The position numbers and the translations under genes were made by a program. 64,000 bases of DNA from Candidatus Bathyarchaeia archaeon (GTDB lineage: Archaea; Thermoproteota; Bathyarchaeia; Bathyarchaeales; Bathycorpusculaceae). Shown in pieces: positions 1 through 64,000 of the stretch (within the stretch, counting starts at the first letter, position 1; each line of letters starts with the position of its first letter). Below the pieces are notes generated by a model, which was given only the letters and a program-made list of their open reading frames with translations, did not search any database and had not been told where the DNA came from. Location: positions 7,186 through 71,185 of the forward strand of contig JAVYWL010000002.1 of NCBI GenBank assembly GCA_038727135.1, written 5' to 3'.

Positions 1-26
1 AAAGGTTTGGTGTGAGGTGAAAAGAG

Positions 27-632
27 ATGGCGATTTACCACCTTAAAACACCCATCTCGGAAGGGGAAATCCGTAAGCTGAAGGTCAATGATGTCATATA
101 CATAACTGGAACTATAGTGACAGCCAGAGACCAAGCCCACAGGCGAGCCCTAGAATACTTCAAACAGGGAAAACCCTTGCCCATAAACCTTGAAGGATTG
201 GCGGTTTTCCACTGCGGACCAGTGGTAAGCAAGGAAGGCGACAAATGGGTTGCCGTTGCCGCCGGTCCAACAACAAGCACAAGAATGGACATATTCGAAG
301 ACGAGTTTATCAAAAACTTCAAGGTCCGAGTCGTAATAGGCAAGGGTGGAATGGGAAAAAGGACAACAGACGCCATGGCAAAATACGGAGCCGTCTATGG
401 AGCCTTCACAGGCGGAGCAGCAATACTAGCGGCTAAAGCCATAAAAAATGTTAGGGGCGTTGAGTGGCTTGACCTCGGCACGCCTGAAGCCCTATGGATT
501 TTCGAAGTTGAAGACTTTGGACCGCTAACAGTGGCTATAGACTCCCATGGAAACAACCTGTTCATGGACGTGGCAAAAACAGTAGAAGAAAACAGGAAAA
601 GGATTTACGAGAAGCTCGGGCTACAGCCCTAA
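27..632 (+). CDS. Fe-S hydro-lyase beta subunit (class I fumarate hydratase / tartrate dehydratase beta)
   Basis: 201 aa. Family-typical stretches TARDQAHRR, GPTTSTRMD and IGKGGMG. GAGGTGA RBS upstream. The alpha subunit would lie upstream of the window. Confidence 0.8.
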   Translation: MAIYHLKTPISEGEIRKLKVNDVIYITGTIVTARDQAHRRALEYFKQGKPLPINLEGLAVFHCGPVVSKEGDKWVAVAAGPTTSTRMDIFEDEFIKNFKVRVVIGKGGMGKRTTDAMAKYGAVYGAFTGGAAILAAKAIKNVRGVEWLDLGTPEALWIFEVEDFGPLTVAIDSHGNNLFMDVAKTVEENRKRIYEKLGLQP

Positions 633-662
633 ACCTTCCCACATTTTTCTAATTGTAACGGG

Positions 663-1139
663 CTATAGTTCTCTGCTCATTACGTAGGCGTCTTCACCAT
701 CCGAATAATAGCCACGGATTGTCCTTGTAACCTTAAAGCCCAATTTTTTGTATAGGCTTATGGCTGGCATGTTGGAAACCCTAACTTCCAAGAAGGCTTG
801 CTTTGCGTTGTATATGCGCATCCCTTCCAAGGCTTTTGTCACAAGGGCTTCGCCTATGCCCCTTCGCCTGTGTTCTGGCATGACAGCAATTGAGACTATG
901 TGCCCCTTTTTGATGAAGCCGCTGAAACCAAAGTTTGACAGGCCAAGCTCAATGCGGCACATGACATAGCCAACAATTTCGCCGTTCCCCTCAGCTACTA
1001 TGAAGGTTTCTGGAAAACGGTTATACAAGTCCATGAAGAAGTAGTCGCCATAATTTTCCGGGAGGCAGACACGGTTGATATACATTACGCGTTCAAGGTC
1101 TTTTGGTGTAAACTTCCGCAGGGTGTATGTCTGTTGCAA
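663..1139 (-). CDS. GNAT N-acetyltransferase, RimI/Ard1-like
   Basis: 158 aa. GNAT acetyl-CoA motif region HRRRGIGEALV. Size and layout match archaeal N-alpha-acetyltransferases. Confidence 0.75.
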   Translation of the reverse strand: MQQTYTLRKFTPKDLERVMYINRVCLPENYGDYFFMDLYNRFPETFIVAEGNGEIVGYVMCRIELGLSNFGFSGFIKKGHIVSIAVMPEHRRRGIGEALVTKALEGMRIYNAKQAFLEVRVSNMPAISLYKKLGFKVTRTIRGYYSDGEDAYVMSREL

Positions 1140-1215
1140 GCTCCCTTTACTCCCACGGTTTTAATGGTTAGGTTTGCATTCCTACTTTAAAGTTTTTCCG
1201 AAACGGATTAAGCAT

Positions 1216-2508
1216 TTATTCGCTTGCCTTAACCTCTGGAAGTGTTAAATTCCCGTAAGGCATAACCCAAACCTTCGCGTTTTCCCCTACTATCTTGAAC
1301 GCCTCGTTAAGGGCTTCATTCACTGTTCGCGCCGTTTTGAGTCTAAAAACGTTTGTGGCGTAATAGTCTGGCATGGCTGAGACGAGGATTATTTGGGCTT
1401 TTTGCAGAGCCTTCATCAAATAGTAGGCTTTATGCCCACCCACAACAAAGTTGCGCTTAATCTCCCTCTCCACGGCTTTTATATCCTTAAACTTAACCAT
1501 CCAATCATAAAACGCTTGATTTCCATATCCTTCTGGGCATTCAGCCGCCAAAATTATGACGCCGCCACGCTTTACAACCTCTAAAGCGCTGTCAACGCCC
1601 TTATAGGCTTGGAAGAGGTTCACGTCAAACGGGTGCCCGCCGGGGCTTACAACAACGATGTCGGCTCTTCGATCCACTGGTATACGGTACATTTCATCTA
1701 CGAGCTTAACGCCCTCGTAGAAGGCTTGCTCCAAGTCGCCAGCAAAAGCCTTCACAACTTCGCCTTTGCTGTTAATCACAACATTTAGGATAAAGTCAAC
1801 CTTCGCCATCCTTGCGGCTTCAACCATATCCTCATGAACCGGATTTCCATCCAAGACACCAGTCCTAGCGTTTGGATGCAGAAGCATGGCATGATTAGCC
1901 TTAATAGTCTCCTCGCCTGCAACACCGGGCAAGACGCTTTTTCTACCACCGCCATAACCAGCATAATAATGGAAACACACGTCACCAGTCAAAATCTTCA
2001 AGTCAGCCTCAGCGAAAATGCGATTCAAATAAACTTTTGTTCCATATTTAAGCGTGGTGCCCACATAAACAAGATCTGGAGCCTTGCAGTCGTGGCTTAC
2101 GGCTTTCACACGCCTTAGGACGCCTTCGCCTAAAAGTCTAACAGCCTCCTCGCTGGTGACAGCCCTATGCGCGCCACAACCAAAAACAATGGTCATGTTT
2201 TCATCCTTGACGCCAGCGCTGTTCAGCTCATCCAAAAGCGGAGGCACCATAACATGACTTGGCGCCGGCCTAGTGGCATCATCAACAACAATTGCCACCT
2301 TATACTCAGGCTTGGCAATTTCGCTTAATCTCCGCGTGCCAATGGGCTCTTTTAAGGCTCTTTCAACCTCCGCCAGCGCATCCGGAACGCCAGATTTCTC
2401 TTTCGGCTCAATAGAACCTAAAAGGTTCCGAGCTGGAACGCGAAGGCAAACCTCAGTTTTACCATAAGGAAGCCAAACATCAACCATAGCGTTTTCACCG
2501 ACAACCAT
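1216..2508 (-). CDS. LarA-like nickel-dependent lactate racemase family protein (DUF2088)
   Basis: 430 aa. N-terminus LPYGKTEV...KVAIVVDDATRPAPS and GCGAHR resemble LarA-family proteins. The start may be the internal MVDVW. Confidence 0.7.
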   Translation of the reverse strand: MVVGENAMVDVWLPYGKTEVCLRVPARNLLGSIEPKEKSGVPDALAEVERALKEPIGTRRLSEIAKPEYKVAIVVDDATRPAPSHVMVPPLLDELNSAGVKDENMTIVFGCGAHRAVTSEEAVRLLGEGVLRRVKAVSHDCKAPDLVYVGTTLKYGTKVYLNRIFAEADLKILTGDVCFHYYAGYGGGRKSVLPGVAGEETIKANHAMLLHPNARTGVLDGNPVHEDMVEAARMAKVDFILNVVINSKGEVVKAFAGDLEQAFYEGVKLVDEMYRIPVDRRADIVVVSPGGHPFDVNLFQAYKGVDSALEVVKRGGVIILAAECPEGYGNQAFYDWMVKFKDIKAVEREIKRNFVVGGHKAYYLMKALQKAQIILVSAMPDYYATNVFRLKTARTVNEALNEAFKIVGENAKVWVMPYGNLTLPEVKASE

Positions 2509-2513
2509 TCATT

Positions 2514-3235
2514 TTATTTGCGCTTCCGGAATATTTTAACTCCGTCTATTTCTGTTATGTATTCGAAGCCTACTTCAACCAAGCGGCATGCCTCTTCAAC
2601 TGTTTTTGCTGTGCGCACGTGAAACTCATCATTGATGTTTTGGAATAAAGCGTTTTCGATGGTTATGTAGACAAGCGTGTTTTGGATGTTTTTGTGGCCT
2701 AGCAGCCTTTGAACGTGGATTATGTCTTTGGTTTTATGGTATTCCATGGTGCCTTTCCAATGGCGGATAGTGTGAAAGCCTATTTTAAGCAGCCTTGGAT
2801 TGCATAGTTTATGGGCTATGCGTTTCCGTGGGTGTAGAAATGGCTGTCTACCGCCTGCTTTGACGGAAATATTTTTTCACGTTTCCTGGGCAGCCTGTTC
2901 AGCATTGTTATGCATTTTTCGCTTAGTGGTAATATGCGTGGAAGGCTGCCCTTCTCGGCTGTTATGCGGACCGTTCGCCTTTCAAAGTCTATGTCTTCCC
3001 ATTTGAGGGCTAATGCTTCGCCGACACGCATACCCGTCTCTTTTAACAGCTACAATAGGGTTGATATGGTTTTGCTTGTGTTGGCTATTAACAAGTCAAT
3101 TTCCTGTTCTGTGGGTATGAAGGGTATTTTCTGGATGGGCTTGTAGCTTGGAACCTGCCATTTTATGCCCAGGTATTTGTAGAAGTTGTTCAATGTTTTA
3201 GCATAGTCATGCTTTGTGGTTTGTTGACTGGAGCT
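2514..3235 (-). pseudogene. Tyrosine recombinase (phage-integrase family) remnant with an in-frame TAG, a frameshift and no N-terminus
   Basis: Catalytic-domain pieces GMRVGEALALKWEDID, FHTIRHW and LLGHKNIQNTLVY lie in two reading frames: ORF 2816..3031 versus ORF 2514..2747, whose frame stays open upstream to about 2850. TAG at 3050-3052 interrupts ...TISTLL*LLKETGMRVGE. No start codon for the N-terminal part. Confidence 0.75.
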
Positions 3236-3525
3236 TTAACGTTTGACAAAGCCATTATGAAGGTCATGGTTGTTATGAGCCAGCGGCTACCATACTTGTC
3301 CGCCAAGTAGCCTCCTAGAAAAGCCACAATAGCCATCCCAATCCAGTTGGCCAACCCTATAATGCCCAATGCTAGGCCCGTTCCTCCCAAATGCTGAACA
3401 TAGTATTGAAAGTTTGGGGCTGGCGTCTCCATTGCAAGGTCCATTATCATCCAGTTTACCACTAGGACCTTGTAGTTGCCGCTTATGAAGGAGAATTCCC
3501 GCCGGAGGATGTCGCGAAGCCCCAT
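3190..3525 (-). pseudogene. MFS transporter 5' fragment (truncated)
   Basis: The first ~95 aa look like MFS TM1-TM3 (GGYLADKYGSRW). They then run into unrelated sequence and a stop exactly where the integrase remnant begins. Confidence 0.5.
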
Positions 3526-3900
3526 AGCCACCTTTCCACTTGTCTTCCCGAAACAAGACGACTTTAAGAATATAAGATTTGGCTGTTCTTCCACAAAATT
3601 TTATTGAAGCCTACTTGTAAATGCTTAATAACGTTGTTCGCCGTGTTAGATAAACCATAAGTGATGATGAATGGTTGATGTTTGACACATTCACCCGTAA
3701 TAGAGTTCTCCCGCAAAAACCCCATTTTTCTCATTATGCTTCGTTTAGAGGCTTCATAAAATTTTATCCCCAGACCCAAAGCGTGAAATAAGAATTAAGA
3801 AGGTTTATTGATGCAATTGAATCAGAATTTGTTTAAATTGTTCGTCAGTTAGAGTACATATATGAAGGCTTTCACTTTCAACGCCGCCGAAAACATTCCC

Positions 3901-4305
3901 TTAATCTCTTTCCCTTATTTGCTCAATCTCTTCTTGGCTTACACCATCAGTAGCATATTTGTCTCTATCAACTGCATCCGCAATAAAGATTAGGTGCAAA
4001 ATCCAAGCCAAAAGCATCAGAACTCCAACTCCAATAACATTTATTAGATTGAAAAAGGTGTCCGGAGAAAATATGCCTATTAAAAGCAGTGGTATTCCGC
4101 AAGCTAGTAAAACTTTGCCCTTAAATGCGACATGCTCCACTCTCTCCTTAGCGCTTCTTATGTAAGGTCCACTACTGAACCAAAACCAATAATGCACAGG
4201 GCTTTCTTTGCTGGCTTTCTCTTTGTTAACCCAGTAATATGATCCAATAGCGATTTGGGACAAACCATCTAAGATGAAAAGCAATCTAATTACTAAAGCT
4301 AGCAA
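3901..4305 (-). CDS. Hypothetical membrane protein
   Basis: 134 aa with several hydrophobic helices, in an AT-rich segment. No recognisable family. Confidence 0.45.
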   Translation of the reverse strand: MLALVIRLLFILDGLSQIAIGSYYWVNKEKASKESPVHYWFWFSSGPYIRSAKERVEHVAFKGKVLLACGIPLLLIGIFSPDTFFNLINVIGVGVLMLLAWILHLIFIADAVDRDKYATDGVSQEEIEQIRERD

Positions 4306-4650
4306 CTGTCTATCCTCAGACTGTTTTTAAAAGTTTGCTTAAAATTTTAAACCTTTCTCCCTCAAACCCTCTCTCCCCAACTCACTTAAATACAGAGACG
4401 TATCAATCAGCCAAACAAACAGACAATCAAACAACAAGCCACAAAAATGGACGCATTGGGCACGCCTAAAAACAAAGAAAAAGATAAAATTTAATACCAA
4501 ACCCAAAACTCGACTCAATCTGTTTACTTTCTTTTTCTAATATCTCCAAATAATACATGGTAGTCTTTATTCTGAAAAACCTTTTGTTAGTCGTATGCTA
4601 TTAAGCTCGGCAACTTTCATAACGGTTTAACTTTTAAAACTATTGAACAA

Positions 4651-5151
4651 CTATTTTGAGACTGATAACTTGTTTGGAAAAACTGTTTTTAATATACTTT
4701 CATAATCCTCAATTTTTGCATCTTTCTTTCCTGGAATGCCTCGAACATACCATTCATATTTCTTTTCGTCTGTGATTAAACGAATTTTTGCTCCCAACCC
4801 ATGCTTCTTTAATTCCACACTTCTAACTTCTGAATAGTAAATTGCAAAATTGTTCTGGTTGGCTTTCAAAAGTTCTTCTGCGGAAAATCCGACAAACTCT
4901 TGTTTCGCCGTTTTGGGCCATCTTACCAGAACACCTACTGGACTGATTAGATAACTGCCACTACCAATTTTCGCTACAATCACCCTATTTGTTGTAAAAT
5001 ACAAATCCTCGAAAAGGGTCCTCCATCTAAGGTAACTTGTTCTAAATGAATTGATAACTCCCAGAATCACTTCATCAGCGCTCATTTCCCACCACTTTTC
5101 ATGAAATTTAGCTCGGTAAGGCTTTAAGCTTTTAGAGGCTTTTGCCCACAA
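4651..5151 (-). CDS. Hypothetical protein
   Basis: 166-aa ORF in an AT-rich segment. No motif I can name. Confidence 0.45.
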   Translation of the reverse strand: MWAKASKSLKPYRAKFHEKWWEMSADEVILGVINSFRTSYLRWRTLFEDLYFTTNRVIVAKIGSGSYLISPVGVLVRWPKTAKQEFVGFSAEELLKANQNNFAIYYSEVRSVELKKHGLGAKIRLITDEKKYEWYVRGIPGKKDAKIEDYESILKTVFPNKLSVSK

Positions 5152-5213
5152 CTGTTAAAACAGCACAAGTTCTTTAAGACGTAAATGGTATAAATAGAAA
5201 GCGAGGAATCCGC

Positions 5214-5906
5214 ATGGCAATTGAAAAAACGCCTGGAAAAAATGAGATTCTTTTTGTTTGGTTTAACCGCTATGCCGGAGTAACCATAAAAACCCCCTCG
5301 AAAACCTTTGTAGTGGACCCTGTTGATGTGAAGCCCAAAGTTTTCCAGAAGGTTGACGCCATCCTCATAAGCCACGAACATTACGACCACCTAGACCCGT
5401 CACTTGTCTTAGAAGTCCATAAGCTGACCGACTGCAAGGTCATAGCAGACCCAACATCTGCAAGGAGGCTTCGCAATGCCATACCGGCTGAAAAGTTGCA
5501 CGAGGTTCAACCGGGCTCTGAGGTCAAATTTGGCGAAGTCTCTGTGAAAGCCGAAAAATGTAATCATCCACCAGCAGCCACACCTATATCCTTCATAATA
5601 ACAAGCGAGGACGGCGTAAAAGTCTTCCATACAGCGGACAGCCTGCCCTTCCCAGAAATGGCAAGCATAGGTGAGAGAGAAAAATTCGACTTGGTCTTCT
5701 GCACCGTCGGCATTGCGCCTGGAACTTCGCCGGAAACAGGCGTTGAGATAGCCAGACTTACAAAGCCTAAGGTGGCTGTTCCTTATCATACAGGCTCTTC
5801 CGCAGACCTTAAAAGGTTCGGCGAACTTTTGAAGAGGGAAATGCCAAAGGTCACATGCCTAATCCCAGAGGTTGGAAAGATTTACCAAGTTTCAAAAAAG
5901 GTGTAG
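5214..5906 (+). CDS. Metallo-beta-lactamase-fold hydrolase
   Basis: HxHxDH motif (ISHEHYDHLD) and a later H/D ligand pattern. 230 aa. Confidence 0.75.
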   Translation: MAIEKTPGKNEILFVWFNRYAGVTIKTPSKTFVVDPVDVKPKVFQKVDAILISHEHYDHLDPSLVLEVHKLTDCKVIADPTSARRLRNAIPAEKLHEVQPGSEVKFGEVSVKAEKCNHPPAATPISFIITSEDGVKVFHTADSLPFPEMASIGEREKFDLVFCTVGIAPGTSPETGVEIARLTKPKVAVPYHTGSSADLKRFGELLKREMPKVTCLIPEVGKIYQVSKKV

Positions 5907-5909
5907 AGC

Positions 5910-6539
5910 ATGCTTAAGGAAAAGGGCGGCGGAGACATTAAAGCCGAAGTCTGCAAGATACTAAACAAGATTGGCGCCCTACAATTTGGAACCTTCAAGC
6001 TTACAAGCGGAAAAATAAGCCCATACTACATAGACCTACGCATAGTTCCAAGCTTCCCAGACGCCTTCCAGAAAATCTGCGGCCTCTACACAAACTTTGT
6101 CAGGGAGAAAATAGGCGTTGAAAACTTCGAAAGAGTGGCCGGAATCCCCGTGGCAGGCATACCCTTCGCCTCGCTGGTGGCCTACAACCTCAAAAAGCCA
6201 TTCCTATACATACGCAAAGGCGTGCGCCTCCATGGAAGACAAAGAAGAGTTGAAGGAATCCTCACACCTGGAGACCGAGTTCTCCTGGTGGACGACCTAA
6301 TCACCACTGGACTATCGCTTAGGAGGGCGGCAAAAGCCATAACAGCTGAAGGTGGAATAGTAAACGACGCAGTGGTCTTATTAGACAGAGAGGAAGGCGG
6401 CGAGGAAAAATTAAAGAAAAGCGGTATTAGGCTTCACGCCCTCCTCAACATCAGCGAAGTGGCAAAAATGCTTTACGAGACAGGCGCAATAAACGAGGAA
6501 CAGTTGAAGACTATTTTGAAGCAAGTTAAAAAGGAATAA
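5910..6539 (+). CDS. pyrE: Orotate phosphoribosyltransferase
   Basis: PRPP-binding motif VLLVDDLITTGLS. N-terminal FGTFKLTSGKISPYYIDLR is typical of PyrE. Confidence 0.85.
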   Translation: MLKEKGGGDIKAEVCKILNKIGALQFGTFKLTSGKISPYYIDLRIVPSFPDAFQKICGLYTNFVREKIGVENFERVAGIPVAGIPFASLVAYNLKKPFLYIRKGVRLHGRQRRVEGILTPGDRVLLVDDLITTGLSLRRAAKAITAEGGIVNDAVVLLDREEGGEEKLKKSGIRLHALLNISEVAKMLYETGAINEEQLKTILKQVKKE

Positions 6540-6569
6540 AAAGAAAGCGTTAGAAGATGCTGGAAAGGC

Positions 6570-7130
6570 TTACTCGTAGAATATTAATTCCTTCTCCTCC
6601 AACATCTCATGAAGCTTGTGGACGGCATCATAAACGTCTTGCTCTCTTTTGGCTCCTGTGCAGACAAGCTTGCCACTTGCAAAAAGCAGTATAACAACTT
6701 TAGGATTATCCATTCTATAGATTAGCCCTGGAAACTGCTCAGGCTCATACATGGTTTTTCCAAGAGTGTAGGCTGCCTTCTCCAGGTCTATCATACCGCC
6801 AAGACTCGCAGAAGCCACAATGTTCTGAATTTTCAATTCAGGCTTGCTTATGATTATTATCCCGCCCCGCTTCAGCTCTTTAATAACCTTCATGACAGCC
6901 CTACGCGCTTCCTTTTCAGATTTGGCGCCAGTACAGACCATCTTACCAGAATTGAAGATTAAAGTAGCTGTTTTAGGCCTTTTAAGCCTAAAAACAAGCC
7001 CTGGAAACTGTTCAGGACGGTATTCGACTCCAGGATATCCCTTAACAACAGCGTTCAAGTCCACCTTCTGGTTCAGGGTTGCCGAAGCTACAACATTTTC
7101 TATGCTTATCATGGCTTTAACTTTAGGCAT
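6570..7130 (-). CDS. tbp: TATA-box binding protein
   Basis: Two direct repeats (IENVVASA...PEQFPGLVFRL... / IQNIVASA...PEQFPGLIYRM...) are diagnostic of TBP. I placed the start at MPKVKAM; the ORF extends to 7154. Confidence 0.9.
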   Translation of the reverse strand: MPKVKAMISIENVVASATLNQKVDLNAVVKGYPGVEYRPEQFPGLVFRLKRPKTATLIFNSGKMVCTGAKSEKEARRAVMKVIKELKRGGIIIISKPELKIQNIVASASLGGMIDLEKAAYTLGKTMYEPEQFPGLIYRMDNPKVVILLFASGKLVCTGAKREQDVYDAVHKLHEMLEEKELIFYE

Positions 7131-7274
7131 GGAAACACCACTTCTACATATCAAGTCTTTAAATATCCTTTATAAAGCATTAGGTTTAAAAACTCTGTTA
7201 AAATTTGAGCATTAATTTGGGAAAAACTTAAATCAGTCAACCGTAACCTTACGACTCTATAAAAGGGTGAAGAA

Positions 7275-8225
7275 TTGGGGAAAACATTAAAGTCGGGATA
7301 CACATTTCTTCCACCCGCAGTTTTTGCATCGTTTCTTTTAGCTTTCTACTTGACCTTCAAAATTCTCCCGGGACCAGAATTCATTTTTCTATGCCTGTTT
7401 GTGTACGCTTCTTACACCAAAAGCGACAACCGCTTTATAAGAGCTTTCACGCCATTCATTCTATCCTTTTTATCTTATGAGGCGTTGAATAGGCTCATAA
7501 GCAGCATCCCAAGATACATCTTCGTCAAGGAGCCAATAGCCGCTGACTCGTGGATTTTTAACACCGTCCCAACCATCGTGCTTCAAAAGTCCATTAGAAT
7601 GCCGATTTTAGATTACATCGGAGCCGCCGTCTACTCTCTGCATTTCATAGCGCCAACAATATTCGCCTTCATATTGTGGAAGTATAAGCCAAAACAATAC
7701 CGAGAATATGTTCTGGCCTTTATGATATGTACTTACAGCGCCCTTATAACTTTCCTTGTTTTTCCGGTGGCACCTCCATGGTATGGAGTTGGGGCCACAA
7801 GAATACTTTTCCAAGTTGACGATAACTTAGGTGTTCCCATGTACAGGGCACTCTATGACTATATTGGAATAAACCCATTTGCGGCATTTCCAAGCCTTCA
7901 TTCGGCGATTCCGTGGTTGATAGCCCTCTTCGCCCTTAAAGCGTGGAAGAAAAAAGCTCTGCCAATCATAATTTTCCCGATGATGGTCTGGTTTAGCGCT
8001 GTTTACCTCGGAGAACATTACGTGATTGATGTGGTAGGTGGAATTGTTTATGCAACTTTAGCCTCTATCGCAGTATACAACAAGGATAGGATTACTAAGA
8101 TCAGATTCACCTTCGGCAGAAATATTGCCGACTCGGTACTGAATAGTTTAGGGAAGATTCAGCTTCCAATATATCGAAGAAGTGAGCAAATGTATGTATC
8201 CATGATTCGGCGCACCTTGTGGTAG
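7275..8225 (+). CDS. PAP2-superfamily integral membrane protein
   Basis: Multi-TM protein with PSLHSA ... GEHYVIDVVGG, matching phosphatase motifs C2/C3 of the PAP2 family. TTG start. Confidence 0.6.
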   Translation: MGKTLKSGYTFLPPAVFASFLLAFYLTFKILPGPEFIFLCLFVYASYTKSDNRFIRAFTPFILSFLSYEALNRLISSIPRYIFVKEPIAADSWIFNTVPTIVLQKSIRMPILDYIGAAVYSLHFIAPTIFAFILWKYKPKQYREYVLAFMICTYSALITFLVFPVAPPWYGVGATRILFQVDDNLGVPMYRALYDYIGINPFAAFPSLHSAIPWLIALFALKAWKKKALPIIIFPMMVWFSAVYLGEHYVIDVVGGIVYATLASIAVYNKDRITKIRFTFGRNIADSVLNSLGKIQLPIYRRSEQMYVSMIRRTLW

Positions 8226-8241
8226 ATGCGTAATTTATGAA

Positions 8242-8445
8242 TTATGGTTTTCGCCAAAGATCTGAAACGCGTCCAACCTTTACGAGTTTCCATTTGCCGA
8301 AAAAGTCCTTTTTATAAAAGTGGTATAAGCCACATTGGGGACACTGCATGATTCGCCGGTTCTTCTCGTAGTCCATTTCATAAAGTTTCAACTCCGCGCC
8401 ACATTCAACACATTTCGGCTGCGCTTTAACAGTTTCCTTAAACAT
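8242..8445 (-). CDS. Small zinc-ribbon protein
   Basis: 67 aa with CVECG...CPQCG. Overlaps the stop of the upstream signal peptidase gene by 8 nt. Confidence 0.5.
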   Translation of the reverse strand: MFKETVKAQPKCVECGAELKLYEMDYEKNRRIMQCPQCGLYHFYKKDFFGKWKLVKVGRVSDLWRKP

Positions 8446-9403
8446 TAACTTCCAACCCTCTCTGCCTTTTTCCTTTCCAAGCTTTAAGGAAATTGTAGAG
8501 CTTCCATAGGTTGTAGGCTGCCAGTATTATGAGGAAGAACTGGAACCATGAAAATGTTGGAACGCCAAGACGCAGGCCACCATCTACTTCATAGTTAATT
8601 TGATAGGTTAAGAAGCCTTGGCATGGAGGATAAACGTTACTATTTAACTCTTCTTTATGAAACTCAAAATCTGAGAGCATTCCGTGAATTGTTACCATTC
8701 TTCCCTCTCCATGCGTTCCGGCGCCAGGTTGCCAGAAGGTTAAGGAGCCCCATAGGTTGAAGATTACAAGTCCAACGAGTATAGCGTTAATGATTATGTA
8801 AAAAATTGTGTTCAAGCTAATTTTCGAAAATAGCTTTTTCTCCTCAACTTTTTCCTCCTTTTTTGCTGGTTCTTCTTCGCTTTTTGAACCAAAGGGTAGC
8901 ATTAAGATTATAAGGATTATTATTAGAGCTATGAATAGAATATACATGTTTTTTTCTGAGTGGAGGAATAAGGGCAGGTTGCCGATAGCTGGAATTCTCC
9001 CTATCACCTTGCCAACCAGCTTTTTTGAGTCCCATGTTTCACCAGAACCTGTTGGATATCTATCCCCACGTGTTGTAATACGCCAGATACCGTTACCTAC
9101 GTATTCTTTATTGATGGCTCTGTGGACTATTAGGTCTTCCCCGCTTTTATAAACGAGAATATCTCCGTTGATGGGCTCGGCATTTATTTGAGCTGGGTCT
9201 ATTTTTTGGACTATTATTAGGTCTCCTATGTTTAGAGTTGGAAACATGCTTTCTGACGCTACTGCGAGGAGCGGATATTCGGCTCCTAGAGCTGCTTGTG
9301 CGCCGTAATAGAGGCCGAAAACTATTATGAGGATTAGGATGATGGTTATTGCTGTTTGGAAGTATTCGTTTTTCCAAAGCCTTTTTAGTGTCTGCGTTGC
9401 CAA
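8438..9403 (-). CDS. Signal peptidase I (archaeal/Sec11-type S26) with a long C-terminal membrane extension
   Basis: N-terminal TM, Ser box ESMFPTL, GDLIIVQK and His box LIVHRAI. These are followed by ~170 extra aa containing a KE-rich linker and further TM helices. Confidence 0.7.
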   Translation of the reverse strand: MATQTLKRLWKNEYFQTAITIILILIIVFGLYYGAQAALGAEYPLLAVASESMFPTLNIGDLIIVQKIDPAQINAEPINGDILVYKSGEDLIVHRAINKEYVGNGIWRITTRGDRYPTGSGETWDSKKLVGKVIGRIPAIGNLPLFLHSEKNMYILFIALIIILIILMLPFGSKSEEEPAKKEEKVEEKKLFSKISLNTIFYIIINAILVGLVIFNLWGSLTFWQPGAGTHGEGRMVTIHGMLSDFEFHKEELNSNVYPPCQGFLTYQINYEVDGGLRLGVPTFSWFQFFLIILAAYNLWKLYNFLKAWKGKRQRGLEVNV

Positions 9404-9512
9404 GTTTTTGCCTTCTTAGAGGTTTAGTTTGTCTTGTTGAATTAGCCTTCCATGTTTTAAAACTTAACGCTTTGTTTAGGGGAAAATAAAAATGAGGGGG
9501 TTGCGGGATGCT

Positions 9513-9722
9513 TTAGATTTCTATGCCTTCTGCGCCCAGTTTGACTTTGCTTACTATTCCCTTAAACTTTTTTCCACATTTTGGGCATTCATACATGCCG
9601 AAGACTGTCATGGTTATCCTCATTTTCTTGTCTGGGAAGGGGGCGATTAGCTCCCATGTCTTGTAGGGGTCTTTAACTTCTGTTCCGCATTCGGGACACG
9701 TGTTCTGTTTAGCCTTTGGCAT
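9513..9722 (-). CDS. Zinc-ribbon protein (paralog of 9765..9935)
   Basis: CPECG...CPKCGKKF. Same architecture and shared K(K/T)W motif as the neighbouring gene. Confidence 0.55.
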   Translation of the reverse strand: MPKAKQNTCPECGTEVKDPYKTWELIAPFPDKKMRITMTVFGMYECPKCGKKFKGIVSKVKLGAEGIEI

Positions 9723-9764
9723 GTTTGGTCGCCGGTTTAGCCTCGCTCTCTTAATGAAAGGGGT

Positions 9765-9935
9765 TTAAACCTTCTTCTTGCTTAGGACTTCTCGGAAAGC
9801 CTTCTTGCATTTTGGACAGTCAAACAGTCCTATTTCGAGTTGCATCCTTTTACCTGACTTGTCGGGGCGTCCAGCCATCGTCCACTTCTTCTTAGGTGTT
9901 GCAACTTGGGTTCCGCATTTTGGACATTTAGCCAT
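9765..9935 (-). CDS. Zinc-ribbon protein
   Basis: MAKCPKCG...CPKCKKAF. Start chosen at the ATG preceded by GGAGGAAAAATA; the ORF track extends to 10031. Confidence 0.55.
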   Translation of the reverse strand: MAKCPKCGTQVATPKKKWTMAGRPDKSGKRMQLEIGLFDCPKCKKAFREVLSKKKV

Positions 9936-10073
9936 TATTTTTCCTCCAAACGTCCTCGATAACCATGGTTTTCTCATGATGATAGATAAATAATTTTCCA
10001 TTGCCTCCGAGTATGACATCTGCCTTGGCATGGAACAATGGGCTTTTAAAATGCTGTGAATGAATTTTTAGCT

Positions 10074-10337
10074 TCATTTCTGGTTTTTGTGGTGTAAGCC
10101 CACCACAATTTTTAGCCCTAAGCCTTTTTCCCTTTTCTTCATGTATCTTGTTTCCGTTTTTATGATTTTTATGTCGTTTCTGGCATTTAAGTAGCCTAAA
10201 ACTTCGTATTTGACTTTTCCAAGGGCTAGGAGGGTTATTGGATTTTCTAGTGCTTTTAAGCGTTTTTCCAGCTCTTCTTTCCATCTGCCGTCTTTACCAC
10301 AGAAAATTGGTCCCTTTCGCTCCAATTCGCTCGTCAC
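10074..10337 (-). CDS. Hypothetical protein
   Basis: 87-aa ORF, same strand as the zinc-ribbon genes. No recognisable motif. Confidence 0.35.
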   Translation of the reverse strand: MTSELERKGPIFCGKDGRWKEELEKRLKALENPITLLALGKVKYEVLGYLNARNDIKIIKTETRYMKKREKGLGLKIVVGLHHKNQK

Positions 10338-10590
10338 TCTTCTCTTTAGAGTCGAAAGTTTCCAATTTTGTGGCTTACAATTTTCGGGTTTTCGTTGCAG
10401 TTAAGGTTTGTGGAAGATAATTCTGGAAGAATCTTCTATTTTATCATAATCACCAAAATTTTTGTTTACTAGTCCATGTTTTTGCGTTAATTTCGTATAT
10501 GGTTTTCTTCCGTGTCAAGCTGAAAACTGTTAAATTTGACACTCCTCTATAATTTTGGAGAAAAATAATAAAAGGCTGAGGATTTAGTTT

Positions 10591-11547
10591 TTGCCGCCTA
10601 GAAGGGTTTGGTGTAAAATTGCGTTTTTAACAGTTTGCTATTCGCTATTCCTTTTTGGTAGTGTTCAAGCAGTTTTATGTGAAAACCAGCCCTTGGTAAG
10701 GGTTTACTTCTTCGATGTGGGGCAAGGAGACGCCATATTTATAGAAACGGGTGGGCATGACGTGCTTATTGATGGTGGACCCCGTAGCGCCGGTTCAATG
10801 CTCATGGGCTATTTGTCTGATTTAGGTGTTTCGGAAATAGCCTACGTGGTTGCTACGCACCCCCATGAAGACCATATAGGAGGGCTCATATCGGTTTTAG
10901 AGTCAAGCATTTCCGTTGGTGTAGTCCTATATAATGGCGAAAGCGTCACTTCACAAGTGTACCAAAATTTTATGAGCCTTGCCCAAGGCAGAATCACCAT
11001 TGTCTATAGAGGACAAACATATGTTCTAAATGAAAATGTTAATTTCACAATTCTGAATCCTGTGCAGCCCCTTGAATTCGCAGAGGTAAACAGCAACAGC
11101 ATAGTCCTACGGCTCCAGGTGGGAGACGTGGCTTTTCTTTTCACTGGTGATGCCACTTTCGAGGTTGAGGAAAGCATGATGGATGCTGGCTTAAACCTTT
11201 CAAGTCAGGTTTTGAAGGTCGCCCATCACGGAAGCAGATACGCAACTTCAGAAGCCTTTTTAGACGTTGTTAATCCATCATACGCCGTAATCAGCGCTGG
11301 AATAGGTAACCCTTATGGGCACCCACACAACGAGACCGTTCAAAGGCTCCTAAGCAAGGGAGTAACGGTCTATGGAACATATGTTTCCGGAACAATAGTC
11401 ATGGGCACCGACGGACAAAAAGTGTACGTTTATGGAAACCCAACGCCGATTCCAGAATTCTCACAGCATATAGTTTTATGCTACCTTTTGATTCTATTCG
11501 CTTTAGTTATGTTATGGCAAAGCGCTATACAAGTTAAGCTAGGCTAG
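10591..11547 (+). CDS. Secreted ComEC/Rec2-type metallo-beta-lactamase domain protein with C-terminal PEF + TM tail
   Basis: Signal/TM N-terminus; FFDVGQGDAIFIE, ATHPHEDHIGG and VAHHGS are typical of the ComEC C-terminal MBL domain. The C-terminus is PIPEFSQHIVLCYLLILFALVMLW. TTG start. Confidence 0.7.
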   Translation: MPPRRVWCKIAFLTVCYSLFLFGSVQAVLCENQPLVRVYFFDVGQGDAIFIETGGHDVLIDGGPRSAGSMLMGYLSDLGVSEIAYVVATHPHEDHIGGLISVLESSISVGVVLYNGESVTSQVYQNFMSLAQGRITIVYRGQTYVLNENVNFTILNPVQPLEFAEVNSNSIVLRLQVGDVAFLFTGDATFEVEESMMDAGLNLSSQVLKVAHHGSRYATSEAFLDVVNPSYAVISAGIGNPYGHPHNETVQRLLSKGVTVYGTYVSGTIVMGTDGQKVYVYGNPTPIPEFSQHIVLCYLLILFALVMLWQSAIQVKLG

Positions 11548-12024
11548 CCGCTTTATTAGGCGTCCTTCCCGGTCTATTTCGCCCCTTCGAATTCGCGTTG
11601 TAGATATGGGTGCATGATTCTCCGATGGAACCATGTCTATGACTATTATATTTAGGGGTTCCAGTCCGCGTTTGGCTCTCTCCTCGTTTATTTTCCTTGC
11701 TGTTGGTTCTGTTTCCCTGCTGACTATTAGGGCTTCTAGGCAGCCCCTTTGCAACGTAACTCCATAAGCGTCATTTAGCGGGATTATTTTTGCCCTTTCC
11801 ATTAAGCCGTGCTCTTGCAGGAAAGCCTTCAGCTCTTTTAAGCGTTCTTCGTAGGAGGCCACTATGTGGGGCTTGTTCATTTTGGCTACAAAATCGTCTG
11901 TGCATAAGCCTATCAATACTTGTTCGCCCACCTCAAAAGCCTTCAACAATAGCGCCTTATGTCCCTTGTGGAGTTCGTCGAAGGTTCCGCCAACAGCCAC
12001 AACTCTAAACCTTGTAGCCTCCAA
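11539..12024 (-). CDS. coaD: Phosphopantetheine adenylyltransferase (archaeal type)
   Basis: VAVGGTFDELHKGHKALL, a cytidylyltransferase HxGH motif. 161 aa, directly downstream of pantoate kinase. Confidence 0.8.
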   Translation of the reverse strand: MEATRFRVVAVGGTFDELHKGHKALLLKAFEVGEQVLIGLCTDDFVAKMNKPHIVASYEERLKELKAFLQEHGLMERAKIIPLNDAYGVTLQRGCLEALIVSRETEPTARKINEERAKRGLEPLNIIVIDMVPSENHAPISTTRIRRGEIDREGRLIKRLA

Positions 12025-12027
12025 TCC

Positions 12028-12960
12028 CTATCCCAGCAGCCTCGCCCCGTAGAGCTCCACATTTGCCACGAGGATCTTCTCTTCTGGAAGAACTCGTTTA
12101 AAAGCTTGAGCCACTTTATCGGCGTTTTCCGATGTTGTTAATGCGTGGACAGCCTCCCCAACCATGTTTTGAGCCGCGCCGATGGCGCCAGCCTCGTCAG
12201 CAGCCCTAAACAGTTTGCGAATTCGCTCTGTGGCGAAGCCTGTTTTCTCGGCGAAATCGCGGCAGCACGCCAAAAAATTTTCAAGGGATGGTTCAGCCAA
12301 AATCTTTTCAAGGGTAAGCTTACCCCACCTATTGACGGCTAGACGCTTTTCAGGCGAGGATAAAACTTCCCTCGTCGGTATTGGACCAAAAACTCCAGCG
12401 ACAATCACATGATCCTCTGATATGGGAATGTGGTCAATTATGGCTGTTCCAGGCGCTCCGGGCTCAACGGTAACCACGCAGCCCCCACCAATTGTTAATG
12501 GGGCAACGGTGCCGAGTCCCGTCTTGCATTTTATTTCTGCTATGTGGGCTGTTCTGCCAAGCTGGTTAAGGGTTAGCTTTAAGCCCAAAGCCTTTGACAA
12601 AGCCAAGGCGGTGGTCAAGGCTCCACCGGCACTTGTGCCAAAGCCAGCCCCTATGGGGACATCAACCCAATGGCTGACTTCAACATCATAAAAGCCATCA
12701 GCCCTTTCAAGAAGCATCTCAACAACAGTCCGCGTTGTTTCTGCCTCCGGAGCATCCCGCCCATTAATGTATATGTTAATGCTGTTCTGTTCAGCCTCTG
12801 AAACGCGCACCTCTGTTGTTACTCCCTTCTTGATTCCAAAACCACCGCCTCTAGCGCCGACTTTTTCAAGGTCTGTTATGGGTTTTCCATCTGGCAGTGT
12901 GTCACATATCTCAAAAAAGCTGGAGATGCCGGCTGGGCTAAAGGCTCTTGCACTTTTCAA
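12028..12960 (-). CDS. Pantoate kinase (GHMP kinase family, archaeal CoA pathway)
   Basis: ARAFSPAGISSFFEI N-terminus and GHMP motif PIGAGFGTSAGGAL. Start set at TTG 12960, 2 nt after the upstream stop; the ORF-track extension to 13071 overlaps the upstream gene. Confidence 0.75.
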   Translation of the reverse strand: MKSARAFSPAGISSFFEICDTLPDGKPITDLEKVGARGGGFGIKKGVTTEVRVSEAEQNSINIYINGRDAPEAETTRTVVEMLLERADGFYDVEVSHWVDVPIGAGFGTSAGGALTTALALSKALGLKLTLNQLGRTAHIAEIKCKTGLGTVAPLTIGGGCVVTVEPGAPGTAIIDHIPISEDHVIVAGVFGPIPTREVLSSPEKRLAVNRWGKLTLEKILAEPSLENFLACCRDFAEKTGFATERIRKLFRAADEAGAIGAAQNMVGEAVHALTTSENADKVAQAFKRVLPEEKILVANVELYGARLLG

Positions 12961-12962
12961 TT

Positions 12963-13718
12963 TTATTCGCTCTTTCCGGTTTGGGTTAGCGATGGGAAGG
13001 CGTTGCGGCAAGCCTTGATAATAGGTGGACCTATTAGAAGGACGAAGGGAATTTCTGTGGCAAAGGTCCAAACAAATATTAGCGGCATAAACTCTGGCGG
13101 AAGGGGCGCCTTAAAGTATCCTTCCGGAGAGAAAAACACTTGGCTGTAAGCCCAAACCACTGGAGCTATTATTGCGGCTGCAACCCCCAACCCTATTATG
13201 GAGCCGACCGTGTAGCTTTTCCACTCTGGCCAAAACTTTGTAACAGCCAACATAATGGCTAGGCTTGCAATAACCGCCACTGCAAAAACTGCTACGCTGA
13301 TGTATGCAGACCAGCCTCCAGTGAAGGCTTCAGACTCAGCGGGCAATAGAACTGTTGGCAATAGCAAACCAGCAATTATGGTAACGCCGCCTATACACAT
13401 GCTTGTGCCTATCCTCCTCCAGCTTAAGCCTGTACGGGCAAAATAGCCTATCAAAAAGCCCCCAACGAAATTGGCGGTCACACCTGCAGAAAGGCTCAGC
13501 AATGGGTCACCGTGGAAAAGCATGTCGCGGATGAATATCCCTATGGCTGCCCCGGTCCCGCCAACCCATGGCCCGAAAAGAACTGAGAAAACTGCTGGTA
13601 TCACGGCTGCCGGCCAGAAGGCTACCCCTCCAAAGGTTATGCCCAAATCTGTTAGACGGCCGATTAGGGCGTATAGGGCTGCGCAGATTGCAGCCATGGC
13701 AACATGCAGTGTTTTCAT
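12963..13718 (-). CDS. ECF S-component-like membrane protein (possible pantothenate/pantoate uptake)
   Basis: Six or more TM helices. AICAALYALIG and LFGPWVGGTGAAIG...RDML resemble ECF-type substrate-capture subunits. Tight operon with the CoA genes. Confidence 0.5.
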   Translation of the reverse strand: MKTLHVAMAAICAALYALIGRLTDLGITFGGVAFWPAAVIPAVFSVLFGPWVGGTGAAIGIFIRDMLFHGDPLLSLSAGVTANFVGGFLIGYFARTGLSWRRIGTSMCIGGVTIIAGLLLPTVLLPAESEAFTGGWSAYISVAVFAVAVIASLAIMLAVTKFWPEWKSYTVGSIIGLGVAAAIIAPVVWAYSQVFFSPEGYFKAPLPPEFMPLIFVWTFATEIPFVLLIGPPIIKACRNAFPSLTQTGKSE

Positions 13719-13849
13719 CTAGTCATGCTCCTTTAAGAGTTCTTGAGCGAAGTTGAAGGCCTCTTTCTAAATAAGAATTTCCTATGAATTCTTTAAACAT
13801 GTTTAAACTTGATTTTGGCGGATGTTTTGTTGAACTGTTGAACGAGTAT

Positions 13850-13870
13850 GTGTAGCTCTGTTCTACGCAC
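13850..13870. promoter_or_regulatory. Palindromic operator-like motif, copy 1 (GTGTAGCTCTGTTCTACGCAC), just upstream of an AT-rich TATA-like box
   Basis: About 22/25 positions match copy 2 at 15138..15158. TATA-like catatttaaaca at 13878-13889. Pilin ATG at 13923. Confidence 0.5.
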
Positions 13871-13922
13871 AAACCATCATATTTAAACAACGTTGAATTT
13901 TTGGCACGGAGCGAAAAAGAAA

Positions 13923-14480
13923 ATGAAGATGTTAAGGAATAAAAGGGCATTGAGCACAGTAGTAACCACATTGATTATTCTAGTGGTTTCGGTGCTTTTG
14001 GCAACTGTTGTAACGTTCTACGCCATAAACGTAACAACCACGAGGGTGCAAGAAGAGTCGTTATTCCTAACGAAGCCGCACGTTTGGTGTCCTGCCTCTT
14101 CTGGGAACGCGCAAGCAGCATTAGTTATAATTAACACTGGTGGGCGAGATGTGGTTATAGACAAGATAACAGTCAGAGGACAAGAATCTGATTGGTCAAA
14201 TGTTTACTATAACATCACGTCTGGCGGGATATCTGCCGACCTACCCTACAACTCAACACTCAAAGACAACGGCAAAATCAACATAGGCGGCAAAGACTAC
14301 ACGTTTGTAAAAGGTACTTCTGGCAAAGATATCACGTTGAAATCTGGCATGACCTTGATAATCTACATCGACCAGCCAGACAGCATATCATTGAATGACA
14401 TAGGCACTACTGTAGGCATTACAGTGTTCACATCAAACGCCCAATACTACAAAGAGACAAATGTCCAAGCTGTCGAGTAG
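13923..14480 (+). CDS. Archaeal type IV pilin (class III signal peptide), paralog 1
   Basis: MKMLRNKRALSTVVTTLIILVVSVLLATVV is a class III signal plus hydrophobic helix. The TTG at 13893 would lie within the promoter. Confidence 0.8.
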   Translation: MKMLRNKRALSTVVTTLIILVVSVLLATVVTFYAINVTTTRVQEESLFLTKPHVWCPASSGNAQAALVIINTGGRDVVIDKITVRGQESDWSNVYYNITSGGISADLPYNSTLKDNGKINIGGKDYTFVKGTSGKDITLKSGMTLIIYIDQPDSISLNDIGTTVGITVFTSNAQYYKETNVQAVE

Positions 14481-14492
14481 GGAGGCAGTGAC

Positions 14493-15062
14493 ATGAGGCT
14501 TTTAAAGGGTAAGAAAGCGTTAAGCACCGTTGTGACAACGCTGATTATTCTAGTGGTTTCAGTGCTTCTAGCCACCGTAGTTACGTTTTACGCCATAAAC
14601 GTGACAACAACGCGTGTACAAGAAGAATCATTGCATCTAACAAAATTCCATGTGTGGTATAATCCAACAGGGGAATGGTCAGAGGCAGCCTTCGTAATAA
14701 TCAACACTGGCGGAAAAGATGTTGTCATAGACAAGATAACAGTTAGAGGACAAGAGTGCCCATGGAATAACGTCTATTACTGGAAGACGTCAGGTGCCAT
14801 AACATCGGATTTGAAACCAACGTCAACAAAGCCCAGCGGCAATTCTGTCAATATAGTTGTAGATGGTCAACCAAGATCTTTCAGCAACGCAACCGTTGCC
14901 CTCAATGGAAATGATTTAACTTTGATGTCGGGTCAAACCGTTGTAATATACATCGTTAATCCAGACAGCATTTCCGTAAACGACATAGGCGTAACCGTAG
15001 GCTTGACGGTGTTCACATCAAACGCCCAATACTACAAAGAGGCAAACGTTGAATCAACTTAA
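14493..15062 (+). CDS. Archaeal type IV pilin (class III signal peptide), paralog 2
   Basis: MRLLKGKKALSTVVTTLIILVV... The 40-aa N-terminal block is identical to paralog 1. The C-terminus VFTSNAQYYKE is shared. GGAGG RBS. Confidence 0.8.
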   Translation: MRLLKGKKALSTVVTTLIILVVSVLLATVVTFYAINVTTTRVQEESLHLTKFHVWYNPTGEWSEAAFVIINTGGKDVVIDKITVRGQECPWNNVYYWKTSGAITSDLKPTSTKPSGNSVNIVVDGQPRSFSNATVALNGNDLTLMSGQTVVIYIVNPDSISVNDIGVTVGLTVFTSNAQYYKEANVEST

Positions 15063-15065
15063 AAC

Positions 15066-15090
15066 CCTCCCTTTTTCTTCCCTTTTTATT
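15066..15090 (+). terminator. Oligo-T tracts downstream of the pilin pair
   Basis: ccctccctttttcttccctttttatt follows the stop directly. Archaeal termination typically uses T-runs. Confidence 0.4.
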
Positions 15091-15137
15091 TAAGGCAAAC
15101 ACTTTCTTATCGGGTATTAGCAATATGAATTTTCTAT

Positions 15138-15158
15138 GTGTAGTTTTGTTCTACACAC
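15138..15158. promoter_or_regulatory. Palindromic operator-like motif, copy 2 (GTGTAGTTTTGTTCTACACAC)
   Basis: GTGTAG-N7-CTACAC inverted repeat followed by cttaatatagcc (TATA-like), upstream of the assembly-gene operon starting at 15231. Confidence 0.5.
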
Positions 15159-15230
15159 ATTATCTTATCTTAATATAGCCTTCAAAGGTTTTCCATGCTG
15201 GCGGTTTGCAAGAGAGGAGACTGTTAAAGG

Positions 15231-16058
15231 TTGCGTGTGAAAGGCTTTGGAAGGCTTGCGTGTTCGAGGAAGGCTTTGGCTATTCCAGTCACCTACCTTA
15301 TACTTTTTGCCTCGCTTATCGTCATAATATCCGCCACCTATGGCTTTGCAGTAACCCGCATAAGCGCAAAAAGCGTCCAGCTAAGGGCTTCGGTTGCCAA
15401 ACAGAACATGCAAACTTTGGATGAGGCTGTGCGTTCTGTGGCTTGGTCTGCTGGAAGCTCAAAAACCATTTACATGGAGAATTGTGGAGGAGCCTTTCAA
15501 ATGCAGCCGAAAGCCAAAAGTCTCGTTATAAATTTGACGGATGGGCGGACGTTTTCCTATGTGGTTTTTAATGGTTCTGTTGGAAAAGCCCTATACATGC
15601 TTGATGGCGTGGCTGAAAGCCAAAAAGGCACATATGTTAGTGGTGACGGCCGAACAATAATAGATCAGGGCGCCTTCACGGTTACGCAGCTTTACTTTGA
15701 AAGAGGCGAGAGTGCACAACAACTTGTCCTATGCTACCGACCAATGGCAACAGCCTTGGCGGCCGGCACAAGCAACGGAAAACCGCTCAACATTATACGT
15801 GTTTACATAATAAGCTTAGCCTCTTCCCAGACGCTTTCGCTTTATGGAAGCTTCCACTTAAAGGTTTCAGCGTTGAACACCACTTCAACGGTTAAGCTTT
15901 TAATGTTCAACAGTTCGGTCTCCTCTCTTGCTTTGGAAGCCCTTTCAGAAGGCACTAAAACGACTGTTTGGCTTCCGATAGAAAGCACTAGCGAAGGCGC
16001 TGTTGTAAGCCTCGAAGTTGTCGTCTGCCACATACAAGTTAGGAGGGTTAACGCCTAA
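15231..16058 (+). CDS. Pilin-like protein (class III signal-like N-terminus)
   Basis: SRKALAIPVTYLILFASLIVIISA is a basic residue, small residue and hydrophobic helix. TTG/GTG start after GAGAGGAG. Confidence 0.55.
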   Translation: MRVKGFGRLACSRKALAIPVTYLILFASLIVIISATYGFAVTRISAKSVQLRASVAKQNMQTLDEAVRSVAWSAGSSKTIYMENCGGAFQMQPKAKSLVINLTDGRTFSYVVFNGSVGKALYMLDGVAESQKGTYVSGDGRTIIDQGAFTVTQLYFERGESAQQLVLCYRPMATALAAGTSNGKPLNIIRVYIISLASSQTLSLYGSFHLKVSALNTTSTVKLLMFNSSVSSLALEALSEGTKTTVWLPIESTSEGAVVSLEVVVCHIQVRRVNA

Positions 16059-16525
16059 TGCCAGCCATAACCCCCAGCTACTTGTACACATTCTTCGCCA
16101 TAATCGCCGTGAGCAGTATCCTCCTAGTCTCCTTTATGGGCTATGCCAACGCCATACGCCTCTCATCGGAGATGGGTAAACTAAAGGATTTGATGGATTT
16201 GGTGGCAGCCAAAGCCACAGGACTCATAAGCCTTGCAAAGGCGACAAACACAACAGCCGAAGCCTTTATTCAAGCGCCAGCAGCCATAGGCGATAGGCAG
16301 TACTGGCTCATGCTCGGAAATGACTCTTCAATGATTTGGGTTGAAGGCGGATTTGGAAACACACCAATAGCCGAGGCGGGAGTACGCGTTTATCTTCCAA
16401 GCACGGCTTTTGCTCATGGCTATTATGTTAGTGGTTATGGGGCAATCCTCCTAAAATGCTCTATGAATCAGGAAGCTGGAATCCCCGAGGTTCAGCTTTC
16501 TAGCTCAAGCCAAAATGGAGGGTGA
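16058..16525 (+). CDS. Pilus accessory protein with N-terminal TM helix
   Basis: 155 aa with one N-terminal hydrophobic helix, translationally coupled to its neighbours. Confidence 0.45.
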   Translation: MPAITPSYLYTFFAIIAVSSILLVSFMGYANAIRLSSEMGKLKDLMDLVAAKATGLISLAKATNTTAEAFIQAPAAIGDRQYWLMLGNDSSMIWVEGGFGNTPIAEAGVRVYLPSTAFAHGYYVSGYGAILLKCSMNQEAGIPEVQLSSSSQNGG

Positions 16526-18131
16526 AAACGGTTTGAAGTTTGCATTAAAACTTAAGAAGGGCGGGGCGGAGGCGGAATTTAAGGATTTAATGAAGGAAGA
16601 AGCCGAGCTAACCGGTTTTATGGAGGTTCAGAAGTGGAGTGTTCCTGAAGGCTATATTGAAGTGGAATACTATCCCTTAAAGCCTCCCTTCTCCTACGCA
16701 GCCATAATCCAGAATGAAGAAACGCTGGAATACCTATACGTTTTGGACGAGTTGCCCCTAACAAAGGAGGAGAGGGAGGGCTACCATAGGCTTAGAAACA
16801 TTTTGGAATTTGAACTTCAAGCCCCAGAGGGCGAGGAAACCCTAGCAGAGTCTTTTAGGCGGCAAATGCCCGCAATCCTTGCAAAACACCGCAAAGTGCT
16901 TGAGGGAATATCTCCTATAGGCTTGAGGAAAATCCTCTACTACCTTGAAAGGGATGTTGTTGGATATGGCAAAATAGACCCGCTGATGTATGACGATTAT
17001 GTTGAGGATATTGGATGCAGCGGCGTCAACAAACCCATATACCTTTGGCATAGGAAATATGAAAACATTAAAACAAACATCGTTTTCAGAGACGAGCAGG
17101 AACTCGAAGACTTTGTCATGCGGATGGTTCACAAGTCTGGAAAACACGTTAGCATAGCCTTCCCAATAGTGGACGTGACACTGCCGGAAAAACACCGCTT
17201 AGCCGTCTCCTTTGGCAGGGAAACAACGCCCTACGGAACAGCCTTTACCATTCGAAAGTTCCGCAAAGACCCCTTCACAATAATCGACCTTATTGAAAAC
17301 GAGACCATAAATGAGAGCATAGCCGCCTACCTATGGCTTTTGATGGAGAACAAAATGTCAGTGATGATTATTGGGGCTACGGGTGCTGGAAAAACAACAG
17401 CCCTAAACGCCATTGCATGCCTCATAAAACCCAGTTACAAAATAATCTCTGTTGAAGAAGTTGCAGAAATAAACTTGCCCCATGAGAACTGGACTTCGAC
17501 GATTGCGAGGTCTGGCTTTGGAGCTGAAAGCGAGGGCGAAATAACTCTCTACGACTTGATTAAGTCGGCAGTGCGCCACCGTCCAGACCTAATAATTGTA
17601 GGCGAAGTCCGCGGAGAAGAAGCCTACGTGCTTTTCCAAGCCTTAGCGACTGGACATGGCGGCTTGTGTACGCTTCATGCTGAGGATGTTGATACCGCCA
17701 TGAAGAGGCTTACCCAGCCACCCATGAACATCCCAACATCAATAATTCCGCTCATGAACTGTGTAATCACGGTTAAGCACGTCAGAACGCCAGTCTTCCT
17801 AGAATCTGGGAGGAGGCTTTCAAGCCGGAAGTTCATCAGCGTCACGGAAATAAAGGACTATAATAGTTATCAGGAGGTTTTCAGCTGGAATCCGTCCACA
17901 GACACTTTTAAGGAGAATTTGGCTGAAAGCTACTTGCTCAAGAAGATGGCTTCAAGCCTAGACATTCCAGTTGAAAGGCTTATTGACGAGTTAGAATATC
18001 GCAAGCGGGTTCTAGTCCACATGGTGGAGCACGGCATCCGCGACTACAGAAGCGTAAACAAAGTCCTAAGCAAATACTACAACAACCCAGAGCTTTTCCA
18101 AAGAGAATTCCTCGGGAAGGGCGAGTGGTAA
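16515..18131 (+). CDS. Type II/IV secretion family ATPase (FlaI/PilB/VirB11-like pilus assembly ATPase)
   Basis: Walker A GATGAGKTT, Walker B/Asp box DLIIVGEVRGEEA, His box TGHGGLCTLHAED. Confidence 0.9.
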   Translation: MEGENGLKFALKLKKGGAEAEFKDLMKEEAELTGFMEVQKWSVPEGYIEVEYYPLKPPFSYAAIIQNEETLEYLYVLDELPLTKEEREGYHRLRNILEFELQAPEGEETLAESFRRQMPAILAKHRKVLEGISPIGLRKILYYLERDVVGYGKIDPLMYDDYVEDIGCSGVNKPIYLWHRKYENIKTNIVFRDEQELEDFVMRMVHKSGKHVSIAFPIVDVTLPEKHRLAVSFGRETTPYGTAFTIRKFRKDPFTIIDLIENETINESIAAYLWLLMENKMSVMIIGATGAGKTTALNAIACLIKPSYKIISVEEVAEINLPHENWTSTIARSGFGAESEGEITLYDLIKSAVRHRPDLIIVGEVRGEEAYVLFQALATGHGGLCTLHAEDVDTAMKRLTQPPMNIPTSIIPLMNCVITVKHVRTPVFLESGRRLSSRKFISVTEIKDYNSYQEVFSWNPSTDTFKENLAESYLLKKMASSLDIPVERLIDELEYRKRVLVHMVEHGIRDYRSVNKVLSKYYNNPELFQREFLGKGEW

Positions 18132-18134
18132 AAG

Positions 18135-19634
18135 TTGCAGGTTCAAATCGGAAAGCCTAAAATTTTTGGGCGGATGCTAAGTCGCTTCACAGAAGAGGAC
18201 ACAAGCGAAATAAACCGGGAACTCCCCTTTGCCGCCTTGCTCTTCACAATATTGGCTGCCAGCGAGGTAACCCTATACGAGAGTTGGAAAAAACTCTGCG
18301 CCATAGAGCAACTGCCCCAATTCAGGAAAGAAGCAAGGGAAGTCGTTAGACAAGTGGAGGTTTTGGGATACGACCCCTTAACGGTCATGCAGAAGCGGGC
18401 TGAAAAAACGAAGTCTAAAAACTACCGTGAATTTCTGTTAGGCTATGTTTCAGCCGTCAGAAGCGGCGGAAACATCGTAAACTTTCTTAAAAGCAAGCTT
18501 CGCTCAATATTTGATGTTCAAAGCGCCGCCGCCATCCGCTCAATCGAAAGGCTTGGCACCCTTGTGGAAGCCTACGCCGTCATGCTGATCGTAACCCTAT
18601 GCTCCTACATACTCTTCATAGTTTTCTCGACAACATCAATATTCGAGCCTACAAGGATTGCTGGAACACCAAGCCTGTCCACCGATGTTGTCTGCCTGCT
18701 AATATTTCTCTTAACGCCGTTGATTTCGCTTGTCTTTATGATAATCGCTCACTTAGAAAGGAAAAGTAACCTTGTTGGGCTTATGGCTCCATACAAAGTT
18801 GCAGCCATCGCCATAGTCGCCGCCAGCGCCTTCCTAGCATCCACCTTCATGCTACCCCCGCTTCAATTTCTCAGAAACCCACAAATTCTGCCCCTTGTCT
18901 TGACTGTCTGCCTACTAACGGTTTCGATTCCTCCAGCAATAATCTACATGGAAATTGCCAGAATAAACAATGCTGCTGAAAATGCCATGCCAAGCTTCCT
19001 AAGAGACGTCACAGAAGCCAGAAAAACTGGACTTTCGCCAGAGAAAAGCATAGTTCACGCCACAAAACGCCCGGGCTATGGAAAATTCTCCGAAGTTCTA
19101 AGGCTTGTAAGAAGCCAAATAGAGTGGGGTGTACCCCTCAGGAAAATATTTGCGAGTATAAAGAGGAAGCTTCAGACGTGGCCTGTTTTAGTGAACTTTC
19201 TCATCCTTGTCGAAACTATAAAGATGGGCGGAGGCTCAAGTGTAGCCCTAGAAATTTTGACGGAGTACAGCGAAAAGCAGAAGGATGTGGAAATCAACAA
19301 GAAGTCCTTGCTTAGGCCTTATGTTATTTTGGCTTTCATATGGAGTGTTCTCATAGCCTTGACAACGACAATGGTTGCTTTAACGGTTTACACTTTGACG
19401 AGGCTTTCGCTTCCCGGTGCTACGCCGGTATCCTTTATTGTTATGCAGGAGCAGATGAACCTTTTCTCTTTGGGTATATTGGTGCAGTGTTGGCTTTCAG
19501 GCTTTTTTGTGGGCAAGGTTAGTGAGGGCACTTTCGCTGCTGGTTTTAAGTATTCAGCCATGCTTGTATTGACGGCACACATTTCGCTGGCGCTTTCGCA
19601 GAGCTTGTTGGGTGGAATGTTCGGGCTTGTTTAA
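18135..19634 (+). CDS. FlaJ/TadC-like polytopic membrane platform protein
   Basis: 499 aa, multi-TM with two cytoplasmic helical domains, immediately after the ATPase. Confidence 0.75.
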   Translation: MQVQIGKPKIFGRMLSRFTEEDTSEINRELPFAALLFTILAASEVTLYESWKKLCAIEQLPQFRKEAREVVRQVEVLGYDPLTVMQKRAEKTKSKNYREFLLGYVSAVRSGGNIVNFLKSKLRSIFDVQSAAAIRSIERLGTLVEAYAVMLIVTLCSYILFIVFSTTSIFEPTRIAGTPSLSTDVVCLLIFLLTPLISLVFMIIAHLERKSNLVGLMAPYKVAAIAIVAASAFLASTFMLPPLQFLRNPQILPLVLTVCLLTVSIPPAIIYMEIARINNAAENAMPSFLRDVTEARKTGLSPEKSIVHATKRPGYGKFSEVLRLVRSQIEWGVPLRKIFASIKRKLQTWPVLVNFLILVETIKMGGGSSVALEILTEYSEKQKDVEINKKSLLRPYVILAFIWSVLIALTTTMVALTVYTLTRLSLPGATPVSFIVMQEQMNLFSLGILVQCWLSGFFVGKVSEGTFAAGFKYSAMLVLTAHISLALSQSLLGGMFGLV

Positions 19635-19649
19635 CAAAGCCTCCAAAAG

Positions 19650-20726
19650 GTGAAAGCCGTGCCGGCAATATCCATCGACACCTTTTTCGCGTGTTCCCTA
19701 ATGGTTTTGCTTGTGCTATCGGCTATGGCTGCCACCGCCAGCCTCCTTTACCAGCCGATAAGCAATTCTTTTGGAAATGAAGCCTTCACGAGATATGGGG
19801 AAATCGCCAAATACATGTTATTGAACACTGGAGAGCCAGCCGACTGGGGAAAGAACAGTCAAACGTTTCCGGAAGAGTTTGGCTTGGCAGATGTTGAGGC
19901 GGCGAATCCTTACACGCTTGACATAGATAAGGTTTCTAGGCTGAATGGCGAAAACCTCCATGCTTTAAGTTATGCCCAAATATACACAAGCCTAAAAATT
20001 CCAGACATAGCCTTCCGAATCGAGATAAAACCGCTATTTGAAACTGTTATAAATCTCACAGCGACTTATGAGGACGAAAATGAAACAACTTACGAGTTTG
20101 AAATTGAAACCGTCAGAAGTGGCGTAAATGTCCCAGCAGAATTAAGGCTCTATACAATTGCTGAAAGCCTTCTGCAAAACTTGGGCGCTTACAGCTCTGA
20201 TGGTGAAATCCGCTTAAATGTGACAATCCCAAACAGCGTCAATGGACCAGCACTGCTTGTTGTTTTGGCAAAATCCAAGTACAACGCTAAAATTGTTTCC
20301 TTCGCTGTTTACGCCTTTGCCCACACCCCCCAAAATCCAATGTCAAAGGGCAGTTTTTTGAGGCTTTCCCCGTTAAACCACACACTAACTGTTGTGCCCA
20401 ATAATCCAGACATAGTCTTGTTAGACGTTTATGCCTTAACCTTCAACAACTCCTCAACCTTAGAAAAAACGACAAGTCAAAATCAAGCTGTCACATTCAA
20501 CATTCCAAAATTTTTGGACGCAAGCCCAATAATGCTAGTTGCCACCGGAAGGAATTCCACGCAATTTTTTGTGGAGTGGACTGTTTACCCGCAGATACCG
20601 GTGGCGATTGGCATAAGCCCAACAGACTCCATAAGCCTAGCAGATGTTTACGCTTACACATACTTGGTCACTATAAACTCCGCATTGTATAAGTGTACGG
20701 TTTGGCTTGGAGGACCAAAACAGTGA
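19650..20726 (+). CDS. Pilus-associated protein with N-terminal TM helix
   Basis: 358 aa with N-terminal hydrophobic helix (FFACSLMVLLVLSAMAA) and several N-x-S/T sequons. GTG start. Confidence 0.45.
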   Translation: MKAVPAISIDTFFACSLMVLLVLSAMAATASLLYQPISNSFGNEAFTRYGEIAKYMLLNTGEPADWGKNSQTFPEEFGLADVEAANPYTLDIDKVSRLNGENLHALSYAQIYTSLKIPDIAFRIEIKPLFETVINLTATYEDENETTYEFEIETVRSGVNVPAELRLYTIAESLLQNLGAYSSDGEIRLNVTIPNSVNGPALLVVLAKSKYNAKIVSFAVYAFAHTPQNPMSKGSFLRLSPLNHTLTVVPNNPDIVLLDVYALTFNNSSTLEKTTSQNQAVTFNIPKFLDASPIMLVATGRNSTQFFVEWTVYPQIPVAIGISPTDSISLADVYAYTYLVTINSALYKCTVWLGGPKQ

Positions 20727-21145
20727 AAAACCAGAAGAAAGGGCAAATCAGGATAATTGAGGCTTTTCTAGCCGTCTTAATAGTCTTCTCCTCATTGGCT
20801 ATTTCTGCAAGCCTAACAACAGAGCATAAAACCGCAGAATCCAGAGACTTGACATCTCTTGGAATGCAAGCCCTAATAAAACTTGATTCTGATGGAAGCT
20901 TAGACGCCTACATAGATTCCGGAGACTGGTTTGGACTGCGGGAAGCGTTAAGCCTTCTCCTTCCAGAGAGCATGTCCTTCAACTTAACCGTCTACGACGA
21001 GGAAATGCGGCAAATAAACACCGAAGCCATAACAAATGGAAACATCAACGGCCAAGAAGTAGCCTCAATAAAATATGTTTGCGTAAGCCGAAACCCCAAC
21101 TTCCGATATTATGTGATTTACTTGCAGTTGGCTGTGGTTAAATGA
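20723..21145 (+). CDS. Minor pilin-like protein
   Basis: VKNQKKGQIRIIEAFLAVLIVFSSLAI is prepilin-like. The GTG start overlaps the upstream stop (GTGA). Confidence 0.55.
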   Translation: MKNQKKGQIRIIEAFLAVLIVFSSLAISASLTTEHKTAESRDLTSLGMQALIKLDSDGSLDAYIDSGDWFGLREALSLLLPESMSFNLTVYDEEMRQINTEAITNGNINGQEVASIKYVCVSRNPNFRYYVIYLQLAVVK

Positions 21146-21918
21146 AAAGGCTTGGAAGACTTGTGAAAGCAAAAAGTTCCGGTCAGCTTCTGATAGTGGC
21201 GGCCCTAGCAATAGCCATACTCATATCCACAACAACAGCTTACGTCTACGAGGTCAGCAGACAAAAGCCATCCGCCTCTCAAATCTTTCCATTGGCTGAT
21301 TTCGTTTTAGCTATAAAGCAAGGCTCAAGAAACGCCATAATAAGCGCACTAGCCAACATCACAAACGGGGGAGAAAAAGCAGTTTTGGCTTCAAACCTTA
21401 ATGGTTTATCCCAAGCCTACAGAAGCCTAAACGCTTATGGGCTTTATTACCTATCCTACACAGTTTTAAATGATTCGCGTTATGTGGACGGCTTTCGGCT
21501 TTCATGGGAAGAACCAAGCGGGTTGGGCATATCAAGCGCCTACGCAAACTTCACACTGAAATTTTATGGCCTAACGGAGAAAATCGCGCTAGGCTACGCC
21601 ATAAACATAACAACAATGATAAAGCTGGAAGGCTATTACACGTTAAATGATTCTCAAAAAGTCGTAAACTTAACATGCCAAGTCTTCAATGAGGAGAAGC
21701 CAGCACTGGCCGAAAACATAACGGTCTATTATGAGCTGGACGGAATTTGGGTTCCAGCCAACTCATCAAATAACCTCTCCATAATAGATTATGGTAATGG
21801 AACCTATGCCATATCTTTCACGGTTAGCACGGACTCCAGCGATGTACGGGTCTTAGTGCGCGTCTATGATTCGCGAGGCATATTTGTTAAGGCAAACTCG
21901 ACATGTAACCAAGTCTAA
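21142..21918 (+). CDS. Minor pilin-like protein
   Basis: KAKSSGQLLIVAALAIAILIS is a prepilin-like N-terminus. ATGA start/stop overlap with the upstream gene. Confidence 0.5.
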   Translation: MKRLGRLVKAKSSGQLLIVAALAIAILISTTTAYVYEVSRQKPSASQIFPLADFVLAIKQGSRNAIISALANITNGGEKAVLASNLNGLSQAYRSLNAYGLYYLSYTVLNDSRYVDGFRLSWEEPSGLGISSAYANFTLKFYGLTEKIALGYAINITTMIKLEGYYTLNDSQKVVNLTCQVFNEEKPALAENITVYYELDGIWVPANSSNNLSIIDYGNGTYAISFTVSTDSSDVRVLVRVYDSRGIFVKANSTCNQV

Positions 21919-21952
21919 AGCCAATTTCGGCTAGTTTTCGTGTTCCTTAAAT

Positions 21953-22693
21953 ATGGATTATGCCACTTCTAAAGTGAAAAATGAACAGAAGGCTTGTGTT
22001 GAGATGAGCGAGGCAAAGGCTTGGCGTCATATTTTCACGCTTTTAAAGTTGGCGGAGCTTGGGGCCCACAGAAGAACGGCGAAAATTTCAACAGAATACC
22101 TTGCGCGGAAGCTTGGCGTTTCCCAGCAGTCTGCGTCCCGCCATCTAATAGAGCTCGAACATAAGGGTTGGATTAAGAGGACAATGACGCCGGAAGGATG
22201 TCTAATAAAAATGACGGAGTCTGGCTTAGCAGAGCTTAAGAGGCTTTACTCAGGCTTACGCTTTCTAATGGAAGCCACATATCCGCCGTCAATAACCCTT
22301 GAAGGCGTAGTCTTCACCGGATTAGGCGAAGGCGCCTACTATGTGACAAGAGACCCGTACAGAAGGCAGTTCATTGAAAAGCTAGGCTTTGACCCTTATC
22401 CTGGGACGTTGAACCTAAAACTTGTAACGGACTACGACGTTAAAACCCGCTCAGAGCTTGAGGCTTACCCAGCAATAGAGATTGAGGGGTTCAAAAACGA
22501 GAACCGCACCTTTGGACCGGTGAAGTGTTACCCGGCAATAATAGAGAACAAGGTGAAGGGCGCCCTTGTATCAGCCTTAAGAAGCCACTATGACGCGTCA
22601 GTTATGGAGCTTATAGCACCTATATGCCTAAGAAAGCATTTAGCCCTAAAAGACGGCCACAAGGTGAAGGTGGAAGTTTTAACCCTTCCATAA
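21953..22693 (+). CDS. wHTH regulator fused to CTP-dependent riboflavin kinase (RbkR-type)
   Basis: N-terminal HTH (LARKLGVSQQSASRHLIELEHKGWI) plus a C-terminal archaeal RibK domain (GLGEGAYY...PYPGTLNL). Confidence 0.8.
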   Translation: MDYATSKVKNEQKACVEMSEAKAWRHIFTLLKLAELGAHRRTAKISTEYLARKLGVSQQSASRHLIELEHKGWIKRTMTPEGCLIKMTESGLAELKRLYSGLRFLMEATYPPSITLEGVVFTGLGEGAYYVTRDPYRRQFIEKLGFDPYPGTLNLKLVTDYDVKTRSELEAYPAIEIEGFKNENRTFGPVKCYPAIIENKVKGALVSALRSHYDASVMELIAPICLRKHLALKDGHKVKVEVLTLP

Positions 22694-22702
22694 AATTTTA
22701 CG

Positions 22703-23191
22703 CTATTCGCCTCGCCTTCTATAATGCTCTATAATTTTCTGCTTAATCTTCGAAGAGCTGTCCAGCTCATCCTCGCCAAACTTGCCAATCCTAACAACCT
22801 TAATTTTGAGCCCCTTCTCCCTCACATAATCCTTAACTGCCTTCTCCATCCCATCCTGGTCGTGGCCGACTGCAATAACGTCTGGCTTAATCTTTTCAAT
22901 AACCTTGCCTATGTTAAAGTCTTCATAGCCCAAAATGGCTTCATCCACAACCTTTAAAGACTCTACAAGTGCCCGCCGCTGGTTTTCAGGTATAACCGGC
23001 TTTGAGCCCTTACGTTTTTCAACCGTGCTGTCCCTAGCCACAATGACGATTAGCTCGGCGTTTTTCCCGCCAGCTTTTTTGGCTTCCTCCAGATAACGCA
23101 CATGCCCGAGATGAAGGAGGTCGAAAACTCCTGAAGCCAAAACTACCTTCCGCTTTCTTTTCCGCTCTTTTCCTTTTTCCTCTTTGGCCAT
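22703..23191 (-). CDS. ribL: FAD synthetase, archaeal RibL type (cytidylyltransferase fold)
   Basis: VLASGVFDLLHLGHVRYLEEAKK...VIVARD. ~160 aa. Confidence 0.8.
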   Translation of the reverse strand: MAKEEKGKERKRKRKVVLASGVFDLLHLGHVRYLEEAKKAGGKNAELIVIVARDSTVEKRKGSKPVIPENQRRALVESLKVVDEAILGYEDFNIGKVIEKIKPDVIAVGHDQDGMEKAVKDYVREKGLKIKVVRIGKFGEDELDSSSKIKQKIIEHYRRRGE

Positions 23192-23442
23192 TCAAACTTC
23201 ACCATTCCCAACATTTTTAAGGCGTCGAGCAGTCCCTCACAGTACGCTACAGAAGCGAGGCTGACTTCTAGTTTTCCCTCATCCCTATAATACTTTGCAT
23301 CTTGCAGATAGGCTTTTGCAAGCTCCAAAACTTGCTTAACCTTATCCATGGAAAAATCGGCATAACCATCCACAACTGTTATTTCATCAAAAACGTGGTC
23401 TGTGGAAGCGATGTATTTTGCAACAAGTTCTTCTAGGCTCAT
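23143..23442 (-). CDS. DUF357-like small protein
   Basis: 99 aa with the pattern AKAYLQDAKYY...AYCEGLLDAL. Overlaps the RibL start. Family call is from memory only. Confidence 0.5.
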   Translation of the reverse strand: MSLEELVAKYIASTDHVFDEITVVDGYADFSMDKVKQVLELAKAYLQDAKYYRDEGKLEVSLASVAYCEGLLDALKMLGMVKFEWPKRKKEKSGKESGR

Positions 23443-24236
23443 TCCACCAACTCCAAAACGCTTGAAGGAGCATCAGCAAGCACTATCAAGGCTTCAGCTT
23501 CCATAAAATGAAGTTTTCCAGGAAAAATGAGGCTGTAGGGTGGACCGCCAAAATCATAATGCAAAAGCTCATCGACAAAGCCAGCCTTAACAGTCGGGTT
23601 TGGGCTTCCAGCCCTAGCCACCCCAACAACAAGCGTCCCGCCAGTTACAACACCCATTTTCCGCTTCTCCTCAACCTTCAAAAGGGTTTCAAGGGCTTCC
23701 CTAACACTCAAGTGGCGATTCTTTTCCATATCTATGTCTAATAGGCAGAGCGTGTGAAGCCCAAGCCCTTTGTTTTGGGCAACCACCATGTAAGGGGTTT
23801 CTGAAAAGTTTTCGGGAAAAGGGATGGTCACACTCTTACCGAACTTGTAATTGTGCAAGCCTGACAAGCCTATAGCAGCAGAAATTATAGATGCCCCGTG
23901 AATAACACGGGTTTTTATTCCACGCTTTTCAGCCGCAATTCTTATGGCTACATGCGTAGTGGCAATGAAGGGGTCTCCTGGAACCAGCAAAACGGCTTTC
24001 CCGCGCTCAGCAGCTTTCAATACGACCTCGCCATTCTCCTCCTCTAGCTCCCTTCGAGAAACAACCCTTAAATTCTTACCAGTCAAACCTTCAAAACGTT
24101 CTAAAGAAAAGTCAGGCAACAAGCTAGTGTAAAGTTCGATAAAGACGCTGTCAGCGCTCTTAACCTCCTTTAAACCTTTGAGGCTCATGCTCTCTTCATC
24201 ATGCAAACCAACACCAACAAATACAAGCTCGCCCAA
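23439..24236 (-). CDS. dph5: Diphthine synthase
   Basis: LVFVGVGLHDEESMSLKGL...VFIELYTS...LVPGDPFIATTH is the tetrapyrrole-methylase fold typical of Dph5. 265 aa. Confidence 0.85.
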   Translation of the reverse strand: MGELVFVGVGLHDEESMSLKGLKEVKSADSVFIELYTSLLPDFSLERFEGLTGKNLRVVSRRELEEENGEVVLKAAERGKAVLLVPGDPFIATTHVAIRIAAEKRGIKTRVIHGASIISAAIGLSGLHNYKFGKSVTIPFPENFSETPYMVVAQNKGLGLHTLCLLDIDMEKNRHLSVREALETLLKVEEKRKMGVVTGGTLVVGVARAGSPNPTVKAGFVDELLHYDFGGPPYSLIFPGKLHFMEAEALIVLADAPSSVLELVE

Positions 24237-24325
24237 AGTTTAAACCCTCGGCAAGCAAACCTTTAAAGCTAAATTTATAAAAGCGTTATCAAATCCATAT
24301 CACACGATAAATACGGAAGTAAAAG

Positions 24326-24430
24326 GGGCCCGTAGCTCAGTAAGGTAGAGCGGCGGACCAAACCGCTGCGCGGGGTGGGTTGAGGCTCTTAACCCGTAGG
24401 TCCCGGGTTCAATTCCCGGCGGGCCCGCCA
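24326..24430 (+). tRNA. tRNA-Lys(CUU) with a 28-nt intron at 24357..24384 (after tRNA position 30) and encoded CCA
   Basis: Acceptor GGGCCCG/CGGGCCC, D arm GCTC/GAGC, T arm CCGGG-TTCAATT-CCCGG. Spliced anticodon arm is GCGGG-CTCTTAA-CCCGT. A hand-folded hBHBh' motif places both cuts (see findings). Confidence 0.75.
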
Positions 24431-24578
24431 AAATTTCTAGCCAGAATTAAGATTTTCAGTTCAGATTGTTGCTTGGCAAAATTTTTGACAGCGCTCCATA
24501 AATTGACTATAAAGTGCGGCGCTAATGTTGGCTGCTTGAAGAGCCTTCCTACACCTAAAAATTCAGATTGGTGATGGC

Positions 24579-24956
24579 TTGGACGAGTTTGACAAGACGC
24601 TGTTAGAGGTGATTGACGAGACGCTTCGTTACTCGCTTGGGGAAAAGACGGTTGAAATCTTTTACGATTATTTGAGAAGGAAGGGTTTCTCCTTGACAAA
24701 TGTACCGCAAAACCCGGAATTCTTCTTCAATGAGTTGAGAAATGTGCTGGAGTTTGAGGGGCAACGCTTCCGCACAGTTTCGCCCCTCGGGATAGTTTCG
24801 CTTTTGGAGAGGACAATAATAGAAATTCTATGCAAAAAATTTGGGGTTAAATTCGAGGAGAAAGGCCCCATAATCTTTTCGGAATGGGTGGATAAGCTAA
24901 GGGAAGCATATCTCTTCAAGCTTTCAAAGTTAAAGGTTTTAGAGAGGCGGAGGTGA
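24579..24956 (+). CDS. Hypothetical protein
   Basis: 125 aa, TTG start, 4 nt upstream of the receiver gene. No family recognised. Confidence 0.35.
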   Translation: MDEFDKTLLEVIDETLRYSLGEKTVEIFYDYLRRKGFSLTNVPQNPEFFFNELRNVLEFEGQRFRTVSPLGIVSLLERTIIEILCKKFGVKFEEKGPIIFSEWVDKLREAYLFKLSKLKVLERRR

Positions 24957-24960
24957 AAAT

Positions 24961-25428
24961 GTGAAGGAAAAGGCAAGCATCCTAATAGTGGACGACGACG
25001 TGGACATATGCAAAACATTAAGCCTGATCCTTGAAGGCGAAGGTTACAGCGTGGACGTGGCTAACACTGGGGCAGAGGCAATAGGAAAGTCAAAGGAAAA
25101 GGCCTACAACGTCGCTTTGTTGGACATAGTGCTTCCAGACATGACTGGAACAGAACTCCTCAAAAAGCTCCATGAGACAACACCAAAAATGATAAAGATA
25201 ATGGTGACAGGCTACCCAAACCTCCAAAATGCTGTTGAAGCCCTAAATTACAACGCGGACGCATACCTAATAAAGCCAGTAAACTACGAAAAGCTGCTAA
25301 AAGTGATCGAGAAAAAACTGCAAAAACAGAGGGAAGAAGAAACCTTAACGGCAGAGAAAATCGCAGCTTTTGTTAAAATAAGAACCCAAAGGCTACTCCA
25401 AAAGTTAGAAAGCGAGGAAAGCGAATAA
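24961..25428 (+). CDS. Stand-alone response-regulator receiver domain (CheY-like)
   Basis: ILIVDDD ... ALLDIVLPDMTG ... KIMVTGY ... LIKP are receiver motifs. GTG start after GGAGGTGA. Confidence 0.8.
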   Translation: MKEKASILIVDDDVDICKTLSLILEGEGYSVDVANTGAEAIGKSKEKAYNVALLDIVLPDMTGTELLKKLHETTPKMIKIMVTGYPNLQNAVEALNYNADAYLIKPVNYEKLLKVIEKKLQKQREEETLTAEKIAAFVKIRTQRLLQKLESEESE

Positions 25429-25485
25429 ACCACGGCGCAAACACCTTACGAATGGAAAACTTTTTAGCTAAAATTGGAGGGATGT

Positions 25486-26796
25486 TTATTTCAGTTTCTT
25501 TAATGCCTCTCTCGCTTTTTCAACCGTGTAATGGATGTCATCCTCTGTGTGGGCAGCTGAAATGTGGCATCTCTTGTTAGGTTTCGGCAGGATAAAGACT
25601 CCACTTTTCATCATTTCCCTTTGAAACTTCATGAAAAGCTCATTATTAGAGAATGTGTCCCTATAATTGGTGATTTGCTTCTTCGTAAATACTATTTGGA
25701 AGATGGACCCAAAGCCCACAACTTGAGCTTCAATTTTTAATTGGTCAATGACTTCGTTGAGTTCATTTCTAATTTCCTCTCCAAGCTTAAAGAGATGCTT
25801 GTGCGCCTCATTCCTCTCCAACTCTTCTATCGTTGCAAGGGTGGCAGCCATGGATACGGGATTGCTGTTGAAGGTGCCTCCATAGTCAACATTACCCGTA
25901 GGCCTAAAATATTCCATGATTTCTTTTCTTCCACAGACTGCCGCCACGGGGAATCCGTTTGCCATGGCTTTAGCGAATGTTGTTAGGTCTGGCGTGACGT
26001 TGAAGATTTTTTGGGCTCCACCCAAGTGATGACGAAAGCCGGTAACCACCTCGTCAAAGATTAATACGATTCCATATTCTTCGGTGATTTCCCTCAAAAA
26101 TTTTAGGAAACCCTCCTTTGGAGGAATGCAGGTGGCGCTGCCATGGAGAATCGGCTCAGTTATTAGTGCCGCTATCTCATCGTGGTGCCTCCTTATTGTT
26201 TTTTCCACAATTTCTTGGTCATTAAAGGGGACGACAATTACCTGCTTTGCCGTTTCTGGGGGGATGCCTGCTGTGTCCGGAACTGGATTTGGGTGTTCTA
26301 CTGGTCCTGCCTCTTTTAGTGTTGGGTTTGTGCTGAAGGACACTATGTCGTGCCATCCATGGTAGGCACCCTCAAATTTTACAATTTTGCTTCTGCCAGT
26401 GTAAGCCCTTGCTAATCGTATAGCGTGGTAAGTGGCTTCCGTTCCCGTATTACAAAATCTGATCATTTGGGCTGAGGGGACATGAGCCGCAATTTTCTTG
26501 GCAACTTCAACCTCCAACTCGTTACAGAGACCATAAATCACGCCTTTATCCAACTGCCTTTTAACGGCGGCTGAAACTCTCGGATGGGTGTGTCCCAAGA
26601 TTACTGGTCCAAAAGCCAGATGATAATCTATGTACTGGTTGCCGTCCGCATCCCAAATCTTTGAGCCTTTAGCCATTGATATGAAAAGGGGGTAAGGTTC
26701 AAAATACCGTAGTGCGCTGTGGACGCCTCCAGGTGTAAGTTTTCTTGCCTCTTCAAAAAGCATCTTTGACCTTTCTGTCCCTTTCATGCTTATCAT
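25486..26796 (-). CDS. Class-III PLP aminotransferase, glutamate-1-semialdehyde aminomutase-like
   Basis: PGGVHSALRYF, YIDY..AFGPVILGH, NTGTEATYHAIRLARAYTG, KFEGAYHGWHD. 436 aa. Confidence 0.8.
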   Translation of the reverse strand: MISMKGTERSKMLFEEARKLTPGGVHSALRYFEPYPLFISMAKGSKIWDADGNQYIDYHLAFGPVILGHTHPRVSAAVKRQLDKGVIYGLCNELEVEVAKKIAAHVPSAQMIRFCNTGTEATYHAIRLARAYTGRSKIVKFEGAYHGWHDIVSFSTNPTLKEAGPVEHPNPVPDTAGIPPETAKQVIVVPFNDQEIVEKTIRRHHDEIAALITEPILHGSATCIPPKEGFLKFLREITEEYGIVLIFDEVVTGFRHHLGGAQKIFNVTPDLTTFAKAMANGFPVAAVCGRKEIMEYFRPTGNVDYGGTFNSNPVSMAATLATIEELERNEAHKHLFKLGEEIRNELNEVIDQLKIEAQVVGFGSIFQIVFTKKQITNYRDTFSNNELFMKFQREMMKSGVFILPKPNKRCHISAAHTEDDIHYTVEKAREALKKLK

Positions 26797-27626
26797 CTCA
26801 AGATTTTTTGGGGGAGTCCGAGGAGTTTTCTAGCCTCGCTGGGGGTGGCTATTTCTATGCCCAGCTCCTTTGCTATTCTAACAACCTTAGCCACTAATTC
26901 GGCATTGCTTTTGGCTAGGACGCCCTTGGCGAGGTAGATGTTGTCTTCCATTCCAACTCGGACGTCTCCTCCCAAAATCATTCCAAGCGTTAGAAGTTTA
27001 AATTGAACTTTGCCACCGACGGCTATGACGTTCCACCTACAGTTTTGCGGTAAAGCCTTCACCATATGCATGAGGTTTTCCGGCGTAGCCGGAATCCCGC
27101 CCCTAACACCCAAAACTAGTCCAAACCTAAGGGGTTCTTTTAATAACCCTTTTTCAAACAATTGAAGTGCCAGGTTTATGTGTCCAACATCATAGCATTC
27201 AATTTCTGGTTTTATGTTTCTCTCAAGCATCATTTTCGCAATTTTTTCCACAACATCTGGGGGGTTTAGGAATACGCTGTTGCCGAAGGTCATGGTGGCC
27301 ACGTTAAGCGATGCAAATTCAGGGTTTAGCTCAAGGGCGCACATCCTTTGCTCCAAAGAAATTCCATAGGGTCCACCGCCTCCTGTGGTAAGTTGAATAA
27401 TCATGTCACATTTTTCTCTGATTCTTTCAACAACTTCGCGGTACAAATTAACGTCTGGGTATGGTTCCTTGGTTTTTGGGTTTCTAACGTGTATGTGAGC
27501 GACTGCTGCTCCAGCTTCGTAGGCTTTCACAGCTTCTTCGGCTATTTGCTCTGGGGTTATTGGCAGGTAAGGTGTCTCCTTCCACATTGGACCAGAACCT
27601 GTTGGAGCTACCGTTATTATCATCAT
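26793..27626 (-). CDS. BKACE-family beta-keto acid cleavage enzyme (3-keto-5-aminohexanoate cleavage enzyme-like, DUF849)
   Basis: IITVAPTG...PITPEQIAEEAVKAYEAGAAVAHIHVRNPKT. 277 aa. 4-nt overlap with the aminotransferase gene. Confidence 0.8.
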   Translation of the reverse strand: MMIITVAPTGSGPMWKETPYLPITPEQIAEEAVKAYEAGAAVAHIHVRNPKTKEPYPDVNLYREVVERIREKCDMIIQLTTGGGGPYGISLEQRMCALELNPEFASLNVATMTFGNSVFLNPPDVVEKIAKMMLERNIKPEIECYDVGHINLALQLFEKGLLKEPLRFGLVLGVRGGIPATPENLMHMVKALPQNCRWNVIAVGGKVQFKLLTLGMILGGDVRVGMEDNIYLAKGVLAKSNAELVAKVVRIAKELGIEIATPSEARKLLGLPQKILR

Positions 27627-27785
27627 GTTTTATCACAACACTACTCTTTGCCACTAGATGCCATAAACTTTGTCTTTTAGCTAAGGAGTGCAATTTTTAT
27701 GGTCACTAAAAAATAAACTATAGGTTGAAAATCAATAACAAAGCTTAAAAAGAAATCCAAATGTAACTGAAGAAAGGGGAAGGTT

Positions 27786-29378
27786 TTGGCTGAAGTTAAG
27801 TTCGCCTTCCCAAGAAAGGCGACAGGGCTTGTCAGAGAATTAGGCTGGTGGTCAGCATTCTCCGTTTCCCTCAGCTACACCATTGGCAGCGGAATAAACT
27901 ATTGGTCTGTGCAGGCTGCATATTGGCATCCAGGCTCAATAATCCCACTTGCATACATTATTGGCGCTTTACCAGCGATCTTCTTGGCCTACGTGATTAC
28001 CGAAATGGGAATAATGATGCCTAGGTCCGGAGGAAGTTACATATACGTATCAAGAGTGTTAGATCCTCACGTAGGCTTTCTAGGAGACTGGTTATACTTC
28101 GTAGCCAACAACTTTGCTACCGGAGTGTTGGCTGTAATCGGCGCTGGATTCTGGGTTAAAATGATTAACCTGCTGGGTTATGCCACCAATAATCCTGACT
28201 GGATTGCCTTCACGCTGGACAATGTGGGGTTAGGCATAATAGCCGTAGTAATAGTTACGATTTATACGCTGTTGTCATTGCTGGGCATAAGAGTGTTTAG
28301 ATGGTACGTAGCGGGACTAGTTGCCATAGGCATAGTAGGAAGCTTTCTCGGGGTTGCCGCCACCTTCTATGGAATTATGAATCCGGCTTACGTGAAGGAA
28401 GCTTGGAATTTAACGTATGGTGCAGGTTCATGGGAACAAGTGCAACAAGTAGCCATAGACAATGGTTGGGCTGATTATGTTACAACCGCCACCAAAGAGG
28501 CTGGCGGCACCGGGGGAGCAACCATACTCAATTTCGTGGACACTTTCTGGGCATACTGGGGAACAACAGCGGCATGCTATTTCGGCGGAGAAATGAAATC
28601 TCCAAAGACAGGCTTCATAGTGGGCGTTTTTGCCGCCACACTATTCGTAATGTTCTGGTATGTCTTAACAGTCATCGGCGTATATACAGCCTACGGAGAC
28701 TTTGTCAGCCAATACTGTTACGTCTATGGAGAAGGATACACGGATCAGGTGACAGCGATGACTATGTTGGATCCAAGTTTACCACTATTCACAGTGCCAC
28801 TAGCGCATGGGCAGGTTTGGCTTCAAGCAATATTTGCCTTTATTCCAGCCATGTGGATTTCCAACTGCTCAGGGTCAACTCTACTTGTGGGTCCAAGGCA
28901 ACCTTTCGCATGGGCCTTTGACAGATTCTTCCCAGAAGCCTTCAACCGCGTGAATGAGCGTTTCCACTCACCCCACTGGGCAATCATATTGACTGCGTTG
29001 ATCGCCTACTTATTCATACCATTAAGCCTCGGCAACGTTTTCGTGGCAACAGTGGATGCAACATTCATCTTCATCCTCAGCCAACTTCTCATAGCCTTTG
29101 CAGGTGTAATATTGCCTTATAGACGCCCGGACATCTGGGAGAGAGGGTTTAAGGCCACCTTTGCCGGCATACCAGTAATAAGCTTATGTGGCGCCTTAGC
29201 AATCTTCTTCTGGACTTGGGGATTAGCAGTAGCTGCATCTTGGCTAACCGCTTGGGGAATGGCCTACTTGGCCTTATGGGTTTTCGTTGGCTCCCTCATA
29301 TGGTTTGCTTATGCAGAGCGCAACAGAAGGATAGGCATTGCACTACAAGACATATATGGTGAAATACCACCAGCGTAA
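27786..29378 (+). CDS. APC-superfamily amino acid/amine permease
   Basis: 530 aa, ~12 or more TM helices, with a GSGINYW-type N-terminal region. TTG start. Confidence 0.7.
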   Translation: MAEVKFAFPRKATGLVRELGWWSAFSVSLSYTIGSGINYWSVQAAYWHPGSIIPLAYIIGALPAIFLAYVITEMGIMMPRSGGSYIYVSRVLDPHVGFLGDWLYFVANNFATGVLAVIGAGFWVKMINLLGYATNNPDWIAFTLDNVGLGIIAVVIVTIYTLLSLLGIRVFRWYVAGLVAIGIVGSFLGVAATFYGIMNPAYVKEAWNLTYGAGSWEQVQQVAIDNGWADYVTTATKEAGGTGGATILNFVDTFWAYWGTTAACYFGGEMKSPKTGFIVGVFAATLFVMFWYVLTVIGVYTAYGDFVSQYCYVYGEGYTDQVTAMTMLDPSLPLFTVPLAHGQVWLQAIFAFIPAMWISNCSGSTLLVGPRQPFAWAFDRFFPEAFNRVNERFHSPHWAIILTALIAYLFIPLSLGNVFVATVDATFIFILSQLLIAFAGVILPYRRPDIWERGFKATFAGIPVISLCGALAIFFWTWGLAVAASWLTAWGMAYLALWVFVGSLIWFAYAERNRRIGIALQDIYGEIPPA

Positions 29379-29385
29379 ACTTTAG

Positions 29386-30084
29386 TTACCCACCTTTTTC
29401 TTTAATTTTGGCATCAACTATTGCAAGGTAATACCCATGCAAAATTCCAGGTTTCTTAATCACCCTTATCCCTTCATAATCAATCCTCTGCAGCTTAATC
29501 TTATAATCTTCCGGTTTTAACCCATACTTCTCAATGGTTGATTTCAATTTGTCAATGTGATGTTGAACAGCCTCCTTTAACCTTCTCTTTGTAGCTTCCT
29601 CCTCTTTGACGCCGCCTTCCTCGGCAATTTTTTTAAGCTCATATTTTGTTAAGCTCAACATAAGCAAAGTTACATCCGCTAGGATGAAAAGCAAAATTAT
29701 GCTTGGGAAGGACAAGAAAGTCCAATAAATCCATATAAAACCGGGAGGAAAAGTTACGCCCCTCTGCAATAAAATGGCTAAAACAACCACAATCATGAAA
29801 TAGATTAATGTGACAAAATTTAAGATCTTGTTTACCCTTATCATTTTTCTAAGCTTGCCAGACTGCCCTATTTTCTTCAAAACTTTTTGGGTTTCTTTAC
29901 TGAAGTATTTCAGATATGCCGAGTTTAAACTGACCGTTTTGGTTTTCGCCAACAACTCTTTTGGATCGTGAATTGAAGCGCTTCTTAAACCATCAAAGTA
30001 GCTAATTACAGAAACCAGCTCACTCGATATTTTCTGAGCCTTCTTTACATCCTCCTCAGTCCATTTCACTCTAGCCGACCCCAA
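29386..30084 (-). CDS. Hypothetical two-TM protein with charged helical tails
   Basis: 232 aa with a central pair of hydrophobic helices and a KE-rich C-terminal region. Confidence 0.45.
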   Translation of the reverse strand: MGSARVKWTEEDVKKAQKISSELVSVISYFDGLRSASIHDPKELLAKTKTVSLNSAYLKYFSKETQKVLKKIGQSGKLRKMIRVNKILNFVTLIYFMIVVVLAILLQRGVTFPPGFIWIYWTFLSFPSIILLFILADVTLLMLSLTKYELKKIAEEGGVKEEEATKRRLKEAVQHHIDKLKSTIEKYGLKPEDYKIKLQRIDYEGIRVIKKPGILHGYYLAIVDAKIKEKGG

Positions 30085-30147
30085 ACCTTACACTAACAAC
30101 ATTAGTACAAATGTGTAGGATAAGATTATTAAGACTTAGTTGGGAGT

Positions 30148-30936
30148 TTACAACCTAACTTCTTTATACCACTTTTTCTTTGTTCCAACTTGTGCTCTCT
30201 TCAACCAATCCTTGGTTTTGGGCTCCTCATCAATATACTTCAAGATTTGGTCGATCTTTGAGGTCACATCGGCAATATCTTCTGCAGTAAGTTGCTGGTA
30301 CATGGGGCAGGCAGCCCTAACCTTTTTCAAGTTGGTTGTGGCTGTGTACCAGAATCCCCAATCGTTTGCAAACAGCTTAGCCATGTATTTGGCATTAATT
30401 GTTTCCGGCGCGTCAGTATCGCCAATTTTGTGGTCCCTCAGGAGGACTATGACGTCTTTGGCGTCTTTCTCTGTGAATTCCACTATTTCCAGTTTGGTTA
30501 GCAGCAAGTCGACCAATGAGGCTGTTGGATAGTCTAGGTGGAACCTGTTTCGAAAGTCTACCTTGTGGCATAGATCTAACGCGTCATAGAAAATGTCAAT
30601 GTCAACTTTCCCTCTATAAACCTGGCGATTTCTCGTTCCAACACCACTTGTGAAGAAAAAGATGTAGGAGTCGAACTTCCAACCCCTCGTCTCAAAAAAC
30701 TTTCTGATTTTCGCTCTTTCTTTATCCGGGGCGACAAAATCTATGTCTGGAAACTCTTGTCCCTCAATTCTCTTCAGCCTTTTGTGAAGGTCAATTGCCA
30801 TGGGAGACGAGTGAATTCTAATCGCTGGGCCGCCTATCAGCCTTAACGTGAGCCCTTCCTTTTTTGCCTCCTCCACTAAGTCTATGGCCAGTTTTACAAT
30901 TTCCTCGGATGGCACTTGCTTCTTTTCCTTCTCCAT
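30148..30936 (-). CDS. Putative nucleotidyltransferase-fold protein
   Basis: LRLIGGPAIRIH ... FPDIDFVAP resembles the hG[GS] ... DxD pattern of minimal NTases (AbiEii / NTP_transf_5-like). Motif-level evidence only. Confidence 0.4.
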   Translation of the reverse strand: MEKEKKQVPSEEIVKLAIDLVEEAKKEGLTLRLIGGPAIRIHSSPMAIDLHKRLKRIEGQEFPDIDFVAPDKERAKIRKFFETRGWKFDSYIFFFTSGVGTRNRQVYRGKVDIDIFYDALDLCHKVDFRNRFHLDYPTASLVDLLLTKLEIVEFTEKDAKDVIVLLRDHKIGDTDAPETINAKYMAKLFANDWGFWYTATTNLKKVRAACPMYQQLTAEDIADVTSKIDQILKYIDEEPKTKDWLKRAQVGTKKKWYKEVRL

Positions 30937-30939
30937 TAA

Positions 30940-31899
30940 TCATCCCTCCACCTTCCACCATTTCTCAATGCCATCTTTTGTGAGGTCGATGATGAAGCCT
31001 CTAAGCACCCCTTCGCTGTATTCTGAACCGGGGTTTATGGCTAAGGTTTTTCCTATATAGTCTGAAGCATAGGATTCATGGATGTGACCGTGCAAACTTA
31101 AGAGGGGCTGATTCTCCTCAATAAATCTTCGTATGGCTTTGCTGCCTACATTATCATAAATTATTCTTCCTAGGAAGACAACTGGCTTCAAGTTCTTATC
31201 CAGTTTTGGAGCCAAATCCAGTTTGGTGCAATATGGTGGACAGTGGAAATTTAGGATAACTTTCCTCCAGTCGCCGGAGAACATGTTCTTTATCCTTTCC
31301 AGCTTTTTCCATAACTCCTCTTCTGGAGCCTCTCGAGGCGTGTCCCATGGTGTAGGGTTAACCCATTCAAAACTTAGCATTTCATAGTCTAGGCATATGT
31401 TGACAACCTTTTCCAGCGGGTATATAACACGGTCCTCGTGGGCCTTTATCAATTCGTCAATTTCAAATGAGTCGTCATTTCCAGGCATCATAACAACGGT
31501 GACGTCTTTGGGCAGTTTTTCATCAATCATGTTAAGCCATCTTTGAAGTCTCTCTTTCATGTAACCGCGGAATAATTCGTCAACCCTTTTTGGATTCTTC
31601 ATAAGCTCGTCATACTCGTCTTGGCTGCAAACATGAGTGTAAAATCCGCTGAAAGTAATCTTATCAATTAGCTTTTTTAGTTCGTCTTCGCCGCTGGCGT
31701 TTATCCATCGCCCATAAACCATGGTCTTGTATCGGCCGGGGCTTTCCTCAATTATTGGTATTATGAGTTTTCCAGTTAAATCTCCACACAACAATAGAAC
31801 ATTTGCCTTATACACTTTGGGGATTGAGAGCCACTTTCGCCAAACCATTTCGCTTCCGTGTATGTCTACGGCATGAAAGAGTCTAACTTTTTCAGCCAT
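30940..31899 (-). CDS. Calcineurin-like metallophosphoesterase
   Basis: VDIHG, CGDLTG, MPGNDD and LHGHIHE are metallophosphoesterase motifs I-V. Confidence 0.7.
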   Translation of the reverse strand: MAEKVRLFHAVDIHGSEMVWRKWLSIPKVYKANVLLLCGDLTGKLIIPIIEESPGRYKTMVYGRWINASGEDELKKLIDKITFSGFYTHVCSQDEYDELMKNPKRVDELFRGYMKERLQRWLNMIDEKLPKDVTVVMMPGNDDSFEIDELIKAHEDRVIYPLEKVVNICLDYEMLSFEWVNPTPWDTPREAPEEELWKKLERIKNMFSGDWRKVILNFHCPPYCTKLDLAPKLDKNLKPVVFLGRIIYDNVGSKAIRRFIEENQPLLSLHGHIHESYASDYIGKTLAINPGSEYSEGVLRGFIIDLTKDGIEKWWKVEG

Positions 31900-32030
31900 T
31901 GCAAGACCTAGGAAATGCTTTACCCTTATCGTATATTTACCTTACTCTTTTTAAAGCAACATCAAGGTTCACTTCTGAAAATTTTATATGCAAATACATG
32001 CAATTTGATTTGATACTCAAGGTGGAATCT

Positions 32031-32681
32031 ATGAAAGAAGAAGTCCTAAATAAACTGATGAACGCGGTCCTAAGCTATGACCCGGAAGCCGCTGTTAAAG
32101 CTGCGGAAGAAGCCCTCCAAAAAGGCGTAGACCCCGTTGAGGCCATTGAAGAAGGTCTAGCCAAAGGGGTAAGAATTGTCGGAGAGCGGTTCGGCGCCGG
32201 AGAAGCCTTTTTAACAGAGCTTGTAATAGCCGCGGAAGCCATGAAACAAGCCCTAAAAGTTCTCGAACCTGCAATTCTAAAAAGCGCTAGAGAAAAGAAA
32301 ACTCTAGGCAGGGTTCTTATAGGCACGGTGGAAGGAGATATCCACGACATTGGAAAGAACATTGTAAGTACGCTTCTCATGGTGGCCGGCTTTGAGGTTA
32401 TAGACATAGGAGTTGACGTTCCAACCGAAAAGTTCGTAGAGAAAGTTAAAGAGGTTAAACCAGACATAGTTGGAATGTCCGCCCTAATGACCACCACTAT
32501 GGCCAAAATGGCAGAGGTTATAGAAGCCCTAAAACGTGAAGGACTACGCGAAAAAGTTAAAGTGATAATAGGCGGGGCTCCCACATCCAAGAAGTGGGCC
32601 GAAGAAATAGGCGCCGACGGCCACGGCGGAGACGCCATAGAAGCTGTTGAAGTGGCAAAAAAGCTGGTGAAAGCCGCATAA
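32031..32681 (+). CDS. Corrinoid (cobalamin-binding) methyl-carrier protein 1
   Basis: B12-binding cap helix bundle plus a Rossmann domain with GDIHDIGKN (DxHxxG), SALMTTT and GGAP. Start at the ATG after AAGGTGG. Confidence 0.85.
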   Translation: MKEEVLNKLMNAVLSYDPEAAVKAAEEALQKGVDPVEAIEEGLAKGVRIVGERFGAGEAFLTELVIAAEAMKQALKVLEPAILKSAREKKTLGRVLIGTVEGDIHDIGKNIVSTLLMVAGFEVIDIGVDVPTEKFVEKVKEVKPDIVGMSALMTTTMAKMAEVIEALKREGLREKVKVIIGGAPTSKKWAEEIGADGHGGDAIEAVEVAKKLVKAA

Positions 32682-32725
32682 TCCAAGAGGCTGCTCGGTT
32701 ACGTTTTGAAGGTTGAGGCTCTAAA

Positions 32726-34183
32726 ATGGTTTTTCCCAGAGAAAATCAGAGGGTAAAATTCTCCGTCCTTTCCAGAGAAGATTTAGAAACGATTCACAAA
32801 GCCACCTTAGAAGTTTTAGAGACAACAGGGCTTAGAATCACTAGCCAAAAGTGCCTCAGGATTCTTGAGGAAGGAGGCTGCAAGGTTGATTATAAAAGGC
32901 AGGTGGCATTTATCCCCTCTTATTTGGTTGAAGAAGCCTTGAGGAAAAAACAGAAGAGCATAACTCTCTGTGCCAGAAATCCAAAATATGATGCAGTTTT
33001 GGATGAAAATCATGTGTATATAACCACTGACGGGAATGGAACCCAAACTTACGACATGGAAACTGGGGAAAGGCGGACTTCAACAAAGGATGATATAGCC
33101 AAATCAGCCATAATTTCAGACGCCATTGACGTGGTGGACATATATTGGCCCATGGTAAGTGCCCAAGACTATCCAGCCCACGTTCGACATCTCCACGATC
33201 TTGAGGTTTCTTTAGCTAACACGGAAAAACATGTAACCTTCGAAACAACCATGTCGCCTAAAGAAGCTAGATATCAGATAGAAATTGCAGCGGCAGTTCT
33301 CGGAGACGAAGAGAAGCTAAGGAAGAGGCCCATAATCTCTTCCCTACACTGCACAAGCGCCCCACTTCAAATGGATGGAAACAGCATGGAAGCCGCCCTA
33401 GAATTTTCTAAAGCTGGCATTCCAGTGATGTTTTTTGGAATGCCCCAGCCGGGAGCCACGGGTCCTGTAACGCTTGCCGGTTCTTTGGTTGTGAATAATG
33501 CTGAAGTTTTGGGCTGTCTCACTCTAACTCAATTGGTTTGTCCAGGGGCTCCTGTCATTTATGGCGCTGGCATAGCGGTTTTTGATATGAAAACCTTAAA
33601 ACGAGCTGGGGGAGGCCCGGAACACGGTTTAACCGGCGCCGCTGCCGGTGAGCTAGCAAGGTATTATGGTATGCCCTCTATTGTGGGAGGTTTTGTTTCA
33701 ACGGCAAAGACTCCGGGAGCCCAAGCATGTTATGAAAAGTTTGCAAGCGGGTTTCCACCAGTTTTCTCCGGGTGCAGCATGATCGCCGGGGTAGGATTGC
33801 TTGATGACTGCACAACCCTCGCCTTTGAAGAGATTCTAATAGACGCTGAAATTGTGAAGATAGTTTTCCGAATAGCCCAGGGAATAGAGGTTAACGACAA
33901 CACATTAGCACTTGATATTATCCGCAAAGTTGGTCCAGGCGGCAATTTCCTAGCCGAGAGACACACCCTTCAAAACTTGCGAAGGGAACATTTCATCCCC
34001 GAATTAACCGACAGGCGATCCTTCGAAGCGTGGATCAAGGATGGCGGGAAAGACCTGGTGAGGATAGCCAAGGAAAAGGTTAAGGTAATCCTTCAAACAC
34101 ACCAAGTTCAACCCTTAGAAAAGGATGTGCAAAAGGAAATCAAACGCATCATTGAAAGGGCTGAAAAGGATTTAGCTACCTAA
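32726..34183 (+). CDS. MttB-superfamily methyltransferase, non-pyrrolysine (paralog 1)
   Basis: 485 aa, uninterrupted. LSREDLETIHKATLEVLETTGLRI...FIPSYLVEEAL, GPGGNFLAERHT. Confidence 0.85.
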   Translation: MVFPRENQRVKFSVLSREDLETIHKATLEVLETTGLRITSQKCLRILEEGGCKVDYKRQVAFIPSYLVEEALRKKQKSITLCARNPKYDAVLDENHVYITTDGNGTQTYDMETGERRTSTKDDIAKSAIISDAIDVVDIYWPMVSAQDYPAHVRHLHDLEVSLANTEKHVTFETTMSPKEARYQIEIAAAVLGDEEKLRKRPIISSLHCTSAPLQMDGNSMEAALEFSKAGIPVMFFGMPQPGATGPVTLAGSLVVNNAEVLGCLTLTQLVCPGAPVIYGAGIAVFDMKTLKRAGGGPEHGLTGAAAGELARYYGMPSIVGGFVSTAKTPGAQACYEKFASGFPPVFSGCSMIAGVGLLDDCTTLAFEEILIDAEIVKIVFRIAQGIEVNDNTLALDIIRKVGPGGNFLAERHTLQNLRREHFIPELTDRRSFEAWIKDGGKDLVRIAKEKVKVILQTHQVQPLEKDVQKEIKRIIERAEKDLAT

Positions 34184-34233
34184 AAAGCTTATTAAAAACT
34201 TTGTTTGTTAAACGTTTCAAAAGGAGGAAAATT

Positions 34234-35676
34234 ATGCCTAAATCCTCTCTTCCAAAATTTCAGCCTTTGTCCGAGGATGAAATCGAGTCAATTCACCTTG
34301 CTTCTCTTAGACTCCTAGAAGAGGTTGGCGTGAAAATATACAGCGAAAACGCATTAAAATTATTAAGCGGCAACGGAGCTGAGGTGGACTTTGATAAGAA
34401 AATTGCCTATATCCCACAACATTTGGTTAAGGAAGCTCTCAGTAAGGCGCCTTCCACCATCAAACTTTATGGTAGAATTAGGAGACACGACAGAGTTTTA
34501 GAAGGAGACACAGTCACATTTAATCCTGGATCATCAGCCCTATACATTCTGGATTATGAGACTGGTGAAATTAGGAGACCAATTTCGAAGGATTTGGAGA
34601 ATCTTGTTAGACTTGCCGACGCTCTTGAACATATTCAGGCGCAAAGCACAGCCATGGTTGTTTCGGATGTCCCTCAGTCAATAGTGGACCGTTACCGCCT
34701 CTACATAGTTCTAAAAAATTCTTCAAAGCCAATAATAACCGGAGCCTTCAGCATCGATGGACTTTATGACATGAAAAGAATGCTTGAAATTGTGGCTGGC
34801 GGCGAGAAAGAATTAGCCAAAAAGCCCATGGCAATATTTGATGTTTGTCCCTCTTCACCGTTAAAATGGAGCGAAATCGACGTACAAAACCTAGTAGATT
34901 GCGCCAAATTCCGTTTACCTGTTAATATTATTCCAGCAATCCAGTTAGGTGCCACTGGTCCCGCAACGATAGCTGGCTCCCTTGTTCAACACAACGCCGA
35001 AGTTTTAAGCGGCTTGGTGATGGTTCAGCTAGTAAATCCGGGTTCCCCGGTGATTTATGGCGGTTCACCAACGGTTTTCGATCAGAGGTGTGCTACGGCT
35101 TGTCTAGGGGCTGTGGAAGCTATGCTTCTGGGTTGTGCCTACATCCAAATTGCAAAGAGCTATCGATTGCCAACTCACATGTATATTGGACTTAGTGATG
35201 CGAAGGTGATAGATGCACAATGCGGCTTTGAAACTGGAATAGGCTTAGTATTAGGAGCGTTGGCTGGAATAAACGTGATATCCGGACCGGGAATGTTAAA
35301 CTTTGAAAATTGCCAAAGTTTAGAAAAACTTGTTATAGACAACGAAATTTGCGGCATGGCACTTAGGCTAGCAAAGGGTGTTAAGGTTGAAGATGAAACA
35401 ATAGCCTTCGACCTTATTAAAAAGGTGGGGCCCGGCGGAACATACTTGGCAGAAAGGCACACTCTGGAATGGATTAGAAAAGAGCAGTTCGTACCATCAG
35501 AAATCATTGATCGCAAAGAATGGAAGGCTTGGAGAGATGCTGGGAAAAAAGACGTAGTGAAACGAGCTCACGAAATTGTCGAGAAAAAACTGAAAGAGCA
35601 TGTGCCTGAGCCGTTACCCAAAGATGTCCAAGAAAACCTTGACAATTTTGCAAAAGACCTATTGAAAAGATGCTGA
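34234..35676 (+). CDS. MttB-superfamily methyltransferase, non-pyrrolysine (paralog 2)
   Basis: LSEDEIESIHLASLRLLEEVGVKI, GPGGTYLAERHT. Start at the ATG after AAGGAGGA. Confidence 0.85.
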   Translation: MPKSSLPKFQPLSEDEIESIHLASLRLLEEVGVKIYSENALKLLSGNGAEVDFDKKIAYIPQHLVKEALSKAPSTIKLYGRIRRHDRVLEGDTVTFNPGSSALYILDYETGEIRRPISKDLENLVRLADALEHIQAQSTAMVVSDVPQSIVDRYRLYIVLKNSSKPIITGAFSIDGLYDMKRMLEIVAGGEKELAKKPMAIFDVCPSSPLKWSEIDVQNLVDCAKFRLPVNIIPAIQLGATGPATIAGSLVQHNAEVLSGLVMVQLVNPGSPVIYGGSPTVFDQRCATACLGAVEAMLLGCAYIQIAKSYRLPTHMYIGLSDAKVIDAQCGFETGIGLVLGALAGINVISGPGMLNFENCQSLEKLVIDNEICGMALRLAKGVKVEDETIAFDLIKKVGPGGTYLAERHTLEWIRKEQFVPSEIIDRKEWKAWRDAGKKDVVKRAHEIVEKKLKEHVPEPLPKDVQENLDNFAKDLLKRC

Positions 35677-35757
35677 AAGAATGGCATACCGCCCTAACTT
35701 TTTATGAAAATTTAAATAGATTCCCAACGGTAAGACAGATTCCAAGGAGGATTCAAG

Positions 35758-36663
35758 ATGTTCAAGTTTGAAAAGGAGCAGAAAATTTTTGACATTGCAA
35801 ACGTGAAGGTTGGAGGGCAACCAGGTCAACTTCCAACGGTGCTCATTGGAAGCATATTTTACCATAAGCACAAGATCGTAAAGGACGAGCGGAAAGGCGA
35901 GTTCGACAAGGAGAAAGCCGAAGAAGCACTGAAAAAGGAGGAGGAAATATCCAATAGAACTGGAAATCCGAGAATTGTGGATGTTTGCTGTTCATGGCCA
36001 GAAGCCTTTGAAAAATTCATAGAGTTTGTCGCAGACCATATTGATGGACCCTTTACGATTGATGGCGCCACAGCCGATGTTAGGATTGCCGGGGCAAAAT
36101 ATGTTGGGGAAGTAGGCTTATCCGAAAGGGTTGTTTACAATTCCATAACACCCCATGTTAAAGAGGAAGAAATCACAGCCATTAGAGACGCCAAGATTAA
36201 ATCTGCCGTACTTTTAACACTTAACACCAAAAACCCCACAATTTCGGGAAGGTTGCAGGTGCTCGACGAGTTATTAGCCACGGCTCAAAAGGCGGGAATA
36301 GAAAAGTTTTTGGTGGATACTACGGTTCTCGACCTGCCCGATCCGGGACCAGTTAGCAAGGCCATCTACCTAGTTAAGGAAAAATATGGGTTGCCCGCTG
36401 GGGCTGGAACACATAACGCTGTTGACAGATGGAAAAGTAGGCGCAAGCTTGATGCAACAGAGTATATGCTTGCAACCAGTGTAGCCAACGTTTTCCCCAT
36501 AATTGCCGGAGCCAACTTCATACTGTATGGACCCATTGAAAACGCTTCCCAAGCATACTTTTACTGTGGCTTAGCTGACGCTTATGTCGCTTACGCTGTT
36601 TCCCAAGAGTTTGGGGTAAGACCGTTAACAAGAGATCATCCATTATACAAAATATTCAGGTAA
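35758..36663 (+). CDS. mtrH: MtrH-like methyltransferase (methyl-corrinoid:tetrahydromethanopterin/folate methyltransferase)
   Basis: MFKFEKEQKIFDIANVKVGGQPGQLPTVLIGSIFY closely matches the MtrH N-terminus as I remember it. 301 aa. No other mtr genes nearby. Confidence 0.8.
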   Translation: MFKFEKEQKIFDIANVKVGGQPGQLPTVLIGSIFYHKHKIVKDERKGEFDKEKAEEALKKEEEISNRTGNPRIVDVCCSWPEAFEKFIEFVADHIDGPFTIDGATADVRIAGAKYVGEVGLSERVVYNSITPHVKEEEITAIRDAKIKSAVLLTLNTKNPTISGRLQVLDELLATAQKAGIEKFLVDTTVLDLPDPGPVSKAIYLVKEKYGLPAGAGTHNAVDRWKSRRKLDATEYMLATSVANVFPIIAGANFILYGPIENASQAYFYCGLADAYVAYAVSQEFGVRPLTRDHPLYKIFR

Positions 36664-36754
36664 AAGTTTAAACATCCTAAAAATTCGTTATAAAACCGCT
36701 TTACTATTTTCTTCTAATTCAAGTTTTTAAGTGTGCTATTGTGGAATATGGCTT

Positions 36755-37930
36755 TCACTTGTTTAACTTTTCTAGGGCTGTCCGCATTCTATTCATTGCT
36801 TCCTTTATTTTCTCCTTTGATGTCGCATAGGAAATTCTTATGTATCCTTCACCGTAATCGCCGAAGGCTGTTCCCGGCACTGTTATAACCTTTGCCTTCT
36901 CAAGAAGATACATTGCAATTTTCTCTGAGGGCATACCTGTTTCCTTTATGCTTGGGAAAACATAGAAGGCTCCCTCAGGTTTTAGACATGTAACTCCGGG
37001 CATACTGTTTAACTCTTTTGTTACGATTTCTCTTCTTTCGGCGTACTCCTTAAGCATTCTTTGCACGTGTTCCTTTGGACCGCGTAAAGCCGCAATGGCA
37101 GCCATCTGGGAAATGGAGCTTGGATGCACAAGGACGTGCTCTTGAAGTTCGAGCATAACCTCTGTAATCTCTTCTGGTGCCACGACAAAGCCTATGCGCC
37201 ATCCGGTCATGGCATAGGTTTTTGAGAATGTGAATATGCTTACTGTTCTCTCTTTCATTTCTGGAAGAGACGCGATGCTCACGTGGTTTACTCCATCATA
37301 TAAAATATTTTCATAAGCTTCATCGGAAATCACATAGAGGTCGTGTTCCAACACGATATCCGCTATGCTTTTCAGCTCCTTTTCCCTAAGCACAGCCCCT
37401 GTAGGATTGGACGGCGAATTAATAATGATAGCCTTCGTTTTCGGCGTTATCCTCTCCGCTATATCGTCGGCTTCTGCGTGGAAATTATTCTCCTCTTTGA
37501 GGGGATAATAAACCGGTTTGCCACCAGCAAGAACTGTTTGGGCAGCATAGTTTGGGAAGCCGGGATCTGGAATAAGCACCTCGTCGCCGGGGTCTATTAA
37601 AGCTAGCATCGCCAGAGATAAGCCTCCCATGGCTCCAGCTGTTGCCATAATTTCCTTCTCCGGGTCGGCTTCTATGCGGTTTTCTTTCCGCAGCTTTTCC
37701 GAAGCAACCTTCCTAAACTCTAGGAAACCAGCATTTACGGTGTAGTGGGTGTAGCCCTCCCTCATAGCCTTAAAAGCTGCCTCAATAATGTGCGGCGGCG
37801 TGTCAAAATCCGGCTCCCCTATTGATAAATTCACCAGGCCTTCATATTTTTGAGCCAAGTCAAACATTTTCCGGATTCCGGATTTTGGAATTTTCTTAGA
37901 ACGCTTTGAAAGTTTCAATTTTTTACTCAT
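36755..37930 (-). CDS. Class I/II PLP aminotransferase (aspartate aminotransferase-like)
   Basis: LSIGEPDFDTP, NPSNPTG, SFSKTYAMTGWRIG. 391 aa. Confidence 0.85.
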   Translation of the reverse strand: MSKKLKLSKRSKKIPKSGIRKMFDLAQKYEGLVNLSIGEPDFDTPPHIIEAAFKAMREGYTHYTVNAGFLEFRKVASEKLRKENRIEADPEKEIMATAGAMGGLSLAMLALIDPGDEVLIPDPGFPNYAAQTVLAGGKPVYYPLKEENNFHAEADDIAERITPKTKAIIINSPSNPTGAVLREKELKSIADIVLEHDLYVISDEAYENILYDGVNHVSIASLPEMKERTVSIFTFSKTYAMTGWRIGFVVAPEEITEVMLELQEHVLVHPSSISQMAAIAALRGPKEHVQRMLKEYAERREIVTKELNSMPGVTCLKPEGAFYVFPSIKETGMPSEKIAMYLLEKAKVITVPGTAFGDYGEGYIRISYATSKEKIKEAMNRMRTALEKLNK

Positions 37931-37955
37931 AAGGAACCCTACGCTTAACGAAAAT

Positions 37956-38612
37956 TTATTTCGAATATCCTAGAAGCCTTTTAACAACTTCGACTGCCTC
38001 TGTGGCGTCTGCTCCATAGCCGTCGGCGCCTATTTCTTCAGCCCATTCTCTGCTGGCTGGAGCCCCGCCTATGATTACTTTAACCTTGTCTCTTAGGCCT
38101 TCCCTCTTTAAAGCCTCAATGACTGTTCTTTGCTCTGGCAGGGTTGTGGTTAAGAGGGCTGACAGTCCAACGACGTCTGGCTTTAACTCTTTAATCTTCT
38201 CTACAAATTTTTCAGCTGGCACGTCCTCTCCAATGTCGTAAACTTCAAACCCGTTTGCTGTTAGCATAGAACCAACTATGGTTTTTCCTATGCTGTGGAT
38301 GTCTCCTGCAACAGTGCCTAAAAGCACTTTGCCAAGAGCCTTGCGCTCCTTCTTCGCCCGTCTTAGCTCTGGCTCCAAAACTTCTAAAGCTTTTTTCATA
38401 GTTTCTGCAGCCATTACCAGTTCTGGGAGAAACGCTTCTCCGTTGGCAAATTTTTCTCCAACCTCTCTTATTCCCCTAGCTAAGCCTTCCTCTATAGCCT
38501 TAAGAAGGTCAACCCCAAGCTTTACTGCCTCTTTAGCAGCGGAAACCGCCTCGTCAGCATTGTAGTTCAAAACTGAAAGCCTTAACCTTTCAATAATGTT
38601 TTCTGCGCTCAT
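37956..38612 (-). CDS. Corrinoid (cobalamin-binding) methyl-carrier protein 2
   Basis: GDIHSIGKT (DxHxxG), SALLTTT, GGAP. Roughly 60% identical by eye to carrier 1. Confidence 0.85.
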   Translation of the reverse strand: MSAENIIERLRLSVLNYNADEAVSAAKEAVKLGVDLLKAIEEGLARGIREVGEKFANGEAFLPELVMAAETMKKALEVLEPELRRAKKERKALGKVLLGTVAGDIHSIGKTIVGSMLTANGFEVYDIGEDVPAEKFVEKIKELKPDVVGLSALLTTTLPEQRTVIEALKREGLRDKVKVIIGGAPASREWAEEIGADGYGADATEAVEVVKRLLGYSK

Positions 38613-38613
38613 T

Positions 38614-40035
38614 TTAAGCTCCTCCCCTTCTCTTAATAATGCTTATAATTTTAGCTTTTACATCCTTTGAGAGCGGAAGAACTTGATGCTCTTTTAATAT
38701 TTTCTCGGCTTCTTCCTTAGCTTTAACCCATAAATCCCTAGCCCCCGATTTGACCCAAATGTCTGGAAAAGTCCTATCAGTTATTTTCGGTATCCAAATC
38801 TCCCTTCTGAAGTGTTCAAGGGTGTGGCGCTCTTTTATGAAGCTGCCTTTGGGTCCAACATTCTTGATAACGTCAAATGCTAGGGTTTCATCTGTGATTT
38901 CGAAGCCGCCTACAAGTTTCTTTATCATACTGACAATCTCATTGTCTATGATGAGCCCTTCCAGGCTCATGGTGTTTTCTGAGGCGATTAAACCCATTCC
39001 GCATATTAGGTTAAGACCAGCAAGGGCTGGAAGTACACCTGTTAAAGCCTTTTCATATCCCATCTGAGCGTCCAGAGATTTGGAGTCTGTTAAAACACCG
39101 CCGCCAGCGCTTGGAATACCGTAATAATGCGCCATGTTGGCAACGCATGAGTGTAGCAGGGCAAATTCTGGTCCTCCAAGCACGGCTGAAGCTTGTCTCA
39201 CATCCATGGCCCTTGCCCAACTCCCAATGACGAGCGGAGCGTTCTTGTTAACCACATAACGAATCACTAAGGCACTTATGAACTCAGCCATGTTTAGGGC
39301 TAGAGTTCCAGCCAAAGTCACTGGACTTGTCGCCCCAGCCATGGGACCAGAGTTCACAAAAACCGGGATGCCAAGTTTGCAAGCTTCAACAAAAGCTTCA
39401 AGGGTAGCCCTATCATAAGTAAGTGGACTCGTTATAGATATCAGCAAAAGCATTATCGGTTTTTTCCTCAACTCCTCAACTCCGCCAACAATAGTTGAAG
39501 CCATTTCAATGGCGTCTTGGGCGCCTTCCTTCCGCATAGCCTCATTAATTATTGGTTTACTTGTGTTTTCGAAGGCTGTTGCCCACATGTACCTATCCAC
39601 AATCTCATGGGGCACATCCATTGGAGAGCCCATACACATGTAAAACTCAACATTATCTAAGGCGTCGGCAATTCTCGTTGCATTCGCCAAGTCTTGAACT
39701 GTAACCCTCCTATAAGTTCTTGACGCGGCATCATAGAAGTTAGTTGCAAAACCCACGGTGCCGAAACGGGTTTCATCCCCGCCCAGAGTCCTCCTCGTTT
39801 TCAAGTCTCTATGGTAAACGCTAAATCTATGGGGTGTCTTCTGCAGAGCGTCCTCAGCAAGATAATGTGGAATAAACGCTCGCTGACTTTTATGATCAAC
39901 CTCAGCGCCCGCCTCCTCAAGCTTTTGAAGAACTTCTTCATAGGGAATTATAACGCCGACCTCTTGAAGGATATCCAAACTTGTCAGATGCACAGCGTAC
40001 CTTTGTCTCTTGGAAAGTAAATTAGGGTAGTACAT
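38614..40035 (-). CDS. MttB-superfamily methyltransferase, non-pyrrolysine (paralog 3)
   Basis: 473 aa, uninterrupted. FIPHYLAEDAL, GPKGSFIKERHT. 1-nt spacing to corrinoid gene 2. Confidence 0.85.
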   Translation of the reverse strand: MYYPNLLSKRQRYAVHLTSLDILQEVGVIIPYEEVLQKLEEAGAEVDHKSQRAFIPHYLAEDALQKTPHRFSVYHRDLKTRRTLGGDETRFGTVGFATNFYDAASRTYRRVTVQDLANATRIADALDNVEFYMCMGSPMDVPHEIVDRYMWATAFENTSKPIINEAMRKEGAQDAIEMASTIVGGVEELRKKPIMLLLISITSPLTYDRATLEAFVEACKLGIPVFVNSGPMAGATSPVTLAGTLALNMAEFISALVIRYVVNKNAPLVIGSWARAMDVRQASAVLGGPEFALLHSCVANMAHYYGIPSAGGGVLTDSKSLDAQMGYEKALTGVLPALAGLNLICGMGLIASENTMSLEGLIIDNEIVSMIKKLVGGFEITDETLAFDVIKNVGPKGSFIKERHTLEHFRREIWIPKITDRTFPDIWVKSGARDLWVKAKEEAEKILKEHQVLPLSKDVKAKIISIIKRRGGA

Positions 40036-40144
40036 GGTTTTTTACCTTTTAAATAATATGAGCTTAAAGGTTGTCCTAATAAAATTTATTCTCAATGTAC
40101 GAAAAATTTTTAGGAAGCATTTTCAGCTTTTTTAATGAAGTGTC

Positions 40145-41011
40145 ATGAAAGTCAATCTACTCCGTAAATATAATTATTTATTTTTATATTTGCCAGCTCT
40201 GGTCCTTTTTTTTGTATTTTTCCTAACGCCTTTTGTTCTTATGATCAGAATAAGTTTTTTCATAGGGAAACCATTACATTGTTATATAGAAGGTTTTACG
40301 ATTGAAAATTATTTGCGATTTTTAAGAGACTCCTATGTTCACGAACGGTTAATGTTCACACTTCAGTTATCAGCACCAGTAATTTTCCTAACTCTTGCTC
40401 TTGCCTATATTATGGCATATGCAATATCTCGTTCTTCCGGGATTAAGCGGTTGGTACTTATTTGTATTACTATTTTTCCAATTTGGATAAATTTAGTTGT
40501 TCTAGCTTTTGGCTGGCAAGTCGTATTCGCAAGATACGGTCTCATAAACTACTTTCTAATGAATATCGGTCTTATAGATAAACCCACACCACTTGGATAT
40601 AACTTCATTTCTGTTGTGATAGGACTAGTCTACGTATGTTTACCTTATACTATTTTAACTTTGTTAAGTGTGCTTGACAATATCGATCCAACATTAGAAG
40701 AAGCGGCGAAAGATCTTGGAGCCTCAAAATTCAAAATCTTTGTCGAAGTAACGTTGCCTCTGTCAATGCCCGGAATAATTACAGGAGCAGCTTTTTGTTT
40801 CGTATGGGCTATGAGTTCTTTTGTTATTCCCTCATTTCTCGGTTCTCCTATGCAAAAAACAATCGGCATGGAAATAGCTAACCAGGTGTTAACGGCGTTA
40901 AACTGGCCTTATGGTTCTGTGTTAAGCATCGTATTATTATGTATAACTAGTTTGACATTACTTACTTCAAACACATTAAGGGAGAGGGCCACAAGATGGG
41001 CAAAACAATAA
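40145..41011 (+). CDS. ABC transporter permease (PotB-like)
   Basis: 6 TM. EAAKDLGASKFKIFVEVTLPLSMPGI (EAA loop). Confidence 0.8.
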   Translation: MKVNLLRKYNYLFLYLPALVLFFVFFLTPFVLMIRISFFIGKPLHCYIEGFTIENYLRFLRDSYVHERLMFTLQLSAPVIFLTLALAYIMAYAISRSSGIKRLVLICITIFPIWINLVVLAFGWQVVFARYGLINYFLMNIGLIDKPTPLGYNFISVVIGLVYVCLPYTILTLLSVLDNIDPTLEEAAKDLGASKFKIFVEVTLPLSMPGIITGAAFCFVWAMSSFVIPSFLGSPMQKTIGMEIANQVLTALNWPYGSVLSIVLLCITSLTLLTSNTLRERATRWAKQ

Positions 41012-41805
41012 TTAAATCAAGTAATTTTTTAAACCTTGCCTGTGCCTTAATATCAGCCTTTATGATAACTCCAGTAGCCTTAATTTTTATAACATCTCTT
41101 GATCCAGCTAAGTACATACGGTTTCCTCCATCGGGGTTTTCGCTGTTATGGTATGAGTATTTTTTTTCGAACAAAATGTGGCAAGATGCTCTCCTTAATA
41201 GTATTTATGTAGCAGTTTTAAACACCGTTATCTCTGTTCCATGTGGAATTATGGCAGCCTACGCGTACAGAAAATATCCTTTTACCAAGTTGAAAAATAT
41301 ATTTAATACAATTATGATAATTCCATATGTAACTCCAAGTTTGTTAATTGGAATTGCACTTTTGATGGCCTTCGGTCAAACAATCCTTAGAGGAACCTAT
41401 TTTATGGTCGCAATTGCCCATGCATTATGGTCAACATCCTTTGTTTATATTCTTATGCAAGCTGCTTTAGCAAACTATGACTTTACATATGAAGAAGCAG
41501 CGAAAGATCTTGGAGCTAATCTGGTTCAAGTATTTTCCGAAGTTACATTACCTCTTTTAAAGAGTGCCCTCATAGCGGCAATTCTCTTTGCCTTTATTTC
41601 ATCATTTGGTGAAGTAACTATGGCTATTTTTTTGGTAACAAACAAAACAATCACCCTACCAGTTCTTTTATGGACATCACTAAAATATGAATTACATCCA
41701 GTAGCAACTGTTGCTTCAGTGATCTGCATCATTTTCGCAATTGTTATATTTGTATTAATTACTAAATTTTTTGGAACTGGAATATTAACTAAAATCGGGA
41801 TGTAA
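40996..41805 (+). CDS. ABC transporter permease (PotC-like)
   Basis: EAAKDLGANLVQVFSEVTLPLLKSAL. 6 TM. Confidence 0.8.
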   Translation: MGKTIIKSSNFLNLACALISAFMITPVALIFITSLDPAKYIRFPPSGFSLLWYEYFFSNKMWQDALLNSIYVAVLNTVISVPCGIMAAYAYRKYPFTKLKNIFNTIMIIPYVTPSLLIGIALLMAFGQTILRGTYFMVAIAHALWSTSFVYILMQAALANYDFTYEEAAKDLGANLVQVFSEVTLPLLKSALIAAILFAFISSFGEVTMAIFLVTNKTITLPVLLWTSLKYELHPVATVASVICIIFAIVIFVLITKFFGTGILTKIGM

Positions 41806-41807
41806 AA

Positions 41808-42887
41808 ATGGAGATAGCAGTTGAGACAAGAAATATAACTAAAAGATTCGAAAAAGGTAAGGTTGTAGCTCTCGACAATGTCTCTATTTACGTTAAAAAA
41901 GGTGAAATTTTTACTTTACTAGGTCCCTCTGGGAGTGGAAAATCTACTCTCTTAAGGATTATTGATGGATTGGAACAGCCCGATAGTGGTGATGTTTTTA
42001 TAGATGGCAAATGCGTCACCTATGTTCCTGCACATAAACGAGACGTATGCATGGTTTTCCAAAGACTTGCACTTTTTCCTCACAAAAACGTATTTGAAAA
42101 CGTAGCTTTTGGTTTGAAAATGCGTAAATTTGATAAGAATGAAATAAAGAAAAGGGTTGAGGAAACTCTTTGGAAAGTTGAACTTGACCCAGAAATTTAC
42201 ACCTCGCGCTTTCCGCATCAGTTAAGTGGAGGAGAAATGCAACGCGTTGCGTTGGCAAGAGCAATAGTTTTACGTCCAGCTGTAATACTTTTTGATGAGC
42301 CTTTATCCAGCCTTGATAGACGTTTGCGCGATAAAATGCGTGTAGAATTAAAACAGTTATTAAAAAAGTTCAATATAACAGCTATTTATGTGACCCATGA
42401 TCAGGAGGAAGCTTTCGTTATTTCCGATAGAATGGCTGTAATAAATAAGGGTAAAATCGTTCAAGAGGGAACTCCACTGGAGCTTTATGAGAAACCGCAA
42501 TCAGCCTTTGTTGCAAATTTCCTAGGTGATACTAACATTTATAAAGGAGTTATAAAGCAAATAAAAGGCAACTTAGTGATTATAGAACTTCAAGGAGGAA
42601 CATGTATAACTGCCAAATATGCGGATGCCCCGTCTATTTCAAGAGATGTTTTGGTATCTTTAAAAGCTGAGAAAATTGTTTTGTCTGATCGGCCTTTATT
42701 CGAAAACCATTTAGAAGCTGTAATAAGGGATGTTATATTCATGGGTGAAAAAATCATGTATATAGTTGAGGTGAGTAAAGAGTTAACGCTAAAAGCATTT
42801 GAAAAAAATTTTGGTAAGATTTGGCGTAAAGGAGGCAAGGTGCTAGTAAATTGGCTTCCAGACGACGTAGCACTTATCCCAGGGTAA
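41808..42887 (+). CDS. ABC transporter ATP-binding protein (PotA/CysA-like with C-terminal TOBE-type domain)
   Basis: Walker A GPSGSGKST, signature LSGGEMQRVALARA, Walker B ILFDEPLS. Confidence 0.9.
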   Translation: MEIAVETRNITKRFEKGKVVALDNVSIYVKKGEIFTLLGPSGSGKSTLLRIIDGLEQPDSGDVFIDGKCVTYVPAHKRDVCMVFQRLALFPHKNVFENVAFGLKMRKFDKNEIKKRVEETLWKVELDPEIYTSRFPHQLSGGEMQRVALARAIVLRPAVILFDEPLSSLDRRLRDKMRVELKQLLKKFNITAIYVTHDQEEAFVISDRMAVINKGKIVQEGTPLELYEKPQSAFVANFLGDTNIYKGVIKQIKGNLVIIELQGGTCITAKYADAPSISRDVLVSLKAEKIVLSDRPLFENHLEAVIRDVIFMGEKIMYIVEVSKELTLKAFEKNFGKIWRKGGKVLVNWLPDDVALIPG

Positions 42888-43142
42888 TTTCTGTTTTAAG
42901 CTTAAAGTTTCAGCAAAATATCTCACTTTCTTATGTATAACAATTAAATGTTTCATTTATATAATTCTTCAACGCTAAAGCTACGATATCACCTCAAATT
43001 CAAACATTTGAATTTTATTAAGCTTAAATTGTTTAGCGACGCTATTAAGTAAAGCTTTATATTACTTATCTCATTTTAACAGTGGACTAAAGCTGTAGGA
43101 GATTCTATACAAGTTTTTATGTTGATTTTCACAATTTGTTTT

Positions 43143-44168
43143 TTATTCCAATTTTAGTTTTGGATAGTACCCTAAAACTTCTTGGTTAACTACATGTTTA
43201 GGTTTGATACATTTGTAAAACCTTATTATTTCTTCACATGCCATTTTTCGAACATTTATGATTGATTCCTCGCTGTACCATGCTATATGAGGTGTGATGA
43301 TGACGTTTTTAAGCTTCAAGAACGGACTATTTTTATCAAGAGGTTCTTTTTCAAAAACATCTAAGGCAGCTGCATAAATGGTGTTGTTTTGCAACGCTTC
43401 ATATAAAGCTTCTTGATCCACTATCGCTCCGCGGGATACATTTATCAACATTGCCGTTTTTTTCATTAAGTTAATTCTTTTTTTGTCTATTAAATGATAG
43501 GTCTCTTTCGTGAGTGGGCAATGGATTGAGATTATATCAGAAGCTTTTAATAGGTTGTCTAAATCAGCTTGCATAACTCCAGAATCTTTGAAGATTACAT
43601 CTGGCAAATATGGATCATAAACAAGAATCCTTAAACCAAGGGACTTAAGTTTTTTGGCTACTTCCATTCCAATTCTTCCAAATCCAATGATTCCAGCCGT
43701 CTTCCCGCTTAGTCTATAAATCGGACTGAAACGTTTCCAGTCCGTCCTAAAATTCGCCTTTCCTTTTTTTGTATAATAGTCGATCCATGGAATTTTTCTA
43801 GCTAAAGCAAAAATTAAACTTAAAGTATGCTCAGTTACTTCAACTGTGCAATAGTCTGGGATATTGCATACTATTATCCTCTTTTTTGTTGCTGTTTTTA
43901 AATCAATATTGTCATATCCAACAGCCAAGCGGACGATTAAGCGTAAATTTTTCAGAGATGATAATATTTTTTTATTTAAAGGTAGCAGGTTGCTGATAAT
44001 TACATCCGCATCCCTTGCAACATTCAAAATCTCACTATCGTTTTTACACCTAAAAGATTTTATTTCCGCGTTTATTTCTTTTAAGGCTTCTTTCTCAAGG
44101 GAGACGTCATCAAATGGATTATCCACCATTACAACTCTAATTCTATCTACATTCATTGTATCAATCAT
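43143..44168 (-). CDS. D-isomer-specific 2-hydroxyacid dehydrogenase family protein
   Basis: NAD fold GIIGFGRIGMEVAKK; VSRGAIVD; ITPHIAWYS. Confidence 0.8.
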   Translation of the reverse strand: MIDTMNVDRIRVVMVDNPFDDVSLEKEALKEINAEIKSFRCKNDSEILNVARDADVIISNLLPLNKKILSSLKNLRLIVRLAVGYDNIDLKTATKKRIIVCNIPDYCTVEVTEHTLSLIFALARKIPWIDYYTKKGKANFRTDWKRFSPIYRLSGKTAGIIGFGRIGMEVAKKLKSLGLRILVYDPYLPDVIFKDSGVMQADLDNLLKASDIISIHCPLTKETYHLIDKKRINLMKKTAMLINVSRGAIVDQEALYEALQNNTIYAAALDVFEKEPLDKNSPFLKLKNVIITPHIAWYSEESIINVRKMACEEIIRFYKCIKPKHVVNQEVLGYYPKLKLE

Positions 44169-44431
44169 CTAGTTCGTTAAGTGCAACAAAAATATAATTT
44201 TTGCTGACCGATTCTCGCGTACGTAATCGTGTTTTAACTTGGTGGTTACCTTTTCTTATTCGCAAATCTTTAAGGACAGGTTTCCTAACCTATAACCGTA
44301 AGCTACAATCTTGTTTTCCGGATTTTAGACTAAAGGTCACTTGTAATGTTTACATTTTAATCTTACATAGAGGCTCAATTCAGTAAAATTTATATCTTCT
44401 TAAAAAAACATAACCAAAGAATGGTGATACA

Positions 44432-45556
44432 ATGAAATTGGTATTTAAGTATGTGTCGGTCTTTATTTTGGGGATTATAATCGGGGCAGCATCGATATAC
44501 CTTATCTACCAGCCTCAAATGGTCAAAACCACCGAGTATAAAGTTGTCAGTGAGTTTGAATACTTACGACAGAAGTTTCAAGGAATGACTTTAAGGGTTA
44601 CTGCTTGGAGCGGACCGTATGCGGAAAACTTTAGGTGGGCAATTGTTGAACCCTTTGAAGATTTAACCGGCGTAAATATTGAATTAGTTATTGGTTGGGC
44701 GGAATTTATACCTATGTTACAAGCGGCTCCTCCGGACCAGCCACCATTCGACGTTTTTAATCTCGATGATTATAATTTTATTGCTGCAAAAAACCTGGAT
44801 AAGCTTTTACCATTGAATTTATCAAGGATTCCTAATGCCCAATATGTATACTCATGTTTAAAACAAAAGAGAGAAGAGTGGAAATCAGGACTCGCCATAC
44901 CATTTGATGGAGGCTTGTATACCATAATTGTGAACAGGGAGGTTGTGCCATTTGAAATCACTTCCTGGGCGGATTTAAAGCGCCCAGAACTTAGAGGCTT
45001 AATTGCAATGGATCGAACTTGGTATTATGGGCTCTATGTAGGTGCGTTAATGTTAGGTCATAAGTACTTAAATGATACAAACGTAGATGCAGCGTTTGCA
45101 GAAATTGCTAGTTTAAAAGATAGCGTTCACGTGTGGTACACTTCAGGAGCAGAAGCCCTTCAACTCTTAGAATCAAAGGAGGTGGGTGTAGCGATTTATT
45201 ACACTGGGGGTGCTTATGACGCCATCAAAAGAGGGGAACCGTTAGAAATAGTCATTCCTAGGGAAGGAGCAATAGCCTGGCTTGGATCCCTAAGTATAGT
45301 GCGTGGGGTGTCACCGGAAATTCGGGAACTTGCAGAAGCGTTTATTAACTTCGCGCTAAGTCCCGTTAGTCAATCGAGACATGTCACAAAATCCGGTAAT
45401 TTTGTGTGCGGGGAGTACGCAAAGGTTCCGAAAGACCAATACTTTAATCCTGCAAGCAACGAAGAAATGGATAAAATGGTGTTCTTTGACTGGGAGTGGC
45501 TCGAGCAACACTGGACAGAACTAGAAAATCGATGGAATACAGAAATTTTAGGCTAA
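44432..45556 (+). CDS. ABC transporter substrate-binding protein (PotD/PotF-like), membrane-anchored
   Basis: N-terminal TM anchor followed by a family-1 SBP-like sequence. Separated from potBCA by the dehydrogenase gene. Confidence 0.7.
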   Translation: MKLVFKYVSVFILGIIIGAASIYLIYQPQMVKTTEYKVVSEFEYLRQKFQGMTLRVTAWSGPYAENFRWAIVEPFEDLTGVNIELVIGWAEFIPMLQAAPPDQPPFDVFNLDDYNFIAAKNLDKLLPLNLSRIPNAQYVYSCLKQKREEWKSGLAIPFDGGLYTIIVNREVVPFEITSWADLKRPELRGLIAMDRTWYYGLYVGALMLGHKYLNDTNVDAAFAEIASLKDSVHVWYTSGAEALQLLESKEVGVAIYYTGGAYDAIKRGEPLEIVIPREGAIAWLGSLSIVRGVSPEIRELAEAFINFALSPVSQSRHVTKSGNFVCGEYAKVPKDQYFNPASNEEMDKMVFFDWEWLEQHWTELENRWNTEILG

Positions 45557-45750
45557 GCTCATTCCTCTTTTCTTTTCCATTTTTAAATTCTTAAAGAAAA
45601 TCAATTCAAAAACGGAGCGACCATACTTATCGAGTTTAAAATGCGTAAACTGTGAAAAATACTTCAGTCAAAATTTTTCAATAATAAAGAAAGAATTTTG
45701 AAGAAAAGATTTTAAAGGCTGCATAGTAAAACGACTCAGCGTGGTATATT

Positions 45751-47208
45751 ATGATTGGTTTCTCCAGAGATGATCAAAAAATAAAAATCAGAATTTTTTC
45801 TCGATCTGAGTTGGAAGCTATTCATTGGGCTACGCTGGATATTCTTGAGAGAACTGGTGTTAAGATATACAGTGAAAAATGTCTAAAAATCCTCGAGGAG
45901 GCTGGTTGTAAGGTAGATTACAAAATGGGGTGTGCATTAATTCCCTCCGAGGTCGTTGAAGAGGCTTTAAGAAAGAAAAAAAGTGTATTTAGGTTGTGTG
46001 CCAGAAACCCGAAATATGACTTGAAGCTAGATGGCAGACATGTGTACATAACCACGGATGGCAACGCGGTAAACACTCTGGATTTTGAGACTGGGGAAAG
46101 AAGGGCTTCAACAAAAGATGACATTGCTAAGTCAGCCACCATCGCAGACGCGCTTGACTCTGTTGGCGTTTATTGGCCAATGGTCACCTCCTCAGATGTG
46201 CCTGCGCCCATTCGACATTTGCACGACTTAGAAGCATCTTTAGCCAATACTGAAAAGCACGTTCAACTTGAAACAATAGTCAAACCAAAAGTAGCCCGTT
46301 ATGCAGTTGAAATTGCAGCGGCTGTGGTTGGAGACACAAAAAAGCTCAGGGAACGCCCAATAATATCCTCTCTGCATTGCACCATATCGCCCCTCCAACA
46401 TGAAGGGGGATCCATTGAAGCAGCATTAGAATTTGCCAAGGCAGGTATACCCGTATCCTTTTATGGAATGCCACAAGCAGGTGCCACCAGCCCAGTAACG
46501 CTTGCAGGAGCAGTCGTTATTAATAACGCCGAAGTTTTAAGTGGCCTTGTAATAGTGCAACTTGTGCATCCAGGAGCACCAGTGATATATGGCACTGGCG
46601 GCGCTGGTTTTGACATGAAAGCGGGCACTTGGACAGGGGGATCACCAGAACGGGCGCTAATTTCGGCAGCCGCGGGGGAGCTGGCTAAATACTATAATAT
46701 GCCATCTCTTGTGGGAGGTTTTGTTACATCCGCCAAAACTATCGACGCACAAGCATGTTATGAAAAGCTCATCAGCGGCATCCCCCAAGTTCTTTCCGGA
46801 TGCGACATAATTGCTGGAATAGGCCTCATCGACAACTGCAATACCCTTTCGTTTGAGCAGCTTCTGATAGATGATGAAATCGTTAACATGACTTTTCGCC
46901 TTGTTGAAGGCATAGAAGTGAAAGAACAGACAATAGCACTCGACCTGATTCAAAAAATTGGTCCCGGGGGCAATTTCTTGGCTGAGAAGCATACACTTGA
47001 ATATTTGCAGAAAGAACACTTCATTCCAAAATTAACTGATAGACGCTCTTATGAGGCCTGGCTTAAAAATGGCGCAAAGGACATCACAAAGAGGGCAAAA
47101 GAAAAAGTTAAAACAATCCTCCAACAACATCAACCACAACCCCTGCCAAAAGAAACTCGAACGGAAATACAAAATATCATTGGACGTGCAGAAAAAGATA
47201 TGATTTAA
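45751..47208 (+). CDS. MttB-superfamily methyltransferase, non-pyrrolysine (paralog 4)
   Basis: 485 aa, colinear with paralog 1 and about two-thirds identical by eye. GPGGNFLAEKHT. Confidence 0.85.
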   Translation: MIGFSRDDQKIKIRIFSRSELEAIHWATLDILERTGVKIYSEKCLKILEEAGCKVDYKMGCALIPSEVVEEALRKKKSVFRLCARNPKYDLKLDGRHVYITTDGNAVNTLDFETGERRASTKDDIAKSATIADALDSVGVYWPMVTSSDVPAPIRHLHDLEASLANTEKHVQLETIVKPKVARYAVEIAAAVVGDTKKLRERPIISSLHCTISPLQHEGGSIEAALEFAKAGIPVSFYGMPQAGATSPVTLAGAVVINNAEVLSGLVIVQLVHPGAPVIYGTGGAGFDMKAGTWTGGSPERALISAAAGELAKYYNMPSLVGGFVTSAKTIDAQACYEKLISGIPQVLSGCDIIAGIGLIDNCNTLSFEQLLIDDEIVNMTFRLVEGIEVKEQTIALDLIQKIGPGGNFLAEKHTLEYLQKEHFIPKLTDRRSYEAWLKNGAKDITKRAKEKVKTILQQHQPQPLPKETRTEIQNIIGRAEKDMI

Positions 47209-47221
47209 AGGTGAAGTGTTT

Positions 47222-48484
47222 ATGCTTGTCGAAGGCTTGAAATGTATAAATTGTGGAGAAATATTTCCTCCCGAACCAAAATTTTTTGTCTGTCCAAAAT
47301 GCGGCGTCGAAAAGGTTAGAGGGATAACAGTTTTCAAGGGCATAACAGAGGTCGTGTACAACTACGAAGAGATGGGAGAAATCATAAGTAAAAAACTGTT
47401 TTCCCAGAGACCTTTCAATGCCCTAAGATACATGGAACTATTGGGTTTTCGAAAGGAAGAAAGGTTAATAACGTTAGGTGAAGGTGGAACCCCGCTACTG
47501 AAAAGCGGGAAGCTAGCTGAAAGGCTTAAAGTTAAAAATCTACTGTTGAAAATTGAGGCTCAGAATCCAACGGGCTCTTTTAAAGATCGTGAAAGCCTCT
47601 TAGCCGTGAATAAAGCCTTACAGTTTGGAAAAAAGAGCGTGTCGTGCGTTTCATCTGGGAATGCTGCTGCTTCTCTGTCGGCTTATGCAGCCAGAGCTGG
47701 ACTAGACTGTTTTGTTTTTATGCCCTCAACTGCTTCGAAGGGGAAGATTTCTCAATGTTCAGTTCACGGAGCCAAAACTTTTCTTGTGGACGGGATTTAT
47801 GAGGAAATCTTTGAGGTTTACTTAGAGGCGGTTAAGGACTTGGACATTTTCGAGTCTTGCCCGGGACACAACAGGTTTAGGGTGGAAGGCGACAAGACGA
47901 TCAGTTATGAAATATGTGAACAGTTGGGATGGAAAGCACCCGACTGGGTTATAGACAATGTTGGTAACGGCACCCACTTGTATGGCATGTGGAAAGGCTT
48001 CAAAGAGCTAAGGGACCTGGGCTTCATAGACAATTTGCCGAAAATGGTTGCCACCGGACCAGTTGGCGGGGCGCCAATAGTTGACGGTTTCAAGAAGGGC
48101 GAGGCTGCACCTTTGGAAAGTTGCGAGGAATCCATAGCTGAGGGTTTGGTTAGCAGGTGGAGTTATGATGCTCCCTTGGCTCTTAAAGCATTAAGAGAGT
48201 CCGGAGGAAACGCAGAGTACGTCTCAGACAATGAGATTTTAAAGGCTATGAGTTTGTTGGCTCGTCTTGAAGGAGTATTTGCAGAACCGTCTGGTTCAGC
48301 TTGTATCGCCGTCCTTCCAAAACTCGTTGAAGCCGGCATTATTGATTGTAAGGACGAGGTTGTATGCCTAATAACTGGAAACGGGCTTAAAGATCCAAAA
48401 AGCGGAAGACGAATATCCAAAAAGCCAATCGACGTACCGCTTAGCGTCAGGGAAATTAAGGAATTTTTAAGGCGTTTTTCTTGA
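47222..48484 (+). CDS. thrC: Threonine synthase-like PLP enzyme with N-terminal zinc ribbon
   Basis: CINCG...CPKCG, then the PLP lysine motif NPTGSFKDRES. ATG 8 nt after GGTGA. Confidence 0.7.
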   Translation: MLVEGLKCINCGEIFPPEPKFFVCPKCGVEKVRGITVFKGITEVVYNYEEMGEIISKKLFSQRPFNALRYMELLGFRKEERLITLGEGGTPLLKSGKLAERLKVKNLLLKIEAQNPTGSFKDRESLLAVNKALQFGKKSVSCVSSGNAAASLSAYAARAGLDCFVFMPSTASKGKISQCSVHGAKTFLVDGIYEEIFEVYLEAVKDLDIFESCPGHNRFRVEGDKTISYEICEQLGWKAPDWVIDNVGNGTHLYGMWKGFKELRDLGFIDNLPKMVATGPVGGAPIVDGFKKGEAAPLESCEESIAEGLVSRWSYDAPLALKALRESGGNAEYVSDNEILKAMSLLARLEGVFAEPSGSACIAVLPKLVEAGIIDCKDEVVCLITGNGLKDPKSGRRISKKPIDVPLSVREIKEFLRRFS

Positions 48485-48500
48485 AGCGAAGGGGGAAATT

Positions 48501-49394
48501 ATGAGTTTATTTTTCGGAGCTGAAACAAAAAACAAAGATGATGCAAACGCCTTTGTTCTTGGTTTATGTTGGGATAAAAGCTCATCCTTTAGGAAAGGCT
48601 CCGCTAAAGCCCCAAAAGCCATCAGAGAATACACAAGCTCAAAAATATACAACCCTTTCACCGAAAACAACGTGAACCTTAAGGATCACTGGAAAATTTA
48701 CGATTTAGGCGATATAGCACCCGCATCAATCATAAAGGCTTTTGAAATGGTGAAAGATGTTGTTAGCAAAAATGCCGATTCCAAATTGCACATTTTCCTA
48801 GGAGGAGACCACAGCATCACATACGCTACGTTAAAGGCTTTAAAAGAAATCTCAAAAGTTCCTTGGGGTTTGATCTACTTTGACGCCCACCCCGACTTAT
48901 ACGAGAGCTATGATGGAGATTTATACTCACATGCATGCACCGTGAGGAGGATAGTTGAAGAGGGCATCGTTAATCCTCATTATATAATTCAAGTTGGCAT
49001 AAGGGCATCCACGGCCGAGCAGACGGCTTATGCCAAAAAAGCCAAGATAAAAACTGTAACCACATCTGAAGTTTATAAAAATGCAGAGAAAATTTCCTCC
49101 TTCATAAACGAAGCCTTGGGCAAGGTTGAAAACGTGTACGTATCCCTAGACGTTGACGTCCTAGACCCTGCGTTTGCTCCGGGAGTCGGCAACCCTGAAG
49201 GTGGAGGAATAACGCTGCGAAACCTTATAGACATAGTCCATAACCTAAAAAGATTAAACATAAAGGCCTTGGACGTGGTTGAAGCGAATCCAAATTATGA
49301 TTACGCAGGCGTAACCTTCTGCAGCATATCAAAATTCATCAGAGAATTCTTAGGAACCACTATAAAGCCACACGCACGGCAACCATGGCCATAG
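48501..49394 (+). CDS. speB: Agmatinase / ureohydrolase family protein
   Basis: Mn ligand motifs GGDHSIT, DAHPD, SLDVDVLDPAFAPG. Confidence 0.8.
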   Translation: MSLFFGAETKNKDDANAFVLGLCWDKSSSFRKGSAKAPKAIREYTSSKIYNPFTENNVNLKDHWKIYDLGDIAPASIIKAFEMVKDVVSKNADSKLHIFLGGDHSITYATLKALKEISKVPWGLIYFDAHPDLYESYDGDLYSHACTVRRIVEEGIVNPHYIIQVGIRASTAEQTAYAKKAKIKTVTTSEVYKNAEKISSFINEALGKVENVYVSLDVDVLDPAFAPGVGNPEGGGITLRNLIDIVHNLKRLNIKALDVVEANPNYDYAGVTFCSISKFIREFLGTTIKPHARQPWP

Positions 49395-49500
49395 CAATGG
49401 TTACCCAAGCTTCTGTAAAAAGAATGGCCTAATGTTTTTTGGGAAGAGGAAATAATGATGAGGTGGAAGAAACCCAAAAAGTGTCAGAACCCCGGAAAGT

Positions 49501-49577
49501 GGCCGAGGTGAGGTAGCCTGGAAGCCTACGGGCCTGTGGAGCCCGGCGCTCGGGTTCAAATCCCGGCTTCGGCCCCA
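49501..49577 (+). tRNA. tRNA-His(GUG) with genomically encoded G-1, C73 discriminator and CCA
   Basis: Acceptor GCCGAGG/CTTCGGC, anticodon arm CGGGC-CTGTGGA-GCCCG, T loop TTCAAAT. An extra 5' G at 49501 lies opposite C73. Confidence 0.9.
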
Positions 49578-49633
49578 TAAACCATCGGGGGCTTTTGCCT
49601 TTGTCCCTAACAATAGTGGATGCAAGATTTCAC

Positions 49634-50098
49634 ATGTTTAAGGACGAGGATTTCTGGATGCTTGCTGAGATTGAGTCCCATCCGGATGTTATGCGTTGGA
49701 ACATCGAACCATATAAAGGCGACAAGGCTGAAATGTATCGTGCTTTTAAAGAAGCCATTGAAAGGCTTCAAGTTGAGAAGGATAAAATATTTCTTGTTGG
49801 AATATTTGAAGGCCGAGTTGTTGGTTTTGTCGGAGTGCGTTCCAAAAATGAAGGCCTAGAGCATGTTGGGGAAGTTGGCATTTCTGTTCACCCAAACTAT
49901 TGGGGAAGAGGATTTGGAACAAGCCTATTAAAGGCGGCTGTTGAAAAGGTTAAGGTTGAGGGATTTGCCAAACTTGAACTAGAAACTACCGCATCGAATA
50001 AGGCTATGTTGAAGGTGGCTCAAAAAGTTGGGTTTAAAGTTAAAAGTGTTGAAAAGAGAGAGGCTTCAGAAATAGTCTTTATGGAATTAACCTTTTAA
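49634..50098 (+). CDS. GNAT N-acetyltransferase
   Basis: YWGRGFGTSLLKAAV. Start moved to ATG 49634 because the TTG at 49595 begins 17 nt after the tRNA-His 3' end. Confidence 0.7.
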   Translation: MFKDEDFWMLAEIESHPDVMRWNIEPYKGDKAEMYRAFKEAIERLQVEKDKIFLVGIFEGRVVGFVGVRSKNEGLEHVGEVGISVHPNYWGRGFGTSLLKAAVEKVKVEGFAKLELETTASNKAMLKVAQKVGFKVKSVEKREASEIVFMELTF

Positions 50099-50196
50099 AC
50101 AGTTACATTGGCGGCATTACTGGTTCTTCAAGAAAATGATAAGGGAGAGAAGGGGCTCCGAAAGTAGTCAAAATAAGCGGGAGAGTTATTTCTGTT

Positions 50197-50397
50197 TTGC
50201 AAAAAACTTTTACTTCTAAGTTGAGTTCTATCTTGTGGTGGTTGTTGTTGGATGTTAAGCTTCTTGTTGACGGTGAAGAGATAAGCCTTAACAAGTTTGT
50301 TGTTAAGATTTTGGGCGGCACCATTGTTGGGGCTGTTAGTGCTTTGCGTGGCGTCAAAGAGGATTGGAAGGAAATTAAAGTAGAGATTAGGCGGTAA
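50197..50397 (+). CDS. Small hypothetical protein
   Basis: 66-aa ORF with TTG start. Only weak coding appearance. Confidence 0.3.
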   Translation: MQKTFTSKLSSILWWLLLDVKLLVDGEEISLNKFVVKILGGTIVGAVSALRGVKEDWKEIKVEIRR

Positions 50398-50416
50398 ATG
50401 TTAGGGATGAGCGCGC

Positions 50417-51073
50417 ATGATCTCCGAAGAGCACAAGAAACACTTGCGGGAAGAGTTTGTTGGAAAGCTTCAAAATCCAGTTAGGCTTGTTGTTTTTACG
50501 CAAGAATATGAATGTCCTTATTGTGCGGAGACGCGGAAGCTCATTGAGGAGTTAGCCACCTTAAGTGATAAGATAGGCGTAGAAGTTTACGATTTTGTGG
50601 CTGACACGGATAAGGCTAGGGCTTATAGCATCGACAAGGTTCCAGCGGTGGCCATTATTGGCGAGAAGGATTTTGGTTTGCGGTTTTATGGTTTGCCCTA
50701 TGGTTATGAGTTTGGGACCCTTGTGGAGGGCATAATCGCTGTTTCCCGCGGAAAGTCGGATATTTCTGAAAGTGTTAGAGAGAGGCTTAAAGGCGTTAAG
50801 GCGCCGGTGCACATTCAAGTTTTTGTGACGTTGACTTGTCCCTATTGCCCCTCTGTTGCTAGTCTAGCCTACAAGTTTGCTGTTGAAAGTGACTTTGTTA
50901 GGGCTGACGTTATTGATGTGAGCGAGTTTCCACATATTGGGCATAAGTACGCTGTTATGGGCGTTCCCAAAACAGTCATAAATGAGAAGGTGGAGTTTGT
51001 TGGGGCTGTCCCGGAAGAAATTTTCTTAGAGCATGTTTTGCTTGCCGCCCGCCGCCCAGAATACGTCTTATAG
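50417..51073 (+). CDS. Protein disulfide oxidoreductase (two thioredoxin-fold units, glutaredoxin-like)
   Basis: Two CPYC active sites (ECPYCAE, TCPYCPS) about 110 aa apart, as in archaeal PDO. Confidence 0.8.
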   Translation: MISEEHKKHLREEFVGKLQNPVRLVVFTQEYECPYCAETRKLIEELATLSDKIGVEVYDFVADTDKARAYSIDKVPAVAIIGEKDFGLRFYGLPYGYEFGTLVEGIIAVSRGKSDISESVRERLKGVKAPVHIQVFVTLTCPYCPSVASLAYKFAVESDFVRADVIDVSEFPHIGHKYAVMGVPKTVINEKVEFVGAVPEEIFLEHVLLAARRPEYVL

Positions 51074-51119
51074 CATTTAAGTGGTGTGAAATCTGGCTGG
51101 CAAAAAAGAGTTTTTAACT

Positions 51120-51896
51120 TTGGTTTTCGTTTACAGCGGCGAATTTGCAGAGCGTGTGATAAGGAATCTTATAAATGACCCTAGTTTCTGCAATTCTTGC
51201 GGCTTGTATTGCGACTCTTGTAAGTATGGCGTTTACAGTTATGTGCGGAACATCCGCGCTGCTATAGAGCTTCCGAAGCCTTCGGATTTGCCAGCCTTCA
51301 TAGACAAGCCAGAAGAATACATGCCCAGGAGTGTTCCGCGGGCAGATTTGTGTGTGGCTTCCGGCTTACACAAGGACCTGCTTTTGGAACTGCCAACCCA
51401 CATTACGAAGGCTGGTGTTAAAGGCTTAATTGTGCCCGTTGAAGATTTTAACGAGGTTCCATCAGGTTTGAGGAAGCAGTTGGAAGAGCGCTGTCTTGAG
51501 CTTGGCTTGGAGTGTGCTTTTCCGAAGCCCTTCTGTTCGCTAGAGCCATCTAAGGATAAGCCTTTCATCTCTCGCTTTGTAGAGGAGTTGGGGGTTGGGC
51601 GTCCAAAACTTGAGATTTCCACTGCAAGGCGAGGTGGACGTGAGGTTGTGGAGACAGCTATTGTTAGGCGGAGTGCTCCATGCGGCTCAACATGGTATGT
51701 GGCGAGAAAGCTCATAGGCGTTGAAACAAAACGAGAAATCTTATACGATGCAATTGCGAAGGCTCATCATAGCTATCCATGCACGGCGACAATGAACGTT
51801 GATCCAGAGGTTAAGGAGCCAATTCTCCACATAGGCGGCTACATAATAAGGGAGGAAGTAGAAAAAGCACTGGAAAAGGCTGGATGTACGACTTAA
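51120..51896 (+). CDS. DUF166-like Cys-rich protein
   Basis: 258 aa with FCNSCGLYCDSC. Family assignment is from memory. TTG start. Confidence 0.5.
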   Translation: MVFVYSGEFAERVIRNLINDPSFCNSCGLYCDSCKYGVYSYVRNIRAAIELPKPSDLPAFIDKPEEYMPRSVPRADLCVASGLHKDLLLELPTHITKAGVKGLIVPVEDFNEVPSGLRKQLEERCLELGLECAFPKPFCSLEPSKDKPFISRFVEELGVGRPKLEISTARRGGREVVETAIVRRSAPCGSTWYVARKLIGVETKREILYDAIAKAHHSYPCTATMNVDPEVKEPILHIGGYIIREEVEKALEKAGCTT

Positions 51897-52303
51897 CTTT
51901 TCTCTAAACGCTCGATAAGGTCTAGGACTTTGGCTTTTATGGCATCTCGAATTTTTCTGGCTTCGTCTAGTGGCATTTTGGCTGGGTCTGGCATGTTCCA
52001 CTCTTCCACGTGCCTTGCGTAAACTACTGGGCAGAGGGAGCCGCTGCAGACTATTATGGCTACTTCAGCCTTCTCCTGAAGCTCCCTCGTCATAATTTGA
52101 GGTTTTTTGTGGCTTATGTCTATACCCTCTTCAAGCATGAGTCGGACAGCGTTTGGATGAACCCTTTCAGCTGGTTTTAAGCCAGCACTCACGGCTTTCC
52201 AGCCACTTAGCGCATACTTGTTAAAGTAGGCTTCGGCAATCTGGCTCCTAAAACTATTCTCAACACAAACAAACAAGACGGTTTTCAAACTATCCATCTT
52301 CAT
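51893..52303 (-). CDS. Low-molecular-weight phosphotyrosine phosphatase / ArsC-type arsenate reductase
   Basis: CX5R(S) P-loop VLFVCVENSFRSQ. Start set at MKMDSLKT; the upstream ORF extension lacks homology-like features. Confidence 0.75.
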   Translation of the reverse strand: MKMDSLKTVLFVCVENSFRSQIAEAYFNKYALSGWKAVSAGLKPAERVHPNAVRLMLEEGIDISHKKPQIMTRELQEKAEVAIIVCSGSLCPVVYARHVEEWNMPDPAKMPLDEARKIRDAIKAKVLDLIERLEKS

Positions 52304-52373
52304 GGGCTGATGTTTTAACACATCTTCATCCACACGATGCGGCAGTGAAGATTTAATTATACCGTAAATTGTC

Positions 52374-53279
52374 CTAGCGATTTGAATATAAGCTTTGGAT
52401 GATCGCATCACGCATCTCCTTAAAATTCCAATCAGAAACTCCATCTAAGAAGTCGCATCCATGAATTCTCCATTCATTTGGGTCGAGCTCAAACTTTCGA
52501 ACAGAACATCGCTGTCGGGCGTTAAGCATAGCGTTTATCAATTCATTTAATTCCATTTTGATTTTGTCTTTGCCTTTAAAATCAAGCCAAGGTTTTATGC
52601 CGTTAGTAGAAATTTCTATAAATGTGACTGGCAAAAAATCCTCAATTTTCCTTACACTAGAAATGCGAACGTAAGATAATTTTTCTTGGCATGACTTTAA
52701 GCATTCTTTAAGTATTGCAATTCTAACTAGAGAACCGAAATCCGTTACTAAGTCACGAAGCTGACCTAGTTGCAAAATCATATTCGAATGAAATTTAGTG
52801 CAAGAGTTTTGATTTATGTATTGCTCGTATCCTGTTGGAAAATCGTCGTAGCGCGGAATAAATATGAAGGTTATCGAAACCTTTGGAAGGTATCGTAAGT
52901 ATATGGCAATTAAAAAAGATAATAGCATTAAGACCAAAGCCAGAAGCATTAACTGTAAATTATTTAAGATTATTGGGACGCCAAAACCTAGATTTACAGC
53001 CAAGTTTCCTAACACTCCTACCCAAGCAGCGAAAATCCAACCCATTACAGCCTTTTGTTTCTCAGAGAATAACTCTACAAATCTATTAATATCCGCAAGC
53101 TCCCTTCGGTAAAATTCCATGATTGTTTCTGTTTCTTTACTTAAATCAAGTTTTTGATCATGCTGTTTGAGGATTCCAGAAGGTAAATAGGGCCATGTGT
53201 TAATCTGTAAAACATCATTCGCCACAAATTCTTGCCAAGTTAACTGTTTTAATGGTTTTCCCATCATGTATAACTTCAT
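52374..53279 (-). CDS. Hypothetical membrane protein (AT-rich orphan)
   Basis: 301 aa with two or three central hydrophobic helices. No motif recognised. Confidence 0.45.
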   Translation of the reverse strand: MKLYMMGKPLKQLTWQEFVANDVLQINTWPYLPSGILKQHDQKLDLSKETETIMEFYRRELADINRFVELFSEKQKAVMGWIFAAWVGVLGNLAVNLGFGVPIILNNLQLMLLALVLMLLSFLIAIYLRYLPKVSITFIFIPRYDDFPTGYEQYINQNSCTKFHSNMILQLGQLRDLVTDFGSLVRIAILKECLKSCQEKLSYVRISSVRKIEDFLPVTFIEISTNGIKPWLDFKGKDKIKMELNELINAMLNARQRCSVRKFELDPNEWRIHGCDFLDGVSDWNFKEMRDAIIQSLYSNR

Positions 53280-53377
53280 ATTGAGTAGAAATCAATCTTG
53301 GCATAAAAACTTAATCTTCACAAATGAGAGTTCCTAAAGGCGGCTAAAATGAAAAATAAGGAAATAAGTTGCTAAAT

Positions 53378-54613
53378 TCAGCCTTCCCAGTCTAAGAGTC
53401 TTTTTTCGCCTTCGATCTTCTTTATGTCTGTTATGTCTTGGGAAACTTCCATTGTTCCCAAATATTTGCCGTCCTTGTCTCTAACCGCGAAGTATCTTAT
53501 GTGGATTAGGCGGTCTCCCATTTGAATCCAGAATTCAGCCACATCTCTTTCGCCTTTCTTGAAGGCTTCTAGGATTCTGTTGACCACGTGGACGCTTTTC
53601 TGAGGGTGGCAAAGCTGAACCTTTCTGCCCAAAATAGCCTTCGTCCTCACGAATATGCGTTTATCCGCCTTGCTAAAGTATTTGACGGCGTCATCCTTAT
53701 CCACGAAGGTTATGTCCACTGGCAGCGTGTTCAAAATAGCCTCAATCTCCTCTTTCGTTAAAGAGCCTGTTTCAAATTGTATTGTGCCTTCTGGCATAGG
53801 TTTCTCCTCGGCTGCTGGTTTTTCAAGAGTTTTGGCTGGTTTGGCTATTAAGTGTTCCGGGGTGAAGCAGCAATATCCAATTTCGTCAAAATCCGCCCTT
53901 ATAGTGGACCATTCTTGCTCTGTGACAACGCGCTGGGCTGCCGGAAACAGAATGTTGTTCTCCTTGTAAATGTGGCTGTTAAGCATATCGCCCACGGCCT
54001 TTGCTAGTTCGCTAAGCTGCCTCTTAAAATCTGAAAAGTTCATTTTTGCGGCGTTCTCGATTAAGGCTTTGAGCTGCTGCTTCTTTTCCCTAACCTGGTT
54101 GTGCTCCATCCACATTATTGCAGGGGGCTCACTTATACCATGTCTTTCCAAGACTGGGAATAGCGCGTTTTCCTCCCTCAAATAGTGCTTTTCAGCGTCT
54201 AAAAGCTCATCCGCCACATGCCTCAGCTGTGACAGTTCTCCAGCCACCGCATCTGGGCTTTCGGCTTTTTGCACTTTTTCAACCAAGACGTTAAGCTTCT
54301 CGGCTATTTGCTGAATCATTTTATGCTCTTCTAAAAGTATGCCAATGGGACTGGTTGGGGCAACCTCAACCTTCTGTTTTTCTAACTGCTCCCTAAAAAT
54401 CGCCAAGTGAACATCGCAAAGTCTCTGAAGCTCCTCTCTTGATACACCTTCGCTTACGAGTTCCTGTTCAATTTTAGCTATTTCAAGCGAGCTCACGCCC
54501 TCAAGAAACTGTCTAAAACGCTCCTTAACCTGTTCGGGTGGGGCGCCAGCATGCAACTGCCTTAAAATTTCTTTTAAAACCTTCTTCCGCTCTTCTTCTG
54601 TCACTCCACCCAT
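53378..54613 (-). CDS. DUF438 / hemerythrin-like / PAS domain protein
   Basis: N-terminal DUF438-like helix bundle, HHE-type hemerythrin repeats (EEHKMI..., HNQVRE...) and a C-terminal PAS-like region. 1 nt downstream of fprA. Confidence 0.7.
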   Translation of the reverse strand: MGGVTEEERKKVLKEILRQLHAGAPPEQVKERFRQFLEGVSSLEIAKIEQELVSEGVSREELQRLCDVHLAIFREQLEKQKVEVAPTSPIGILLEEHKMIQQIAEKLNVLVEKVQKAESPDAVAGELSQLRHVADELLDAEKHYLREENALFPVLERHGISEPPAIMWMEHNQVREKKQQLKALIENAAKMNFSDFKRQLSELAKAVGDMLNSHIYKENNILFPAAQRVVTEQEWSTIRADFDEIGYCCFTPEHLIAKPAKTLEKPAAEEKPMPEGTIQFETGSLTKEEIEAILNTLPVDITFVDKDDAVKYFSKADKRIFVRTKAILGRKVQLCHPQKSVHVVNRILEAFKKGERDVAEFWIQMGDRLIHIRYFAVRDKDGKYLGTMEVSQDITDIKKIEGEKRLLDWEG

Positions 54614-54614
54614 T

Positions 54615-55805
54615 TTAGGTGCCTCCTTCTAAAATTTTCTTGGCTAATGCTTTCCCAAGCTCCACTATGCGCTTCATGCTCTCGTCTGTTGGCGGTCCAT
54701 TAATTTCTAGCGCACCGATAACCTCGATTTTAAAGTCGCCAAGTATTTCTTGAATTTGTCGTATTGCGCCTCCACCCCAACCATAAGAGCTTAAGACAAC
54801 AGCGAATTTTGTTGGTGGACGCAAAGCCTTGAAAAGGTATGTGGCATAAACAGCCAATGGATGGGCTCCGCCCAAAACTGTTGGTGCACCAAGCACTATG
54901 GCTCTTGAATCCACAAGGTCTTTGGCTAAATCGCCAACATCAGTCACTGCTAAGTTGTGGAAGGCTAATTCGATGCCTTCCGATGCTAGTGTTTCAGCCA
55001 TCTGCTTAACCATGGCATCTGTGCTGCTCCACATACTTACATAGGCTATTGTCGCCTTCGCTCGCGTTTCGCCAACCGCCCAACGCCTATAAGCGTTTAA
55101 AATAAGCTCTGGCTTTCTATGGATGGGACCATGGCTAGGCGCTATCATTCTAATTTTTAGGTTGGCGATTTTTTCTAGGGCTTTCTGTGCCATAGCCCTG
55201 AAAGGCATCATTATCTCGCCCCAATAACGCTGGGCGTGGACAAGCAAGTCCTCAATTTCGTCACTGTAGACGCCTCCAGCCATGTGGGCGCCGAAAAAGT
55301 CACATGGGAAAAGTATTCCATCTTCTTCCAAGTATGTGAACGTTGTTTCTGGCCAATGGAGCATAGGCGCCTCAATAAAGCGCAGGTTTTTGTCGCCTAG
55401 ACTTATGGCCTCATTGTCAGCTACAACCTTAATTCGCTCTTGTGGAACGTGATAATAAACTTGAGCCATTTTTGCGCCTCTGCCAGTAGCCACTAGTTTA
55501 GCTTTCGATGCGATTTTCATTATGTGGGGTATGGCGCCAGCGTGGTCTGGCTCCGCATGATTCATGACAACGTAATCAATTTCTTCTGGTTTTGCCATGT
55601 TGCGGATTTTATCTTCCAAATCTTTTTCGAAGCCCGGATTTACAGTGTCTATTAAGGCTTTCCCATCGCTGCCAATGATGAGGTAAGCGTTATAGGATGT
55701 GCCTTTTGGAAGCGGGATTAGGGCGTCGAAAATTCTGCGGTTCCAATCTCTTACGCCTACCCAGTAAACGTTTTCCGCTATTTTCAGAACGTTTCTTTCA
55801 GTCAC
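54615..55805 (-). CDS. fprA: Flavodiiron protein (FprA; MBL-like diiron domain + flavodoxin domain)
   Basis: NHAEPDHAGA diiron motif and a C-terminal flavodoxin-like domain (IAYVSMWSSTD). GTG start. Confidence 0.85.
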   Translation of the reverse strand: MTERNVLKIAENVYWVGVRDWNRRIFDALIPLPKGTSYNAYLIIGSDGKALIDTVNPGFEKDLEDKIRNMAKPEEIDYVVMNHAEPDHAGAIPHIMKIASKAKLVATGRGAKMAQVYYHVPQERIKVVADNEAISLGDKNLRFIEAPMLHWPETTFTYLEEDGILFPCDFFGAHMAGGVYSDEIEDLLVHAQRYWGEIMMPFRAMAQKALEKIANLKIRMIAPSHGPIHRKPELILNAYRRWAVGETRAKATIAYVSMWSSTDAMVKQMAETLASEGIELAFHNLAVTDVGDLAKDLVDSRAIVLGAPTVLGGAHPLAVYATYLFKALRPPTKFAVVLSSYGWGGGAIRQIQEILGDFKIEVIGALEINGPPTDESMKRIVELGKALAKKILEGGT

Positions 55806-55815
55806 ACGCGTTCAC

Positions 55816-55837
55816 CTTTATTACAATTGTAATAAAG
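55816..55837. promoter_or_regulatory. Perfect 22-bp palindrome CTTTATTACAATTGTAATAAAG between fprA and the divergent regulator gene
   Basis: The sequence equals its own reverse complement. It lies 11 nt from the fprA GTG and next to the AT-rich TATATTTAT element. Confidence 0.55.
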
Positions 55838-55881
55838 TATATTTATGCCTTTCCCCACAATATAACAAGGAGGAATGAAAA

Positions 55882-56289
55882 ATGCTACTGCCATGCGAGG
55901 TCGCCGTGAAAAGCCTACTCCCACCAGTAAGGGCAGCACTAGCCAAACAACTAATGACAAAACACAACCTAAAACAGATGGAGACAGCAAAACTGCTGGG
56001 CGTAAGCCAACCTGCCATAAGCCTTTACAACAAGAAAATGCGGGGAAAAGCCCTAGACCTGGAAAAAGACAAAGAAATTAAAAGGCTAATTGATGAGTTG
56101 GCGGATTCCCTGGCAAAGGAGGGCTTATCTCACAAGGATTTTACACTAAAGTTTTGTGAAATCTGCAAAGTCGCTCGTGCAAAAGGTTTGTTGTGCAATA
56201 TGCATAAGGCTTTAGATCCAACATTTGAAACTGAAAAATGTGGATTATGCATGTCTACAGAACTAAAATGTCTAACTCAAAACCCTTAA
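55882..56289 (+). CDS. HTH transcriptional regulator with Cys-rich C-terminus
   Basis: HTH QMETAKLLGVSQPAISLY. C-terminal CEIC...C...CGLC. ATG 7 nt after AAGGAGGA. Confidence 0.6.
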   Translation: MLLPCEVAVKSLLPPVRAALAKQLMTKHNLKQMETAKLLGVSQPAISLYNKKMRGKALDLEKDKEIKRLIDELADSLAKEGLSHKDFTLKFCEICKVARAKGLLCNMHKALDPTFETEKCGLCMSTELKCLTQNP

Positions 56290-56306
56290 ATACTAAAGGG
56301 CATAAA

Positions 56307-56534
56307 ATGCAGACAAGTCATGGAAATGACAGTAAAAGAAGCGCTCAAGAATTTTTCAAGCTTTACTTAACTGCTTTAGCCACTACCTTGATACTCTTAA
56401 CCTCCGGAGCGCTGATCTACACCACCATAATGAATAAACCCTTCCTGGAAACTATTCGTGGAGCCTTGATTATCGGGGCGCTTGTTCTGCTCGGCATGGG
56501 CTTTGTGAGTTTGCTTCCATTTTTCGGAATATAG
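56307..56534 (+). CDS. Small membrane protein (possibly the 5' part of a disrupted gene)
   Basis: 75 aa with two hydrophobic helices. Further TM-like coding continues in other frames up to ~56683. Confidence 0.3.
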   Translation: MQTSHGNDSKRSAQEFFKLYLTALATTLILLTSGALIYTTIMNKPFLETIRGALIIGALVLLGMGFVSLLPFFGI

Positions 56535-56687
56535 GTACATAAGAGGAGGCGCTTTAAACCCTGTCATCGCTAGGGAAGGAATGAGGCATATAAGGCTGGA
56601 AGAGACCCCAAAAGGATGGGAATAATACTGGGATTTGTTGGCTTCACCCTTCTCCTAATATACTTCATCGTCTTTCAGTAAAATCGC

Positions 56688-57566
56688 TTATTCTGCTAGG
56701 AACTTTATTATTTTCTCGTAGACATCCTTGTCCCTTAAGTCTTCATGCCCCTTGTATATGCTTGGGTTGTCATTAACCTCAACAACTACATAGTCGCCGT
56801 TAACCTCCTTGATGTCGACGCCGTAAAGCCCCTTCCCAATGACACTGCAGGTTTTTAGGGCTATTTCCTTGAGTTTTTGAGGCGCATTGTCACGTTTCAG
56901 AGTAACTGTTCTGCCCCATATGAAGCTTGGTTTTCCACGGCGCTTTACGCCGTGTTTCCACTTGCCCTTCGGCATCATGTACTTGCAAACATATAGAACT
57001 TCGCCGTTTAGGACGCCCACACGCCAGTCAAAGCGGGAAGGCATAAACTTCTGCACAACAATGTAGTCTGACCGCCTAAAGAATCGTTTGGCAACTTCTC
57101 GAAAGCTTGTTTCGCATGAAACCTTCTCCACATATTTAGAGAAGCTGGTGTAAGGCGCCTTAATAACCACTGGTTTTCCAAAAAGCTCGAAGATTTCCTC
57201 TATCTGCCTATGATGAAACTCATCCTTGTTCAAAAAAAATGTTGGAATGCGCGGCACATTATACTTTTCAAAGAGCCGGTACTGGTGGATTTTGTTGGCG
57301 CAAATCCTAATCGAAATTGGGTCGTCAACAACTTTTAAGCCAAGCTCCCAAGCAGTTTTTGAAACTACATAGGCTGTGTAAAGCGGGTCGGTGGTCGCCC
57401 TAATGAAAACTGCGTCATACTTTGGGATTTCAGAAAGTCCGCTTCTAAATAAGAAGTTGAACGAATGCCCCATCTGCTCAGCTGTTTGCTTAAAGGTTTG
57501 GAGAGCCTCAGCTTCGTCAGAATATGTGAAATTGTATTTTTCAACAAAACATGCTATCCGCGTCAA
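56688..57566 (-). CDS. RimK-type ATP-grasp ligase
   Basis: 292 aa. The ATP-grasp core pattern (VVIKAPYTSFSKYV, GVDIKEVNGDYVVVEVNDNP) resembles RimK family members. Confidence 0.75.
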   Translation of the reverse strand: MTRIACFVEKYNFTYSDEAEALQTFKQTAEQMGHSFNFLFRSGLSEIPKYDAVFIRATTDPLYTAYVVSKTAWELGLKVVDDPISIRICANKIHQYRLFEKYNVPRIPTFFLNKDEFHHRQIEEIFELFGKPVVIKAPYTSFSKYVEKVSCETSFREVAKRFFRRSDYIVVQKFMPSRFDWRVGVLNGEVLYVCKYMMPKGKWKHGVKRRGKPSFIWGRTVTLKRDNAPQKLKEIALKTCSVIGKGLYGVDIKEVNGDYVVVEVNDNPSIYKGHEDLRDKDVYEKIIKFLAE

Positions 57567-58294
57567 TCAAACCATCCTTTCCCGGAAACCCGGGAAACAA
57601 TTTGAGAAATCATATCAACGTCAGGAGGCGTAATTTCCTCCATCTTTAAGGGTTGAAGCCCACAAAGGTAGGTTTTCCCATTGAAACGTTGAATATGCAA
57701 TTTGCATACTGGAATTTTGAAGGTTTCATAGACTTTTTTGGCTATTTCCCGTGTGTTGCTGTCTTCATGGACGCATTCGCCGAAGAAGGATTTAACGGAA
57801 ACTATTTCGCCACGTAGTGGTTGGGCGCAAACGGCATAACGGTAGTTCATGCTTAGGCTTTTGACAGCCTTGTATAGGGCAGTTCTATTTCTTGCTGTTT
57901 GGAAACCGTTAAACGAAAAGGGATTAACTGCGAAGACAACAACTGGGAAGCTGAATTCAGCCATTATCTGCTTAACAGAGTCCGTAACAAGATATGGCGT
58001 TACTGGCGTCCCATTTTTTGAAGCTCTAACCAGTAGAACCGGCAGCCTGTAAGCATCTATGGCGTTTTCCGTTGTTGGGACAACATCGTTTCCAAGAATT
58101 TCAGCGTGAAGCGAAACATAATAGCCTGTTTTCATGTATCTGTAGTCGTTGTTTATGTTGAGAATGAAGTCCCTAACAGAAGACTTGAGGAAGGCTGATG
58201 GTTTTATTATGGACGCGTTTGTTCTTAGGTCGATGTTTGAGACGACCAGCACGCAAGAGGCACCAGACAACAGAAAACAGCTAACACCATCCAA
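57563..58294 (-). CDS. RLAN-like protein (RimK-like ATP-grasp N-terminal domain)
   Basis: YRYMKTGYYVSLHAEILGNDVVP matches the conserved Y..GYY.SL.AE..G..V.P core I recall for RLAN. 4-nt overlap with the ATP-grasp gene. TTG start. Confidence 0.55.
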   Translation of the reverse strand: MDGVSCFLLSGASCVLVVSNIDLRTNASIIKPSAFLKSSVRDFILNINNDYRYMKTGYYVSLHAEILGNDVVPTTENAIDAYRLPVLLVRASKNGTPVTPYLVTDSVKQIMAEFSFPVVVFAVNPFSFNGFQTARNRTALYKAVKSLSMNYRYAVCAQPLRGEIVSVKSFFGECVHEDSNTREIAKKVYETFKIPVCKLHIQRFNGKTYLCGLQPLKMEEITPPDVDMISQIVSRVSGKGWFD

Positions 58295-58366
58295 ATATTT
58301 AAAACTAACTATGCAACTATGCCAATCAACTCTATTCCTAGCGGGGAAATGCTATAAGCTTATATT

Positions 58367-59599
58367 TTGGCTGGCTGCACAATTCTCTCTGTTAAAGAGG
58401 CAGTCTGTACGTACAGAACCTTAGAGGTTCTCGGACCAGAACATGAGTTCTCGCTCGTAGATGAAAATTTGAGGGCTTTGCCAATGGTTGACAAAGTCAT
58501 AAAGGATGTTTATGGGCGAGTTGTAAACTTTGTGGAGTTTGGCAACTTCACCTTTGGAAAAGAATTGCAACTTCACGTTGTTGAGGTTAAGCCTAACAAA
58601 CCTTTCAAGTCACCAAAAACCTTTGAAGAGAACATGCATGAGGCTGTTTTAAGGCTCAGCGAAATGCTTGAACATCGTTATGGAGCGAGGCTTTTGGGAA
58701 CTGGGATGCATCCGACATTGAGGCTTGAGGAAACAGCCGTTTGGCCGCATCGCCACAAGCAGATTTACGAGGCTTTCAGCCGAATCTTCAACCTTAAACA
58801 GCATGGATGGCTTAACATACAAAGCTTTCAACTTAACATTCCATATGCCGATGAAGCCAAAGCCGTTCAAATGCATAACCTGCTTGCCAACGTCTGCGCC
58901 TATCTTCCAGCTGTTTCGGCTTCCTCCCCCATCTTTGAGGGGCAATTAGGCGATTACGTGGATAATAGGCTTCTCTTTTACATGGAAAACCAGAAGGAAA
59001 TTCCATCAGTAACTGGAAAAGTCGTTCCCGAATATGTTCAGTCCTTTAGGCAGTATAGGCAGGAAGTTATTGGGCGTTATTCGGCTGATTTAGCCAAGGT
59101 TGGAGCCCACAGTTGCATCCTCAACAAGGAATGGGTTAACTCGAGGGGCATAATCTTCCGCTTTGAAAGGAAAGCCCTAGAAATAAGGGTCATGGACGAA
59201 CAGGAATGCATAAAATCCGACGTGGCTCTAAGCTGTTTTATAAGGGCGCTGCTTAGAGGCTTGATGAAAACGGATGAGCCTTTAATGCCGACGGAAGTTT
59301 TGGCTGAAGACTTCAAGTCCGTCATAAAATATGGCTTAGAGGCGAAAGTGCTCCATTCCAATGGGCCAACAGCTAGGCATGTGTGCAGACACTTTTTAAA
59401 AGTCGCTTGGGAAAACGCCACATCCGAAGAGAAGGAATATCTCCCCTTAATAGAGAAGCGTGTTGAACACGGCAACCTTTCAGATGTCATCAGAGAGAAA
59501 GTCAAAGTTAGGGCGCAGAAGACGAATATGCATGAGGCAATTATAGACGTTTACTCGAAACTTTTAAACAGCCTAGAGGCTAATGAACCCATATTTTGA
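58367..59599 (+). CDS. GCS2-family carboxylate-amine ligase (glutamate-cysteine ligase family 2 / YbdK-like)
   Basis: GPEHEFSLVD, LGTGMHP and a glutamine-synthetase-like fold pattern. The start (TTG) is uncertain. Confidence 0.7.
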   Translation: MAGCTILSVKEAVCTYRTLEVLGPEHEFSLVDENLRALPMVDKVIKDVYGRVVNFVEFGNFTFGKELQLHVVEVKPNKPFKSPKTFEENMHEAVLRLSEMLEHRYGARLLGTGMHPTLRLEETAVWPHRHKQIYEAFSRIFNLKQHGWLNIQSFQLNIPYADEAKAVQMHNLLANVCAYLPAVSASSPIFEGQLGDYVDNRLLFYMENQKEIPSVTGKVVPEYVQSFRQYRQEVIGRYSADLAKVGAHSCILNKEWVNSRGIIFRFERKALEIRVMDEQECIKSDVALSCFIRALLRGLMKTDEPLMPTEVLAEDFKSVIKYGLEAKVLHSNGPTARHVCRHFLKVAWENATSEEKEYLPLIEKRVEHGNLSDVIREKVKVRAQKTNMHEAIIDVYSKLLNSLEANEPIF

Positions 59600-59605
59600 T
59601 AGAGG

Positions 59606-60154
59606 TTGGAAGCGCGTATGCAAGCTGAAGGCGAACGCCAGAAAAACTTCTTTAACATTTGCGGCACTTGCAAGATTAACTGTTGCTGGGATGCTAGACC
59701 GCCAATAACCGAAAAGCGTGAAAAAATTATTCTAGAATACTTGAAGGCGCATGGCATCCACGTTGAGAATCCTTTCGTGCATGCTGAATATACTTTTCCA
59801 AGGGAAGACGAAGGCGGATACTGCATATTTTATGATAGGACGACGAGAAAATGTGTTGTGCATCCAGCAAAGCCAGAAACATGCGTCGCTGGTCCCATAA
59901 CCTTCGACATAAACAAGGCGACTGGTAAAATTGAGTGGTACTTGAAGATGGAGAAAATTTGTCCCCTCGCTGGAGTAATTTACGAGGATAAAGCCCTCTT
60001 TAAGAAGCATTTTGAAGCCGCTAGAAGGGAAATTCTGCAGCTTGTAAGAGAACTGACGCCAAAGGCTTTGAAGATCATATTGAAGCGAGAAGAACCAGAC
60101 ACATTCAAGATAGGGGAGGAAGAAATAGAAGGGGAAATTTTGGATAAACTATAG
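59606..60154 (+). CDS. YkgJ-family CxxCxxCC cysteine-cluster protein
   Basis: CGTCKINCC near the N-terminus plus a later C..C.. pattern. 6 nt after the GCS2 stop. Confidence 0.65.
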   Translation: MEARMQAEGERQKNFFNICGTCKINCCWDARPPITEKREKIILEYLKAHGIHVENPFVHAEYTFPREDEGGYCIFYDRTTRKCVVHPAKPETCVAGPITFDINKATGKIEWYLKMEKICPLAGVIYEDKALFKKHFEAARREILQLVRELTPKALKIILKREEPDTFKIGEEEIEGEILDKL

Positions 60155-60191
60155 GATAACATGTCGCAGGAGAATGTTAATTTTCAGCGTT

Positions 60192-62903
60192 TTAAGTTCT
60201 AGTGATCTTCCGCATAAAAATTTCTGGCATAACAAGAAAGCCCAAGCATGAAAGGGACGCAACAATTACCCATTCAGCTATGTCTAATTGTGCTGTATGA
60301 AAAAGAAGGCTTAATGCGGGAACATAAACAACAGCCAAAGTTGAAACTACAGATATAAGCACACCTGCAAGCAGCCACCTGTTGGTTAAGAAGCCCGCTT
60401 TGAAGGCATTTTTGGTTTCTGATCTGCAGTTCCAAACAACCACCAACTCGTAGAAACATGCCACTAGGAAAGCCATGGTTCTCGCTTTTTCAAGAGAACC
60501 CAAAACAGCGAAGCCCCACCAAAAAGCAGCGATCTCCGCTGCCAGCTGAATCAACGTGGATGCAAGAATGAAAATTAGCATGCCATGCAATAAGCCCTCC
60601 TTTGGGCTGCGGGGAGGTTTTTCCATAACATCCTCGGCTGGCGGATCTTTGCCTAAGGCTATTGCGGGCGGTCCGTCGGTGACAAGATTTAACCACAAGA
60701 TCATTGTTGGCAGAAGGGGTATGGGCAAACCAGCTAAGGCAAAGGACCCTACAAGGATCAGTTCAGTAAAGTTGAGGGCGAGGAGAAACCTTATGAACTT
60801 TCTAATGTTGTTGTAAATTATTCGACCTCCTTCAACAGCTTTGACTATTGTGGCGAAGTTATCGTCTGCCAGAACCATGTCTGAAGCCTCCTTAGCCACG
60901 TCTGTTCCGGTTATGCCCATGGCTACGCCAATATCCGCTTGCTTTAGTGCTGGTGCATCGTTGACACCGTCCCCTGTCATTGCCACAATGTGCCCCTTCC
61001 TTTTCAAAATCTTAACTATGCGAAGCTTGTGTTCAGGGGAGACTCTTGCGTAAACTGTTACTTTTTCAACAATTTCCTCAAACTTCTCGTCGCTTAGCTG
61101 GTCTAGTTCAGCGCCTGTTAAGACTAAGTCGCCCTCATTGTATATGCCGACTTCCTTCGCCACGGCGATGGCTGTGAGTTTGTGGTCTCCCGTTATCATC
61201 ACAGCTTTTATTCCAGCTTTTTGGCATAGTTTAACGGCTTCCTTGGCTTCCTCTCTTGGCGGGTCAATCATCCCAACAAGTCCGACAAAAACCATGTCAT
61301 GTTCGATGCTTTCTTCATTGTATTCGTTATCTAGGCTTGGTAGAACCTTGTAGGCTAAGCCTAACACACGAAGCGCTTGACTTGCCATTTCCTCGTTTTT
61401 TCTTAGAATTAGTTCTCTTCCCGCCTTGCTAAGTTTCGTTTCTTTCCCATCCATGTATATGTAACTGCAAAGTTGCAAGACGACTTCTGGAGAGCCTTTA
61501 GTAAAGGCAAGATAACGCCCATCATCAGTCTTATGCAGTGTTGTCATACGTTTCCTTTCAGAACTAAATGGGATTTCGCTCACTCTCGGATACTCTTTTT
61601 CCACATAGCTCTTCCATATTCCTGCCTTTGCCGCCGCAACAATGAGTGCTCCCTCGGTAGGGTCTCCGAGAATTGTTTGCCCATCATAGGAGGCGTTATT
61701 ACATAATGCTCCAATTTTAAGGAGCAACGCTATCCCGGGTTCAAGAATAGGGTTTATTTGTGTACCATCCTTTTGGAACTCGCCGATTGCTGAGTAGCCA
61801 GAACCCGTAACATCAATCATCTTGTTGTTGACGAAGATTTTGCGTACCGTCATTTCACCCTTTGTCAACGTGCCAGTTTTATCTGAGCATATGACTGTTG
61901 TGGAGCCCAAAGTTTCCACAGAGGCGAGTCTCCGAATTACCGCGTTGCGTTTAGCAAGCTCTCTGGCACCAAGAGCAAGGGTCACAGTAACAATGGCTGG
62001 TAAGCCTTCGGGAACGGCAGACACAGCTAAAGCCACAGAGGTCATAAATATCTCGATGCCGATTACGGCGTTCCTCAGAAACGCAAGCGCCAGAATTAAC
62101 GCCGCAGCAACAACCACCAAACCGATTTTCTTGGCGAACTTATCAAGTTTAGTTTTTAAGGGGATTTCCTCTTTTTCAACTGCTTGAACCATTTCTGCTA
62201 TTTTGCCAAACTCTGTGCTCATCCCGGTGGCTACAACTACGGCCTTTCCTCTTCCATAAACCACATGGGTTGCAGCGAAAACCATGTTTCGCCTTTCAGA
62301 TACCACCGTGTTTTCAGGCAAAACCATCGTGCTCTTGTTTACCGGAACAGATTCCCCCGTTAAAACAGCCTCGTTGACCCTAAGTTCAAAAGCTTCGATA
62401 ACTCTGCCATCAGCAGACACACGATCCCCAGCTTCGAGGACCAGAATGTCTCCGGGAACAACTTCCCTTGCTGGAATTGAAACTTCTTTGCCATCCCGCA
62501 GCACCCTCGCTTTGGGAGCTGCCAATTTCTCCATGGCTTCTATTGCCTTTTCCGACCTATACTCTTGTATAAAGCCAACAACAGCGTTGAGAATAACAAT
62601 GGCGCCAATCACGATCGCGTCAGCATATGTTTCTATTGCCGCGTGAGGTTTAGCTGCGGTTTCAGCTTCAAACCAGCCAATTACGACTGAAATAACAATG
62701 GCCGCCAACAAAATCAGTGTGAAAACATTTTTGAACTGAAGTAGGAAAATCTTGAACAGGGAAATTCTTTTTCGCCTTTCAAACTCGTTATAACCGAACT
62801 TACGTAGCCTAAGCGCAGCTTCTTCAGTGCTCAAGCCCTTCCGGTCGGAATTTAAAGCATGCAGAACATCCTCTACATCCATTGCATGCCATCGATGAGC
62901 CAA
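60192..62903 (-). CDS. P-type cation-transporting ATPase (P2-type, Ca2+-ATPase-like)
   Basis: TGES, VPEGLPA (TM4), [18 protein letters not shown]. 903 aa. TTG start preserves the conserved N-terminal WH...VEDVL. Confidence 0.9.
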
Positions 62904-63146
62904 GCTTCTTCCCTACCGGCTATGCTACCATCAATTATAACTGGTCTTCTAAACAAACGTGGAGGATAATTTTGAGAATCTAACATATAATCCTTTTAGT
63001 CATCAATTTGGATACTTTTTCGCAAAAATCTAGAGGGGGCTATCCAATTTACGGCTGCTACAACTCATAAATTTGATGTTGCGTGTTGCAAAATGCTTTT
63101 ACCTTTGGTTTTCCGCTATTCCTATAGCATCGAGGTTTAAACCGCT

Positions 63147-64000
63147 TTGAAAGAGCAGCCCAAAAATGCTTTTGACCTTCTAGTTAAGCCTGTTCGCCGC
63201 TTGATTGAGCAGAGGGGATTCTCTAAACCAACAGAGCCTCAAGAAAAGACTATTCCGCTCATCCTTGAAGGGAAAAATGTTCTGCTTATTTCGCCAACAG
63301 CGACCGGCAAGACTGAAGCCGCCTTCTTACCCGTTTTGAGCATGCTATTGCAGGAGCCACACACTCCAGGCATAAAAGTGCTTTACATCACGCCTCTGAG
63401 GGCTTTAAACCGGGACATGTTGGAACGCCTTGAATGGTGGTGTAACAATCTAGACATTAAGCTGGCTGTTAGGCACGGCGACACAGAAACCCGCGAACGG
63501 ACAAGGCAAGCGCGGAGTCCACCGGACGTTTTGATAACAACGCCTGAAACTCTGCAGGCTATTTTGGTTGGCTGGATTATGAGGCAACACTTGCAGCAAG
63601 TCCGCTGGGTCATAATTGATGAAGTTCATGAGATGGCTGACAGCAAACGTGGAAGCCAGCTTGCCCTAAGCCTTGAAAGGCTCAGAACAATGATTGGGAG
63701 AGACTTCCAAATAATAGGCTTGTCAGCCACCATTGGCAGCCCTGAAAAGGTAGCTCAATTCCTCGTTGGAAACGGCCGTCCAATAGAGATTGTACGAGTT
63801 CCAGTTGCCAGAAAAATGCGTCTCAAAATACTTTTCCCAAAGCCTAAACCAGAAGACTTTAGACTGGCAGAACAGCTTTACACGCACCCAGAGGTGGCGG
63901 CCAGGCTTAGGGTTATCCGCGATTACATAAGCCGCCATAGATCGGTTCTTCTCTTCACAAATACACGCGCCATATCAGAGGTTTTGGCAAGCCGTTTCAA
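63147..64000 (+). CDS. Lhr-like DEAD/DEAH-box helicase, 5' part (continues beyond the window)
   Basis: Open frame not listed in the ORF track because there is no stop before the window end. Motif I SPTATGKTEAA, motif II DEVH, motif III SAT. Probable TTG start. Confidence 0.8.
   Translation, partial: MKEQPKNAFDLLVKPVRRLIEQRGFSKPTEPQEKTIPLILEGKNVLLISPTATGKTEAAFLPVLSMLLQEPHTPGIKVLYITPLRALNRDMLERLEWWCNNLDIKLAVRHGDTETRERTRQARSPPDVLITTPETLQAILVGWIMRQHLQQVRWVIIDEVHEMADSKRGSQLALSLERLRTMIGRDFQIIGLSATIGSPEKVAQFLVGNGRPIEIVRVPVARKMRLKILFPKPKPEDFRLAEQLYTHPEVAARLRVIRDYISRHRSVLLFTNTRAISEVLASRF

Follow-up and report, generated by a model that had tools for sequence, protein, structure and literature searches.

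Described systems and their relation to the present locus

As of 2022, only three archaeal transcription factors had been described as thiol switches, namely MsvR, SurR and OxsR (PMC9426492). The closest of these in layout to the system that we consider here is MsvR, which is confined to methanogens (MTH1349 of M. thermautotrophicus and MA1458 of Methanosarcina acetivorans) and which is a protein of about 250 amino acids that combines an ArsR-type helix-turn-helix (HTH) with a V4R domain and carries three conserved cysteines. It is encoded divergently from a flavodiiron (fpaA) operon and regulates itself as well as its neighbour; the binding boxes of MthMsvR, of the form TTCGN7-9CGAA, overlap the fpaA transcription start in PfpaA and the BRE/TATA in PmsvR, and it is the reduced protein that represses (PMC3729527). 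SurR of Pyrococcus, which belongs to the ArsR family, and OxsR of Haloferax, a member of the TrmB family, are both global regulators with many sites, the effect of which is set by the position of each site relative to the BRE/TATA, the OxsR motif being located 5' of these elements (PMC9426492).

Phage and bacterial repressors of the Cro/CI type (XRE, PF01381) bind as dimers to short palindromes in which the half-sites lie about one helical turn apart, and regulate themselves from divergent promoters. A further point of comparison comes from NsrR and IscR, small dimeric repressors of the Rrf2 family, whose palindromes overlap the promoters that they control. Proteins of this family have a winged-helix domain and three cysteine ligands placed close together near the C-terminus. 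Their targets are genes for NO/O2 detoxification and iron-centre repair (hmp, ytfE/RIC) or the isc/suf operons.

Here, we describe a locus from a member of the Bathyarchaeia in which a small cysteine-rich HTH regulator is encoded divergently from the flavodiiron gene fprA. Bathyarchaeia are abundant and mostly uncultured and, to our knowledge, gene regulation in this group is experimentally a blank. The kind of system is a familiar one: in methanogens, MsvR is a local sensor that regulates itself and has a palindromic operator at a divergent flavodiiron promoter. As with MsvR, the regulator contains cysteines and diverges from a flavodiiron gene, an arrangement found in 69 of 80 genomes that matches the MsvR-fpaA layout, self-regulation is proposed for it too, and its placement relative to the BRE/TATA, as judged from promoter motifs, is comparable; the resemblance is one of function and not of homology. 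In contrast to MsvR, the protein has 135 amino acids, an XRE/Cro-like HTH, no V4R domain and a different operator, ATTACAATTGTAAT, and the two have no sequence relationship. An earlier note on this DNA had proposed an analogue of the MsvR system built from a different regulator family, and both the analogous layout, as predicted from promoter motifs, and the different family hold, with the proviso that the protein is not itself an MsvR: a V4R domain is absent from the Pfam matches listed for the query and for 17 relatives, the 135-residue protein is predicted to be all-helical, and the spacer carries ATTACAATTGTAAT and no TTCG...CGAA boxes.

The other comparisons are looser. With NsrR and IscR the locus shares the nature of its targets, a flavodiiron protein and a RIC-like hemerythrin, but the regulator has no Rrf2 domain and a different cysteine spacing, and any cluster that it might carry is hypothetical. 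It shares its HTH type, its presumed dimeric binding to a palindrome with half-sites about a helical turn apart and its proposed self-regulation from a divergent promoter with the Cro/CI-type repressors, from which it differs in an HTH_3 match that falls below the Pfam cut-off and in a two-module cysteine domain at the C-terminus. Unlike the global SurR and OxsR, it is XRE-like and has one local site.

The palindrome and its neighbouring genes

Within the window, by which we mean the whole stretch of 64,000 nucleotides that was analysed, fprA and the regulator gene are divergently oriented and separated by a spacer of 76 nt, the first base of the fprA GTG start lying at 55805 on the minus strand and the regulator ATG at 55882. 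The spacer contains a perfect palindrome, CTTTATTACAATTGTAATAAAG (22 bp, 55816-55837), which reads as its own reverse complement, is separated from the GTG by 10 bases (55806-55815) and is abutted at its right end by TATATTTAT (55838-55846). The earlier note had reported the perfect self-complementarity of these 22 bp, their proximity to the fprA start and their contact with a TATA-like element in a 76-nt spacer, and the sequence bears out all of this.

The 22-mer is the second-longest perfect palindrome of the 1.55-Mb genome, in which perfect palindromes of 12, 14, 16, 18, 20 and 22 bp number 264, 59, 14, 6, 3 and 1, respectively, with one further 48-mer. The shorter classes track random expectation (264 observed at 12 bp against about 284 expected), and since about 0.4 palindromes of at least 22 bp would be expected by chance genome-wide, and about 0.015 in the window, a palindrome of this length is by itself weak evidence. 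As these chance counts are not decisive, the case for function rests on conservation.

To the left of the palindrome, fprA (54615..55805, minus strand) encodes a class-A flavodiiron protein with metallo-beta-lactamase-like and flavodoxin domains and no rubredoxin domain (Pfam matches to ODP at 1.8e-28, Lactamase_B and Flavodoxin_1), which scores 273 bits against the NCBIfam flavorubredoxin model, below the cut-off of that model. The following gene (53378..54613, minus strand) encodes a protein that has Pfam matches to DUF438, hemerythrin and PAS_10 and is weakly similar to iron-centre repair proteins of the RIC/YtfE family. This gene starts a single base beyond the stop codon of fprA, which gives the pair the look of one operon, and the DUF438-hemerythrin gene also follows fprA in most orthologous loci. 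With a flavodiiron O2/NO reductase and a RIC-like hemerythrin as the usual targets, the genes point to oxidative or nitrosative stress. The neighbourhood does vary among orthologues of the present regulator (group A below). Some, at 49-57% identity, diverge from arsR-acr3 and not from fprA (loci L026, L029 and L030), divergence from a cysteine-synthase operon, with genes for a zinc-ribbon protein of small size and for a 4Fe-4S protein, also occurs, and in L148 the regulator gene overlaps the start of a copA-like gene for an HMA-type P-type ATPase, genes of this type also occurring near the regulators of L015 and P0311. Given the arsR-acr3, copA-like ATPase and cysteine-synthase neighbours, the signal need not be O2 and may be broader.

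Conservation of the probable operator core

The conserved unit, (T)ATTACAATTGTAAT(A), is the inner 14-16 bp of the 22-mer. Its core, ATTACAATTGTAAT (55820..55833), consists of two half-sites of 5 bp each, ATTAC and GTAAT, with a centre-to-centre distance of 9 bp, which is what a dimeric HTH protein would call for. The outer 4 bp behave differently on the two sides: the left-hand CTTT is genus-specific, with no conservation outside the genus, whereas the right-hand AAAG is conserved, probably because it belongs to the promoter.

The regulator protein served as the query against 60 relatives, and of the 30 loci extracted around the best matches, 24 have fprA in the divergent position, with regulator identities down to 53%. 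For a set of 24 diverged loci, defined by a regulator identity of at most 78%, the half-site positions are invariant (10/10), and the loci share on average a pairwise identity of 0.95 in the 14-bp core, 0.87 over AAAG and the TATA box together and 0.76 over GCCTTTC, compared with 0.32-0.40 for the flanks and 0.44 for the third codon positions of the regulator gene. In every orthologous locus, a block of about 34 bp, ATTACAATTGTAAT-AAAG-TATATTTAT-GCCTTTC, which comprises operator, TATA box and BRE, contrasts with flanks that vary.

A second scan, with one genome per species, added 80 further loci from Bathyarchaeia and from Methanomethylicota, Baldrarchaeota and Freyarchaeota. An exact ATTAC-N4-GTAAT lies 60-71 nt before the regulator ATG in 73 of the 80 genomes, and the other seven have a one-mismatch variant in the same place. 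The divergent partner is fprA in 69 genomes and the hemerythrin gene alone in five more. Among orthologous loci, the distance to fprA varies (12-24 nt), while that from the end of the core to the regulator ATG is nearly constant (44-52 nt). Conservation of the palindrome and of the regulator-fprA pairing in related genomes had been set beforehand as a test of the idea, and both are kept across many genera and several phylum-level lineages. At the level of sequence comparison, the alignments show a site under strong purifying selection that is tied to the regulator gene and linked to fprA/hemerythrin.

The regulator as the probable binding protein

The half-site search of the genome that the earlier note had suggested returned two occurrences of ATTAC-N4-GTAAT in total, against 2.7 expected, of which only the one at fprA is intergenic; a single intergenic site fits a dedicated local regulator with a single target. 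Neither the count of half-site pairs in this genome nor the 151 genomes of the order pointed to a regulon that extends past the local genes. Across the 30 loci fetched from those 151 genomes, all ATTACAAT[T/A]GTAAT sites, which have the spacer AAT[T/A], adjoin a regulator orthologue, and sites with other N4 spacers have no regulator nearby and are about as frequent in the 151 genomes as a reversed control.

Comparison with paralogues provides a second line of evidence. Group A, to which the present regulator belongs, has the recognition helix LLGVSQPAISLY and the palindrome ATTACAATTGTAAT, which occurs once and abuts the TATA box. Groups B, C and D each have a conserved palindrome of their own at their own promoter, together with a distinct recognition helix: ATGACATACGTCAT, present twice and abutting the TATA box, with helix LLGISQSAVSKY in group B; TTTAACRCCGTTAAA, likewise present twice and abutting the TATA box, with helix KMELTPAAITQY in group C, which includes a paralogue in this genome; and ATAACNNCGTTAT, downstream of the TATA box, with helix KLGTTQASVSNY in group D. 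The palindrome therefore co-varies with the recognition helix among the groups, which ties each site to the protein encoded beside it.

The palindrome is thus almost certainly the binding site of the adjacent regulator. That some unlinked transcription factor binds it, with the regulator gene merely co-located, we regard as very unlikely, given that the distance between site and regulator gene is fixed though the other neighbour changes, the core site persisting at the regulator even where that neighbour differs from fprA, that this genome has a single such intergenic site, unlike what a global factor would show, and that the differing palindromes of the paralogues match their differing recognition helices. 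A chance occurrence without function could appeal to the roughly 0.4 perfect palindromes of 22 bp or more expected in the genome, and it is on the conservation analysis and not on the palindrome count that we reject it: 80 species genomes conserve the site, with an identity of 0.95 against 0.44 at third codon positions, leaving this explanation a negligible probability.

Predicted promoter geometry

A promoter motif was learned from the regions upstream of the 36 tRNA genes of this genome and takes the form GAAA-N2-3-TATA (TTTAAA-like), that is, a BRE followed by a TATA box. Within the spacer, this motif fits best on the minus strand (GTGGGGAAAGGCATAAAT), at 7.5 bits against a plus-strand maximum of 2.0 bits; the motif is noisy, and 7.5 bits is near the bottom of the range spanned by the tRNA sites (5.6-17). 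The BRE-like element GGAAAGGC (55847..55854, minus strand, directed towards fprA) is marked by this match and by the conservation of GCCTTTC, which is best read as the BRE (GGAAAGG on the minus strand) of a leftward fprA promoter that would use TATATTTAT. The TATA box itself is probably common to both divergent promoters. No good BRE match for the regulator's own promoter was found with the tRNA-derived motif in the 76-nt spacer.

Transcription usually starts about 26 nt from the centre of the TATA box. On this basis, the fprA transcript is predicted to begin at about 55815-55819, with a short leader containing the Shine-Dalgarno-like GGTGA (55812..55816, minus strand, read from the sequence), and the regulator transcript at about 55866-55870, just before the Shine-Dalgarno sequence GGAGG (55869..55873, plus strand; GGAGG or GGAAG in orthologues). 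As the BRE and TATA on the minus strand point towards fprA, the operator would lie between the TATA box and the predicted fprA start, spanning about -1 to -21 of the fprA promoter, which is the classic position of an archaeal repressor. For the rightward promoter, the right arm of the operator together with AAAG would occupy the BRE position, the operator centre being at about -41 relative to the predicted start of the regulator transcript.

The regulator and its cysteine modules

The regulator gene (55882..56289, plus strand) encodes 135 amino acids, comprising an XRE/Cro-like HTH (recognition helix SQPAISLY) and two cysteine modules. Its seven cysteines are C5, C92, C95, C105, C120, C123 and C130, of which all but C130 are invariant among orthologues, and with the near-invariant H108 they form the pattern C5...C92-x2-C95-x9-C105-x2-H108-x11-C120-x2-C123. 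The original description of an HTH protein with five C-terminal cysteines was accurate as to a cysteine-rich HTH protein and missed the invariant N-terminal C5. This residue belongs with C92 and C95 in what we term module A, while C105, H108, C120 and C123 constitute module B. The division follows from residue co-occurrence among 122 distant representatives, in counts that take no account of relatedness: C5 and C92 are both present in 94, both absent in 23 and discordant in 3, with C95 partly following this pair, and C105 and H108 are both present in 107, both absent in 13 and discordant in 2, with C120 and C123 following them. The two modules are lost independently of one another. Module B, with its C-x2-H-x11-C-x2-C spacing, most probably serves as a zinc site of the Cys3His type with a structural role. 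Module A connects the very start of the DNA-binding domain with a CxxC in the C-terminal domain, and is likely to be the sensor.

Assignment of the protein to a known family meets with little success beyond the HTH. Against HTH_3 (PF01381) the regulator scores 16.2 bits, compared with a cut-off of 23; 17 of 18 relatives match the model at E <=1, the best at 5.2e-06, and several homologues carry precomputed PF01381 matches. Its C-terminal half has no Pfam model. The AlphaFold model (pLDDT 82) is all-helical, and a Foldseek search with it against the PDB gave no structure at E < 0.001 (none below 0.47), the best TM-score being 0.34. The ArsR/SmtB family, which is marked by an HTH_5/HTH_20 winged helix, was considered and set aside (HTH_5 at E = 0.11, 12.8 bits against a cut-off of 22), as was the Rrf2 family, the domain of which is absent from the Pfam matches listed for the query and its relatives and the cysteine spacing of which differs. 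A sequence search of the PDB gave only weak HTH matches, of which PagR, over the HTH only, reached E = 0.001, and among the named NCBIfam families there was only a sub-threshold match to PagR.

We treat the regulator as a member of a proposed family, the features of which in this protein are an N-terminal PCE motif, the HTH, an R54-G55 motif and cysteine modules A and B; the cysteine features recur in identical form (CCCCHCC) in 67 of 123 aligned sequences, namely the query and the 122 representatives. A profile search of 1.84 billion representative proteins recovered 2057 relatives at E <=1e-3 and 1029 at E <=1e-10, and the family comprises at least 1000 clusters, counted at 50% identity. Named members come from Marsarchaeota, Nitrososphaerales, Aenigmarchaeota, Promethearchaeia (Asgard archaea), MSBL1 and Bathyarchaeia, and none has an annotation more specific than 'predicted transcriptional regulator' or 'HTH domain protein'. 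Literature searches on the family, on the flavodiiron/DUF438 context and on archaeal Fe-S regulation returned no paper on this regulator family, and within the literature covered we found no description of the family, of its operator code or of its two-module cysteine domain.

A model of regulation and its alternatives

The model that we favour, with a probability of about 0.6 for the whole, is that the palindrome would be the operator of the adjacent regulator, from which both divergent transcripts would be repressed until oxidant, NO or thiol/Fe-S damage releases them. A homodimer of this XRE-like HTH protein, the subgroup being specific to Bathyarchaeia and a few neighbouring lineages, would bind (T)ATTACAATTGTAAT(A). 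At the fprA promoter it would block the recruitment of RNA polymerase, and at its own promoter, where it would sit in the BRE position, it would exclude TFB, so that in the resting state the reduced, metal- or cluster-loaded protein would repress both transcripts. Oxidants, NO or other thiol- or Fe-S-damaging agents would then modify the sensory module of C5, C92 and C95, and the modified regulator would leave the DNA, derepressing both. The repressive sign of this regulation we infer from promoter geometry; for the sensing step (O2, NO, Fe-S or thiol damage) and its cofactor, the invariant cysteines and the functions of the target genes suggest a thiol- or metal-based redox switch.

Three other explanations retain the site and differ in how it would work. 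The same protein at the same site might be an activator that recruits TBP/TFB to its own or to both promoters under stress, which would suit the operator centre some 41 nt upstream of the regulator's predicted start and the weak BRE of that promoter, as expected where transcription depends on an activator, and would have a parallel in factors such as OxsR that activate from motifs 5' of the BRE/TATA (PMC9426492). The operator, however, ends only 4 nt from the TATA box and so extends into the BRE and is not located upstream of that element, for fprA it is downstream of the TATA box in the position of a repressor, the palindrome of group D is likewise downstream of its TATA box, and MsvR, with the same layout, represses (PMC3729527). 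We consider activation unlikely as an account of the system, while for the regulator's own promoter taken separately it is possible that activation rather than repression applies. The signal, again, might be a thiophilic metal or metalloid such as Cu(I) or As(III), sensed through module A, with fprA-hemerythrin as just one lineage-specific target among several. ArsR and CsoR are sensors of this kind, and a site of three cysteines is the classic geometry for As(III)/Cu(I); the orthologues divergent from arsR-acr3 in L026, L029 and L030 and the HMA-type ATPase genes overlapped by the regulator in L148 and near it in L015 and P0311 would also be in keeping with metal sensing. Yet the divergent partner is fprA and/or hemerythrin, with functions related to O2/NO and not to metal efflux, in 74 of 80 genomes, and the ars loci have an ArsR of their own, which makes this a distinctly unlikely reading. 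Finally, the palindrome does fold as RNA into a 9-bp stem (-8.2 kcal/mol, z = -2.06) and might act as a hairpin in the fprA 5' leader, for instance by masking the Shine-Dalgarno sequence. Such a stem would be AU-rich and marginal at 37 C, and weaker still in hot springs, the source of the relatives' assemblies; neither arm shows any change, compensatory or otherwise, and conservation extends to the loop bases; most of the palindrome would stay untranscribed, the predicted fprA start being at its edge; and an Rfam search gave no match, so that a known RNA element is rejected and a hairpin function is highly improbable.

The dual-repression model has the merit of supplying a testable pair, a 135-amino-acid protein and a 14-bp site, with a 76-bp promoter and defined targets, which can be assayed in vitro without culture. 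If it is correct, the regulator would be an addition to the archaeal thiol switches that is structurally unrelated to MsvR, SurR and OxsR, and would show that methanogens and Bathyarchaeia each evolved, separately, a divergently encoded sensor that controls a flavodiiron operon.

The wider family and a possible link to Fe-S metabolism

The neighbours of more distant family members were sampled unsystematically, in ten context look-ups across archaea. They include iscS-iscU (P0311), sufC-sufB (P0348), cysE-cysK (P0339), aminotransferase/desulfurase-like genes with ThiF (P0381) and DtxR-feoAB (P0344, and the group D member of genome G038). The common thread appears to be Fe-S and thiol chemistry, which suggests a role for the family in monitoring the integrity of Fe-S or thiol groups, perhaps by means of a cluster as with the bacterial Rrf2 proteins. 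A systematic check among 60 relatives failed to generalise this link, in that most had no SufB/D match and FeoB was seen beside a member of the protein family only in G038 and G049, two genomes from a single family, so that the Fe-S association rests on the ten look-ups and is to be taken as a lead.

It is therefore a tentative and rather doubtful extension that this large archaeal family consists of XRE-type factors that bear an Fe-S cluster or sense Fe/S status, and that it fills in archaea the role of the bacterial Rrf2 proteins IscR and NsrR and of SufR. Were this true, its subgroups, each with a palindrome of its own, would control iscS-iscU, sufC-sufB, cysteine synthesis and feoAB, and the present subgroup would handle the damage response through flavodiiron protein and RIC-like hemerythrin. 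Our literature searches found no archaeal regulator of Fe-S cluster supply, and the isc, suf, cys and feo neighbours of family members make the regulation of that supply in archaea directly testable.

The remaining contexts are more varied. The neighbours of P0398 have no Pfam matches and are uninformative, as is the TrmB-type regulator found in the one context common to P0308, P0315 and P0325 of Aenigmarchaeota. A gene with a NifU_N domain lies about 2.7 kb from P0399, and the paralogue in this genome has a ParB_N-PALP fusion as its neighbour.

A second family member in the same genome

Besides the 135-aa XRE-like regulator that is divergent from fprA, the genome under study encodes, outside the window, a paralogue with 34% identity to it (minus strand, G000:C4:101338-101706; locus L002/L175). 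Two copies of TTTAACRCCGTTAAA lie directly beside the TATA box of the paralogue's own promoter, and this operator pair is kept across the genus. The divergent neighbour encodes a 574-aa protein in which a ParB_N (sulfiredoxin-like) domain is fused to a PALP (cysteine-synthase-like) one, and a gene for a YkgJ-type CxxCxxCC protein is also found nearby. In two other genomes, two different paralogues of the family, belonging to groups B and D, occur approximately 8.7 kb apart (locus L174, G052:C1:1860938-1869969, and G060:C23:113730-122868). Upstream of the group D gene in these pairs there is again a gene for a YkgJ-type CxxCxxCC protein.

Regulator orthologues with other neighbours

Orthologues of the regulator are also found beside genes other than fprA. 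The neighbour in some genomes encodes a CopA-like P-type ATPase with an HMA domain, and its gene either adjoins that of the regulator or is overlapped by it (L148:3001-5558, L015 and L166); in L148 there is a 4-nt overlap between stop and start codons, which suggests that the two genes are co-transcribed. A 63% identical orthologue, accompanied by ATTACAATAGTAAT, is present on an Asgard chromosome assigned to Freyarchaeota (locus L136, CP147778.1:202990-209358), where the genes divergent from it encode a zinc-ribbon protein and a 4Fe-4S protein; the product of the gene that follows these carries an N-terminal cysteine pattern, CPFCQAGARCDLCSNGPC, that resembles those of anaerobic CO dehydrogenase or hybrid-cluster protein. 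A further orthologue, 62% identical, lies on a contig binned as Firmicutes (locus L119, DFNM01000091.1, titled ‘Firmicutes bacterium UBA3567’), together with the ATTACAATTGTAAT operator in exact form and a Bathyarchaeia-type operon encoding a zinc-ribbon protein, a 4Fe-4S protein and a cysteine synthase; this is probably a mis-binned archaeal contig.

Redox genes, Fe-S assembly and the longest palindrome

Just past the fprA operon, window positions 50417-52444 hold further redox genes, among them one for a protein with two CPYC motifs (50417-51073), which looks like a protein-disulfide oxidoreductase, and one for a low-molecular-weight phosphatase/ArsC-type protein (51893-52444; Pfam LMWPc).

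The SufB/D core (PF01458) had no match in this genome or in any of the 13 others of its genus, and was matched in only 14 of the 61 genomes searched (this one included), although the same model scored a match in each of the 14 control organisms. Fe-S assembly in these archaea may depend on another system or a minimal one.

The longest palindrome of the genome, by a wide margin and far exceeding chance, is a perfect 48-bp one, TATCTCTACACATATATACTTAAATTTAAGTATATATGTGTAGAGATA, which lies outside the window at G000:C3:131447-131494.
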